NCBI GenBank assembly: GCA_964396935.1
Contig: CAYNGK010000003.1
Span: 1-30,971, forward strand
DNA: 30,971 nucleotides
Source of the DNA: an uncultured Methanosarcinales archaeon
GTDB taxonomy: Archaea > Nanobdellota > Nanobdellia > Woesearchaeales > UBA525
Reading direction: 5' to 3'
A program made the translations under genes and the position numbers. Of the stretch, positions 1-30,971 are shown one piece after another; within the stretch, counting starts at the first letter, position 1; each line of letters opens with the position of its first letter. The notes under the pieces were generated by a model. The model searched no databases. It was not told the DNA's origin and saw nothing but the letters and a program-made list of their open reading frames with translations.

Positions 1-534
1 AGTCTCGACGAGCATCGCCTCGTGCGCGAGCCCGTGGTACCCGTCGCGTGCGATGCCATGCTCGCGCGCGATGGCGCGCGGCAACGCGTACGTGCGCGCG
101 ACCGCGGGCATCGATCGGTGGAATGCGGTGTCGAAACAGCCGATCTGGCGCGCGTGCGGGTACGCGCGTGCGGCGGCGCGCGCGATCGCGAGCTGCGCCG
201 GTTGGTGCAGGGGTGCGCGTGCCGCGTACCGGTCGAGCTCCTTGAGGACGGCGGGGGTGAGGGTGGCGGCGCGGTCGTGTGTCCCGCCATGCACGATGCG
301 ATGCGCGACCGCGTCGGGCTCGTCGCCATGCAGTACCGCCGTCGAGAGCTCGAGGATGCGCGAGAACGCCTCCGTATGCGTGCGTGCGCGCACCGTGTAC
401 TCCTCGTCACTCACGCGCATGCGGGCCAGCGGCCCGACACGATCGACTTGACCGTTGAGCGCAATTCGTTCCCCGTCGACGATGCGGAACTTGACGCTGG
501 AGCTGCCGGCGTCAAGTATGAGCGTTCGCACCAC
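1..534 (-). CDS. ackA: Acetate kinase, N-terminal 178 codons (runs off the window edge; absent from the ORF track)
   Basis: Manual translation from GTG at 534 (or 531) gives MVRTLILDAGSSSVKFRI...AVAHRIVHGG...APLHQP...CFDTAFH...GIARDGYHGLAHE. This matches the acetate kinase motifs NxGSSSxK, HRVVHGG, APLHNP, FDTAFH and RYGFHG. It starts 8 nt after the xfp stop, with SD-like GGTGAGG. Confidence 0.88.
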   Translation of the reverse strand, partial: MVRTLILDAGSSSVKFRIVDGERIALNGQVDRVGPLARMRVSDEEYTVRARTHTEAFSRILELSTAVLHGDEPDAVAHRIVHGGTHDRAATLTPAVLKELDRYAARAPLHQPAQLAIARAAARAYPHARQIGCFDTAFHRSMPAVARTYALPRAIAREHGIARDGYHGLAHEAMLVET

Positions 535-542
535 CGGTCCCC

Positions 543-2954
543 TCACCCGTGGCGATGCTCGTCGTGGTGGTGCGGGATCCGGTGCGGCGTCTGTGCCTGG
601 TCGGATGCCTCGACATCGCCCCATGTCCACTCGCTGATCTCCGGCGGATCGCGTCCGTGCTCGAGGATGTACGCCTGGTGCTCGAGCAAGGACCGCTCGA
701 GCTGCGCGACGAGCAGGTTCTCGCGGGCAGCGATCTGCGGGTTGTGGTGCGCTGCCTGCTGGATGCAGCGGCGCGCGAGATGGAAGCGGGAGACATTGTT
801 GCGCACGAGCATATCGAAGGGGGTCGTGGTCGTGCCCTTCTCGATGTACCCGTAGATGCGGAAGCGCGCGTTGCGCGGCCGGTCGAACAGGAGCTGCTTG
901 ACCGCTCCAGGATAGCCGTGGAAGCTGATGATCGTGGTGCGATCGATGGGGAAGAGCTGCTGGAACCGGCCGTCGTCCATCCCGTTGGGGTAGAACGGCT
1001 CTGGTCCGAGCGCATTGAGCTCGTTCACATTCACGAAACGCACGCGCACCTCTGGCGCGATCTTGCGCAAGAGCATGATCGCCGCAAGGCATTCCTGGAC
1101 CTGGTAGTCGCCGATGCCGCACAGGATCACGTCCGGGTCCTCGTGGCTCGCGAAGCGCCAGACGCCGGCGCCCACACGCGCCTGGTCGCGCGCTTCCTGG
1201 TACGTGAGCCACTGGCGGATGGGTTGCTTGTCCGCGACGATCACGTTCACGCGGTTCACGCTGCGCAAGCTGTGATCAGCGACGGTCAGGAGCATATTCG
1301 CGTCCGCTGGCAGGTAGATGCGCACGAGCTGCTCCTCGCGCGCCTTGTTCAGGAGCGTGTTGATGAACCCGGGGTTCTGGTGCGAGAACCCGTTATGGTC
1401 CTGGCGCCAGCACACGGAGGTGAGGATGTAATTGAGCGATGATACAGGCGGCCGCCACTCGTAATCCTGGCTCATCTCGATGAACTTCAGGTACTGGCTC
1501 ACCATGCTGTCGACGATCGGAAGGAACGCCTCGTAGCTTGGGAACAGGCCGTGGCGTCCGGTCAGCAGATATCCTTGCAGCCATCCTTGGAGGGTGTGTT
1601 CGCTCAGAATCTCCATCACCTGGCCGCCCGGGGCGAGGGTCTTGTCCTCCGTGCTGTGCGGCCAGCTGTACGCGCGGCTTGTCGCGGCGAGCACCGCATC
1701 GAGCTTGTTGCTCGCGAGCTCGTCGGGACTGAAGATGCGCAGGTTGTCCTTGTTGAACCGCACCGCCCACGTGAGGAACTGGCCGAGCACCGGGGTGCTG
1801 CCGGCGAGATCATGCCCTCGATGGTGGATGGGGACTTCGAACTCCTCGGGTGCGGGGAGCTCGAGCGGTTTGCGTATCTGCCCGCCAATCGCGTGCGGGT
1901 TGCTCGCGATGCGCAGCGGCCCTTCCGGAAGGCGAGCACGCAGACGCGTGCTCCAACCGTCCGCGAAGATACGTGCGGGCTTGTAGGACCGCAGCCAGGC
2001 TTCAAGCGCCTTACGGCTTTTGGGGTTCACCTTCGCGTCCTTCGCGGGGACCTGGTGGCTGCGCCACGTGCCGGTGATCTTGTCCTTGCCCAACCGTGCG
2101 ATGCCCGTCATGCCCTTGGGGCTCTCGAAGATGAGCACCGGCCACTTCGGCCGGCTCTCCGGTTTGCCCCGGCGCGCGGCGCGCTGGATGCGACGGATGG
2201 CGTCTTGCGCCCATGTGAGGGCCTGGTGCATCTGCTGGTGATCGGGGCCGACGAAACGCGGCGCGTACCCGTAACCTTGGAACAGCTTCGTGAGCTCGTC
2301 GCGACTCATCGTCGCGTAGATGGTGGGATTGCTGATCTTGTACCCGTTGAGGTGGATGATGGGCAATACCGCGCCGTCTTTTTTCGGATCGAGCCACTTC
2401 GTGCTGTGCCACGCGGCAGCCGTCGGTCCGGTCTCGGCTTCGCCGTCGCCGACCACGCACGCGACGATCAGGTCGGGATTGTCGAACGCGGCGCCGAACG
2501 CGACACTGAGCGCGTATCCGAGCTCGCCGCCTTCATGGATGCAGCCCGGCACGCCGGGGTTGAGGTGGCTTGGGAACCCGCCCGGCCAGCAGAAGGATTT
2601 GATGAGGTTCGCGACACCGGCCTTGTCGGGCGTGAGTTCGGGATAGTACGGCTGGAGCGAACCGTCGATGAACGCGTTCGCGAGGAAGGACGCGAACCCG
2701 TGACCCGGTCCGGTGATCAGGAGCGTCGATTGCGATCGCTTCTTGGCGAGCAGCGACAGGTGCGTGTAGATGAGATTCAGACCTGGGCAGGTGCCCCAGT
2801 GGCCAAGGAGCGCGTCCTTGATGTGCTCCGCCTTGAGCGGGTGCTCCAGGAACGCGTTCTCCTTGAGGTAGATCATGGATGCGGCCAGATAGTTCGCCGC
2901 CGTCCAGTGCTCCTGTGCCCAGGACGTCTCATCCTTGGTCAGCCGTTGCGCGAT
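543..2954 (-). CDS. xfp: Phosphoketolase (XFP family, TPP-dependent), ~803 aa, probable ATC start
   Basis: Motifs LLGHWGTCPGLN, GCIHEGGELGY, GDGEAETGP, WRQDHNGFSHQNPG and GYIEKGTTTTPFDM are present. The frame stays open upstream of the track's ATG (2876) through the conserved HWTAANYL motif to ATC at 2954. Confidence 0.93.
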   Translation of the reverse strand: MAQRLTKDETSWAQEHWTAANYLAASMIYLKENAFLEHPLKAEHIKDALLGHWGTCPGLNLIYTHLSLLAKKRSQSTLLITGPGHGFASFLANAFIDGSLQPYYPELTPDKAGVANLIKSFCWPGGFPSHLNPGVPGCIHEGGELGYALSVAFGAAFDNPDLIVACVVGDGEAETGPTAAAWHSTKWLDPKKDGAVLPIIHLNGYKISNPTIYATMSRDELTKLFQGYGYAPRFVGPDHQQMHQALTWAQDAIRRIQRAARRGKPESRPKWPVLIFESPKGMTGIARLGKDKITGTWRSHQVPAKDAKVNPKSRKALEAWLRSYKPARIFADGWSTRLRARLPEGPLRIASNPHAIGGQIRKPLELPAPEEFEVPIHHRGHDLAGSTPVLGQFLTWAVRFNKDNLRIFSPDELASNKLDAVLAATSRAYSWPHSTEDKTLAPGGQVMEILSEHTLQGWLQGYLLTGRHGLFPSYEAFLPIVDSMVSQYLKFIEMSQDYEWRPPVSSLNYILTSVCWRQDHNGFSHQNPGFINTLLNKAREEQLVRIYLPADANMLLTVADHSLRSVNRVNVIVADKQPIRQWLTYQEARDQARVGAGVWRFASHEDPDVILCGIGDYQVQECLAAIMLLRKIAPEVRVRFVNVNELNALGPEPFYPNGMDDGRFQQLFPIDRTTIISFHGYPGAVKQLLFDRPRNARFRIYGYIEKGTTTTPFDMLVRNNVSRFHLARRCIQQAAHHNPQIAARENLLVAQLERSLLEHQAYILEHGRDPPEISEWTWGDVEASDQAQTPHRIPHHHDEHRHG

Positions 2955-2958
2955 GTCC

Positions 2959-2995
2959 TCACCTCTCGTCGGAACCCGCCACGGGAGTATTTAAA
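2959..2995 (-). promoter_or_regulatory. TATA box (TTTAAATA, 2995-2988) and Shine-Dalgarno (GAGGTGA, 2965-2959) of the xfp-ackA operon
   Basis: AT-rich octamer in GC-rich DNA upstream of xfp. The SD lies 4 nt before the ATC, the same spacing as AGGTGA-tagc-ATG at 19955 and GAGGTGG-agct-ATG at 9284. Confidence 0.7.
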
Positions 2996-3039
2996 GGTTC
3001 GGTATCCCTTGGCGATGGCCCTTTACGAGATCACGACCG

Positions 3040-3306
3040 TCAGATCCCGAATGTCTCGGCCATGGCCGTGAGCTGGCGGTACTCCTGGAGGAACCGGTGC
3101 CCTTTCTCCGTCAGGACGTACATGCGACTCGTGCCCTGCTTCTCCTCCGCAAGCAAACCACCATCGATGAGCTCGCGCACGTAGCGACGCAGCGCCTCAT
3201 GGCTCAGGTTCGCCTTGTACAGGAGATGCGTCGGTTTGATGCGACCGCCTTTCGCCTGCGTGACGCGCAGCATATCGTGCAGGAGGTCCATGCGCGATCG
3301 CTTCAT
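3040..3306 (-). CDS. Archaeal winged helix-turn-helix transcriptional regulator (COG3432/HTH_45-like), 88 aa
   Basis: MKRSRMDLLHDML...KPTHLLYKANLS...RYVRELIDGGLL...YVLTEKGHRFL is the typical pattern of this family. ATGA overlap with the upstream gene. Confidence 0.85.
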   Translation of the reverse strand: MKRSRMDLLHDMLRVTQAKGGRIKPTHLLYKANLSHEALRRYVRELIDGGLLAEEKQGTSRMYVLTEKGHRFLQEYRQLTAMAETFGI

Positions 3307-3941
3307 CGACCCACCCGCAGCTGGTTCATGAGCAGCACGAGGAACCCGGCGAGCGCGACCACGTAGGAGAGCACGTACAGGATGGAGCCCATGAACAGGA
3401 GCGCGAGCAGGACCTCACCGAGGAAGATGAGAAGGAAACCGCTAAACACGACCGCACAACCGTGCTTGATGAGGTGGCGACGATACACCTGGATGATGAT
3501 GGAAAGAAGCAGGACGCTCACGAGCGCATAGAACGTCGCGGTGCCGTGGTGGCTGAGCGCGAACGCGAACAGCACAAGGGTGAACAGCAGGGATTGGAGT
3601 CCCCAGTCGCGCACGTCGTGGTACAGGATGACGAGCGTCACGAGGCCGGCCAAAAAGAGCGCGCCGTGCGCGAACGAGAGCCACCAGACCGTCTCGAGCA
3701 TCTCGTGTGGCATCGCAAGGAACGGGACGCGACCCGCATCGATCGCGAGCACACCGTGCGCGGCGGCGAGCGAGAGGTAGCTGAGGGAGACGAACCCGAA
3801 GCCCCACGCGAGGAGCGTGTACTTGCGTTCCCGAAGCAGCATCGTCCCTCGCGCTGCGGCAAGAGCGATGAGACCAGCGACGAGGAAGACCACGAGATCG
3901 ACGATCGCGTCAAGACCGTGGAACCACTGGGGACCGACCAT
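3303..3941 (-). CDS. Polytopic membrane protein (~6-7 TM), 212 aa, function unknown
   Basis: Successive hydrophobic segments. A TTAAAA box at ~3966-3971 lies about 25 nt upstream, and the gene is translationally coupled to the wHTH gene. Confidence 0.8.
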   Translation of the reverse strand: MVGPQWFHGLDAIVDLVVFLVAGLIALAAARGTMLLRERKYTLLAWGFGFVSLSYLSLAAAHGVLAIDAGRVPFLAMPHEMLETVWWLSFAHGALFLAGLVTLVILYHDVRDWGLQSLLFTLVLFAFALSHHGTATFYALVSVLLLSIIIQVYRRHLIKHGCAVVFSGFLLIFLGEVLLALLFMGSILYVLSYVVALAGFLVLLMNQLRVGR

Positions 3942-4055
3942 CAGCCATCCGTCGCCAGGTGCGGCTTTTAAGGGTTGTGGAGGGTTGTTCCCGACGGGAA
4001 GTCCCCAATAGATTTAGCTATGCCCTGCCGCGAACACTGCACAGGTGATGTGACT

Positions 4056-4287
4056 ATGGAATCGAACACATCGATGGCGGGCAACGCACACGAACGGCAC
4101 TACACGTCCTTCGCGTTCGGACAGGATCTCCTGTTTGGCGGCGAAGTATGGCACGACGCGCTCGTCACGCTGCAGGAGATCCTGACGGTCCCGTTGCGGT
4201 TCGCCGAATTCCACATCCATCAGGTCGCCGGCCCCCCGCGCCCCGCAGGGTCCCTTCCCCCTCCTTCTTTTCCCGCAAGGGATCTGA
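4056..4287 (+). pseudogene. Possible small ORF (~76 aa) with an apparent +1 frameshift in a C6 run
   Basis: SD AGGTGAT lies 6 nt before ATG 4056, and third codon positions are GC-rich up to ~4250. In frame there is no stop until 4592, deep inside dph6 on the other strand. Removing one C at 4232-4237 keeps GC-rich third positions and ends at TGA 4285-4287. Confidence 0.35.
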
Positions 4288-4319
4288 TCGGCCCTCTCCC
4301 GCTCTCCTGCCGAAGGGAT

Positions 4320-4997
4320 TCACGCTCCGCGCACCGCAGTGATCATCAGTTCGCCGCGATGTGGCCCCTCCATGCGCGGCTCCGACATGATCGTGACCGC
4401 ATGTTGGAAGACTGGGCCGTCAAGCACGATCGTCTCGTACTCCCCGCCTTCCCCGCCGGGATGCAGTCCGATCGACCTCTTGAGCGCAACGAGCCGGTCC
4501 ACATCCGTCTCCTCCAGCCGCCGGCCAAGCCAGGTGCGATCGAGGCCGTCGGCGGCGATCCGCGTCATGCGGATGTCGAACCCTGCCGATAGCAGCTCGC
4601 GCAGGAGCGTCGCCTGGTCCTTGTGCCACAAGGGCGCGTAGGTCTTGAGCGCGAGCTCCTGGCACATGCGCGTGACGCGCTCGTGCTGGTAGTCGGATGC
4701 AAGCGCGCCCACCGCGACACCGGCGATGCCGTGCTCCTGTTTCGCGTGCGCGAGCAGCTCACGCAGGTCCTCAAGCTCAAGCTCCTCTTGGCCCTGCGTC
4801 CGCTCGATGAGGATGGGCAGCCCCATCGCCGATGCCTGCGCGCGCAGTAACGCTTCGTGCGGCTGCTGGAACATGAATGAGTCGGGGTTCTCCGGGATGA
4901 GCGAGAGCAGGCACGCGACGTCCCACCCCTGCTCCGCGTAGTACCAGAGCGTGTTCACGGAATCCTTGCCGCCGCTAAACAAGATGCCGATGCGCAT
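4320..4997 (-). CDS. dph6: Diphthine--ammonia ligase (Dph6/MJ0570 family), 225 aa
   Basis: PP-loop LFSGGKDS, GALASDYQ, and HPGGEGGEYETIVLDGPVF. A TTTTTATA box lies upstream at ~5033-5040. Confidence 0.92.
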   Translation of the reverse strand: MRIGILFSGGKDSVNTLWYYAEQGWDVACLLSLIPENPDSFMFQQPHEALLRAQASAMGLPILIERTQGQEELELEDLRELLAHAKQEHGIAGVAVGALASDYQHERVTRMCQELALKTYAPLWHKDQATLLRELLSAGFDIRMTRIAADGLDRTWLGRRLEETDVDRLVALKRSIGLHPGGEGGEYETIVLDGPVFQHAVTIMSEPRMEGPHRGELMITAVRGA

Positions 4998-5047
4998 GGT
5001 CCACCGATGATAGCTCCTGGGTGGCGTCGCGGTATAAAAAGCCGCGG

Positions 5048-7221
5048 TCAGAACGCCTTGCGCTTGAGCAAAAGCGAGTTCCCCACCACGCTCACGCTGC
5101 TTGCTGCCATCGCTGCGCCGGCGAGCATGGGATTGAGCATGCCCAGCGCCGCGAGCGGGATCCCCAGCACGTTGTACACGAGCGCCCAGAACATGTTCTG
5201 GCGGATCTTGCGCATCGTCAGGCGCGACAATCGCAACGCCCTCACGACATCAGCGAGATCATCGCGCATGAGCACGATGCTCCCGGTCTCCATCGCGACA
5301 TCCGTCCCGCTCCCCATCGCGATGCCGATATCGGCCTGCGCGAGCGCTGGCGCGTCATTGATGCCGTCGCCCACCATCGCGACCAGCACGCCTCCTTCCT
5401 GGAGGCGCTTGACGTGCGCCGCCTTCTCACCGGGCAGCACCGAGTGGAACACGTGGTCGGGCGCGATCCCTGCTTCAGCGGCGATCGCTTTCGCAGTGCG
5501 TTCGTTGTCGCCGGTGATGAGATATGTCGCGATCCCCATCCCTTGCAACTGCGCGACAGCGCTCTTGCTTGTCGGCTTGAGGGTGTCGGCGACCGCGATC
5601 ATGCCGATGAGCTTTTTGCCCTTGGCGACGAGCATCACGGTCTGCCCTTGCGCTTCGAGCTCCTCGCGCTGCACGCGCAAGGCGTCCGTGCGCACCTTCT
5701 GGCGCGCCATGAGACGCTCGTTGCCGATCGCGATGAGATCCGTGCCGATACGCGCGCTCGCACCGTGACCTGGCACAGCAGCGAATCCCTTCACTTTCGC
5801 CGGCGCGATGCGTTGCGCGTGCGCGTACGCGACGATCGCCCGCGCGAGCGGATGCTCGGATTCCCGCTCGACGCCAGCAGCTGCCTTCAGGAGCCGCTCG
5901 ACGGTCGTCCCTTTCGCCGCGACCACTGCCGTGACGACGGGCTTGCCGGTCGTGATCGTGCCGGTCTTGTCCAGCACGATCGCGTGCACTCGCTGCGCTG
6001 CCTCGAGGGCGTCGCCGCCCTTGATGAGCACGCCCGCTTGCGCGCCCTTGCCGGTGCCGACCATGATCGCGGTGGGTGTCGCGAGCCCCAACGCGCACGG
6101 GCACGCGATGACGAGCACGGCGACCGCCGCGAGGATGCTCTCTCCGTGCCTGCGAAGACCCAGCGCCAGGCGGCGAACGTCCCGATCGCGATGAGGATGA
6201 CCGCCGGCACGAACCACGCGCTCACGCGATCGGCGAAGCGCTGGATGGGTGCCTTGCGCCCTTGCGCGTCACTGATGAGCTTGATGATGTGCGCGAGGGT
6301 CGTGTCCGCGCCGACTTTCGTCGCCTTGACGCGCAACGATCCGGTCGTGTTCACAGTCGCACCGATGACTGCGCTGCCACGAGACTTCTCGACGGGGATG
6401 CTCTCACCGGTCAGCATGCTCTCATCGACCGAGCTCGTGCCTTCCGTCACGATGCCGTCGACCGGGATGCGTTCACCTGGACGCACGAGCAGGAGATCGC
6501 CCGCCAAGACCTGATCCACCGGCACCTCGTGGTGCTCCTTGCCGCGGATGACGGTCGCGGTCTTCGGCGTGAGGGTCATGAGTGCCTGGATGGCGGCGCT
6601 CGTGCGGCCACGCGCCTTCGCCTCGAGGTACTTGCCAAGGAGCACGAGCGTGATGAGGACCGCGGCGGTCTCGAAGTACTGCTCCATCGCGCCAAGCGCG
6701 AACACGAGGTACACGCTGTACAGGTAGGCGGCGGATGTGCCGATGGCGATGAGCGAGTCCATGTTCGCCGATCCGTTGCGCAGTGCCGCCCATGTGCCGC
6801 GGTAGAACGGCCAACCGACGTAGAATTGGACTGGCGTCACGAGCAGGAACAGGAGATATGGCGCGAACGGTATGGTGATGCCGGTCGGTCCTCCTTCCAT
6901 AAAGAGCATCCCGATGATGAGGGCGGGGACCGTGAAGATGGCGCTCAACAGCAATCGCCTCTTGAGATCGCGCTCCTCCATGTCCTGGTGGCTGTGCTGC
7001 GCTTCCTCGCCCGTGTGCGGGTGCGCACCGTAGCCGCGTTTCTCGACGGCGCTGATGAGTGTTGCCGGGTCGACGTTGTCCTCGTGGTCGATCGTCGCGC
7101 GAGCAAGCGCGTAGTTCACGTTCGCCTCCTTGACGCCGTCAGCCTTCTTGAGCCCGCGCGTGATGATGTTCGCGCAACTCGCGCAGTGCATGCCGGTGAT
7201 GTCAAGTGTAGTGGTCTTCAT
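5048..7221 (-). pseudogene. copA: Cu(I)-translocating P1B-ATPase split by a frameshift at ~6138-6147
   Basis: The 5' frame carries HMA GMHCASC, NMDSLIA, YFETAA and TGES. The 3' frame carries [33 protein letters not shown], and YN/MAASS. The frames join at ...WVFAGT(E)/GESILAAV... over a GAGAGAG run. Confidence 0.9.
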
Positions 7222-7240
7222 GGTGATCCTCGCGCGGGGC

Positions 7241-8125
7241 TCAATACAGCCCTCTCGGGAGCAGCAGTGTGAGTGCGGTCGTCACGAGCATGATCGCGGC
7301 CGCGACGACGATCGCTGCCCATGCGGGCCACGGCATGATCTCGGCGCCTGTCCCCTCATGCTCTTGCGCGATGACGCGCATGAGCCCGGCGAGAGCGATG
7401 CCGTTCACGGCGATCGTGATCGCGATGAAGATCACCGGGTGCTCGAGGACCATCATCACGGTGAGCATCGCACCCATCGTGCCGCCCATGAACCCCGCCA
7501 TGATGCCTTCCATGGCGCCCATGATGCCGCAGCAGCGTCCTGCGTACACGCCTGCCGGGATGCCTAGGAGGATGCCGATCGTGGCGCCCCAGAACATCCC
7601 GTTGAGGAGGCCGGCGACGGCGCCGATCATGAATCCGGTGCTCATGCCGATGGTCATGCCGACCATCATCCCGGTCATGCACGAGACCTCGCGACGGTAT
7701 GCGCGCTGGTGCCAGATCGCCATGAGATTGACGCCGACCGCGACCGCGAGCAAAAGGAGCGGTGCGACGTACTTCGGGCTCCATGCGGGGAATGACGGTG
7801 CGAGATAGCGCAAGAAAAGCGATTGTATGCCGATGAGGATGGCGAGGCCAACCGCGCCTGCGGCGATGATCCGTCGTTCGACGGCCGTGGACGGTGTGGC
7901 GGCCGGGTTCGCTGCCTTCTTCTTCGTGTCGGAGAGCTTGTAGCCATGGCGCGCGAGCGCATCTGCGATGCGGCGCTTGGATACGTCCGCGTGCTCGATG
8001 ATCGCCTTACCGGTCTTGACGTCGATGCGCTGCACCGTGACATCTTCTTTGGCGAGGTCGCGTGTGATGACGCGTGCGCATGCTGCGCAGTGCGTTCCTT
8101 CGATGGTGATCTCCTGTGTCGTCAT
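7241..8125 (-). CDS. HMA-domain protein fused to a Met/Gly-rich polytopic membrane domain, 294 aa
   Basis: The likely start is [16 protein letters not shown] (ATG 8125, 1 nt after the copZ stop, SD GGAGG). The membrane region has 15 Met and 3 Cys in 78 residues. Confidence 0.8.
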
Positions 8126-8126
8126 G

Positions 8127-8324
8127 CTACGTCGCCTCCGCCCGATACCCTTCGGCCTGAATCGCCGCGACGAGCGTGTCCTTGCGGACGCTCTTGTCGT
8201 GCTCCACGCTCGCCTTGCCCATCGTGACGCGTGCCTTGCGCACACCGGGGATGTCCGTGAGGACCTCCTCGAGGAGTGCGACACAGCTCGCGCAGTGCAT
8301 CCCGTCGATCTTCAGTTCTGTCAT
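8127..8324 (-). CDS. copZ: CopZ-like copper chaperone (HMA), 65 aa
   Basis: MTELKIDGMHCASC...AIQAEGY. ATGA overlap with the ArsR stop, SD GGAGG. Confidence 0.9.
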   Translation of the reverse strand: MTELKIDGMHCASCVALLEEVLTDIPGVRKARVTMGKASVEHDKSVRKDTLVAAIQAEGYRAEAT

Positions 8325-8698
8325 GCTTTCCTCCCGCAGCAGCACGCCTTCGCTGCGTCCGCGCAGTGCGTGCGCGCATGGTCATCGATCATCGCGAACA
8401 ACGGCTTGATGGTCCTCTTGTCGAGCGTGTAGATGCGATACTTCCCGGCGCGCGCTGCAGTGACGAACCCGCGCTCCTCGAGCTGCTTGAGCGCGTGGCT
8501 CACCGCCGTCTGCTCGAGGGCGGTCTCCTTCGCGATATCCGTCACGTTCTTCCCGCCGTCCAGGAGGGCAGTGATGATCGCGAGCCGGTTCTCGTTCGCG
8601 AGCGTGCTAAAGAACGTCGCGTACGGTCCGCAGGAGCAGTTGGCGCATGAGCACGTCGGGCCGCAGGAGCACCGGCCATCGCCTGTTGTTTTCTTCAT
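8321..8698 (-). CDS. ArsR/SmtB-family metalloregulator with Cys-rich N- and C-terminal tails, 125 aa
   Basis: Core FSTLANENRLAII...VTDIA...QTAVSHALKQLEERGFV...GKYRIY. The N-tail is CSCGPTCSCANCSC and the C-tail is HC...CCC. Confidence 0.9.
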   Translation of the reverse strand: MKKTTGDGRCSCGPTCSCANCSCGPYATFFSTLANENRLAIITALLDGGKNVTDIAKETALEQTAVSHALKQLEERGFVTAARAGKYRIYTLDKRTIKPLFAMIDDHARTHCADAAKACCCGRKA

Positions 8699-8717
8699 AT
8701 GATGTGAAAATCATATG
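8696..8717. promoter_or_regulatory. Putative ArsR operator: perfect 8-6-8 inverted repeat CATATGAT-gtgaaa-ATCATATG
   Basis: It lies between the TATA box (TTAAATAA, 8727-8720) and the ArsR start codon, overlapping the latter. Confidence 0.75.
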
Positions 8718-8771
8718 TTTTATTTAAGCCTTCTGGAGCTCGCCTGCTGGCTCGGCGTGCGATGCCGCCGT

Positions 8772-9284
8772 TCACGTGACGACGATAGTGCCCGTCATCT
8801 CACGGTGTCCCTCGCCGCAGTACACGTTGCAGCGGAAGCTGAACGTGCCGGTCTTGTCTGGGATGAACTCGACGGTCTTCGTCTCGCCGGGACCGAACGT
8901 GCCGGTCGTGACGTCGAACTCCGGGATCGAGATGCCGTGCTCCCCCTCGCGGCTCGTCGCGATGAGACGCACGCGCGTCCCGACGGGCACGGTGATCCTG
9001 CTCGGCTCGAAACCCCAATCGAACGCCTCGATGCGGATCTCCTGTATGGCCTGCGCTCCTGCCGTCGTCTCTGCGCTTGGAAGCGGTTCCGTTTGCGTCT
9101 CTTTTGCTGGGACGGTATCCTGGGCGGGGACCTGCGCAGGCGGCACTGGCGCAGCGGAGGCGTCGGCAGGCACATCCGTCGTCGGTGCGTTCTGCGCGCC
9201 CGCGTCGATCGTGCTTGCCGCGGGAGCGCACGCGACCGTGAGTGCGGCGATGACTGCCAGTGCTATCCAGATCCGCGATTCCAT
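8772..9284 (-). CDS. Secreted or lipid-anchored cupredoxin with a CuA-type motif, 170 aa
   Basis: Signal peptide with lipobox-like LTVA-C, a Pro/Ala/Thr linker, then EHGISI...FRCNVYCGEGHREMTG (H...CxxxCxxxHxxM). Confidence 0.85.
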   Translation of the reverse strand: MESRIWIALAVIAALTVACAPAASTIDAGAQNAPTTDVPADASAAPVPPAQVPAQDTVPAKETQTEPLPSAETTAGAQAIQEIRIEAFDWGFEPSRITVPVGTRVRLIATSREGEHGISIPEFDVTTGTFGPGETKTVEFIPDKTGTFSFRCNVYCGEGHREMTGTIVVT

Positions 9285-9310
9285 AGCTCCACCTCAGGAC
9301 CCTACAACGG

Positions 9311-9769
9311 TTATGCGGCGACGATCACGCCACTGAACATCCCCATGCTGCACGAGAAATCATAGCGCCCGGGCGCAGGGGTGAACTCGAACTCGCTATT
9401 CGTTCCCAGCTCCAACCGTTCGCTGATGCCGAGCTTTGGCGCGACGAAGTAGCTTGCGCACCCGCGCGCTTCCCCATCGATGATCAACCGCACTGGCTTG
9501 TTGGCCTCGACCTGGAACTCATTGGGTGTGTACCCGCGGTCGGTCGCGGTCATGCGCAGGACCTGCACGCCGTCCTCAAGCTCCGCCGTCGTCGGTTGAT
9601 TGCCGACAGGAAGCGCCGGAGGTTGCCCGGCCCCGCCCGTGCGTGAGAAGATGGCATAGAGCGTGCCCGCGAGTATGACGACGAGCACGGCGATGCCGAT
9701 CAGGGCAATCCATGGTGTGCTCTGTGTCGGTGCTGGTGCTGCGTAATCCCGCTTGCGGCGTTTGCCCAT
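9311..9769 (-). CDS. Membrane-anchored cupredoxin (CupA/Cupredoxin_1-like), ~152 aa
   Basis: Basic N-terminus, one TM helix, GYTPNEFQVEANKPV, GCAS, and FSCSMGM. The start at ATG 9769 is inferred. Confidence 0.82.
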   Translation of the reverse strand: MGKRRKRDYAAPAPTQSTPWIALIGIAVLVVILAGTLYAIFSRTGGAGQPPALPVGNQPTTAELEDGVQVLRMTATDRGYTPNEFQVEANKPVRLIIDGEARGCASYFVAPKLGISERLELGTNSEFEFTPAPGRYDFSCSMGMFSGVIVAA

Positions 9770-9812
9770 TCCCGCCAACGGGATAGGGCGGGGTTCTTGA
9801 ATCTTGTGGAGG

Positions 9813-10547
9813 TCACAACGTGATGCCAAACGCCATCGCTATGCGCTCCTCGACCCCGAATAGCCAGCCGATGAGGGGGCTGCGCGCAAGCAGCGTGTCG
9901 AAACGCATGAGAAAGACGAGGCCGACCACCAGGAGCATCGCGCCGGTGATAAGCTGCGTCGTGTGGACGCGCCGCCCCCACAGGTGCACCGTTCGGCCGC
10001 GCAGGATGGCGAGGAACCGGCCGCCCTTGAGGCGGTCGAGGAACGCGCTGATGATCAGGAGCGGCACAAGCAGGCCCAGCGCGTACGCCGCGAGCAGAAG
10101 ACCGCCTTGGAATGCGGTCTGGGTCTGCGCGGCGAGCAGGAGCGCGGATCCGACGATCGGGCCGATGCACCCGCTCCAGGACACCGCGAAAAGGAGTCCG
10201 AACAGGAACGCGCCAGCAAGCGTGCGTTTGGGCTCCGCGCGTACCTGGAACCCGGGAAGCTCGTGGCCGGAGATCAGGATGCCCCCCAAGATGAGGAACA
10301 GCACGCCGACTGTTCGCGTGATCACGTCTTTATTCGCGGCGATGAGCGCGCCAAACGACCCGGCGAGCGTACCGAGCGCGATGAACACGAAGGCGAGACC
10401 CGCGCCAAAACTCAGCGTGCGTGCGATCGTCCCGATACGCGTGGGTGTCGCCGCGAACGCGAAGTACGCGGGCAGCACCGGCAAGGTGCACGGCGCGAGA
10501 AACGAAAGGACGCCGGCAAGGAACGCGAGCAGGAGGAGAGCGAGCAT
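9813..10547 (-). CDS. ccdA: CcdA/DsbD-family transmembrane thiol-disulfide electron transporter, 244 aa
   Basis: Two conserved Cys motifs, SFLAPCTLPVLP and SWSGCIGPIVG, in a ~6-7 TM protein. Confidence 0.88.
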   Translation of the reverse strand: MLALLLLAFLAGVLSFLAPCTLPVLPAYFAFAATPTRIGTIARTLSFGAGLAFVFIALGTLAGSFGALIAANKDVITRTVGVLFLILGGILISGHELPGFQVRAEPKRTLAGAFLFGLLFAVSWSGCIGPIVGSALLLAAQTQTAFQGGLLLAAYALGLLVPLLIISAFLDRLKGGRFLAILRGRTVHLWGRRVHTTQLITGAMLLVVGLVFLMRFDTLLARSPLIGWLFGVEERIAMAFGITL

Positions 10548-10550
10548 ACG

Positions 10551-11048
10551 CTACCGCTCCCGCCGCAGGTACTCGCCGCGGTCTAGCAGATGCTTGACGA
10601 GCACCGCGTGACGCTTGCGCGGGTCGAACGGGTTGAAGATCATACCGTACCCAAGCACACGGTCCTGCTCATCGACGAGGAACACGAGCTCTCCCGCGCG
10701 ATACCCGGGGGATCCGAGCACCCCTTCCATAAGGACATCGCGACCGCACAGGTAGAGCCATGCCGACTTGCTCTCGAGCGCGACGCGGCGGTCGCTGCCC
10801 GCGCCGAGCATAGAGACCAGGGCGCTCGTGGGGCGGAACCCCCCACGCTCCTCGCCGAGGTAGATGCCGCCGGAGAACGGTTCCCACCCGCGCTCGCGCG
10901 CGGCGGCGATGAGCCCTTGCGGATCGTGGAACCAGCGCGGCCCGATGCGCACCGTGTGCGCAGGCACCTCTTGTCCGAACAGTGCGCAGAACTCCGCGAT
11001 GGTCTTGACGTGCGGAGGTTTGGGTGCACGGGATCGCGGCGGCGTCAT
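10551..11048 (-). CDS. Archaeal Nip7-like PUA-domain ribosome biogenesis protein, 165 aa
   Basis: GIYLGE...FRPT, WLYLCGRDV, VLGYG, and the C-terminal LLDRGEYLRRER. Confidence 0.75.
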   Translation of the reverse strand: MTPPRSRAPKPPHVKTIAEFCALFGQEVPAHTVRIGPRWFHDPQGLIAAARERGWEPFSGGIYLGEERGGFRPTSALVSMLGAGSDRRVALESKSAWLYLCGRDVLMEGVLGSPGYRAGELVFLVDEQDRVLGYGMIFNPFDPRKRHAVLVKHLLDRGEYLRRER

Positions 11049-12520
11049 CGCTTCCCCTTACCTTTCTTCTTGCCTTTGCCGCTCTCGAGCAATTCCTTCG
11101 CTTTCGCAAGCGATGCTTCTGCGTTCGCGATCTCCGTATCAGCGTCTGTTGCCGCCGTCGGAGCTGCCAGCTCCTGTTGCGCTCCTTCTGCTTTGCGTGT
11201 GGTCGTGGCGGGACCTGGAGCCGCGTTCTGTGATGGTTCCTCCTTTGCCGGCGGGACCTCGCCCGGGATGGTGGCGCCAAGCGCGAGCGCCGCATCCTTG
11301 AGCGCCCGTTCGTGCGTGATGCGCTTCTCAGGAGCGAGGTCTTGCGTGACGAACGCGATCTTCGCGGCAATCGTCGCCGAATCGCGGCGAGCCGCGAGCA
11401 AGAACTGGCGCTTGTCGTACGCGGCGAGCGCCGCGACATCGCGCATCAGCCCGCGGCGCAGCGTGCTTTGCTGCGGCAAGAGCTCGCTCACGCGAGCCGC
11501 TGACTGCTCGATGCGTTGCGCGACTTGCGTGAGTCGCGTCGCGAGATGGCGCGTGTTGGGTCGCGCGGCCTGCGTGATTTGCTCGGCGATGGCCGTGCAC
11601 GCGTCGATGACGCGTTCGGGTTCGTTCGCTATCGTGCGTGGCGCGTCGCGCTCGAGGCTCTCGAGCACCTGGCGCGCTGCACCTGGCGGGGTGAGATCGC
11701 GATGCTTGCGGTAGTACGCGAGCGTGTCGCGTGCCGCCTGCTGCACAGGACCGGTGTGCGTGTCGAGCTCCTCATCGATCGCGACAATCCGCGTGAGCGC
11801 GTCGCGCGCCTCTTCGTTGCGCACGAGCCCTTCCTGCTCTTTGATGCTCTGCTCAAGTTCCTGGATGCGAGCGGATGCCGTCTCCTGGTCCTTGCGTAGG
11901 GATGCGAGGAGCTCCTCTTCCTTGCCGCGGCGCTCATCGAGCTTGGTGAGCTCCTGATGCGCCTCATGGAGGCGTTTGACATGGGTGAACCCGCGCTCCT
12001 CGAGCCCTTGCGCGAAACGGAGGACGGTGTCCTCCAGGCGCTTGATCGCGCCATCGGCGGCATCAAGCCGCTCACCGAGTTGCTCGCGCAACGCCGCGGT
12101 ATGTTTCGCCGAACGGTCCTGGAATGCCTGCAGCGCCTCCTGGAACGCCTGCTGTTCGGCCTCGAACCGGAACAGTTCAGTGAACACTGCCGTGTCGAGC
12201 ACCTTGCGTGCCTGCTGCGCGTACTCGCGCGCGTGGATCTCGTTGACGGTCCTCGCCCGCTCGGGCAGCGCCGCGATCGTCTTCTCGTCCGTGAGGCTGC
12301 CCAATGCCGTCGCCGCCTCCTGGACGAGCCGTCGCGTATCGGTGCTGAACTCCTGGAACGCATCGTCGAGCTTGAGATGCGTGATCGTCTGGGCGGTCCA
12401 GGTGCTGTGATCGTCGCCCAGCGTGAGCGGGGATGCTGTGGCGTCGAGAGAGTGCTTGATCGCGTCGCCGAATTTCCCGATGCCGCGCAGGCGATCGTTG
12501 AGCTTCTCGAAAAGTCCCAT
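11045..12520 (-). CDS. Coiled-coil hypothetical protein, ~491 aa
   Basis: Long ORF with genome-typical codon usage, an E/R/A/L-rich heptad-like middle and a basic tail. Start MGLFEK (12520) lies 26 nt from the TATA at 12547-12555. Confidence 0.75.
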   Translation of the reverse strand: MGLFEKLNDRLRGIGKFGDAIKHSLDATASPLTLGDDHSTWTAQTITHLKLDDAFQEFSTDTRRLVQEAATALGSLTDEKTIAALPERARTVNEIHAREYAQQARKVLDTAVFTELFRFEAEQQAFQEALQAFQDRSAKHTAALREQLGERLDAADGAIKRLEDTVLRFAQGLEERGFTHVKRLHEAHQELTKLDERRGKEEELLASLRKDQETASARIQELEQSIKEQEGLVRNEEARDALTRIVAIDEELDTHTGPVQQAARDTLAYYRKHRDLTPPGAARQVLESLERDAPRTIANEPERVIDACTAIAEQITQAARPNTRHLATRLTQVAQRIEQSAARVSELLPQQSTLRRGLMRDVAALAAYDKRQFLLAARRDSATIAAKIAFVTQDLAPEKRITHERALKDAALALGATIPGEVPPAKEEPSQNAAPGPATTTRKAEGAQQELAAPTAATDADTEIANAEASLAKAKELLESGKGKKKGKGKR

Positions 12521-12546
12521 TCTAGCTTTCCGACCGTCGCAGGTCA

Positions 12547-12555
12547 TTTAATATA
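12547..12555. promoter_or_regulatory. Bidirectional TATA element (TTTAATATA)
   Basis: Single AT-rich element 26 nt from ATG 12520 (-) and 22 nt from ATG 12578 (+). Confidence 0.65.
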
Positions 12556-12577
12556 CTTGCGTAGGGGTCTCTCCCGA

Positions 12578-12868
12578 ATGGCCCCGCGTTCGCGCAAGGA
12601 AGCCGCCGGTGTCCGCCAGCAGATCGCCGATCTGTTCGCACGGGCTGCGACAACAGCAGTATCCGATCTGGAAGCAGCGCGTGCGCTCGTCAAGAAAGCG
12701 CGCCAGATGGCGTCCCGAAAGCGCGTCTCTTTGCGTGCGTTCAACCGCTCGCACTGCCGCAAGTGCTGCGCGTACTTCACGGCCCGGACGTTGCGTGTGC
12801 GCACGCGACCCACGCACGTCGTGTACGCGTGCCTCTCGTGTGGTCACGTGACGCGGTTGCGTACCTAG
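12578..12868 (+). CDS. rnp4: Ribonuclease P protein component 4 (Rpp21), 96 aa
   Basis: ARALVKKARQMASRKRVSL...RSHCRKC...CLSCGHVTR, a 4-Cys zinc ribbon. Confidence 0.88.
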   Translation: MAPRSRKEAAGVRQQIADLFARAATTAVSDLEAARALVKKARQMASRKRVSLRAFNRSHCRKCCAYFTARTLRVRTRPTHVVYACLSCGHVTRLRT

Positions 12869-12877
12869 ACGGCGTGG

Positions 12878-13081
12878 TTACCGCCGGATGCTCGCGCCAA
12901 GGACACCGAGACCAAACAGCAAGAGGAAGAAACCGGCGAACAGCTTGAGGAATTTCAACAGCGTCTGCCAGTCGCTGTAGATGAGCCAGCCGCCCACGAT
13001 CAGGAACACGAGACCCGCGAGGAATCCGATCACGCTGATGCCGCCTGCGCGTGCGCCGGGTGTGACGTTGCGTATCGCCAT
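12878..13081 (-). CDS. Small two-TM membrane protein, 67 aa
   Basis: Two hydrophobic helices, and the ORF fills the gap between rpp21 and the bud32 promoter. Confidence 0.7.
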   Translation of the reverse strand: MAIRNVTPGARAGGISVIGFLAGLVFLIVGGWLIYSDWQTLLKFLKLFAGFFLLLFGLGVLGASIRR

Positions 13082-13180
13082 TGCCGTACCTTGCTGAGGA
13101 TGAGGAGGCCCTTGCGGTACTCGCCCGCGTTCATCGGCCGTCCGAAGACGGGCTCGACGGGCTTAAGGCCGAAGGGTTGT
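13082..13180 (-). promoter_or_regulatory. Candidate structured ~95-nt 5' leader of the small membrane protein gene
   Basis: TATA TTTTTAAA at 13208-13201 lies 120 nt from the ATG. The leader has a CCGUC-UUCG-GACGG hairpin (13151-13138) plus GCCCG/CGGGC, UCGGCC/GGCCGA and GUACC/GGUAC pairings. Confidence 0.45.
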
Positions 13181-13279
13181 GTGCCGGAAGGGGAGAGGCG
13201 TTTAAAAAGATATCCGTGGGGGCGCCGGAGCTGCTCCGTCGGCGACACACTTAAAAACCTCCCGTCGACTTTCGGTTCC

Positions 13280-13873
13280 ATGACCCGTATCGCACAGGGT
13301 GCCGAAGCGATTCTCGAGCGTACGGAGCATGGTATCCGCAAGACCCGTCATGCAAAACCGTACCGTCACCCGCAGATCGACCATGACCTGCGTACGCGTC
13401 GCACGCGCGCAGAGGCGAAGATCCTCGCGAAGGCACGGGCGCTTGGCGTGCCGGTCCCTGATGCCACGGTTGTGGACGATCACACCCTCCTGCTCTCCGT
13501 GGCGCCCGGCGTGCCGCTCAAAGAGACGCTCGACGCGGATCCGCAGCTCATGCGCGTTGTCGGCGCATCTGTCGCGCAGCTGCACGACGGCGGGATCATC
13601 CACGGCGACCTGACCACGAGCAACATCATGCACGACCCAGCGACGGGTCGGCTCACGTTCATCGATTTCGGCCTCGCGTACCACAGCGATCGGATCGAAG
13701 ACCGCGCCGTTGACCTGCATGTCCTCAAGCAGGCGCTCACGAGCAAGCACCACCGCGTGAGCGCGGCCGCGTTCCGCCACTGCTGCGCGGGCTACCGCGA
13801 GAGCGCGCAGGCGGACGCGACGCTTGAGCGATTGCGCGCGGTGGAGCGCCGCGGGCGCAACAAGGTGACCTGA
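13280..13873 (+). CDS. bud32: KEOPS complex kinase Bud32, 197 aa
   Basis: QGAEA, RTRAEAKIL, IIHGDLTTSN, IDFGLA, EDRAVDLHVL and VERRGRNK. A TTAAAAA box lies at ~13251-13257. Confidence 0.93.
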   Translation: MTRIAQGAEAILERTEHGIRKTRHAKPYRHPQIDHDLRTRRTRAEAKILAKARALGVPVPDATVVDDHTLLLSVAPGVPLKETLDADPQLMRVVGASVAQLHDGGIIHGDLTTSNIMHDPATGRLTFIDFGLAYHSDRIEDRAVDLHVLKQALTSKHHRVSAAAFRHCCAGYRESAQADATLERLRAVERRGRNKVT

Positions 13874-13876
13874 CTG

Positions 13877-15679
13877 ATGGTGGACCACCGCAAGATCCTG
13901 CTCGCGTTTGGCATGTTCTTTCTCCTCTTGGCGTTCTTCGCGCACATGAATGCCACGGGATCGCGCGCAGACGAGCTCACGCTGCTGACAGTCGCGGACA
14001 CCAGCACCGGCGCGATGGGCGGCACCGCCAGCCTGCGCCTCGAGGTCAGGCCCGGCACCGGCGCGATCTTCATCGACAGCTTTCCCCTGACGCGCATCGA
14101 TACGCAGGCGAGCGCGCGCTACGCGCAGCAGGTGGCGTGCGATCATCTCGATATCGATTGCAGCCAGTACGATTTCTACTACACCATCCGTGCGAACACC
14201 GCCGTTGTCGGCGGTCCGAGCGCAGGTGGCGCGATCGCGGTCCTCACCGCCTCGGTGCTCTCGGGCCTGCCGATCGACCATTCGATCGCGATGACCGGCA
14301 CGATCAACAGCGGCGGCGTGATCGGGCCGGTCGCTGGCGTGCGCGCGAAGATCGCTGGCGCACGTCAAGCAGGCATCAAGACCGTGCTCATCCCGGTGCT
14401 CGCCGGTCCGGAGAATGGCACGATGGCACCCGACGGCAACGCAACGCCGCCGGCCAACGGTTCCGTTGAGGAACCGTTCGGGCCGCTGCCTCGTGGCCGC
14501 GTGCCGGAGCTCTCCGGATCGGGTGTGGAGGTGTTCGCGGTCAGCACGCTCGATGAGGCGCTCGCCGCATTCACCGGACGAGCACCTTCGCCGCCGCCGG
14601 CTCCCCTGACACCGCCGCCGCAGTACACCGAGCGCATGCGCGCGATCGGCGAAGGATTGTGCGCGCGCAATGCGCAGCTGCGTGCGCAAGCGGACCAGCG
14701 CGGGCTCGCATATGGGGATCCGAACAACTACACGCAACGCATCGCGGCGGTTCCCGTCGAGGAAGGATACGCGCGCGCATCGCTGTGCTTCAGCCAGGAT
14801 ATCGAGATCGCCACGATCATCGCGCAGGCCATGACCCCGGCGCAGCAGGACGCGCTCGCGCGTGAGGTGCGTTCGCGCATCGAGGATGCGCGTGGCACCG
14901 TTGGGAATGTGACGTTGCGTACGGTCGGTGATCTCGAGGTCGCGGCGATCGTACGCGAACGCATCGCGCAGGCGCAATCGCTGCTCGACGGGCGCAACAG
15001 GACCGATTTGAACGCGTCGGCTGCGGATATCGCGTACGCGGATGAGCGTGTGCGCAGCGCGCAGAGCTGGACTGCCCTGCTTGGCATGTCGGGTGCTCCA
15101 TTGCGTATGGACGAGGAGCGGCTGCGCCGCACGTGCCTTGCGAAGATCGCGGAAGCCGATGAGCGCATCAGCTACGTGCGTGTCTACGCGCCTGGTGCGG
15201 TCGCCTCGGCAGAGGAGAGCCTGCAGCTCGCGTACGCGAGCGACAGCGATCCGGTCCTCTGCATCCTGCATGCTGCGACTGCTGTCGCTGACGCGAACCT
15301 CATCAGCGGCGCTATCGCTGTTGACGCATCACGTGTCGATGATCTCCTCGCCGAGAAGCTCGCTGCCGGCGAACGCGTGCTTGCTGAGCGCCAGGCGCAT
15401 GGCGCGTTCCCGATCCTCGGCTACAGCTACTGGCAGTACGCGTCCCGTCTTGGCGCTGACGCGCCGTACAGCGCGCTCACCTTCGCTGAGCAATCGCTCG
15501 AGCTCGCGACGCTCGATATGTATTTCCCTCCTGAACGCGCGTCCTGGCGCGTGCCGCCGGAAGCGGCGAACGGCGTCGTGTTCTTCAGCTACGGCGCCGC
15601 GTTCATGGTCGGTATCTCCTTGCTGCTGTGGCCGACGGCCGTGACGGCATCGCCGAAGCGACGTCGGCGACGGCGTTGA
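13877..15679 (+). CDS. Membrane-anchored Lon-type (S16) serine protease without an AAA domain (COG1750-like), 600 aa
   Basis: N-terminal signal/TM segment, Ser-Lys dyad GPSAG...TGTINSGG...RAKI, and a C-terminal TM followed by an Arg-rich tail. Confidence 0.88.
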   Translation: MVDHRKILLAFGMFFLLLAFFAHMNATGSRADELTLLTVADTSTGAMGGTASLRLEVRPGTGAIFIDSFPLTRIDTQASARYAQQVACDHLDIDCSQYDFYYTIRANTAVVGGPSAGGAIAVLTASVLSGLPIDHSIAMTGTINSGGVIGPVAGVRAKIAGARQAGIKTVLIPVLAGPENGTMAPDGNATPPANGSVEEPFGPLPRGRVPELSGSGVEVFAVSTLDEALAAFTGRAPSPPPAPLTPPPQYTERMRAIGEGLCARNAQLRAQADQRGLAYGDPNNYTQRIAAVPVEEGYARASLCFSQDIEIATIIAQAMTPAQQDALAREVRSRIEDARGTVGNVTLRTVGDLEVAAIVRERIAQAQSLLDGRNRTDLNASAADIAYADERVRSAQSWTALLGMSGAPLRMDEERLRRTCLAKIAEADERISYVRVYAPGAVASAEESLQLAYASDSDPVLCILHAATAVADANLISGAIAVDASRVDDLLAEKLAAGERVLAERQAHGAFPILGYSYWQYASRLGADAPYSALTFAEQSLELATLDMYFPPERASWRVPPEAANGVVFFSYGAAFMVGISLLLWPTAVTASPKRRRRRR

Positions 15680-15704
15680 GCGCTATCTTCGGATACTCCT
15701 GCGC

Positions 15705-15857
15705 TGAGGTCAGGCAGCGTGCTTCCACGTCGGGAAACGGCCCTGGAAGGTCCCGCCCGACGTTGCCGCCGAGCGGGTCCCTCCCGGGAAAAGAGGTGAG
15801 TTACCAACCGCGAACCTTTGTCGGGATCACGGTTGCGATGAGCGCACGCCTGGTCGT
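15705..15857 (-). ncRNA. Candidate orphan structured ncRNA (~150 nt, closed multi-way junction)
   Basis: Terminal helix CAGGCGUGC (15852-15844) / GCACGCugCCUG (15722-15711) encloses four hairpins, including an 8-bp perfect ACGUCGGG/CCCGACGU stem. The 5' end sits about 26 nt downstream of a TATA box at 15884-15891. No family match was recognised. Confidence 0.55.
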
Positions 15858-15879
15858 ATTTATCCTTTCCCATTCTGAC

Positions 15880-15895
15880 ACCATTTTAAAATGGT
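15880..15895. promoter_or_regulatory. Perfect 16-bp palindrome ACCATTTTAAAATGGT containing a TATA box
   Basis: It equals its own reverse complement. The spacing fits a minus-strand promoter for the candidate ncRNA. Confidence 0.7.
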
Positions 15896-16023
15896 TACAA
15901 GTTACAGCGAAATCGTCACCTTCCATTGACGAATACCGTATCTGCGAATCGGTCATCTGCCGTCGGTGATTCTCCCCGCTTGGGCACAATTCCTTTAAGG
16001 TGATGCGGTGCTGCTGGTTCTCC

Positions 16024-17835
16024 ATGCGTCCGTACCGGGTCCTCGCGAATGCGTTGGGAGTTGCGCTCCTCGCAGCTGGCGCGTTCGCCATGCCTAATCC
16101 CATCGTCAGGCCTCCGCGCGCGGATGCGGTGGCGGACGCCCGTCTCGATGATACGCGACCGTTGGACCTCTCCGTCACCCACAAGCTGTTCCTCACACCG
16201 ATCACAGAACGCCTCGACACCGCCGATGAAGTCCGCCTGGAGCGGTACCTCTGGACTGTCGTGCCGACAGGCCGACGGATCATCTTCCCCGATGAGCAGC
16301 TGCGCCCGGTCGGTTCGGTCGAGCTCACGCCGGAGCAATACCGGCGGTGGGATGCGCTCGCCTCCACGCGCGCGCACCAGTACCTCGACACGATCGCCAC
16401 GCAATCGTTTCGTGTGCGGCTCCCCACGTCGATGCGCAACCGGCGCGTGCCCTGGCGCACCGGCTATGCTGACCGGTTCGTCGACGCGCTCGATCGCGCC
16501 GCTCCTTACATCCCGTATTTGGAATCGATGGCGTCGCAGCGTGGCCTGCCGCGCGACACCTGGCTGCTCGCCGTCCAAGAATCGCTCTTTCGACCTACTG
16601 CGGTGAGCAGCGCCTGGTGCGAGGGCCCGTTCCAGCTCTCACGGCCCGCAGCGCGCACCTTCGGACTCGTCGTCCCGCGGCTCGCTCGCGGCGGGAACAC
16701 GACGCAAGTGAATGAGAGCCTGCATCCGCTCCTCGCAGCGCAGGCAGCGTTCGACCTGCTGTACGCGTACGCGTACCACACGGGCGGCTTCCTCACCGGT
16801 GTGAGCGCGTACCACACGGGACCTGGAAACCTTGCGAAGATGCGGATCCTGCAGCTACGCCATCCGCAATGGCGTTCACAGGAGGACGCAGGAGTACCGG
16901 CGATGATCGCCGAACGCTATCTGCACGGCATCGACGCTGCGCTCTTTGACCCCGTCACGGAGATGTCCTCGCTATCGGGCGATGAGACCGAATCGCCAGG
17001 GGACGTGACCCTCGAGAGCACTGTGGCGGCCGATGGCCTCTCCTGGATCGTGAGCGACGGTTGGCGGCATCCGAGCAATACGCGATCGTACAGCGGATAC
17101 CGTCGGGAGAGCTCCCTCTATGTGCCGCGGTTCCTCGCGCTGCGCAACGCTCTGCGCCGGGATGCGCTCTTTCGGACAGAACGGGAACTCGCCGGTATGC
17201 GACGCATTCCCGCAGGGAACGGCACGTGCGGTCCTCGTGGTCCGTACACCACGGACCTGCCGGTGTGCTGGATCTCCGCGCCCGTGTTCCATGATGTGGA
17301 GCGATACGCAAAAAAGGCGCTCGATCTCGATATGGTCGCTATCCGCTACCGCACGCCGCCGCGCGCGGGCAAAGAGCCCCTCACGGGTGAGGACCTCGCA
17401 CAGGCGGTCGGTGACTTGTCGGTGTTCACCGCCTATAACCCGCACATCCCACGCAAGGCCCGTATCCCGGAAGGCACCCGCGTCGCGTTGCCGCCGGGGA
17501 CCGCTGCCTCGTTCATCACCGCGCGTCCCTTGCGTGATCTCCTCGATACCGCACCCGTGACTACCTATCGCGATGGAGTGATGAGCGCATCATCGGCGCC
17601 TACAGCACCGCTTGCGGAGGATCGGGAATACGCGCGCCTCGCGCTCCTGCGCAGCGACGGCCGATACGACGAGGTCGATCCGGAGGCGGTCTGCGCGCTC
17701 GCGGACCGCATGGAAGCGATCGACGACGGATCGCTCACGCGCTCGTTGCAGCGACGCGTGTCGCGCCTGGACTGCGCGCTCACAAGCCATCGCTCCTCCC
17801 GATCGCTCCTGCGCCTCGCCGATGAGCATCGGTGA
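16024..17835 (+). CDS. Secreted MltD-like lytic transglycosylase (SLT domain), 603 aa
   Basis: Signal peptide MRPYRVLANALGVALLAAGAFA. SLT motifs LAVQES (Glu186), GPFQL...AARTFGL, VSAYHTGPG and LYVPRFLA, then a LysM-like segment AYNPHI...IPEGTRVALP. TTTAAG box at ~15993-15998. Confidence 0.82.
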   Translation: MRPYRVLANALGVALLAAGAFAMPNPIVRPPRADAVADARLDDTRPLDLSVTHKLFLTPITERLDTADEVRLERYLWTVVPTGRRIIFPDEQLRPVGSVELTPEQYRRWDALASTRAHQYLDTIATQSFRVRLPTSMRNRRVPWRTGYADRFVDALDRAAPYIPYLESMASQRGLPRDTWLLAVQESLFRPTAVSSAWCEGPFQLSRPAARTFGLVVPRLARGGNTTQVNESLHPLLAAQAAFDLLYAYAYHTGGFLTGVSAYHTGPGNLAKMRILQLRHPQWRSQEDAGVPAMIAERYLHGIDAALFDPVTEMSSLSGDETESPGDVTLESTVAADGLSWIVSDGWRHPSNTRSYSGYRRESSLYVPRFLALRNALRRDALFRTERELAGMRRIPAGNGTCGPRGPYTTDLPVCWISAPVFHDVERYAKKALDLDMVAIRYRTPPRAGKEPLTGEDLAQAVGDLSVFTAYNPHIPRKARIPEGTRVALPPGTAASFITARPLRDLLDTAPVTTYRDGVMSASSAPTAPLAEDREYARLALLRSDGRYDEVDPEAVCALADRMEAIDDGSLTRSLQRRVSRLDCALTSHRSSRSLLRLADEHR

Positions 17836-17890
17836 GGTTCCGCGTTGGCCGCAGCAACGCACTTAAACGCTCCTGCGCAAGCCCGTGCGC

Positions 17891-18913
17891 ATGGCACGAC
17901 ACCAGCCCTCCGGTGAGGGACCGAGAGCGCCTCTCCTGCTCGTCGCGATCATCCTCGTCCTCCTCGCGCTCGGAGCGCTGTTCGCGGCGATCCGTGTCTT
18001 TCTCGTACCGTCATTGACGGTCGTGCGCGAACAGGGGTCGGTCGATGCCGTGTTCTGCCGCACCGCCGACTGCGAGCAGGCGCTGCTCGAGTGGATCGGG
18101 AACGCGTCCGACGTGCGGTGCGCGTTCTATGAGCTCGACCTGAACCGCACAGCGATGGCGCTCAACAGCATCAGCGCAAGCGTGCTCGTCTTCGACGAGA
18201 ACATCGAACGGGCAAGGGCTGCAGGCCTCATCGCGACCGGTGTGCCATCTGCAGGGCTGATGCATGACAAGTTCTGCGTGCTCGATGACTGGGGGGTGGT
18301 GACCGGTTCGATGAACCCGACCGTGACGGCGCAGACGCGCAATGACGAGCACTTCGTGCTCGTGCGCTCGCGCGCGCTCAACCGTGCGTACGCGCGAGAA
18401 TGGGGTGTGCTCGAGGATCGTGCGTTCGGCGCCGAGGGGAAGAAGCCGCGCGTGAACGCGCCACTTGTCGAGCTCTCCGGCGTGCCGGTGGATGTCTGTT
18501 TCGCGCCCGCCGAAGGGTGCGAGACGGATCTCGTCGCCGCGCTCGACCGCGCGAACGCATCCATCCGCTTTCTGGCGTTCTCGTTCACCTCCGATGCGGT
18601 CGGTGATGCGCTCGTGCGCGCGTATGACCGCGGCGTGGACGTGTCGGGCGTGGTGGAGCGTCGGCAGGTCGACAAGTGGTCGGAGTACGATGCGCTGCTT
18701 CTCGTCGGGATACCGGTGCGAAAAGACGGGAACGCCGGCACGATGCACCACAAGGTGTTCATCATCGATAACGAGACCGTGGTGACGGGTTCCTTCAATC
18801 CGACCGCGAACGCGAACACGCGCAACGACGAGAATATGCTGATCATCCAAGACGCGATGCTGGCGCGGGAGTATCTCGACGAGTACGATCGCGTCAGCGC
18901 TGCAGCGTCGTGA
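17891..18913 (+). CDS. Membrane-anchored phospholipase D superfamily protein (two HKD motifs, Nuc-like), 340 aa
   Basis: N-terminal TM helix, HDKFCVLD...TGSMN, and HHKVFIID...TGSFN...NDEN. A TTAAA box lies about 22 nt upstream. Confidence 0.9.
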   Translation: MARHQPSGEGPRAPLLLVAIILVLLALGALFAAIRVFLVPSLTVVREQGSVDAVFCRTADCEQALLEWIGNASDVRCAFYELDLNRTAMALNSISASVLVFDENIERARAAGLIATGVPSAGLMHDKFCVLDDWGVVTGSMNPTVTAQTRNDEHFVLVRSRALNRAYAREWGVLEDRAFGAEGKKPRVNAPLVELSGVPVDVCFAPAEGCETDLVAALDRANASIRFLAFSFTSDAVGDALVRAYDRGVDVSGVVERRQVDKWSEYDALLLVGIPVRKDGNAGTMHHKVFIIDNETVVTGSFNPTANANTRNDENMLIIQDAMLAREYLDEYDRVSAAAS

Positions 18914-19556
18914 TAGTCGGGATGACCGCTCGCAGGTCGCTTGACGCGACCACGTGCGTCGCTGCTTCCTTGAGCTCTTGTGGCGCGTCGTTGAACGCGA
19001 TCGAGACGCCCACGATCCGGAACGCGTCGAGATCGGTCGCGCTGTCCCCGATGTACAGCACCTCCTGCGGGAGGATGTCGAGATCCGCGCAGAGCGTCTC
19101 GATGATGCGTACCTTCGGTGCGGTGCCGTCCCCGACAGGCCAGCGGAACTCGCCCGATACCTTGTGCTCGTGGAACACGAGCTGGTTCGCGAAGATGAAC
19201 TCGACATCGAACTCCCTGGCGATGCGCTCGGCGAGCTCGAACGGCCCTGAGGTGATGATGGCGATGGGCGTGCTCGTGCCGTCCTCCAGCCGCAAGCGGC
19301 GGAGCGCAGCGAAGAATTCGGCGATGCCGATGCTATATGGCGTCTCGCGCACGAGCCGAAGGTACGGCTCTTGCGGTTTCCCCTTCCAGAGGCGCCCGAC
19401 GACCTCCTGGATGAGCCGTGGGTAGTCTGTGCGGAGGTAGCGGGCGGTGAGCTCCTTGCCTTCCGCTTCGGTGCCGTACGTGTGATGCAGCTCCATCCAG
19501 AAGTTGCGCGGCACCGCAAGCACGCCGTCCATATCGAGGCAGATGAGCCGGATCAT
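18894..19556 (-). CDS. HAD-superfamily (IB, phosphoserine phosphatase-like) hydrolase, 220 aa
   Basis: LDMDGVL (motif I), ITSG (II), K (III) and IGDSATD (IV). The start MIRLICLD lies 25 nt from the TATA. Confidence 0.88.
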   Translation of the reverse strand: MIRLICLDMDGVLAVPRNFWMELHHTYGTEAEGKELTARYLRTDYPRLIQEVVGRLWKGKPQEPYLRLVRETPYSIGIAEFFAALRRLRLEDGTSTPIAIITSGPFELAERIAREFDVEFIFANQLVFHEHKVSGEFRWPVGDGTAPKVRIIETLCADLDILPQEVLYIGDSATDLDAFRIVGVSIAFNDAPQELKEAATHVVASSDLRAVIPTITTLQR

Positions 19557-19581
19557 CGTCGATGAGTGGGGAGGGAAACCC

Positions 19582-19587
19582 TTATAT
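19582..19587. promoter_or_regulatory. Bidirectional TATA element (TTATAT / ATATAA)
   Basis: It lies 25 nt from ATG 19556 (-) and 26 nt from ATG 19614 (+). Confidence 0.65.
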
Positions 19588-19613
19588 CCCTGCCGGTCAC
19601 CGCGTGACGCACA

Positions 19614-19913
19614 ATGGCTGGACGAACGGGGGAGAACGGTCTCGAGGACGTCTTTTTGACCCTGTACAATTCCGGTATGGATGCGAAGGTGCTTGGCGCT
19701 GAGGGCGCGAAACGCATCGCCCGCACGATCGCTCGCCTTGATAAAGGGCGACGGAAGGTCGTTGAGGATGACGCGTCGTATCGCCTCGAGCGTTGGCGCG
19801 AGTACACCGCCGCCTCGCCAGCTGCCCGAGAAGAGGCCCGTCGTCTCGAGCGTGCCCAAGGCATCACGCGCGAGGAGGCGTTCGAACGAGTCCGGACGCG
19901 TAAAGCGGCATAA
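19614..19913 (+). CDS. Hypothetical protein, 99 aa
   Basis: The ORF fills the intergenic gap exactly, has TATA spacing and is charged and helical. Confidence 0.65.
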   Translation: MAGRTGENGLEDVFLTLYNSGMDAKVLGAEGAKRIARTIARLDKGRRKVVEDDASYRLERWREYTAASPAAREEARRLERAQGITREEAFERVRTRKAA

Positions 19914-19954
19914 TTTTTATAAAGCCAGGGCGGGTGCTCTGGGTAGGTGATAGC

Positions 19955-20416
19955 ATGAACATCGTCGGTTTCCACTTCACGCGCATCAACGCCGAGCGCA
20001 AGCGCTCGGCTGTCGGTACGGTCAACATCAGCAACAACGTCTCCCTCAAGGACGTGACGGAAGCGAAGATGGGTGCCGGTGACCGTGGTGCGGTACGGGT
20101 GTCATTCGCGTACACAAGCACCTACTCCCCGGATTTCGCATCCATCACGCTTGAGGGTGATGTGCTCGCGCTCATGGAGGCCGACAAGGCCAAAGAGACG
20201 ATCGCATCCTGGAGCAAGGAGAAGAAACTCTCGCCCGTGCTCGCACAACCGGTGATGAACCACATCCTCGACCGTGCGAACATCCAGGCCTTGCTCATGG
20301 CGCGCGACCTCGGGTTGCCCAGCCCCGTGCCCTTGCCTAAGGTGCAGTTCAAGCCTGTCGCCGCGAAGGAGCCGGTCACGACCACGAAGGTCGACGCGAA
20401 GAAGGGCAAGAAGTAG
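19955..20416 (+). CDS. Conserved archaeal hypothetical protein, possibly SecB-like, 153 aa
   Basis: MNIVGFHFTRINAER...ITLEGDVL...LGLPSPVPLPKV resembles a conserved DPANN/methanogen family as I recall it. SD AGGTGA, TATA at ~19915-19923 and a U-rich terminator support the gene. Confidence 0.7.
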   Translation: MNIVGFHFTRINAERKRSAVGTVNISNNVSLKDVTEAKMGAGDRGAVRVSFAYTSTYSPDFASITLEGDVLALMEADKAKETIASWSKEKKLSPVLAQPVMNHILDRANIQALLMARDLGLPSPVPLPKVQFKPVAAKEPVTTTKVDAKKGKK

Positions 20417-20427
20417 ATTCCTGTCTG

Positions 20428-20449
20428 TTTTTTCTTTCTTTTTCTCTCT
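20428..20449 (+). terminator. U-rich archaeal intrinsic terminator
   Basis: T-rich tract TTTTTTCTTTCTTTTTCTCTCT just after the stop at 20416. Confidence 0.65.
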
Positions 20450-20732
20450 ATCTATCTTCCGGTGCTGGGAGCAGCTTCTCGAACCCGTCGAGCGTGTTGC
20501 TGTACGCACGCTTGCCCTTGCGCGTGAGCGCGTAGGTCTCGACGACCTCTCGGCCGTCCAATCGCACGCCTGTGCTGATCAAACCGTACTGGCGCAGGCG
20601 CAAGACGCAGCCGTATTGCTCGGGTGTGAGACTGCCGTGCTGGACATCGATGGCATGCTTGGTCCCTGCTGCGATACGTAACAGCAGCTCCAAGTCCATC
20701 GTCTCTTGGATGACCCAACGGGGGCGTGCCAT
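20448..20732 (-). CDS. Small winged-helix-like protein (start uncertain: 20732 or 20699)
   Basis: VLRLRQYGLI...ETYALTRKGK is a wHTH wing signature. A CATAAAG box lies at ~20756-20762. Confidence 0.55.
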   Translation of the reverse strand: MARPRWVIQETMDLELLLRIAAGTKHAIDVQHGSLTPEQYGCVLRLRQYGLISTGVRLDGREVVETYALTRKGKRAYSNTLDGFEKLLPAPEDR

Positions 20733-20776
20733 CGCATAGGGGAGACGGGCGCTCCCTTTATGCGTTTCGGCCAGCA

Positions 20777-22075
20777 TCAACCGCCCTTGTGCGTGTCATC
20801 AAGCGGGCTGCGCTTTGAGACCTCACCGCGCAGATCGGTGTTGTAGAGATTCTTCACGTCTTCCTTGTGCTGGCTCAAGAGCCACGCGAGCTTGAGGAAC
20901 GCGGTCTCGAGGTGCGTATCGCACCCTTGCCCGAGCACGCCGAGCTCTTGCAAGTCGCGACCGGGCGAGTAGACATCCATATTCGTTCGGCCCCAGATGG
21001 TCTGTGGCGCCATCACGACCGGGATGCGCTTCGCGAGCTTCGCGATATGCGTGCGGATGCGCGTGTGCTCGGCCGTGAGGTCATCGATCTCGTTGATGGG
21101 CAAGTGACCGAGTCCCGTGCCGGCGACGATGAGACCGTCGTAGTGGTCGTACACGAGCAGTTCATCCGCGAACGCTTGGGGGTGCGCATACCAGATCCCG
21201 ACTTTCAGGTCCTCGCGTAGCGGCAGGACGCGCGGGTGATCGGTCGCGCGTGCGCGCAGATCAGCCACGCGCGCATCATCGACGATCTCGCTCTTGCCGT
21301 CCGTGACGCGTGCGATGAGCGGTGCGTTCACGCTCGTGAACGCATCACGTCGCGACGTGTGGTTCTTGCGCGCGCTCAAGCCGTCGATGATCGCGATTCT
21401 TCCGTCGCTTGACGTGTCGTGCATCGCGACGAACACGCCTGGCAGGCGGGCTTGCGTGATGAACCGCAGCGCGCCCACGAGATTCGCGTTCGCATCGCTT
21501 GATCCGCGATCAGACGATCGCTGGCTGCCGACCAGGACAACGGGGATGTTGAGTCCATCCAGGATGAATGCGAGCGAGGCCGCCGTGTAGTGGAGCGTGT
21601 CCGTGCCGTGCGTGATGATCACGCCGCGGGTATCGCGGCCGATCTCCTCGAGGACGGCGCGCGCCATCAGGTTGTGGTGCGCGAAGCGCATATCGTCAGA
21701 CTGCATATTACGCAACAGCCTGCTTGTGACGTGCGCTATCTTTGTCACGTCCGGGAACATCGCAAGCAGTTCTCCAGGGTCGAATTGCGCGACGACCGCA
21801 CCGGTCGCGTAATCCACCTTGCTCGCGATCGTGCCGCCCGTGTGGAGGATCGTGACTGCGGGCAGCGATGCGTCCTGGTGTGGCGCGTGCGCTGGTACCG
21901 GGTGCTTCTCGCGCGGGCTCGTCTTGAGGTCGGCGAGGTCGGCGACGGGCAGGATGACATTGTAGCCCGTGACGAGCTTGATCGTGACCTCACCGTCCTT
22001 GACTTGCACGACTGTTCCCGAGAGGTGCTTGCCTGCGTAGGTGCATTCGACGTGGGCGCCGCCAGGAAGGTCCAT
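20777..22075 (-). CDS. gatD: Glutamyl-tRNA(Gln) amidotransferase subunit D, 432 aa
   Basis: N-terminal IKLVTGYN domain, HTGGTIAS, HGTDT and GSQRSSDRGSSD. The start MDLPGG lies 25 nt from TTTAAG (22106-22101). Confidence 0.95.
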   Translation of the reverse strand: MDLPGGAHVECTYAGKHLSGTVVQVKDGEVTIKLVTGYNVILPVADLADLKTSPREKHPVPAHAPHQDASLPAVTILHTGGTIASKVDYATGAVVAQFDPGELLAMFPDVTKIAHVTSRLLRNMQSDDMRFAHHNLMARAVLEEIGRDTRGVIITHGTDTLHYTAASLAFILDGLNIPVVLVGSQRSSDRGSSDANANLVGALRFITQARLPGVFVAMHDTSSDGRIAIIDGLSARKNHTSRRDAFTSVNAPLIARVTDGKSEIVDDARVADLRARATDHPRVLPLREDLKVGIWYAHPQAFADELLVYDHYDGLIVAGTGLGHLPINEIDDLTAEHTRIRTHIAKLAKRIPVVMAPQTIWGRTNMDVYSPGRDLQELGVLGQGCDTHLETAFLKLAWLLSQHKEDVKNLYNTDLRGEVSKRSPLDDTHKGG

Positions 22076-22154
22076 GGGTGGTTGTGCCGTCGGAGCGGTT
22101 CTTAAAGGTTGTGGACCGCTGAACTTATAAATCGCCGTCGTGGCGAGTGCGTCG

Positions 22155-22595
22155 ATGCCCAGCGTCATCGTCCGTGGTTCGCGCCTCGAAGGCAAGGGTA
22201 TCTTCGCGACGCGCAGCTTGAACAAAGGCGAGATCGCGTTCCATTTCGTCGGGAAAACCGTCGATTGGCAGCATTGCACGCACCGATCCTTGCAGGTGGG
22301 TCGTAACGAGTTCATCCGGCCCGCTCCCAATGCGCTCCCGGGATTCCTGAATCACTCCTGTGTGCCGAGCTGTGCGGTACGTGGTCGTAATGCTATCACC
22401 GCGCTGCGTCCGATCAAGAAAGATGAGGAGATCACGATCGACTACTCCTTCACGGACAGTATGCCAAATTGGGATATGACGTGCCTGTGCGGGGCGAAAT
22501 CGTGTCGTAAGGTTCTCAAACCCTACTACGCATTACCCGCCGCGTACAGGAAGAAATGGAAAGAGAGGACGAGTGCGTATCTCAATCGGGCCTGA
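22155..22595 (+). CDS. SET-domain protein-lysine methyltransferase with post-SET Cys cluster, 146 aa
   Basis: GKGIFA, FLNHSCVPS, ALRPIKKDEEITIDY and TCLCGAKSCRK. A TTATAAAT box lies at 22125-22132. Confidence 0.9.
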   Translation: MPSVIVRGSRLEGKGIFATRSLNKGEIAFHFVGKTVDWQHCTHRSLQVGRNEFIRPAPNALPGFLNHSCVPSCAVRGRNAITALRPIKKDEEITIDYSFTDSMPNWDMTCLCGAKSCRKVLKPYYALPAAYRKKWKERTSAYLNRA

Positions 22596-22977
22596 ATCCG
22601 CTCTCCTTCAAGTGCCGTAGCGGCAAGAAGAGCGGTTGCGGCAGTTCATCCCACGAGAACCACTCCCAGCGCTCGCACTTGTGCGGTTCCAGCAATTGCG
22701 GTTCGCCGTCCGCGTGCGCGGTGAGCACGAGTGTCACGTAATGCTTCTCATTATCGAACACGTCGTTCGTGAACGCAGCGCGGCGGATATCCCGTAGCGC
22801 AAGGCCTGTCTCCTCGAGCGTCTCGCGAGCAACGCACTCCTCGGGGCTCTCCCCGAGCTCGAGATGACCGCCCGGCAATGCCCAGGAGCCGGCGCCGTGC
22901 GATCCCTTCCGCTTGCCAAGCAGTATCTTGCTGTGGCGCACGATGATGACTGAGGTGCCGACGAGAGGGGTGCTCAT
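22582..22977 (-). CDS. NUDIX hydrolase (NUDT15/MutT-like), 131 aa
   Basis: Nudix box GGHLELGESPEECVARETLEETGL, plus EPHKCERWEWF. Confidence 0.92.
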   Translation of the reverse strand: MSTPLVGTSVIIVRHSKILLGKRKGSHGAGSWALPGGHLELGESPEECVARETLEETGLALRDIRRAAFTNDVFDNEKHYVTLVLTAHADGEPQLLEPHKCERWEWFSWDELPQPLFLPLRHLKESGFRPD

Positions 22978-22984
22978 GCGCGAC

Positions 22985-23587
22985 CTATTTCCCGGTCCCG
23001 TCGGTGTCGCAATCGAACATGCTCACCTCGTGCTGGATGATGCTGAGCTCGCGCGTCCGCTCGCACGTCACCATCAGCGTATCGGCGACGAGCGATTCGA
23101 TGCGCGGATCCTCATGCAGCACGTCTACCCAACGCGCGCATGCGTGCGTTTGCGCGTAGCGATGCTGCAATTGGTGCGCGATGCATTCACTCGCGTCCTT
23201 GGCACCGGGCACGGTCGCGCAGAAGATGGCGTTGATGGGCAGGTACAGTCCAGCCGGCGCCGTCGTGTCGAGGGCTATCCCCGGGATCTCGCCTTGGAGA
23301 TACACGTTCCCGTCGATATTCACGAGACCGCGTGTCCCGGTCTGCATGTTGATGAGGTTCATCGCATCCGACAATCCTCGGTTCGCGACGTCGCGTGCTC
23401 GCTCCTCGCTCCAGGTCAGGTCGTAATTCACGATCAGCGACGCGGGCCCTTGTTGGACGGTCGTCGTCCGGTACTCCCGTATGGGGCCGGGCACCGGTGG
23501 TGCCGTCGGGGAACCGTGCTCCCCGCATGCGACGATGCCGCCAACGAGCAGTGCAGAAGCGAGGATATGCTGTAGTGTCTTGCGCAT
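22985..23587 (-). CDS. Putative lipoprotein with a degenerate zincin motif (HQLQH), 200 aa
   Basis: Signal peptide ending GIVA-C, SD GGAGGG 5 nt upstream, and CIAHQLQHRY at 23176-23162. Confidence 0.65.
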   Translation of the reverse strand: MRKTLQHILASALLVGGIVACGEHGSPTAPPVPGPIREYRTTTVQQGPASLIVNYDLTWSEERARDVANRGLSDAMNLINMQTGTRGLVNIDGNVYLQGEIPGIALDTTAPAGLYLPINAIFCATVPGAKDASECIAHQLQHRYAQTHACARWVDVLHEDPRIESLVADTLMVTCERTRELSIIQHEVSMFDCDTDGTGK

Positions 23588-23664
23588 CGATACCCCTCCG
23601 TGACTGAGATGGAGACCTGCCGCTGTATCTTGGACTAGAAAAACATTGCGTTCGTACGGGAGCG

Positions 23665-23679
23665 AGAAGAAAAGAGAGG
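23665..23679 (-). terminator. Pyrimidine-rich terminator downstream of cdc48
   Basis: CCTCTCTTTTCTTCT on the minus strand, about 14 nt after the stop. Confidence 0.5.
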
Positions 23680-23692
23680 ATCTGTCGACGGC

Positions 23693-25990
23693 CTACCCGT
23701 AGTAGCTCGGCTTCTCGGCCATCTCCTTGCCGCGCACCTGGCGGAACCCTTCTTCGAACTCCTTGTACGCCGCCTCGATCTGCTTGTTCACAGACGGACG
23801 GACCTTGAGGAGCGCCGCGAGGAGGTACTCCATGCCGACCTCTTTCGCCTTGATGTTCTCGCGCAGCGCGAGCATGCCCGCTTCGCGGCACACGGCAGCG
23901 ATGTCCGCGCCAGCGTACCCTTCCGTCTTCTCGACGAGCGTGTCCACGTCGACCCCTTTCGCCATCTTCATACCCTTGAGGTGCACTTCGAAGATCTGCT
24001 TGCGCGTGACCTTGTCGGGGACTGGCACGAGCAGGATGCGGTCGAACCGGCCGGGTCGCAAGAGCGCACTATCCACCATATCGGGCCGGTTCGTCGCGGC
24101 GATGACCACGACGTCGTTGAGCTCTTGCATCCCATCGAGCTCCGTGAGGAGCTGGTTCACGACGCGCTCCGTCACGTTCGAGTCCCCGGTGCTCGCGCTG
24201 CGGTGTGGAGCGAGACTGTCGATCTCGTCGAAGAACACGACGCACGGCGAGGTCTGGCGTGCTTTCTCGAACACCTTGCGCACCGCCTTCTCGGACTCGC
24301 CCACCCATTTCGAGAGGAGTTCGGGTCCCTTGACGCTGATGAAGTTCGCTTCCGACTCCTTCGCGACCGCTTTCGCGAGCAAGGTCTTCCCCGTGCCTGG
24401 TGGGCCGTAGAGCAGGATGCCCTTTGGCGGCTTGATCCCGAGGCGTGCGAACGCCTCCTTGTGCTTCAAGGGCCACTCGACCGCCTCGATGAGCTCCTGC
24501 TTCACGCGGTCGAGACCGCCGATATCGTTGTACGTGATGTTCGGCATCTCGATGAGCACTTCGCGCAGCGCTGAGGGGCGCACGACCTTCAATGCCTCGA
24601 GGAAGTCGTCGTTCGTGATGATGAGCTTGTCCAAGAGCTCGACCGGGAGCTCTTCTTCCTCTTGGAGGTTGATGTCAGGAAGCACGCGACGCAAGACGAT
24701 CATCGCCGCCTCTTTCGCGAGCGCGGAGAGATCCGCACCGACGAACCCGTGCGTGATCGCGGCGATCTTCTCGAGGTCCACCTTCTCCTTGCCCTTGTCG
24801 GCCATCGGCATATTGCGCGAGTGGATCTTGAGGATGTTCAAGCGACCAGGGTATTGCGGCACGCCGATCTCGATCTCGCGATCGAACCGACCCGGACGTC
24901 GCAATGCCGGGTCGAGCTGGTTGGGGATGTTCGTCGCGGCGATGACCACGACCTTGCCGCGCGCGTGCAGGCCGTCCATCATCGCGAGCAGCTGCGCGAC
25001 GACACGGCGCTCCACTTCACCCTTGCTCTCCTCGCGCTTGCTGGCGATCGCGTCGATCTCGTCGATGAAGATGATCGATGGCGCATTCTTCTCCGCGTCC
25101 TCGAACTTCTTGCGCAGGTTCTCCTCCGACTGCCCGTAGTACTTGCTCATGATCTCCGGGCCGTTGATGAGGATGAAGTTGCTGTTCGTCTCGTTCGCGA
25201 CCGCTTTCGCGAGCAGGGTCTTGCCCGTGCCTGGCGGGCCGTGCAGAAGCACGCCTTTTGGCGGTTCGATGCCGAGACGCTCGAAGATCTCGGGGTGCTT
25301 GAGTGGGAGTTCGACCATCTCACGGATCTTCTTGAGCTCCTCGTCCAGGCCGCCGATGTCCTCGTACGTGACGTCGATGCGCTGGTCCTCCTTGACATCC
25401 ACCGCTTCGGGGTTGAACACGACACGCGTGTTCTCCGTGATGAGCACCGGCTTCTTCGCCGGCATGGACTCCACGACCACGAACTTGAGATCGCCCAAGC
25501 CGAACGACATCAGGTTATCGTCGCCGAGCATACTGAACATATCATCGAAGAACGGGTTCTCGTTCATCATCGTGCGACGGCGTCGCGTACCGCCCAAGGA
25601 AACGATATCCCCCTTGACGACCGCGCGTCCCAAGAGCCCCCGCTTGAAGATCTGCGGCGACGCGCGGATCATGATGCCTTTACGCGCAGGCGCGATCGTG
25701 ATCTTCTTGCACTCGACCACCTCGACCTTGCGGATGCGCACGTTCTCGCCGATCGTGGTCTTCGCGTTGCGACGCGTCAGGCCGTCCATGCGCACGATCG
25801 TCTGGCCGATGTCGCCGGGCAAAGCACGATCCACGATAGCAACGGTCGTACGCTCGCCCTGGAGCTCCACGATATCGCCGGGGCGCACATCGATCTCCTT
25901 CATGAGCGGCGTGTCAAAGCGCACGATGCCCTTGTTGACGTCGTCCTGGATGGCCTCTGCGACCTTGAGCTGGAGTTCTTGCCGTGACAT
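23693..25990 (-). CDS. cdc48: Cdc48/VAT AAA+ ATPase, 765 aa
   Basis: N-domain and two AAA modules ([15 protein letters not shown] twice, DEID, RPGRFDR). The C-terminal SYYG fits an HbYX proteasome-docking tail. TATTTAAG box at 26021-26014. Confidence 0.97.
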
Positions 25991-26135
25991 GGCGTGGAGG
26001 TGAGGAGATGTTCCTTAAATACGGATATTTTTTCCCCCAGAGCGCGTTGGTGGAGAACAGGGAAGGATTAGCGTCCGTTCCCGCCACGTCCGCTACCCAA
26101 ACTATAAAAAGCCGTTTCTGTCCGTCCCGTCGTAT

Positions 26136-27974
26136 ATGGCCTCTGATATCGACCCTGCTGCCGTCGGCCTGAAGGTCGGCCTGGAGATCCACCAGCAGCT
26201 CGGCTTCTCGGGTGGCCGGAAGCTGTTTTGCGCGTGCCCGGCAGAGGTCCTGGACCGCCAGCCGGATGTTGTCGTGCACCGCACGCTGCGTGCCGCGGCG
26301 GGGGAGACCGGTGAGGTCGACGTCGCGGCGGCAGCCGAAGCAACAAAGGCCAAGCGTTTCGCGTACGGCGCGCACCTCCTGAACACGTGCCTGGTCGAGC
26401 TCGATGAGGAGCCGCCGCACCCGTGCGATCCCGATTCTCTCCTAACAGTCCTGATGGTCGCGAAGGCGTGCGACAGCACCATCCTCCCGCGCGTGCAGTT
26501 CATGCGCAAGACCATCGCTGACGGGAGCAACGTCTCTGGTTTCCAGCGCACCGGCCTTGTCGCGTTGGGCGGCACGGTTCCGGGCACGAACGTGCGCATC
26601 CAAACCGTGGCGCTCGAGGAGGACGCGGCGAAGATCGTCGCGCGTACCGCCGGCGAGGACACGTACGACCTGAGCCGTCTGGGTATCCCACTCATCGAGC
26701 TCGCGACCGAGCCCGACATCACGACCCCCGAGCAGGCGAAAGAGACCGCTTCCCAAATCGGTATGCTGCTGCGCAGCACGCGCCGCGTCAAGCGAGGTTT
26801 AGGCACGATCCGTCAGGACTTGAACGTCTCTATCGCCGGTGGCGCGCGCATCGAGATCAAAGGATGCCAAGACCTGCGCCTCATCCCGCAGTACGTCGAG
26901 AACGAGATCCGACGACAGCAAGGATTGCTCGCGCTCGCAACACGCCTCAAAGCGACGCCGCCGCGCTGCCACAACCCCCTCGATGTCACGGAATTGTTCG
27001 CGCACAGCACAGTCGGATTCGTCAAGAAATCCCTCGCGGGGGGCGCGAAAGCCGTCGGTATGCGCGTCGAGCACTTCGCCGGTATCTGCGGGACGGAACT
27101 CCTCCCCAACTACCGCGTCGGGACAGAGCTCGCGGGCATCGCGCGCTCACGCGGGTTTGGCGGCCTCATCCACAGCGACGAGGATCTCGCGAAGTACGGC
27201 GCGGACGCGGGCGCGCTCAAGGCGCGCTTCGGTTGCGCGTCAAACGACGCGTTCCTGATCCTCATCGGCGATCCCGTGCGCGTGCGTTCGTGCCTCACGG
27301 ATGCTCTTGTTCCGCGCATCGCGCAACTCGCTATCGGCGTGCCGAAAGAGGTGCGTAAGGCAGAGCCTGACGCGAGCACCACGTTCCTGCGTCCGATGCC
27401 GGGTGGCGCGCGTATGTACCCCGAGACGGACATCCCGCTCGTGACGGTCGACGCGACGCGCATACCGCCCGTCACGCTGCTCACCGAGCAGGTGGCGCAG
27501 CTCGCGCGCGAGACCGGGCTCTCGCGTGACCTCGCGAAAGAGCTCATCGCGCAAGATGTCCCGCTCGATGACTTGCGCGAGCGGTACCCGAAGATCCCGG
27601 TGACGCTGTTCGCTTCGGTCGCCATCGAGTGGCCGCGCGAGATCAAGACGCGATTCGGGAAGGAGCTTCCGAACGCACTTGAGTTAGCAGAACCATTGTG
27701 GCCGCACGTGGAAAAAGGGACTATCGGTCCAGCAACGGTAAAGACTATTCTCGAGATGGTCGTCCAGACAGGAGTCTCTCCTGAATCGCTCGTCCCGCAA
27801 TTCCAGCAACTCCCCGAATCGCAAGTCCGCGCGCACGTGATCGCGATCATCCGCGCGCACCCCGGTGTCTCACCTGGTGGCTTGATGGGGCTCATTATGA
27901 AGGAGCTTCGGGGTAAGGCCGACGGGAAGCTCCTTGACCGGCTCCTGCGCGAGGAGATGGCGAAGAGCATCTGA
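26136..27974 (+). CDS. gatE: Glutamyl-tRNA(Gln) amidotransferase subunit E, 612 aa
   Basis: KVGLEIHQQL, MRKTIADGSNVSGFQRT, RLGIPLIELAT, RGLGTIRQDLNVSI and RMYPETD. TATAAAAA box at 26103-26110. Confidence 0.96.
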   Translation: MASDIDPAAVGLKVGLEIHQQLGFSGGRKLFCACPAEVLDRQPDVVVHRTLRAAAGETGEVDVAAAAEATKAKRFAYGAHLLNTCLVELDEEPPHPCDPDSLLTVLMVAKACDSTILPRVQFMRKTIADGSNVSGFQRTGLVALGGTVPGTNVRIQTVALEEDAAKIVARTAGEDTYDLSRLGIPLIELATEPDITTPEQAKETASQIGMLLRSTRRVKRGLGTIRQDLNVSIAGGARIEIKGCQDLRLIPQYVENEIRRQQGLLALATRLKATPPRCHNPLDVTELFAHSTVGFVKKSLAGGAKAVGMRVEHFAGICGTELLPNYRVGTELAGIARSRGFGGLIHSDEDLAKYGADAGALKARFGCASNDAFLILIGDPVRVRSCLTDALVPRIAQLAIGVPKEVRKAEPDASTTFLRPMPGGARMYPETDIPLVTVDATRIPPVTLLTEQVAQLARETGLSRDLAKELIAQDVPLDDLRERYPKIPVTLFASVAIEWPREIKTRFGKELPNALELAEPLWPHVEKGTIGPATVKTILEMVVQTGVSPESLVPQFQQLPESQVRAHVIAIIRAHPGVSPGGLMGLIMKELRGKADGKLLDRLLREEMAKSI

Positions 27975-27986
27975 TGTGATTGCTGT

Positions 27987-28796
27987 ATGCGCGTACGATT
28001 CGAGCCACCTGATACGAAGAAGCTCCGTCGTGCAGGCCATACGCTCGTGGACATGCACGCGCACAGCGAGTACAGCCACGACTGCCGCACGCCCCTCGCG
28101 CTCATCATCGCGAAAGCGAGAGCGGAAGGGTACTGCGTCGCGCTCACCGACCACAACCGTGTGGACGGAGTTGCGCAAGCGATCCGGATGCGCGCGCACG
28201 ACACGATCATGCCCGCTATCGAGATCACGACGAAAGAGGGCAAGGACGTGATCGCGTACTTCTACGAGCACCGCGATCTCCTCGCGTTCTACGAGAAGAA
28301 GCTCAAGATGCATATCAAGAAGAAGAGCAGCATCCGCAGCGGCGCGACCGGTATCAGGATGACGGCGCTTCTTGACATCTTGCGCGAGGAGCGCTGCGTC
28401 ATCTGCCTCCCGCACCCGTTCGCGATGCGCCCGCGACGCAGCTACAGCCACTTCCACAGCAAGCGGAACCGGCACCTGCTCGATCACGTGCACGTGATCG
28501 AGGTCATCAACCAGGCGATGCTGCACCGGCAGAACCTCGCCGCGCTCGGCTGGGCGACTGCGCTCAACAAGCCGATCGTCGCGGGGAGCGACTCGCACAC
28601 CATCAAGTCGCTGGGGACCGCGCTCACGGTCGGCAAGTCACGGGACTGGGCGGGATTCCTCGATGAGATCAAGGCCGGCAAGGTGTTTGTGGTCGGCGAG
28701 GAACGGAAACTGCGCCATCAGGTGATGGATAGCGCGAAGAGCGCGACGCGCATCCTCGCGACGAAGGCGAAGATCCTGCGCAAGCGCAAGGTGTGA
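27987..28796 (+). CDS. PHP-domain metal-dependent phosphoesterase, 269 aa
   Basis: DMHAHSEYSHD, LTDHN, AIEITT, PHPF and GSDSH. Confidence 0.9.
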   Translation: MRVRFEPPDTKKLRRAGHTLVDMHAHSEYSHDCRTPLALIIAKARAEGYCVALTDHNRVDGVAQAIRMRAHDTIMPAIEITTKEGKDVIAYFYEHRDLLAFYEKKLKMHIKKKSSIRSGATGIRMTALLDILREERCVICLPHPFAMRPRRSYSHFHSKRNRHLLDHVHVIEVINQAMLHRQNLAALGWATALNKPIVAGSDSHTIKSLGTALTVGKSRDWAGFLDEIKAGKVFVVGEERKLRHQVMDSAKSATRILATKAKILRKRKV

Positions 28797-28804
28797 ACCG
28801 TCCC

Positions 28805-29935
28805 CTATCGGATACGCAGCTGCTTCGCGAGGCGCAAGTATCCTGCGCACCAGCTCATCGCCTCGTCTGTCCAGTAGAAGTACGTGTGGAACGGTTGCCC
28901 GTCGCGGTCGTAGAGTTCCAGGAACGTCCCGTAGCGCTCGATGTTCTTGCGGTACGCGCTCAGGTGCTTGCGTGCGGCGACCTTGTCTATCGTCGAGAGG
29001 ATCCGCACGTACGCGAGCCCCATATGCATCCAGACGCTGTCTGTCTCGTAGTCTTTCGCGAACCAGTTGAGGAAATGCAGGTTTGCCTCCTCGCGATCCT
29101 TGTCGAACGTGCTGACATAGCGCAGGGGGAACGGCATATCGAGACCTGCCGCACGGATGGCGATGATGGTTTCGCTCAACATATGCCGATCCTTGACGAC
29201 CCCTGTCCAGAACGGGTAGACGTTCGCGTCACCCACCACGATGTTCTGCTTCTTCAGGTCGTCGAAGAAGTACGTGCCGTTCCAGTATGTCTCGACGAGC
29301 CGGCCTTTCGCCTGTTTCGCACTGTAGGGGAATCGTATCCCGAGCGCTTCGCACTCGCGGGCGACGACGGCGATCATCGTCGCGTCATAGCAGGATGCCT
29401 TGCGTTTCGCGTGGTCGCGCATACACGTGAACCGCTTGTGCGCGTAGGGCAGATGCGTCTTGGGATCGATGACGTAGCGCACGAAATAGTCGGCTTCTCC
29501 TTGCAGGAACGCCCGGTACTGTTTTCCGAGATCCGTGTTGCCGGTGTGCGTAATCGCGTACAGGAGGAGCGCGAGGGAATCCGGGCCGTAGGACGGGTAA
29601 TCGCGCACCTTCCCCGTCGGTCCGATCAACGTGCGTACGCGACCGTGCTCCTTGAATTGGCGCAGCGCGTACTCGATGGTCGAGCGCACCTCTTTCTTGT
29701 ACCCGAGCGCGACGAGATCCTCGCAGAAGAACGCGAAATCACGTACGAAGAAGTCCCGGAAATGACCGTCGCTGACGCGGTAGTGCCGGTTCTCCTTGTC
29801 GTACGTGTCGTCGATGATCTGTTGGCAGATCCGCTCAGGCGTGCCGGTGTAGCGGTGGAACCCCTGTTGCCGTACACGACGCGCTCGACGGAACATCAGG
29901 AGCAATCCTTTGATCGCTTCTGGCGTGTGTATCAT
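28805..29935 (-). CDS. Putative (alpha/alpha)6 six-hairpin glycosidase-like protein, 376 aa
   Basis: The N-terminal FFVRDF resembles the W/FxRD motif of GH15/GH63/GH133-type enzymes. It also has DANVYPFWTG, a C-terminal FLELY...W, and ATGA coupling to a TrmB gene. Confidence 0.6.
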   Translation of the reverse strand: MIHTPEAIKGLLLMFRRARRVRQQGFHRYTGTPERICQQIIDDTYDKENRHYRVSDGHFRDFFVRDFAFFCEDLVALGYKKEVRSTIEYALRQFKEHGRVRTLIGPTGKVRDYPSYGPDSLALLLYAITHTGNTDLGKQYRAFLQGEADYFVRYVIDPKTHLPYAHKRFTCMRDHAKRKASCYDATMIAVVARECEALGIRFPYSAKQAKGRLVETYWNGTYFFDDLKKQNIVVGDANVYPFWTGVVKDRHMLSETIIAIRAAGLDMPFPLRYVSTFDKDREEANLHFLNWFAKDYETDSVWMHMGLAYVRILSTIDKVAARKHLSAYRKNIERYGTFLELYDRDGQPFHTYFYWTDEAMSWCAGYLRLAKQLRIR

Positions 29936-30684
29936 CCGTGCACCCGCCGTCTTCCTCTCACGACCGATCGAACCGGTGCTTTCGCAGTACGCCAAAGCAC
30001 CTCGAAATAGCTGCGGTACGCTTTCGCGGCGGCAGCGTTCTCGATGAGCACGCCTTCTGGCTCGTCGGTCCAGATGACGATCGCGATCTTGTCCCCGTAG
30101 ATGTTCGTGACGGCGGGACTCGCTTCCACGTCGAGGTACCGGTGCATGCTGTGCGGGGTGTCGTTCTCTTCCCGCCCAGCGCGGCACACGAGCTTTGTCC
30201 TTATCCCGCGCTCGACGCGCATACGCTGGAACTGCGCGGCGAACTCCGGCATGCGGTCGGAGAACTGCCCTTCGGAACCGAACACCATATTGTCCTGCCC
30301 TGCGCGGATGATGTCCAGAAACAGCGACCGGACCCCCTGAGGGCCCTTGAACAGCCGCACTTGCCCCTCGAGCTTGCCCGCCTTGTGCTGCGCGTGCAAT
30401 TCAGGGATGATCTCCTCGACATCGTCGAGTTGTGCCTTGACGTAATCGCGCAGGAGCTTCGGACCGGTCGACTGGAACCACTTCACACGGCCGATCGTCA
30501 CGTAGCTCACCAGCCCTTTTTGCGTGAGCGATCGCAGCGTGTTGTAGCAGCTGCTGCGGTCGATCTTCGCGAGTTTCGCGATGCGGCCTGCCTTTTGCGA
30601 TCCTGCGCGGTTGAGCGCGAGGTACACGGCGACCTCGTTGGGGCTGAATCCCAGCGATGCGAGCGTCCGTGCGGGATCCTTCAT
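29932..30684 (-). CDS. TrmB-family transcriptional regulator, 250 aa
   Basis: LGFSPNEVAVYLAL...IAKLAKIDRSSCYNTLRSLTQKGLVS HTH, plus an effector domain (LFKGPQGVRSLFLDI...IYGDKIAIV). Confidence 0.9.
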   Translation of the reverse strand: MKDPARTLASLGFSPNEVAVYLALNRAGSQKAGRIAKLAKIDRSSCYNTLRSLTQKGLVSYVTIGRVKWFQSTGPKLLRDYVKAQLDDVEEIIPELHAQHKAGKLEGQVRLFKGPQGVRSLFLDIIRAGQDNMVFGSEGQFSDRMPEFAAQFQRMRVERGIRTKLVCRAGREENDTPHSMHRYLDVEASPAVTNIYGDKIAIVIWTDEPEGVLIENAAAAKAYRSYFEVLWRTAKAPVRSVVRGRRRVHG

Positions 30685-30707
30685 TGTTGTAGTGTATTCT
30701 ACAACAA
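30684..30707. promoter_or_regulatory. Putative TrmB operator: perfect 9-6-9 inverted repeat TTGTTGTAG-tgtatt-CTACAACAA
   Basis: It fills the space between the TATA (30709-30715) and the TrmB start codon. Confidence 0.75.
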
Positions 30708-30744
30708 GTATTTATGTGTTTGGCAATTTCTCTCAGGCCGTACC

Positions 30745-30971
30745 ATGAGGCGGCTCTCGGTACGGCGGCAGGAACTGCCGACGCTCATCGCCGCACTGGC
30801 ACGCGACCTGGACCGGCCTCTCTACCGAGGTCTCGGTACGACCGCGCTCGCGGAGTACCGCGCTGCGGGTACACAGACCCCACGCGACGGTGACCTCGCC
30901 GCGGGGTGCGGGGTCTGCTTCACGACCGACCTCGACTACGCCCTCGCCTGCAGCGCAGGAGTGCTCCTGGT
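30745..30971 (+). CDS. Partial hypothetical protein (runs off the edge), possibly ADP-ribosyltransferase-like fold
   Basis: Open frame from ATG 30745: MRRLSV...PLYRGLG...GVCFTTDLDYALAC. It is divergent from trmB and shares the TATA region. Confidence 0.5.
   Translation, partial: MRRLSVRRQELPTLIAALARDLDRPLYRGLGTTALAEYRAAGTQTPRDGDLAAGCGVCFTTDLDYALACSAGVLL

Follow-up and report, generated by a model that had tools for sequence, protein, structure and literature searches.

A candidate Cu(I)-handling membrane protein of an undescribed family, encoded between copZ and copA in an archaeal copper operon

The window, the whole stretch of 30,971 nucleotides that was analysed, carries on its minus strand a gene cluster headed by a gene for a DsbD/CcdA-type membrane thiol-reductant transporter (9813 to 10547; Pfam DsbD_TM, E 3.2e-11). 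It is followed by the genes of a CupA-type cupredoxin with a K/R-rich N-terminal signal anchor (9311 to 9769; Pfam Cupredoxin_1, PF13473, E 6.3e-14), of an exported CuA-type cupredoxin with the motif C-x3-C-x3-H-x2-M (8772 to 9284; Pfam Cupredoxin_1 and COX2), of an ArsR/SmtB-type regulator with Cys-rich tails (8321 to 8698; Pfam HTH_5, E 2.7e-10) and of CopZ, an HMA metallochaperone of 65 amino acids (8127 to 8324; Pfam HMA, E 1.6e-11). The next two genes are gene X (7241 to 8125), the subject of this work, and copA (5048 to 7221), all on the same strand. The original prediction had described arsR, copZ, X and copA as a tightly coupled unit, and both the Pfam identities and the junctions agree with it: the arsR stop overlaps the copZ start by 4 nt (ATGA, 8324-8321), a single nucleotide separates the copZ stop from the X start, and 19 nt separate the X stop from the copA start, with GAGGA ahead of the copA ATG.

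CopA has an N-terminal HMA domain and matches the Pfam families E1-E2_ATPase, HMA and Hydrolase. The motifs CPC (TM4), YN (TM5) and MxxSS (TM6), which are characteristic of Cu(I)/Ag(I) pumps of the P1B-1 type, can be read in the translations, and TIGR01511 gives two part-matches to the copA of this genome (best E 5e-104). In this assembly copA is split into two overlapping frames, the change lying near 6136-6156 as judged by tblastn against an intact relative; the original account did not mention this frameshift. From the P1B-1 motifs of the adjacent pump and its TIGR01511 match, the metal of X is expected to be of the Cu(I)/Ag(I) type.

The two cupredoxins have different relatives. The closest PDB relative of the CupA-type protein is pneumococcal CupA (2MRY/4F2E, E 8.9e-8), and both Cys and both Met of its ligand set (Cys ... 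C-x-M-x-M, binuclear Cu(I) site) align with those of CupA. The CuA-type protein, whose gene is part of the same minus-strand cluster as X, matches ba3 oxidase subunit II and the CuA domain in the PDB (E 1.3e-12). A reading in terms of CuA assembly was rejected: no COX1 (haem-copper oxidase subunit I) was found in this 91%-complete genome.

Translation of gene X is free of stops and yields 294 amino acids (P0001). The mechanical reading frame extends upstream to a GTG at 8284, and homologues start at the ATG at 8125. X is present once in its own genome. The protein begins with an HMA domain that has a CxxC motif and continues, through a flexible linker, into a membrane domain of seven predicted helices rich in Met, Gly and Cys.

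The HMA domain (residues 1-66, 7928 to 8125) scored 30.6 bits with PF00403 (cut-off 24.8, E 4.6e-7). The THCAAC motif named in the original prediction is present with both cysteines (G-T-H-C13-A-A-C16), and the loop reads G-T-H-C where G-M-x-C is usual. In alignment A1 the first Cys is found in 41/41 and the second in 40/41 of the HMA-bearing rows. The modelled domain has the beta-alpha-beta-beta-alpha-beta order of strands and helices, and its fold matches CopZ, CsoZ, Atx1, GolB and the CopA N-domain with Z scores of 9-10 and rmsd values of 1.5-1.6 Å. The domain carries no signal peptide. The linker that follows it, about residues 67-78, was modelled with lower confidence.

The membrane stretch of 78 residues (7684-7451) was originally said to contain 15 Met and 3 Cys on a GxxxG-like spacing. 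An exact recount of residues 148-225 (7451-7684) gave these same numbers together with 19 Gly. With the composition of the neighbouring genes as background (Met 1.9%), the probability of finding at least 15 Met in 78 residues is 3e-11. The glycine repeat is stronger than first described: 13 consecutive Gly are exactly four residues apart (152-200), and further Gly follow at 203, 207, 211, 215 and 218.

AlphaFold2 modelled X with a pLDDT of 93.6 and a pTM of 0.86; the membrane domain without the HMA was modelled with a pLDDT of 92.4. In the model the helices of the membrane domain (residues 79-294, 7244 to 7891) comprise residues 79-107, 117-142, 149-175, 177-199, 201-224, 230-255 and 268-288. 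The alignment of 55 members delimits a conserved core, TM3 to TM5 (residues 149-225, 7451 to 7681). Its methionines lie on TM3 (150, 153, 154, 157, 161) and on TM5 (202, 205, 209, 213, 217, 220, 224, 225), and include two MxxxM series with residues four apart, M153/M157/M161 and M209/M213/M217. The core also contains C149 and the C198-C199 pair, Gly at every fourth position, and the polar residues N175 and E206; E228, which is Asp in most relatives, lies just past it. An internal duplication (TM3-4 versus TM5-6) was not supported (hhalign probability 3%), and the hhalign probability of 96% for TM3 versus TM4, over 22 columns, reflects only the shared GxxxG period.

Conservation is concentrated in this core. 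Column entropy is 0.7-1.5 bits in TM3-TM5 and 2.1-2.5 bits in TM1, 2, 6 and 7. The 55 diverse members share ten Met and about eighteen Gly without exception, and the conserved Met point 108-180 degrees away from the variable face, which presumably faces the lipid. The Cys and His residues were retained less strictly: H139 in 47/55, C149 in 46/55, C198 in 38/55 and C199 in 46/55 members, and in a wider set of 233 members the CC pair is present in about 64% and C149 in 82%. The cysteines are not universal, and therefore cannot be indispensable to the basic function of the family.

Collected with HMMER, the family comprises 526 clusters at 50% identity from 366 species genomes, mostly of DPANN archaea, and is also found in some ultra-small bacteria. 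Its seven-helix domain has the core G-M-M-x-G-M-T-x-G-M ... N-G-M-F ... G-x-M-G-x-M-E-G-x-M-x-G-x-M-x-G-x-M-G-A-M. All invariant columns of alignments A1 and A2 are present in the window protein, which is matched at E 2.2e-76 by a profile built from other members.

That the protein was not recognisable as a member of a characterised family had been stated at the outset, and profile, structure and literature searches bear this out. Searched at E up to 1 against Pfam and NCBIfam, the full protein gave HMA-type matches only, with matches to Thia_YuaJ and Tox-PL-2 dismissed as noise. A sequence-profile search of the membrane domain against the PDB returned two chance matches only (E about 0.02), and Foldseek, also against the PDB, matched the HMA and nothing in the membrane domain. 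VIA-align, in which the full model and the isolated membrane domain were each compared with 48,161 chains, found no membrane-domain relative; its best membrane match, a designed helical filament (Z 8.8, rmsd 6.7 Å), is within helical-bundle noise. The ESM Atlas contained only clusters labelled 'hypothetical protein', tblastn against a plasmid collection gave no match, and a literature search found no paper describing the family. These results support placing the membrane domain outside the characterised families; it matched no known family or fold.

The domain fusions and the charge bias of the family, together with the lack of a signal peptide on the HMA, predict a topology with the N-terminus inside and the C-terminus outside. 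Per family sequence there are 9.8 K+R in the predicted inside loops versus 2.6 in the outside loops. In some relatives the TM6-TM7 loop contains an inserted DnaJ domain, and other relatives carry a SurA_N-type domain and a cupredoxin after TM7. A CupA-type domain is fused C-terminally to the membrane domain in P0163, P0219, P0263, P0250 and P0255. With this predicted topology the Cys/His cluster would lie at the cytoplasmic face and the Met ladder would extend across the membrane. The CupA-type protein is also predicted to face outward: stand-alone CupA-type neighbours of X have signal-anchor-like N-termini, and those in which K+R are more numerous before the hydrophobic segment than after it outnumber the others by 22 cases to 6. 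Against this orientation counts pneumococcal CupA, which is taken to face the cytoplasm (PMC7558416). The outward CupA-type partner had been missed in the original prediction.

Linkage of X to copper genes was assessed in 80 related loci. A copA gene lies within 7 kb of X in 74/80, the other six being interrupted by a contig end, where about 1-2% would be expected by chance (for a genome of roughly 1 Mb). Downstream copA genes on the strand of X were seen in 64 loci (median gap 850 nt), and 79/80 loci contained a gene for an HMA protein or CopZ. A CupA-type cupredoxin gene was located within 1 kb of X in 45/80 (median gap 171 nt). Among 301 sampled genomes of the phylum, 73 have X and 204 have CopA; cross-reading of the two genome lists shows CopA in 71/73 of the X-bearing genomes. 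The linkage to copA and copZ, whose co-occurrence the original prediction had proposed to measure, holds throughout the family. Conversely, 133 of the 204 CopA-bearing genomes lack X, and therefore the pump does not need X.

Set beside the observed architecture, conservation, gene linkage, domain fusions and topology signals, X is probably a Cu(I)-handling integral-membrane protein of an undescribed family, which would work with CopA, CopZ and the outward CupA-type cupredoxin in a Cu(I) relay. The chemistry of its conserved residues suggests that X binds Cu(I). The HMA would be cytoplasmic, tethered by a flexible segment of about 15-20 residues, near a thiolate/imidazole cluster that H139, C149, C198 and C199 would form where TM2, TM3 and TM4 end on the cytoplasmic side. 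From this cluster the invariant Met stripe would follow the buried sides of TM3 and TM5 as far as a group at the outer face, made up of N175, M177, M224/M225 and residue 228 (Glu here, mostly Asp in relatives). Close Gly-on-Gly packing of TM3-TM5 would keep the thioethers in register, and ligand exchange may carry Cu(I) between the CupA-type protein outside and the chain of HMA, CopZ and CopA in the cytoplasm.

If X transports Cu(I), as this arrangement suggests, either direction can be envisaged. We lean, tentatively, towards inward movement because a series that begins with thioethers on the outer side and within the membrane, continues with thiolates on the inner side and ends at an HMA acceptor would give the polarity of Ctr1, because the membrane potential favours entry of a cation, and because CopC/CopD and CcoA-CopZ-CcoI are precedents. 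The objection is that import looks futile in an operon that contains an efflux pump and is controlled by a metal-responsive ArsR-type repressor. Movement outward, or a lateral hand-off coupled to CopA, appears rather unlikely to us; passive exit of a cation opposes the membrane potential.

The original prediction left the choice between a Cu(I) permease, a CopA accessory protein and an intramembrane metal store. This choice is narrowed rather than decided: metal-binding domains on both sides of the membrane, the HMA inside and, in the fusions, the CupA-type cupredoxin outside, favour a relay or a permease over a pure store. An accessory role without transmembrane movement, in which X would serve CopA as a docking partner or as a chaperone tethered to the membrane, is unlikely in our judgement. 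The HMA and the cytoplasmic Cys/His cluster would collect Cu(I) at the surface of the membrane and deliver it to the CopA entry platform, as is thought for pneumococcal CupA, a precedent for such a role (PMC7558416); alternatively, the membrane domain would accept Cu(I) at the CopA exit and pass it sideways to the outward CupA-type protein. Such a role would agree with the strict dependence of X on CopA (71/73 genomes, and all 74 loci not interrupted by a contig end) and with the flexible linker that carries the HMA in the model, but seven helices and an invariant Met stripe along the whole of TM5 are unnecessary for a simple tether, and the adjacent gene already supplies a soluble CopZ. A further, weak argument against it is that the longer proteins included no X-CopA fusion; this search for longer fused forms of X, itself a weak negative, found only one DnaJ-bearing relative.

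A store or buffer, whose Met and Cys arrays would hold several Cu(I)/Ag(I) ions away from cytoplasmic targets, or a variant in which the Met serve as sacrificial antioxidants, might be read from the extreme density of 15 Met and 3 Cys in 78 residues and from the expression of X together with resistance genes. We consider it very improbable. One protein per few ions has a poor capacity compared with cytosolic stores, the invariance of exact Met and Gly positions in distant relatives points to a defined geometry and not to bulk binding, and metal-binding fusions on both membrane sides fit transfer better. The vicinal CC pair in the membrane domain and the fused HMA also recall a MerT/MerC/MerF-like carrier for Hg(II) or Cd(II), in which the HMA would correspond to MerP or NmerA, and NCBIfam gave a weak MerTP_fusion match, confined to the HMA (E 0.0013, 18 bits versus a cut-off of 180). 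This explanation is largely refuted and has only the slightest chance of being correct: neither Pfam nor NCBIfam, searched at E up to 1, gives the membrane domain a MerT, MerC or MerF match, the genome has no MerA above cut-off (TIGR02053), the neighbour conserved alongside X is a Cu(I) pump of the P1B-1 type, and Met thioethers are typical for Cu(I)/Ag(I) and not for Hg(II).

How Cu(I) crosses prokaryotic cytoplasmic membranes outside the P1B pumps is poorly understood. The known or proposed non-P1B carriers (CopD/YcnJ, CcoA) are few and their mechanisms are unclear. Judged from its architecture and from the place of its family almost always beside a copper pump gene, X is a good candidate for a new Cu(I) route through the membrane. 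The family is a compact test object, with a predicted structure of high confidence, invariant thioether and glycine stripes, and naturally occurring fusions with copper chaperones of two kinds, one kind on each membrane side; its DPANN and ultra-small hosts are not yet genetically tractable. If X conducts Cu(I), it would represent a new transporter fold convergent with the Ctr1 solution of eukaryotes, and would explain a conserved, unannotated part of copper operons in DPANN archaea and some ultra-small bacteria. Even as a tethered chaperone only, it would be a new component of the standard CopZ-CopA model.

Among known systems, the copY-cupA-copA operon of Streptococcus pneumoniae is similar in that a membrane-associated Cu(I) chaperone is encoded between regulator and pump (PMC7558416). 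A genuine relative of CupA is encoded in the window and also beside most relatives of X, but X itself, unlike pneumococcal CupA, is not a cupredoxin. The CupA-type protein of the window is predicted to be outward, whereas pneumococcal CupA is considered to work at the cytoplasmic face (PMC7558416), and the N-terminal domain of the window CopA is an HMA where that of the pneumococcal pump is a cupredoxin. CopC/CopD (PcoC/PcoD) and YcnJ resemble the system in combining an outward beta-sandwich chaperone with a polytopic partner in a copper operon, sometimes as a fusion, and copper movement through them is thought to be inward (see also PMC8424229). X matched neither CopD (PF05425) nor CopC in Pfam at E up to 1; CopD differs in helix number and is His-rich, whereas X is Met/Cys-rich and has a cytoplasmic HMA.

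The CcoA-CopZ-CcoI route of Rhodobacter offers a precedent for a Met-motif importer that passes copper to CopZ and on to a P1B pump for re-export, but CcoA is a 12-helix MFS transporter unrelated to X, and the route serves cbb3 oxidase (PMC7558416, PMC8475189). MerT/MerP and the MerTP fusion likewise join an HMA to a small membrane carrier with a vicinal Cys pair; they differ in that their membrane part has no homology to X, and here no mercuric reductase was found and the context is copper.

In Ctr1, a high-affinity Cu(I) channel, thioether rings are built from MxxxM motifs, the helices are packed by a GxxxG glycine zipper, and chaperones are supplied from an HCH site on the cytoplasmic side (PMC6437178). 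X shares with Ctr1/SLC31 the Met at i and i+4 in the membrane, the GxxxG packing, Cys and His ligands where the path would reach the cytoplasm and a proposed hand-over to a chaperone of the HMA type (PMC6437178), the MxxxM and GxxxG likeness being a resemblance of motifs only. Ctr1 (PF04145) gave no Pfam match to X at E up to 1, and no Ctr chain is among the structural matches listed for X. Ctr1 is a three-helix protein of eukaryotes with a pore between three subunits and two Met rings, whereas X is a seven-helix protein of archaea and ultra-small bacteria whose roughly 13 conserved Met are spread over two helices and to which an HMA is covalently joined. X could quite possibly represent a new class of Cu(I) conduit, a seven-helix chain with a glycine-zippered Met ladder that would be a prokaryotic, unrelated counterpart of Ctr1.

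X, encoded at 7241-8125 on the minus strand, is a protein of 294 residues whose frame contains no internal stop. The mechanical ORF extends further upstream, to a GTG at 8284, and shares DNA with copZ in a different frame; the ATG at 8125 was taken as the start because close homologues begin at the equivalent position. The tight coupling of arsR-copZ-X-copA, part of the original observation, can be read directly in the DNA: arsR ends and copZ begins within a shared ATGA, a single base separates the stop of copZ from the start of X, and the 19 bases from the X stop to the start of copA include GAGGA. By Pfam, the neighbours encode an ArsR-type HTH protein, an HMA protein and a P-type ATPase that begins with an HMA domain. 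The translated pump carries the motifs CPC, YN and MxxSS, which define the P1B-1 class.

The HMA match of X (residues 6-63, with C13 and C16) is above the Pfam cut-off. The 78-residue stretch encoded by 7451-7684 (residues 148-225) had been described as holding 15 Met and 3 Cys on GxxxG-like spacing. These counts are exact, and the stretch also holds 19 Gly. Thirteen consecutive Gly stand at exact four-residue steps from 152 to 200, followed by Gly at 203, 207, 211, 215 and 218. With a Met frequency of 1.9%, calculated from neighbouring genes, the probability of finding at least 15 Met in 78 residues by chance is about 3e-11. The earlier observation on this gene is confirmed.

X lies in a seven-gene minus-strand cluster extending from 10547 to 5048, in which DsbD/CcdA-type, CupA-type and CuA-type genes accompany arsR-copZ-X-copA. 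The gene of the DsbD/CcdA-type thiol-reductant transporter (9813-10547, minus strand; Pfam) is directly followed by that of a CupA-type cupredoxin (9311-9769, minus strand), which has a K/R-rich signal anchor and is predicted to face outward. This order suggests that, outside the cell, either the Cys ligands of the CupA-type protein are maintained in reduced form or Cu(II) is converted to Cu(I). Rather than adjoining X, the CupA-type gene stands upstream among the CuA-type cupredoxin and DsbD/CcdA-type genes. The exported CuA-type cupredoxin (8772-9284, minus strand) has the complete motif C-x3-C-x3-H-x2-M, and its best PDB match is subunit II of ba3 oxidase (E 1.3e-12). It appears to be an orphan with no obvious oxidase partner, since haem-copper oxidase subunit I (COX1) was not found in the 91% complete source genome. 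Two further Cupredoxin_1 genes lie elsewhere in this genome (G000:C35:12595-12921 and G000:C28:14936-15151, loci L083 and L086), bringing the number to four, which is many given that no copper oxidase was detected.

The regulator (8321-8727, minus strand) is a soluble ArsR/SmtB-type protein with 10 Cys and Cys-rich N- and C-terminal tails, a sensor type unusual for a cop operon. The copA gene (5048-7221, minus strand) contains one frame change near 6136-6156, just upstream of the CPC helix, so that two overlapping ORFs (5887-7221 and 5048-6217) are read in its place. The frame change may be genuine damage to the gene or may stem from an error of sequencing or assembly; a TIGR01511 search of the source genome, at its 91% completeness, found no second copA.

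The membrane domain of X had not been recognised as a characterised family, and it gave zero Pfam or NCBIfam matches at E values up to 1. Relatives are nevertheless numerous, and overwhelmingly from DPANN archaea. A word-indexed search yielded 258 proteins, and HMMER, run exhaustively on 1.84 billion cluster representatives, yielded 526 with an E value of 0.001 or lower, 229 of them at 1e-10 or lower. When each prokaryote species was represented by one genome, 366 genomes encoded a relative, nearly all of them Woesearchaeota, Pacearchaeota, Nanoarchaeota, Micrarchaeota or Aenigmatarchaeota, with a few Parcubacteria-type bacteria. In the phylum of the window X occurs in 73 of 301 genomes (24%), almost always as a single copy. 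The source genome (1.44 Mb in 118 contigs) also has one copy. Two other products of the window, a Nip7-type PUA protein and a diphthamide synthase (Pfam), indicate an archaeal source. The family has two forms, one of about 300 residues with an N-terminal HMA domain and one of about 227 residues consisting of the membrane domain only; an N-terminal CxxC is present in about half of the 233 members collected. Database names such as 'hypothetical protein', 'copper chaperone CopZ' and 'cation transporter' derive from the HMA part alone. One near relative, P0003 (499 residues, from a single 2-kb metagenome contig), is 82-83% identical to the first two thirds of X, but where TM5-7 would follow it runs into a HisKA_3/HATPase_c histidine-kinase C-terminus; this may reflect a true fusion or a chimera created in assembly. 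A full-text literature search found no description of the family. X is an undescribed membrane component of a copper operon, built on known Cu(I) ligand chemistry.

Linkage of the family to metal genes was borne out when 80 related loci were searched with the window's own proteins: copA was present in 74 and an HMA or copZ gene in 79. The six loci lacking copA are not true exceptions, because each breaks off about 2 kb or less downstream of X. In 64 loci copA lies downstream of X on the same strand. The median gap is 850 nt, and copA is within 2.5 kb in 67 loci. Adjacency within 7 kb would arise by chance in about 1-2% of cases for a genome of roughly 1 Mb with one copA. A detectable homologue of the window's regulator was near X at only 15 of the 80 loci. 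Co-occurrence with CopA extends to whole genomes: by cross-reading of two genome lists, a TIGR01511-type pump was present in 71 of 73 genomes with X and in 133 of 228 without it. X requires the pump; the pump does not require X.

AlphaFold2 with the family alignment gave a confident model of X with pLDDT 93.6 and pTM 0.86, in which the HMA fold is followed by a linker of lower confidence and by seven helices (79-107, 117-142, 149-175, 177-199, 201-224, 230-255 and 268-288). The turns joining TM3, TM4 and TM5 are one residue each. The membrane domain alone gave an equivalent model (pLDDT 92.4). Foldseek against the PDB matched the HMA domain and nothing else. VIA-align against 48,161 representative chains matched the HMA domain with Z 9-10, and the best match of the membrane domain, a designed helical filament (Z 8.8, rmsd 6.7 A), is within helical-bundle noise. 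A sequence profile search of the PDB with the membrane domain returned chance matches only. We conclude that no solved relative of this domain is detectable, and do not claim a new fold as proven. An internal duplication of TM3-4 and TM5-6 found no support (hhalign probability 3%); the TM3-TM4 similarity seen by hhalign reflects the GxxxG period only and does not support duplication.

Among 55 diverse members ten Met (M153, M154, M157, M161, M202, M209, M213, M217, M220 and M224) and about eighteen Gly are invariant, and M150, T158, N175 and M177 are nearly so. H139 is retained in 47 of the 55, C149 in 46 (82% of 233 members), C199 in 46, and the complete C198-C199 pair in 38 (64% of 233). Position 206 (E206 in X) is Glu or Gln, and position 228 Asp or Glu. 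These counts make Met and Gly family-defining, and Cys frequent yet dispensable. Mean column entropy is 0.7-1.5 bits in TM3-TM5 versus 2.1-2.5 bits in TM1, 2, 6 and 7. The variable positions of TM3 and TM5 form a single narrow stripe, and E206 and all conserved Met of these helices lie 108-180 degrees from it. Judged by this pattern, they probably point away from lipid, toward the core of the protein or a conserved protein interface.

In 45 of the 80 loci, a gene for a cupredoxin akin to the 9311-9769 product lies no more than 1 kb from X (median gap 171 nt). The window's protein is a genuine CupA relative by alignment with pneumococcal CupA (2MRY/4F2E; E 8.9e-8), in which both Cys and the C-x-M-x-M ligands are matched. 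In the relatives P0163, P0219 and P0263 the cupredoxin is fused straight after TM7, and in P0250 a SurA_N-type domain stands between the two. P0255 and proteins akin to it carry a DnaJ domain in the TM6-TM7 loop, followed by one extra helix and the cupredoxin. J domains act in the cytoplasm, and SurA_N-type domains outside. The HMA domain of X has no signal peptide, its linker is K/R-rich, and K+R per sequence is 9.8 in predicted inside loops versus 2.6 in outside loops. Stand-alone CupA-type neighbours have a short charged N-terminus followed by a hydrophobic segment, as signal anchors do (charge bias 22 versus 6 cases). Because fusions, missing signal peptide, K+R bias and signal anchors agree, the N-terminus of X is predicted to be inside, and its C-terminus and the CupA-type domain outside. 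H139, C149 and C198-C199 would then be placed at the cytoplasmic face, next to the tethered HMA domain, and N175, M177, M224, M225 and residue 228 at the outer face. The outside position of the CupA-type domain, predicted from sequence signals only, differs from the cytoplasmic role assigned to CupA in pneumococcus (PMC7558416). P0255, P0257, P0261, P0264 and P0265, all with DnaJ in the TM6-TM7 loop, are divergent Cys-less members; at least P0255 has a C-terminal cupredoxin.

The simplest model employing all parts is a relay: the stripe of thioethers would hand Cu(I) from ligand to ligand across the membrane domain, linking the outward CupA-type protein on one side with the Cys/His cluster, HMA domain, CopZ and CopA on the cytoplasmic side. 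Ctr1 shows selective passage of Cu(I) to HMA chaperones to be possible with just two rings of Met thioethers, a glycine zipper and an HCH site on the cytoplasmic side (PMC6437178). We consider such a relay through X, in either direction, somewhat better than an even bet, and there is a fair chance that X represents a new class of Cu(I) conduit. That it runs inward is a tentative proposal, suggested by the polarity of the ligands (from thioethers at the outside and in the membrane to thiolates and then CxxC at the inside), by the inside-negative membrane potential and by the precedents of CopC/CopD and CcoA-CopZ-CcoI; an importer, moreover, would be safe only where the cell has a pump. That X is transcribed together with an efflux pump, under a regulator of ArsR type that is presumably derepressed by metal, favours outward movement or a hand-off coupled to CopA.

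Less probable is a tethered chaperone or CopA dock with no through-transport, which we regard as unlikely, and an intramembrane store seems distinctly improbable. A mercury-type carrier is scarcely credible, because no MerT, MerC or MerF model of Pfam or NCBIfam matches X and MerA was not found in the source genome.

Follow-up and report, generated by a model that had tools for sequence, protein, structure and literature searches.

An undescribed small-RNA family of DPANN archaea with an invariant anti-Shine-Dalgarno heptamer

The window analysed in this study is a 30,971-nt stretch of contig CAYNGK010000003.1 from an uncultured archaeon (assembly GCA_964396935.1). A minus-strand element lies in it between two plus-strand protein genes, which are convergent with or opposite to the element (Table 1). 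When the minus strand is read from 15900 to 15700, a 16-bp palindrome is followed by GGAAAGG-ATAAATA, a GC-rich hairpin, the linker GGUAACUCACCUCUUUU, a long GC-rich hairpin ending with CCAGGG at 15741, and CCGUUU. We conclude that this element is a genuine non-coding RNA gene of ~100 nt, extending from ~15836 to ~15735, with transcription and transcript ends predicted from its sequence features; the bounds of the gene derive from a comparative analysis of its relatives. As stated in a previous sequence-only reading of this DNA, no minus-strand gene follows the element. The plus-strand Lon_C-domain gene, which ends 56 nt beyond the 3' end of the RNA, is real.

Table 1. Features of the RNA gene and its neighbours in the window
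Feature	Position	Strand	Basis or remark
Lon_C (S16) domain protein, membrane-anchored, Lys/Arg-rich C-terminal tail	13877..15679	plus	Pfam Lon_C, E=5.5e-13
3' tail CCGUUU, probable termination site	15735..15740	minus	covariance-model match ends at 15735; U-tail common in homologues
Terminal hairpin CCC-G-GGAGGG...CCUUCC-A-GGG	15741..15788	minus	covariation; upper stem GC-rich, freely co-varying
Single-stranded linker GGUAACUCACCUCUUUU	15789..15804	minus	UCACCUC at 15799-15793, U-run at 15792-15789
CUCACCUC and U4 inside the linker	15800-15789	minus	
5' hairpin AACCGUGA.../...UCGCGGUU	15805..15835	minus	minimum-energy fold; sequence lineage-specific
Predicted transcription start	15833..15836	minus	~24-27 nt downstream of TATA centre; TATA-to-gene spacing of tRNA genes of the same genome
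BRE-like GGAAAGG and TATA box ATAAATA	15870-15864 and 15863-15857	minus	aligns with family consensus CGAAA-NN-TTTAWATA
Perfect 16-bp palindrome ACCATTTTAAAATGGT	15880-15895		within the upstream block
Conserved upstream block TGTAACCATTTTAAAATGGTGTCA, putative operator for a dimeric transcription factor	15876..15899	minus	conserved position upstream of BRE/TATA
SLT-domain protein gene with its own TATA box	start near 16024	plus	

For region 15705-15860, fold z-scores of -4.5 (minus strand) and -0.46 (plus strand) were obtained, in agreement with the earlier proposal of a structured minus-strand RNA, and the corresponding values for the refined 102-nt transcript (15836-15735) were -4.8 and -1.08. 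The minimum-energy fold of this transcript consists of two hairpins separated by a 16-nt unpaired linker. This layout is simpler than the one previously proposed, in which a terminal helix closed a junction of four hairpins in an RNA of ~150 nt. The length is now ~100 nt, with both ends revised by the functional TATA box and the conserved unit. The terminal helix (15852-15844 with 15722-15711) can form, but its arms are located outside the conserved unit and it is kept in no relative; neither this closing helix nor the fourth hairpin is part of the unit, and the four-way junction was dropped. The first hairpin (15835-15805) is present in the minimum-energy fold, whereas the other three are replaced by the single long hairpin at 15788-15741, to which the second and third represent sub-optimal and non-conserved alternatives. 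The alternative fold or pseudoknot that had been suggested from two copies of UCCCGAC was also abandoned; the second copy is situated 3' of the U-tract in unconserved sequence.

In close relatives, a hairpin of different sequence occupies the position of the 5' hairpin and ends 3-8 nt before the motif. The distance between the TATA box and the motif varies from 34 to 113 nt in the family. In some species, the transcript is therefore predicted to begin only a few bases 5' of the heptamer and to have a minimal length of ~55-60 nt. The 5' domain thus appears to be dispensable, leaving the seed and U-run, together with the hairpin and its tail, as the core of the RNA. In the sludge metatranscriptome X7, 6 of the 11 sampled words of region 15735-15862 were present, compared with 6 of the 31 words sampled from 15650-15950, so that words were present only inside the RNA. 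Neither this run nor two sister runs gave an RNA contig; the one contig recovered, of 206 nt, was DNA from an activated-sludge run. A protein-coding interpretation was rejected: the 94-aa minus-strand ORF at 15589-15873 has its start upstream of the TATA box and lacks conservation, being disrupted in relatives, where the lengths of the U-run and hairpin differ by non-multiples of three.

The promoter of the gene reads GGAAAGGATAAATA at its BRE/TATA elements, and both the promoter type and the distance to the gene match those of the tRNA promoters in the source genome. From this TATA-to-gene spacing, we placed the predicted start near 15836-15833. The sequence-only reading had correctly described the perfect palindrome ACCATTTTAAAATGGT but took a TATA-like sequence within it (TTTTAAAA) as the promoter and set the 5' end from there; the functional TATA box is ATAAATA (15863-15857), and the 5' end has been moved accordingly. 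Alignment of 99 family promoters at their TATA boxes yielded the consensus TTTGT(T/A/C)ACCATT-N4-AATGGT...CGAAA-NN-TTTAWATA, in which the upstream block is located at a constant distance from BRE/TATA in most of the promoters, with the palindrome ~10 nt upstream. Many lineages contain a second, related site just downstream of the TATA box, near the start site, and the half-sites of both palindromic copies change in step across lineages (ACCATT, ACTACT and ACCACT). Such paired, co-varying sites would be the expected appearance of two operators for one dimeric factor. The previously proposed regulator that binds the palindrome is plausible in the light of this family-wide conservation, which concerns the DNA site, while the protein itself is a putative one. 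Perfect 6+6 inverted repeats were found in 33 of 105 cases and in 15 after shuffling, a score that is barely higher than chance in this AT-rich DNA; the positional consensus of the promoters is the better evidence for an operator. The same palindrome-BRE-TATA layout occurs at two additional promoters in the source genome, both of which precede leaderless genes (contig C78 near 638 and contig C2 near 35321), and a Pfam search of these two palindrome-led genes detected no families.

The conserved blocks in the alignment of relatives appear in the order palindrome, (A/T)TAAATA ~10 nt further on, a variable stretch of 40-70 nt, an invariant ACUCACCUC with 4-8 U, the hairpin, and a U-rich tail. The hairpin of the family has the form CCCGGGAAGG...CCUUYCAGGG with a freely changing upper stem, and the sequence 3' of CAGGGCC is unconserved. 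When 87 distinct sequences were aligned to the covariance model, 95.2% of the pair cells were canonical; the corresponding proportion was 75.3% for shuffles and did not exceed 65% after the pairing partners had been slid. Compensatory changes on both sides were found in 11 of the 13 pairs among these homologues, and 235 double-change cells were observed against 60 expected. The alignment had been fitted to the covariance model, which favours structure; MAFFT and RNAalifold, which were used independently, recovered the same helix with 9 of the 13 pairs compensated. The search for homologues and covariation that had been recommended for this RNA thus came out in its favour, with homologues in DPANN archaea.

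The orientation of the hairpin is also evident. The RNA-sense strand is more stable than its complement in 77 of the 87 sequences (on average, -25.0 versus -18.8 kcal/mol), approximately 170 G-U pairs can be accommodated on this strand alone, the complement having A-C mismatches in their place, and at least 3 U are present within 6 nt after the hairpin in 82 of the 87 homologues. A hairpin is not needed for termination in archaea. On the plus strand, AAAAGAGG comes after the hairpin, whose z-score of -1.08 is no better than that of shuffles, so the element does not look like an intrinsic terminator of the Lon-like gene.

A BLAST search against 40 relatives detected the element in 8. When 185,579 species, each represented by one genome, were scanned with the exact pattern, 87 matches were obtained, ~78 of which are in metagenome-assembled genomes (MAGs) labelled Woesearchaeota, Nanoarchaeota or Nanobdellota or bearing binning-pipeline labels; all of these contain the hairpin. 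The remaining ~9 matches, in bacteria, lack the hairpin and were discarded as chance occurrences. A covariance model built from 78 sequences matched 133 of the 151 genomes drawn evenly from the order of the source organism (~136 families), including 102 of the 116 high-quality genomes. In a phylum-level sample, matches were found in 132 of the 151 genomes, including 28 of the 34 from other orders of the class. Five apparent misses were inspected downstream of the Lon-like gene and turned out to be divergent copies, for example with CCU...AGG at the base of the hairpin; several apparent misses of the model are therefore false negatives. In the control phylum, that of a Methanogenium MAG, 9 of the 101 genomes gave weak matches (22-29 bits). 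Three of these were inspected, one of which was the antisense of a ribosome-binding site, and we regard the control-phylum matches as weak chance matches. In many genomes, the element is present in 2-4 copies, which frequently share a single promoter as head-to-tail modules, and tandem arrays of two modules are common (e.g. in genomes G165, G090, G126 and G068). The source genome contains a single copy.

The most conspicuous part of the RNA is its linker. All 87 distinct homologues contain UCACCUC followed by at least three U, and apart from these invariant positions only the closing CC...GG columns of the alignment are invariant. The base 5' of the heptamer is C in 64 of the 87 sequences (74%), A in 21 and a gap in 2, and the base 3' of it is always U. 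The linker can be written in general form as (A/C)UCACCUC followed by 4-8 U, the U-run ranging from 3 to 8 in the alignment, and the seed is unpaired in the predicted folds of the window RNA and of most of its close relatives. The heptamer has exactly the sequence of the anti-Shine-Dalgarno tail in 16S rRNA, ...GGAUCACCUCCU. This defining feature of the family had been missed by the sequence-only reading.

The resemblance to 16S rRNA extends beyond the heptamer in the source organism. Its complete 16S gene, which is located on contig C2 apart from the RNA gene, ends with ...CUGCGGCUGGAUCACCUCCU and continues with UUCCCUUUUUCC, and five complete genomes of the group have an identical 16S end running into a U-tract. 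Alignment of the window RNA (GCGGUUGGUAACUCACCUCUUUUCCC) with the organism's own 16S end and trailer showed identity at 21 of the 23 aligned bases. This is the best-scoring window of the whole 16S, with a score that was reached by 4 of the 2000 shuffles. In addition, the 3' arm of the 5' hairpin together with the linker resembles helix 45 and the tail of this 16S, and approximately one-quarter of the homologues read AUCACCUC, the exact 16S sequence. The RNA does not contain the full 16S tail GGAUCACCUCC and is not part of an rRNA gene; UCACCUC alone is shared in the family as a whole.

The perfect 12-mer complement of the heptamer and U-run, AAAAAGAGGTGA, occurs 658 times in the 151 genomes, one or two occurrences per genome being the sRNA gene itself. 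This is far above the reversed-pattern control, which mostly gave 0 or 1 per strand. Of 40 sampled sites outside the sRNA genes, 25 are located 2-11 nt before a start codon that opens a reading frame of 50 aa or more. These occurrences and their positions relative to start codons indicate that the complementarity of the linker to the strong, generic ribosome-binding site (RBS) of these organisms extends to as many as 12 nt. Pairing of the 16S tail (CCUCCU) is limited to the 7-8-nt core of these sites. The genes behind the 25 sampled sites are unrelated except for one homologous pair, with no recurrent orthologous target or specific regulon. The source genome contains sites with one or two mismatches at start codons, such as AAAAGAGGTGAA-N4-ATG. 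At six of seven of these sites, the predicted duplex was stronger with the sRNA linker than with the 16S tail, a comparison that serves as an illustration only, as the sites had been preselected for complementarity to the sRNA. Among the permutations of its letters, GAGGTGA most often precedes ORF starts in the source genome (23.5% versus a median of 12.5%); this enrichment is the only usable result of a Shine-Dalgarno analysis based on crude ORF calls, which was noisy because a genome of 62% GC has many spurious ORFs.

Approximately 38% of the long-form homologues contain an internal 5' AAAAGAGGUGAG-like anti-seed whose predicted pairing with the linker has a z-score below -2, the mean duplex energy being -10.0 kcal/mol compared with -6.3 kcal/mol in shuffles. 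The window RNA itself has no AAAAGAGGUGAG-like anti-seed. If these predicted duplexes are taken at face value, the internal anti-seed would show the type of partner with which the linker pairs.

Searches for known RNAs support the view that this is a genuine, publicly undescribed small-RNA family of DPANN archaea. Rfam 15 returned nothing at the gathering score for the window, with only noise at E up to 10, and no family for 12 homologous loci; ARAGORN found no tRNA in the window. The genes for SRP RNA, RNase P RNA, 5S and 16S of the source organism are on other contigs, and the earlier exclusion of tRNA, 5S, SRP and RNase P RNA was therefore sound, as was the proposal of an undescribed archaeal non-coding RNA. 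Guide RNAs of the box C/D or H/ACA type are not indicated either, as there are no conserved boxes in the 87-sequence alignment and no Rfam snoRNA match. We found no description of the family in the papers searched.

The Hfq-binding module of bacterial sRNAs consists of a U-rich stretch, a terminator hairpin and a 3' oligo-U. The window RNA has a similar three-part module (the U-run, the co-varying hairpin and the 3' U-tail) directly after its seed. The source genome encodes an LSm domain protein at C21:8423-8614 (77 bits), and binding by this Sm-like archaeal protein (SmAP) is putative; the difference is that the host is an archaeon.

Two groups of regulatory RNAs provide closer functional parallels, and they are likened to the window RNA by mode of action only, with no homology in sequence or structure to either (no Rfam family). 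One group consists of sRNA41 and sRNA154 of Methanosarcina mazei, which act by masking ribosome-binding sites (PMC5867862). Like them, the window RNA is archaeal and intergenic, with an own promoter and terminator between genes on the other strand and with an exposed sequence complementary to Shine-Dalgarno regions; masking of ribosome-binding sites, including those inside polycistronic mRNAs, is proposed for both. In contrast to those RNAs, which are genus-restricted and have specific targets, it is conserved at the phylum level with an invariant 16S-tail heptamer and often forms tandem modules. Streptococcal csRNAs carry an anti-Shine-Dalgarno linker between two stem-loops, are expressed from a promoter controlled by a transcription factor and occur in several copies per genome (PMC3091779). 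The two families share the two stem-loops around a stretch complementary to the Shine-Dalgarno sequence, the second hairpin as terminator, the multiple copies, the variable 5' parts, and a transcription-factor repeat in the promoter. However, csRNAs are bacterial, carry an anti-AUG and depend on CiaR, whereas the window RNA has an archaeal BRE/TATA with a palindromic site and a U-run that extends the seed.

We propose that the RNA acts in trans by pairing with ribosome-binding sites of the type AAAAGAGGUGA and competing with 30S subunits, an interpretation to which we give about an even chance of being correct. According to this proposal, a ~100-nt RNA would be transcribed from the minus strand by its own BRE/TATA promoter, which is probably controlled by a dimeric transcription factor on the upstream palindrome. 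The linker would base-pair with AAAAGAGGUGA-N3-7-AUG sites and mask them from the 30S subunit, by which the translation of Shine-Dalgarno-led genes may be lowered or re-programmed. The U-run, hairpin and 3' U-tail may constitute a module of the kind bound by Sm/Hfq-type chaperones, and the LSm protein of the genome may bind it.

Several observations were counted against masking. A seed identical to the tail of the ribosome would match every Shine-Dalgarno-led gene, and no orthologous target recurred among the 25 sampled sites. The linker has CCUCU and never CCUCC, which pairs best with GGAGG, and in some lineages the 5' anti-seed is predicted to sequester the seed. A global trans-acting role also does not explain the strict convergent synteny with one gene.

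Among the alternatives, the one that survives best is that the RNA is a decoy which mimics the 3' end of (pre-)16S rRNA and titrates, or is cut by, Nob1, Dim2/Pno1, KsgA or initiation factors, so that ribosome maturation or initiation would be coupled to the expression of the RNA. The resemblance to the pre-16S D-site is considerable: the 16S gene of the order ends with ...GGAUCACCUCCU directly followed by a U-run, which is the order of elements in the RNA, and the window RNA also has a helix-45-like hairpin before the heptamer. The match of 21 of 23 bases, at a score reached by 4 of 2000 shuffles, and the AUCACCUC of approximately a quarter of the homologues point in the same direction, and short RNAs with the D-site are substrates for cleavage by archaeal Nob1 (PMC3326319). 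However, conservation does not extend to the GGA that precedes AUCA or to the last C of CCUCC, A is replaced with C in 74% of the sequences, and the helix-45-like hairpin is restricted to the close kin of the window RNA, which has its own promoter and a dedicated hairpin outside any rRNA gene. The presence of 5' anti-seeds, together with complementarity to ribosome-binding sites, favours pairing between RNAs. The Pfam Zn_ribbon_NOB1 model had no match in the source genome, although the same model fails on almost all archaeal control genomes. On balance, we consider the decoy unlikely.

The genomic neighbourhood raises another possibility. The Lon_C-domain gene is convergent with the RNA gene in 57 of 79 loci and is thus its syntenic partner, with an ORF end that lies 1 to ~230 nt from the start of the motif. 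Its stop codon is inside the RNA gene in 7 to 19 of the 57 loci: in 7 loci, the ORF crosses the hairpin and stops at a TGA inside the complement of the seed (tail ...LPGKKR), and in ~10 further loci it stops in the complement of the U-tail. The Bud32-like kinase and Rpr2 genes lie beyond the Lon-like gene, and the genes upstream of the RNA, on the same opposite strand, encode a 175-aa protein of unknown family, a PLD-like protein and, farther out, CDC48. The RNA could be a cis-antisense partner of the Lon_C-domain gene that base-pairs at the 3' end or in the 3' UTR of its mRNA, or acts by transcription collision, and controls stability or termination. The convergent arrangement, the stop codons inside the complements of the seed and U-tail, and the presence of the Lon-like gene almost wherever the RNA is found are consistent with such a role. 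However, an antisense role does not need a heptamer that is invariant across the phylum, the two genes are 56 nt apart in the window, the RNA is apart from the Lon-like gene in some genomes (G034 and G052), and many genomes have extra or tandem copies elsewhere. We thus judge this explanation quite improbable. The idea that the RNA and the Lon-like gene are absent together was rejected, because the gene is present in 37 of 38 genomes irrespective of whether the model finds the RNA.

To a similar degree, we doubt that the motif, U-run and hairpin bind an RNA-binding protein (e.g. an Sm-like one) as a sponge or scaffold in the manner of CsrB/RsmZ, rather than mRNAs. Tandem two-module arrays are common, a single-stranded U-run between hairpins is the classical layout of an Sm site, and an LSm gene is present in the genome, but an Sm site leaves the invariance of UCACCUC and its identity with the anti-Shine-Dalgarno sequence unexplained, and no candidate protein is co-varying or syntenic. 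It is extremely improbable that the element is no RNA gene and functions solely as DNA, in the form of a protein-binding palindrome, or solely as a terminator of its neighbours, as might be suggested by the commonest variant UUCCCGGGAA, which is a DNA palindrome, and by the terminator-like hairpin and U-tail, because in other families the CCCGGG core is variable and changes together with its 3' partner, the ~170 G-U pairs fit one strand alone, A's rather than U's follow the hairpin on the strand of the Lon-like gene, and an oriented BRE/TATA promoter precedes the element everywhere.

An RNA that is present in approximately nine-tenths of the genomes across >100 families and carries an invariant copy of the sequence by which ribosomes dock on mRNAs must serve a basic role in translation or ribosome biogenesis. 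More tentatively, and with less confidence than the masking of individual ribosome-binding sites, we consider it possible that the family represents a phylum-wide anti-Shine-Dalgarno sequence provided in trans, that is, a global switch that withdraws Shine-Dalgarno-led mRNAs from translation or a gate of 30S maturation that mimics the pre-16S end. If so, the RNA would form 12-bp duplexes with AAAAGAGGUGA, which are longer than those available to the 16S tail, and may, for example, shift translation towards leaderless mRNAs. The switch might then be tuned or hijacked by tandem copies and by those on contigs classed as viral.

To our knowledge, the regulation of gene expression is almost unknown in DPANN archaea, which make up a large share of archaeal diversity. 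The RNA provides a testable entry point, with one short transcript, one obvious seed, an identifiable promoter operator and a defined set of candidate targets. In addition, it closes a gap in the databases of RNA families; annotation pipelines leave this gene blank in more than 100 genomes. The family extends to contigs classed as viral: among 80 loci examined from 91 pattern matches in IMG/VR, three are true family members, with scores of 30-33 bits.

In seven genomes (loci L016, L019, L042, L052, L071, L084 and L086), the ORF of the convergent gene encoding a Lon_C-domain protein extends across the sRNA hairpin in antisense orientation and terminates at a TGA within the complement of the seed, giving a protein tail that reads ...LPGKKR. 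Therefore, the two genes physically overlap. The C-terminus of the Lon_C-domain protein (window 15560-15679) consists of a transmembrane helix and a Lys/Arg-rich tail. On the divergent side, the product of window 16024-17835 carries a signal peptide and an SLT lytic-transglycosylase domain (E=3.4e-6 in Pfam). This gene has its own TATA ~26 nt upstream of the ATG and is therefore probably leaderless. In most relatives, its position is taken by a 175-aa protein of unknown family.

At four loci, the whole module, comprising the seed, U-run, hairpin and U-tail, is duplicated head-to-tail behind one promoter (see the table). The product of such tandem modules would be either two short RNAs or a single two-module RNA, depending on read-through. 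The layout of the sRNA promoter, in which a palindrome, BRE and TATA follow one another in this order, recurs at two more promoters in G000, the genome carrying the window. Both precede leaderless protein-coding genes, whose products (208 aa and 437 aa) matched no Pfam family. These genes may form a small regulon under a putative palindrome-binding factor.

Module duplications, viral-contig copies and palindrome-led promoters associated with the sRNA family
Feature	Locus	Coordinates	Remark
Head-to-tail module duplication	L153	G165:C2:126586-126705	
Head-to-tail module duplication	L154	G090:C33:22933-23060	
Head-to-tail module duplication	L155	G126:C28:6802-6925	
Head-to-tail module duplication	L156	G068:C140:12615-12737	
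sRNA-family member	L232	972-1044	IMG/VR contig
sRNA-family member	L261	2702-2782	IMG/VR contig
sRNA-family member	L201	2318-2374	IMG/VR contig
Palindrome-led promoter	L182	G000:C78 ~625-700	ACCAYT-N4-ARTGGT palindrome, then BRE and TATA
Palindrome-led promoter	L183	G000:C2 ~35275-35345	ACCAYT-N4-ARTGGT palindrome, then BRE and TATA

Good members of the sRNA family, with AUCACCUCUUUUU, the hairpin and GGGUUU, were also found on three IMG/VR contigs classed as viral (30-33 bits against the covariance model); the remaining 77 pattern-hit IMG/VR loci searched, mostly from one metagenome, contained no family members. In environmental DNA, a 206-nt contig from an activated-sludge run is identical to window 15725-15930, and DNA near-identical to this segment, as judged by word shares only, is present in metagenomes from wastewater, sludge, soil, wetlands and freshwater.

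A weak covariance-model match in another archaeal phylum (L179, G308:C76:1199-1251) lies antisense to an ordinary ribosome-binding site, AAAAAAAGAGGTGAGTACAAAATG, and thus shows the complementarity of the sRNA linker to a generic archaeal ribosome-binding-site context. The 16S rRNA gene of the group ends in ...GGAUCACCUCCU and passes immediately into a U-run, with no linked tRNA or 23S gene (G000:C2:2479-3938; 16S loci L142-L146), so that the primary 16S transcript may end just beyond the mature 3' end.

Follow-up and report, generated by a model that had tools for sequence, protein, structure and literature searches.

Why would an archaeon in whose genome genes of murein synthesis were not found encode an exported enzyme of the murein lytic transglycosylase type? 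The question is raised by the gene at positions 16024-17835 (plus strand) of the 30,971-nucleotide stretch of DNA analyzed here (the window), which belongs to a tiny Woesearchaeota-type DPANN archaeon from wastewater and activated sludge. To our knowledge, life on a bacterium has not been demonstrated for any DPANN archaeon. It has nevertheless been suggested repeatedly since 2013 from genes of this kind, and Rinke 2013 and Castelle 2015 are reportedly among the studies of DPANN SLT proteins with a proposed role at bacterial walls.

The gene is native to the archaeal genome

The open reading frame runs from ATG 16024 to the stop codon at 17835 and encodes a protein of 603 amino acids. A TATA-like box, CTTTAAG (15993-15999, plus strand), could be read from the sequence 24 nt upstream of this ATG, a position that would make the archaeal transcript leaderless or nearly so. 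The GTG at 16000 lies directly next to this box and was rejected as a start. The ortholog of a second species (G002) carries the identical heptamer at the identical 24-nt spacing from its ATG, with different flanks, and the downstream PLD gene has a box of its own (CTTAAAC, 22 nt 5' of ATG 17891). In GC, GC3 and relative synonymous codon usage (RSCU), the SLT gene agrees with its neighbours (GC3 of 0.77; RSCU correlation with the neighbouring genes of 0.92). Neighbouring core genes of archaeal type encode GatD and a Bud32-type kinase, and the relatives of this GatD are titled 'Candidatus Woesearchaeota'. Hence, the archaeal TATA box, the genome-like codon usage and the core archaeal neighbours that the preliminary description had reported from the letters alone were all borne out.

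We have also considered that a bacterial gene might have been mis-assembled or mis-binned into the archaeal metagenome-assembled genome, which comprises 118 contigs; genes for SLT proteins are typically bacterial, and the organism has a depth of 2-6x in the wastewater runs below. However, the genome, 91% complete, contains archaeal SSU rRNA (16S rRNA gene on contig C2) and LSU rRNA, and its contamination is estimated at 1%. The gene order Bud32-Lon-SLT-PLD-HAD is also present in the assemblies of two other species (G002 and G003) and in at least five independent metagenome contigs. In addition, Logan contigs of 100% identity, obtained from four wastewater runs of three studies, span the junction between SLT and PLD and tile the one between Lon and SLT. 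Together with the shared base composition and codon usage and the conserved archaeal-type TATA box, these data essentially refute an artefact, to which we give next to no credit: the gene is archaeal and native, and the contig is not chimeric. The integrity of the contig, whose confirmation had been proposed in the preliminary description, was thus established by contigs that cover the junctions in four runs and by the recurrence of the gene order in sister species.

The proximity of the SLT and PLD genes could have suggested an operon or a "hydrolase island," an idea weakened by the finding that the two genes are each preceded by a separate TATA-like box, at 22-24 nt from the ATG. Moreover, two congeners (G004 and G007) have kept the Lon-150aa-PLD backbone without the SLT gene, so that the linkage represents a conserved backbone and not a demonstrated functional unit.

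The protein has a signal peptide, an intact catalytic domain and a cryptic LysM1-like module

The predicted signal peptide (residues 1-22, 16024-16089; this and all other features of the protein lie on the plus strand) consists of MRPYR, a hydrophobic core and A-F-A before residue M23, without a lipobox Cys. Residues 6-20, with a mean Kyte-Doolittle value of 2.0, form the sole strongly hydrophobic window of the 603-aa protein, and all homologues have similar N-termini. This arrangement suggests cleavage before M23. A prepilin-type (class III) signal was also considered: R-G precedes the core in P0003 and P0004, while R5-V6 is found here, and the A-x-A site after the hydrophobic core makes a Sec type I signal more likely than a class III one.

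The mature protein would start with an N-terminal module (residues 23-145, 16090-16458), in which AlphaFold places, at a pLDDT of mostly 86-96, a small beta unit and helices equivalent to the N-terminal helical extension of MltD. The SLT/GH23 catalytic domain follows (residues ~146-382, 16459-17169), assigned from the Pfam match, the fold and the motifs. The Pfam SLT match (PF01464, residues 181-272) scored 27.1 bits, marginally above the cut-off of 21.3; only 10 of the 34 family members pass at an E-value of 0.01. The four motifs, LAVQES (181-187, with E186), GPFQL (201-205), AYHTG (262-266) and YVPRFL (366-371), are all present and have been retained by the close homologues. In a 12-row family alignment, E186, S195, G201, Q204, G266 and Y366 are invariant and Y263 is nearly so. 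E186 (codon 16579-16581) is invariant even among orthologs with as little as 26% identity, and 90% or more of 88 relatives have it. Its counterpart in the alignment with Pseudomonas aeruginosa MltD (PaMltD) is the Glu of the VIES motif, which is catalytic Glu144 by construct numbering.

The catalytic domain is interrupted, before motif IV, by an acidic insertion (residues ~280-335, nt 16861-17028) whose length varies in the family alignment. This insertion and the loop at ~400-415 are the only two regions modelled with low confidence. The loop forms the tip of a long beta-hairpin insertion (residues 383-430, 17170-17313; predicted strands 383-396 and 416-428), which is absent in several family members and carries Cys402 and Cys415, invariant in four close homologues. 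The protein has five conserved Cys in total, and none of its Cys precedes residue 199.

Beyond the hairpin, the model presents a beta-alpha-alpha-beta unit resembling LysM1 (residues ~435-500, 17326-17523), with strands at 435-439 and 486-489, helices at 455-462 and 465-471, and a pLDDT of 93-98. Its conserved positions are N472-P-H474 and G492, with N472 found in at least 90% of the 88 relatives. Pfam returned no LysM match in residues 430-603, even at an E-value of 10. The C-terminal domain (residues 510-603 and stop codon, 17551-17835), which contains Cys557 and Cys584, is predicted to fold into four helices (531-544, 553-565, 571-587 and 590-601; pLDDT of ~95). At the same E-value of 10, no Pfam family was matched in residues 25-145, 430-510 or 505-603, nor in the C-terminal parts of two homologues.

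The architecture proposed in the preliminary description therefore stood in all its parts. The signal peptide (M1-A22, A-F-A before M23), the four SLT motifs with an intact catalytic Glu that is invariant in the family, and the large insertion before the last motif, variable in length and modelled with low confidence, are all there. The helical C-terminus with no known match has proved to be a confidently modelled set of four helices (531-601) with no Pfam family. The LysM-like segment was recovered by predicted structure only, through the beta-alpha-alpha-beta unit at 435-489 and an alignment to MltD that extends through LysM1.

The predicted fold is closest to that of MltD

The AlphaFold model was built from an 88-row alignment and reached a pLDDT of 88.4 and a pTM of 0.88 (an alignment limited to the four close homologues had yielded a pLDDT of 41.6, too low for use). 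It has the lysozyme-like alpha-helical fold of lytic transglycosylases. In a Foldseek search of the PDB, the top six matches were all PaMltD (E-value of ~2e-5). VIA-align superposed model residues 51-505 on PaMltD chain residues 84-339 with a Z-score of 19.7 (249 of 276 residues aligned), compared with 13.9 for MltF, 11.2 for MltE, 10.9 for Slt70 and ~10 for g-type lysozymes.

The two hallmarks of subfamily 1D are an N-terminal helical extension and LysM1, which in PaMltD correspond to residues 76-130 and 279-325, respectively, the LysM1 having escaped sequence tools (PMC11327851). Both would be present in the archaeal protein according to the model, since its residue 51 matches MltD residue 84, within the helical region, and the alignment continues to chain residue 339, beyond LysM1. 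Other attributes of the subfamily are lacking. A-F-A precedes M23 where a lipobox Cys and membrane tether would be expected, the four-helix domain (531-601) takes the place of the LysM2-4 repeats, and the NCBIfam MltD equivalog (NF008050) scored 29.6 bits, far below its cut-off of 508. Taken together, the data support a secreted MltD-like lytic transglycosylase of family 1, subfamily 1D-like, with an intact catalytic Glu. Judging from the model, the protein would resemble MltD in its working, and it is not an MltD ortholog. This agrees with the identification made in the preliminary description, as the Pfam SLT match of 27.1 bits, the Z-score of 19.7 and the conservation of E186 concur. The domain check proposed there, by HMM and structure prediction, gave the same answer, with the AlphaFold model closest to MltD.

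The gene is rare, divergent and of probable bacterial ancestry

The SLT domain occurs in 95 of 151 sampled genomes of the order. A full-length profile of the protein, in turn, detected the gene in three of the 401 genomes that were sampled from the order; a sample of 401 from the phylum yielded the same three and no others. Such a distribution and the congeners that have kept the backbone without the gene indicate that it is dispensable. A single-protein search for related loci in the genome contigs found none. Orthologs are very divergent (26-35% identity), and between congeners the SLT protein is 26% identical whereas the neighbouring genes are 47-58% identical.

We have placed the SLT domain in a tree calculated from 195 columns of the SLT region by a quick method, unrooted and with most rows lacking a taxon label. 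It fell in a separate clade of 44 rows, 30 of them of bacterial type, whereas most other Woesearchaeal SLT domains lay elsewhere. The family at the archaeal locus was joined in one group with a tight clade that includes the relative P0014 (SH-aLRT of 95). P0014 has PBP1A and an ECF sigma factor in its gene neighbourhood, and all of the nearest clusters in the Atlas come from bacteria. The free tree nested the P0014 clade within the archaeal-locus sequences, as a transfer from archaea to bacteria would, but weakly (SH-aLRT of 81-88). When the 14 archaeal-locus sequences were forced into one clade, the tree was even more likely (p-AU of 0.93). The ubiquity of the fold in bacteria suggests a transfer from bacteria to archaea.

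The wall of surrounding bacteria is the best reading of the target

Mur_ligase_M, Transpeptidase and FtsW/RodA (SEDS) were not found in the 91%-complete genome, while the bacterial controls matched. The genome contains two more SLT genes, one for a 1272-aa protein with Amidase_2, Peptidase_M23 and SLT domains (contig C1) and the other for a membrane-anchored SLT protein, as well as a LysM protein. AnmK, which serves the use of anhydro-muropeptides, was not found in it. For an archaeon without murein of its own, the substrate would be the bacterial wall. Pseudomurein is an unlikely target, given its different glycan chemistry and the lack of Mur-ligase-type genes, and the amidase and M23 domains point to true murein.

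We propose that the gene encodes an MltD-type lytic transglycosylase that would be exported by the Sec pathway, gained from bacteria and long resident in a narrow Woesearchaeota clade. The LysM1-like module, packed on the catalytic domain, and the N-terminal extension may form an extended groove for the glycan strand of peptidoglycan, in which Glu186 would cleave the MurNAc-beta-1,4-GlcNAc bond and leave a 1,6-anhydro-MurNAc end. The substrate would be the wall of surrounding bacteria, and the enzyme may act beside the 1272-aa Amidase_2-M23-SLT protein, the membrane-anchored SLT protein and the LysM protein to open or degrade bacterial sacculi. As a whole, we hold this explanation to be probable. 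Within it, we infer the activity, the substrate and the purpose, be it host contact or penetration, killing or scavenging; the bacterial wall is the best reading of the target. The earlier proposal that the enzyme acts on neighbouring bacteria has gained circumstantial support from the murein genes that were not found, the other muralytic genes and the bacteria-rich sludge. This would fit attachment, predation and scavenging, the purposes put forward with it, and competition equally well.

The GH23 fold alone does not fix the substrate, and this family also contains chitinases. The fold could have been re-used, as a hydrolase or a lyase, for a glycan other than murein, serving nutrition or remodelling of the own surface. 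Examples would be chitin or its oligomers, exopolysaccharide of the sludge, or a GlcNAc-containing glycan on the surface of the archaeon itself or of an archaeal host. We regard such a re-use as improbable. Although g-type lysozymes match the model (Z-score of ~10), the best match, well ahead of them, is to a murein lytic transglycosylase, LysM1 included. The groove of PaMltD binds chitotetraose (PMC11327851), and the large insertions and the extra C-terminal domain are both absent from MltD; yet the motifs of family-1 lytic transglycosylases, Glu-Ser as well as II-IV, have been retained in the archaeal protein. Likewise, the missing AnmK has to be set against the Amidase_2 and M23 domains encoded in the same genome, families whose known members act on the MurNAc-L-Ala bond and the peptide cross-links of murein, and against the nearest relatives outside the archaeal group, which include a bacterial protein adjoining PBP1A.

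A different reading keeps the bacterial sacculus as the partner and makes the protein an adhesin, whose groove and LysM1-like module would hold the archaeon in place, catalysis being weak or irrelevant. Attachment is one of the roles proposed for DPANN SLT proteins (Castelle 2021, PMC8204110), and a multi-domain protein with a LysM-like module would suit it. However, this protein has neither membrane nor S-layer anchor, and a soluble secreted protein of this kind cannot alone tether a cell. Moreover, the invariance of the catalytic Glu and of all motifs over orthologs at 26-35% identity argues for selection on catalysis, which leaves the adhesin little chance of being correct.

Exported, wall-cutting activity on nearby bacteria remains our preferred explanation, and it could be taken one step further. 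The 26% identity of the SLT protein between congeners, compared with 47-58% for the neighbouring genes, and its variable presence within one genus would fit a fast-evolving, host-matched wall opener. The woesearchaeon might then be a cross-domain episymbiont or predator of sludge bacteria, in which this enzyme would work with the giant Amidase_2-M23-SLT protein and with the surface Lon-type protease and PLD encoded next to it, so as to breach the envelope of the bacterium. This extension is speculative and we doubt it, but if true, it would give the first pairing of a DPANN archaeon and a bacterium with a defined molecular tool. Independently of it, a single-chain protein of 603 residues, with a confident in silico fold and E186Q as the obvious knock-out, is a tractable candidate for a direct test of murein cutting. 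The recognition of 10 out of 34 family members also means that Pfam-based surveys undercount such genes, and a single genome can combine amidase and M23 domains with three or more independent SLT lineages.

Comparison with known systems

The closest known structure is that of P. aeruginosa and Escherichia coli MltD (8RHE, 8RHF and 8RHI), which shares with our model the helical extension and the SLT core with Glu-Ser. MltD has a LysM1 on its catalytic domain that sequence tools had missed, and a similar module is predicted in the archaeal protein. The sequence identity is ~18%. Unlike MltD, the archaeal protein has a plain signal peptide with no lipobox, no further Pfam-detectable LysM repeats, ~200 extra residues (the insertion at 280-335 and the hairpin at 383-430) and the C-terminal four-helix domain. 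In contrast to the hosts of MltD, the organism encoding it would have no murein to remodel.

The nearest sequence relatives outside archaea are the proteins of three AlphaFold DB clusters (A0A2H3PAX2, A0A2T2TAW9 and A0A2T2UEB2; ~500-680 aa), of a 619-aa Atlas cluster (Bacteria, most commonly Rhodothermota) and P0014, all with the same overall architecture. The AlphaFold DB clusters match over the whole length (query residues 6-601 and 66-601, TM-scores of 0.56-0.66), including the C-terminal helical domain. Identity to these non-archaeal relatives is 17% over the full length and 30-35% in the SLT core only, and they lack the PLD or Lon neighbourhood. P0014, the one member whose context was examined, belongs to a murein-making bacterium and may be a housekeeping wall remodeller.

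Within the archaea, giant extracellular SLT proteins of up to ~3000 aa (fam00969) are widespread in Woesearchaeota and Pacearchaeota (Castelle 2021, PMC8204110). They share with the present protein the lineage, the catalytic domain family, the exported location and the proposed role against bacterial walls. The 603-aa protein is not a giant and, with its 3-of-401 distribution, differs from that family as described; the counterpart of the giants in this genome is another gene, that of the 1272-aa protein on contig C1. Peptidoglycan hydrolases of murein-less archaea, prominent in Nanoarchaeota, have been read as anti-bacterial tools (Strock 2025, PLoS Biol, PMC12352652), and likewise come from archaea without murein. 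In the accessible part of that article, lytic transglycosylases appear only as one citation of Vigneron 2022, and the MltD-like family is not named. Castelle 2021 (PMC8204110), Vigneron 2022 (PMC9723730) and Strock 2025 (PMC12352652) state or test that DPANN or other archaeal enzymes act against bacteria. The idea of archaeal attack on, or attachment to, bacteria has therefore already been published, and this gene is one more instance that leaves the picture unchanged. What it adds is a narrow, patchily distributed, family-1D-like subfamily that Pfam recognizes poorly.

Gene start, export signal and codon usage

The ORF of P0001, the 603-aa MltD-like SLT protein, runs on the + strand of the window from an ATG at position 16024 to a stop at 17835. 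The ORF listing gave GTG 16000 as an alternative start, directly abutting a TATA-like box (CTTTAAG, 15993-15999, + strand) that lies 24 nt upstream of the ATG. The same heptamer, with identical spacing, precedes the ortholog of a sister species (G002) despite different flanks. Since the box abuts the GTG and both box and spacing are conserved in the sister species, ATG 16024 was taken as the start, and the transcript would be expected to be leaderless or near-leaderless, of archaeal type. Residues 1-22 are the sole strongly hydrophobic segment of the protein, with A-F-A preceding M23, and no lipobox was found in it. The gene has a neighbour-like GC3 (0.77), and its synonymous codon usage correlates with that of the other window genes (r = 0.92). 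The signal peptide, archaeal TATA box and genome-like codon usage reported in the preliminary description were thus all recovered.

Similarity of P0001 to MltD

The four SLT motifs previously named (LAVQES, GPFQL, AYHTG and YVPRFL) were all found, with the catalytic Glu (E186) intact. Pfam SLT scored P0001 at 27.1 bits (cut-off 21.3) and the NCBIfam MltD model at 29.6 bits, far under its cut-off of 508. Close full-length homologues numbered three among 5.8 billion clustered proteins, and an exhaustive phmmer search returned 14 representatives at E < 1e-10. The AlphaFold model built on 88 relatives was confident (pLDDT 88.4, pTM 0.88; a 4-sequence input gave pLDDT 41.6), its weak parts being the insertion at ~290-330 and the loop at 400-415.

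All six top Foldseek matches to this model in the PDB were Pseudomonas aeruginosa MltD (PaMltD). VIA-align placed model residues 51-505 on PaMltD chain residues 84-339 (Z 19.7, rmsd 3.1 Å, 249/276 residues aligned), the runner-up enzyme being MltF (Z 13.9). In the MltD structure (PMC11327851), an N-terminal helical region (76-130) is followed by an SLT core (131-230) and LysM1 (279-325), a domain that sequence tools had not anticipated and that is packed against the catalytic domain. The same paper names two hallmarks of lytic transglycosylase subfamily 1D, the N-terminal extension and the attached LysM1. Judged on the model, both hallmarks lie within the P0001-MltD alignment range. The previously described LysM-like segment corresponds to a beta-alpha-alpha-beta unit at 435-489 of the model, undetected by Pfam, just as PaMltD LysM1 is missed by sequence tools.

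When P0001 is aligned to 8RHE by phmmer, E186 is paired with the VIES-motif Glu, by construct numbering the catalytic Glu144 of MltD (PMC11327851). Among 12 family members only 26-56% identical to P0001, E186, S195, G201, Q204, E231, H234, P235, G254, G266, S363, Y366 and H474 are invariant, and Y263 and N472 nearly so; at least 90% of the 88 relatives retain E186, S195, Q204, Y263, G266 and N472. Such conservation of catalytic and motif residues across the family supports a working active site.

Integrity of the locus and flanking genes

The source genome (G000, a Woesearchaeota-type DPANN MAG; 118 contigs totalling 1.44 Mb, with the window as contig C3; completeness 91%, contamination 1%) has homogeneous contig GC (0.624 +/- 0.016) and carries archaeal SSU and LSU rRNA genes on another contig. 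Relatives of GatD, encoded near P0001 in the window, are titled "Candidatus Woesearchaeota archaeon". The public record of G002 (L048, CAZIKW010000004.1) bears the title "uncultured Methanosarcinales archaeon", which probably came from a pipeline and misassigns the deposited MAG taxonomically.

The gene order Bud32 kinase, Lon_C protease, SLT protein, PLD and HAD recurs in G002 and in a third species of the genus (G003), as well as on independent metagenome contigs with the distant orthologs P0006, P0007, P0008, P0009, P0012 and P0015. From four runs on wastewater or activated sludge (three studies), Logan contigs matched the locus with 0 mismatches, bridging the SLT-PLD junction in each run and tiling the Lon-SLT junction between runs. 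Based on these junction-covering contigs and the recurring gene order, a chimeric contig can be practically excluded. In run X4, a single low-depth contig connected 13912 with 17963 across 39 unrelated letters, leaving out the 4050 nt that hold the Lon and SLT genes; as its shorter side has just 21 letters, it may stem from a different organism instead of a deletion variant.

Upstream lies a 600-aa protein with a Lon_C (S16) protease domain (13877-15679, + strand); both its termini are hydrophobic, and no ATPase match was obtained. Downstream is a PLD-like protein (17891-18913, + strand) that has two HKD motifs and a membrane helix at its N-terminus. From their sequences, both flanking proteins look surface-exposed. 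The probable PLD start, ATG 17891 (6 nt after the GTG given in the ORF listing), has its own CTTAAAC box 22 nt upstream, so the gene is probably a transcription unit separate from the SLT gene.

A conserved ORF of ~150 aa lies just upstream of PLD in relatives, with or without the SLT gene. It adjoins PLD at L022:4836-5267 and L042:2754-3209 (- strand), and at L037:4836-5288, L024:3486-3953 and L055:2015-2491 (+ strand). The copies share 34-48% identity and have no signal peptide, and the two scanned gave no Pfam match. The congeners G004 and G007 retain a Lon / 150-aa ORF / PLD backbone without a P0001-type gene, and G003 has the order Lon / SLT / 143-aa ORF / PLD. Neither the G000 assembly as a whole nor the G002 locus contains the ORF.

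Distribution and evolution of the family

Of 151 genomes sampled within the GTDB order of G000, 95 had SLT domains. The full-length family profile matched only three of the 401 genomes of the order (G000, G002 and G003), and the phylum sample yielded the same three (3/401). The P0001 architecture is therefore rare, unlike SLT domains as such, which are common. The G000 and G003 SLT orthologs are 26% identical (neighbouring genes, 47-58%) and those of G000 and G002 48-54%, which is not exceptional; the orthologs have diverged rapidly on some branches.

In a quick IQ-TREE analysis of the SLT region (195 columns), the 14 sequences from the archaeal locus fell within one supported 44-row group (SH-aLRT 95), which also includes a tight 30-member clade that contains P0014. 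Most other Woesearchaeal SLT domains, including two further G000 copies, lay elsewhere. Monophyly of the archaeal-locus set was not rejected (p-AU 0.93). The P0014 contig (L039) carries PBP1A, an ECF sigma factor, a response regulator and a rhomboid gene, a bacterial context. The nearest Atlas clusters to P0001 were all bacterial, most commonly from Rhodothermota and Acidobacteriota, and AlphaFold DB clusters matched the model over its whole length, C-terminal domain included. The data are read most simply as a single ancient transfer of an entire bacterial MltD-like gene to a Woesearchaeal clade, in which it later ameliorated, diverged and was lost repeatedly. We infer the direction from bacteria to archaea; the tree is no proof of it.

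The P0014-P0040 clade comprises ~30 representative proteins of 550-660 aa with P0001-like architecture, most of which Pfam SLT does not detect; it is apparently an unannotated bacterial family of MltD-like proteins.

Other wall-related genes and proposed role

G000 encodes further wall-related proteins. The ORF of an exported 1272-aa protein with a hydrophobic segment at its N-terminus (C1:31066-34885, equal to L045:5067-8885, - strand) combines Amidase_2 (230-363), Peptidase_M23 (448-552) and SLT (648-783) domains. Amidase_2 enzymes cut the MurNAc-L-Ala bond of murein and M23 enzymes its peptide cross-links. This gene directly adjoins an archaeal Hef-type helicase-nuclease gene, and the three ORFs upstream (355, 330 and 579 aa) gave no Pfam match. 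A third SLT gene (342 aa; contig C55, L001:901-1929, + strand) encodes a protein anchored in the membrane by its N-terminus, whose canonical SLT domain (64 bits) clusters with other Woesearchaeal SLT domains and not with P0001. A 268-aa frame (C56:2955-3761, L047, + strand), hydrophobic in its N-terminal region, has a single Pfam LysM domain (25.7 bits) and may encode a further murein- or chitin-binding surface protein.

Wastewater, activated sludge and comparable samples dominated by bacteria contain the organism, at low depth. In the best-supported mechanism, P0001 would be exported by Sec, its extended groove and LysM1-like module would dock it on a glycan strand, and Glu186 would then catalyse non-hydrolytic cleavage of bacterial peptidoglycan. 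We consider it fairly probable that bacterial murein is the substrate. Mur ligases, penicillin-binding transpeptidases and SEDS glycosyltransferases were found in bacterial control genomes and not in G000 (91% complete), so that self-murein or pseudomurein is an unlikely target. A different glycan substrate is also unlikely, the model matching MltD best. The LysM1-like module would suit a mainly adhesive use, which we regard as improbable for an enzyme with conserved catalytic residues, and with the junctions covered it is highly improbable that the gene is an artefact. Host contact, penetration, killing of competitors and nutrient release are all candidate purposes; AnmK, for use of anhydro-muropeptides, was not found in G000, which weakly disfavours simple muropeptide catabolism.

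Comparison with known systems

ORF, motifs, fold and locus context confirm the preliminary description of a secreted MltD-like SLT protein in an archaeon. The interpretation given there is supported in part: it is solid as to identity and context, whereas target and lifestyle are plausible but unproven. Archaeal wall-cutting enzymes against bacteria are, as a concept, already published: by Castelle et al. 2021 (PMC8204110), who cite Rinke 2013 and Castelle 2015, by Vigneron et al. 2022 (PMC9723730), who proposed predatory Woesearchaeota from GH23 genes, again in a 2024 study of oxygen-deficient-zone DPANN, and in the paper "Archaea produce peptidoglycan hydrolases that kill bacteria" (Strock et al. 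2025, PMC12352652), which describes such hydrolases as prominent in Nanoarchaeota. Particular to the present case is a compact family-1D-like subfamily that Pfam SLT barely recognises (10 of the 34 P0001 family members). It is confined to a narrow clade, in which it occupies a fixed chromosomal locus and has a patchy distribution.

Compared with MltD, P0001 has a variable acidic insertion (280-335), a long beta-hairpin (383-430) with a Cys pair and a C-terminal four-helix domain (531-601) with a second Cys pair, the first and last bearing out the insertion before the last motif and the helical C-terminus described earlier. Unlike MltD, it lacks a lipobox and further LysM repeats. P0001 would work in the manner of MltD, and is neither an MltD ortholog nor a giant DPANN SLT protein.
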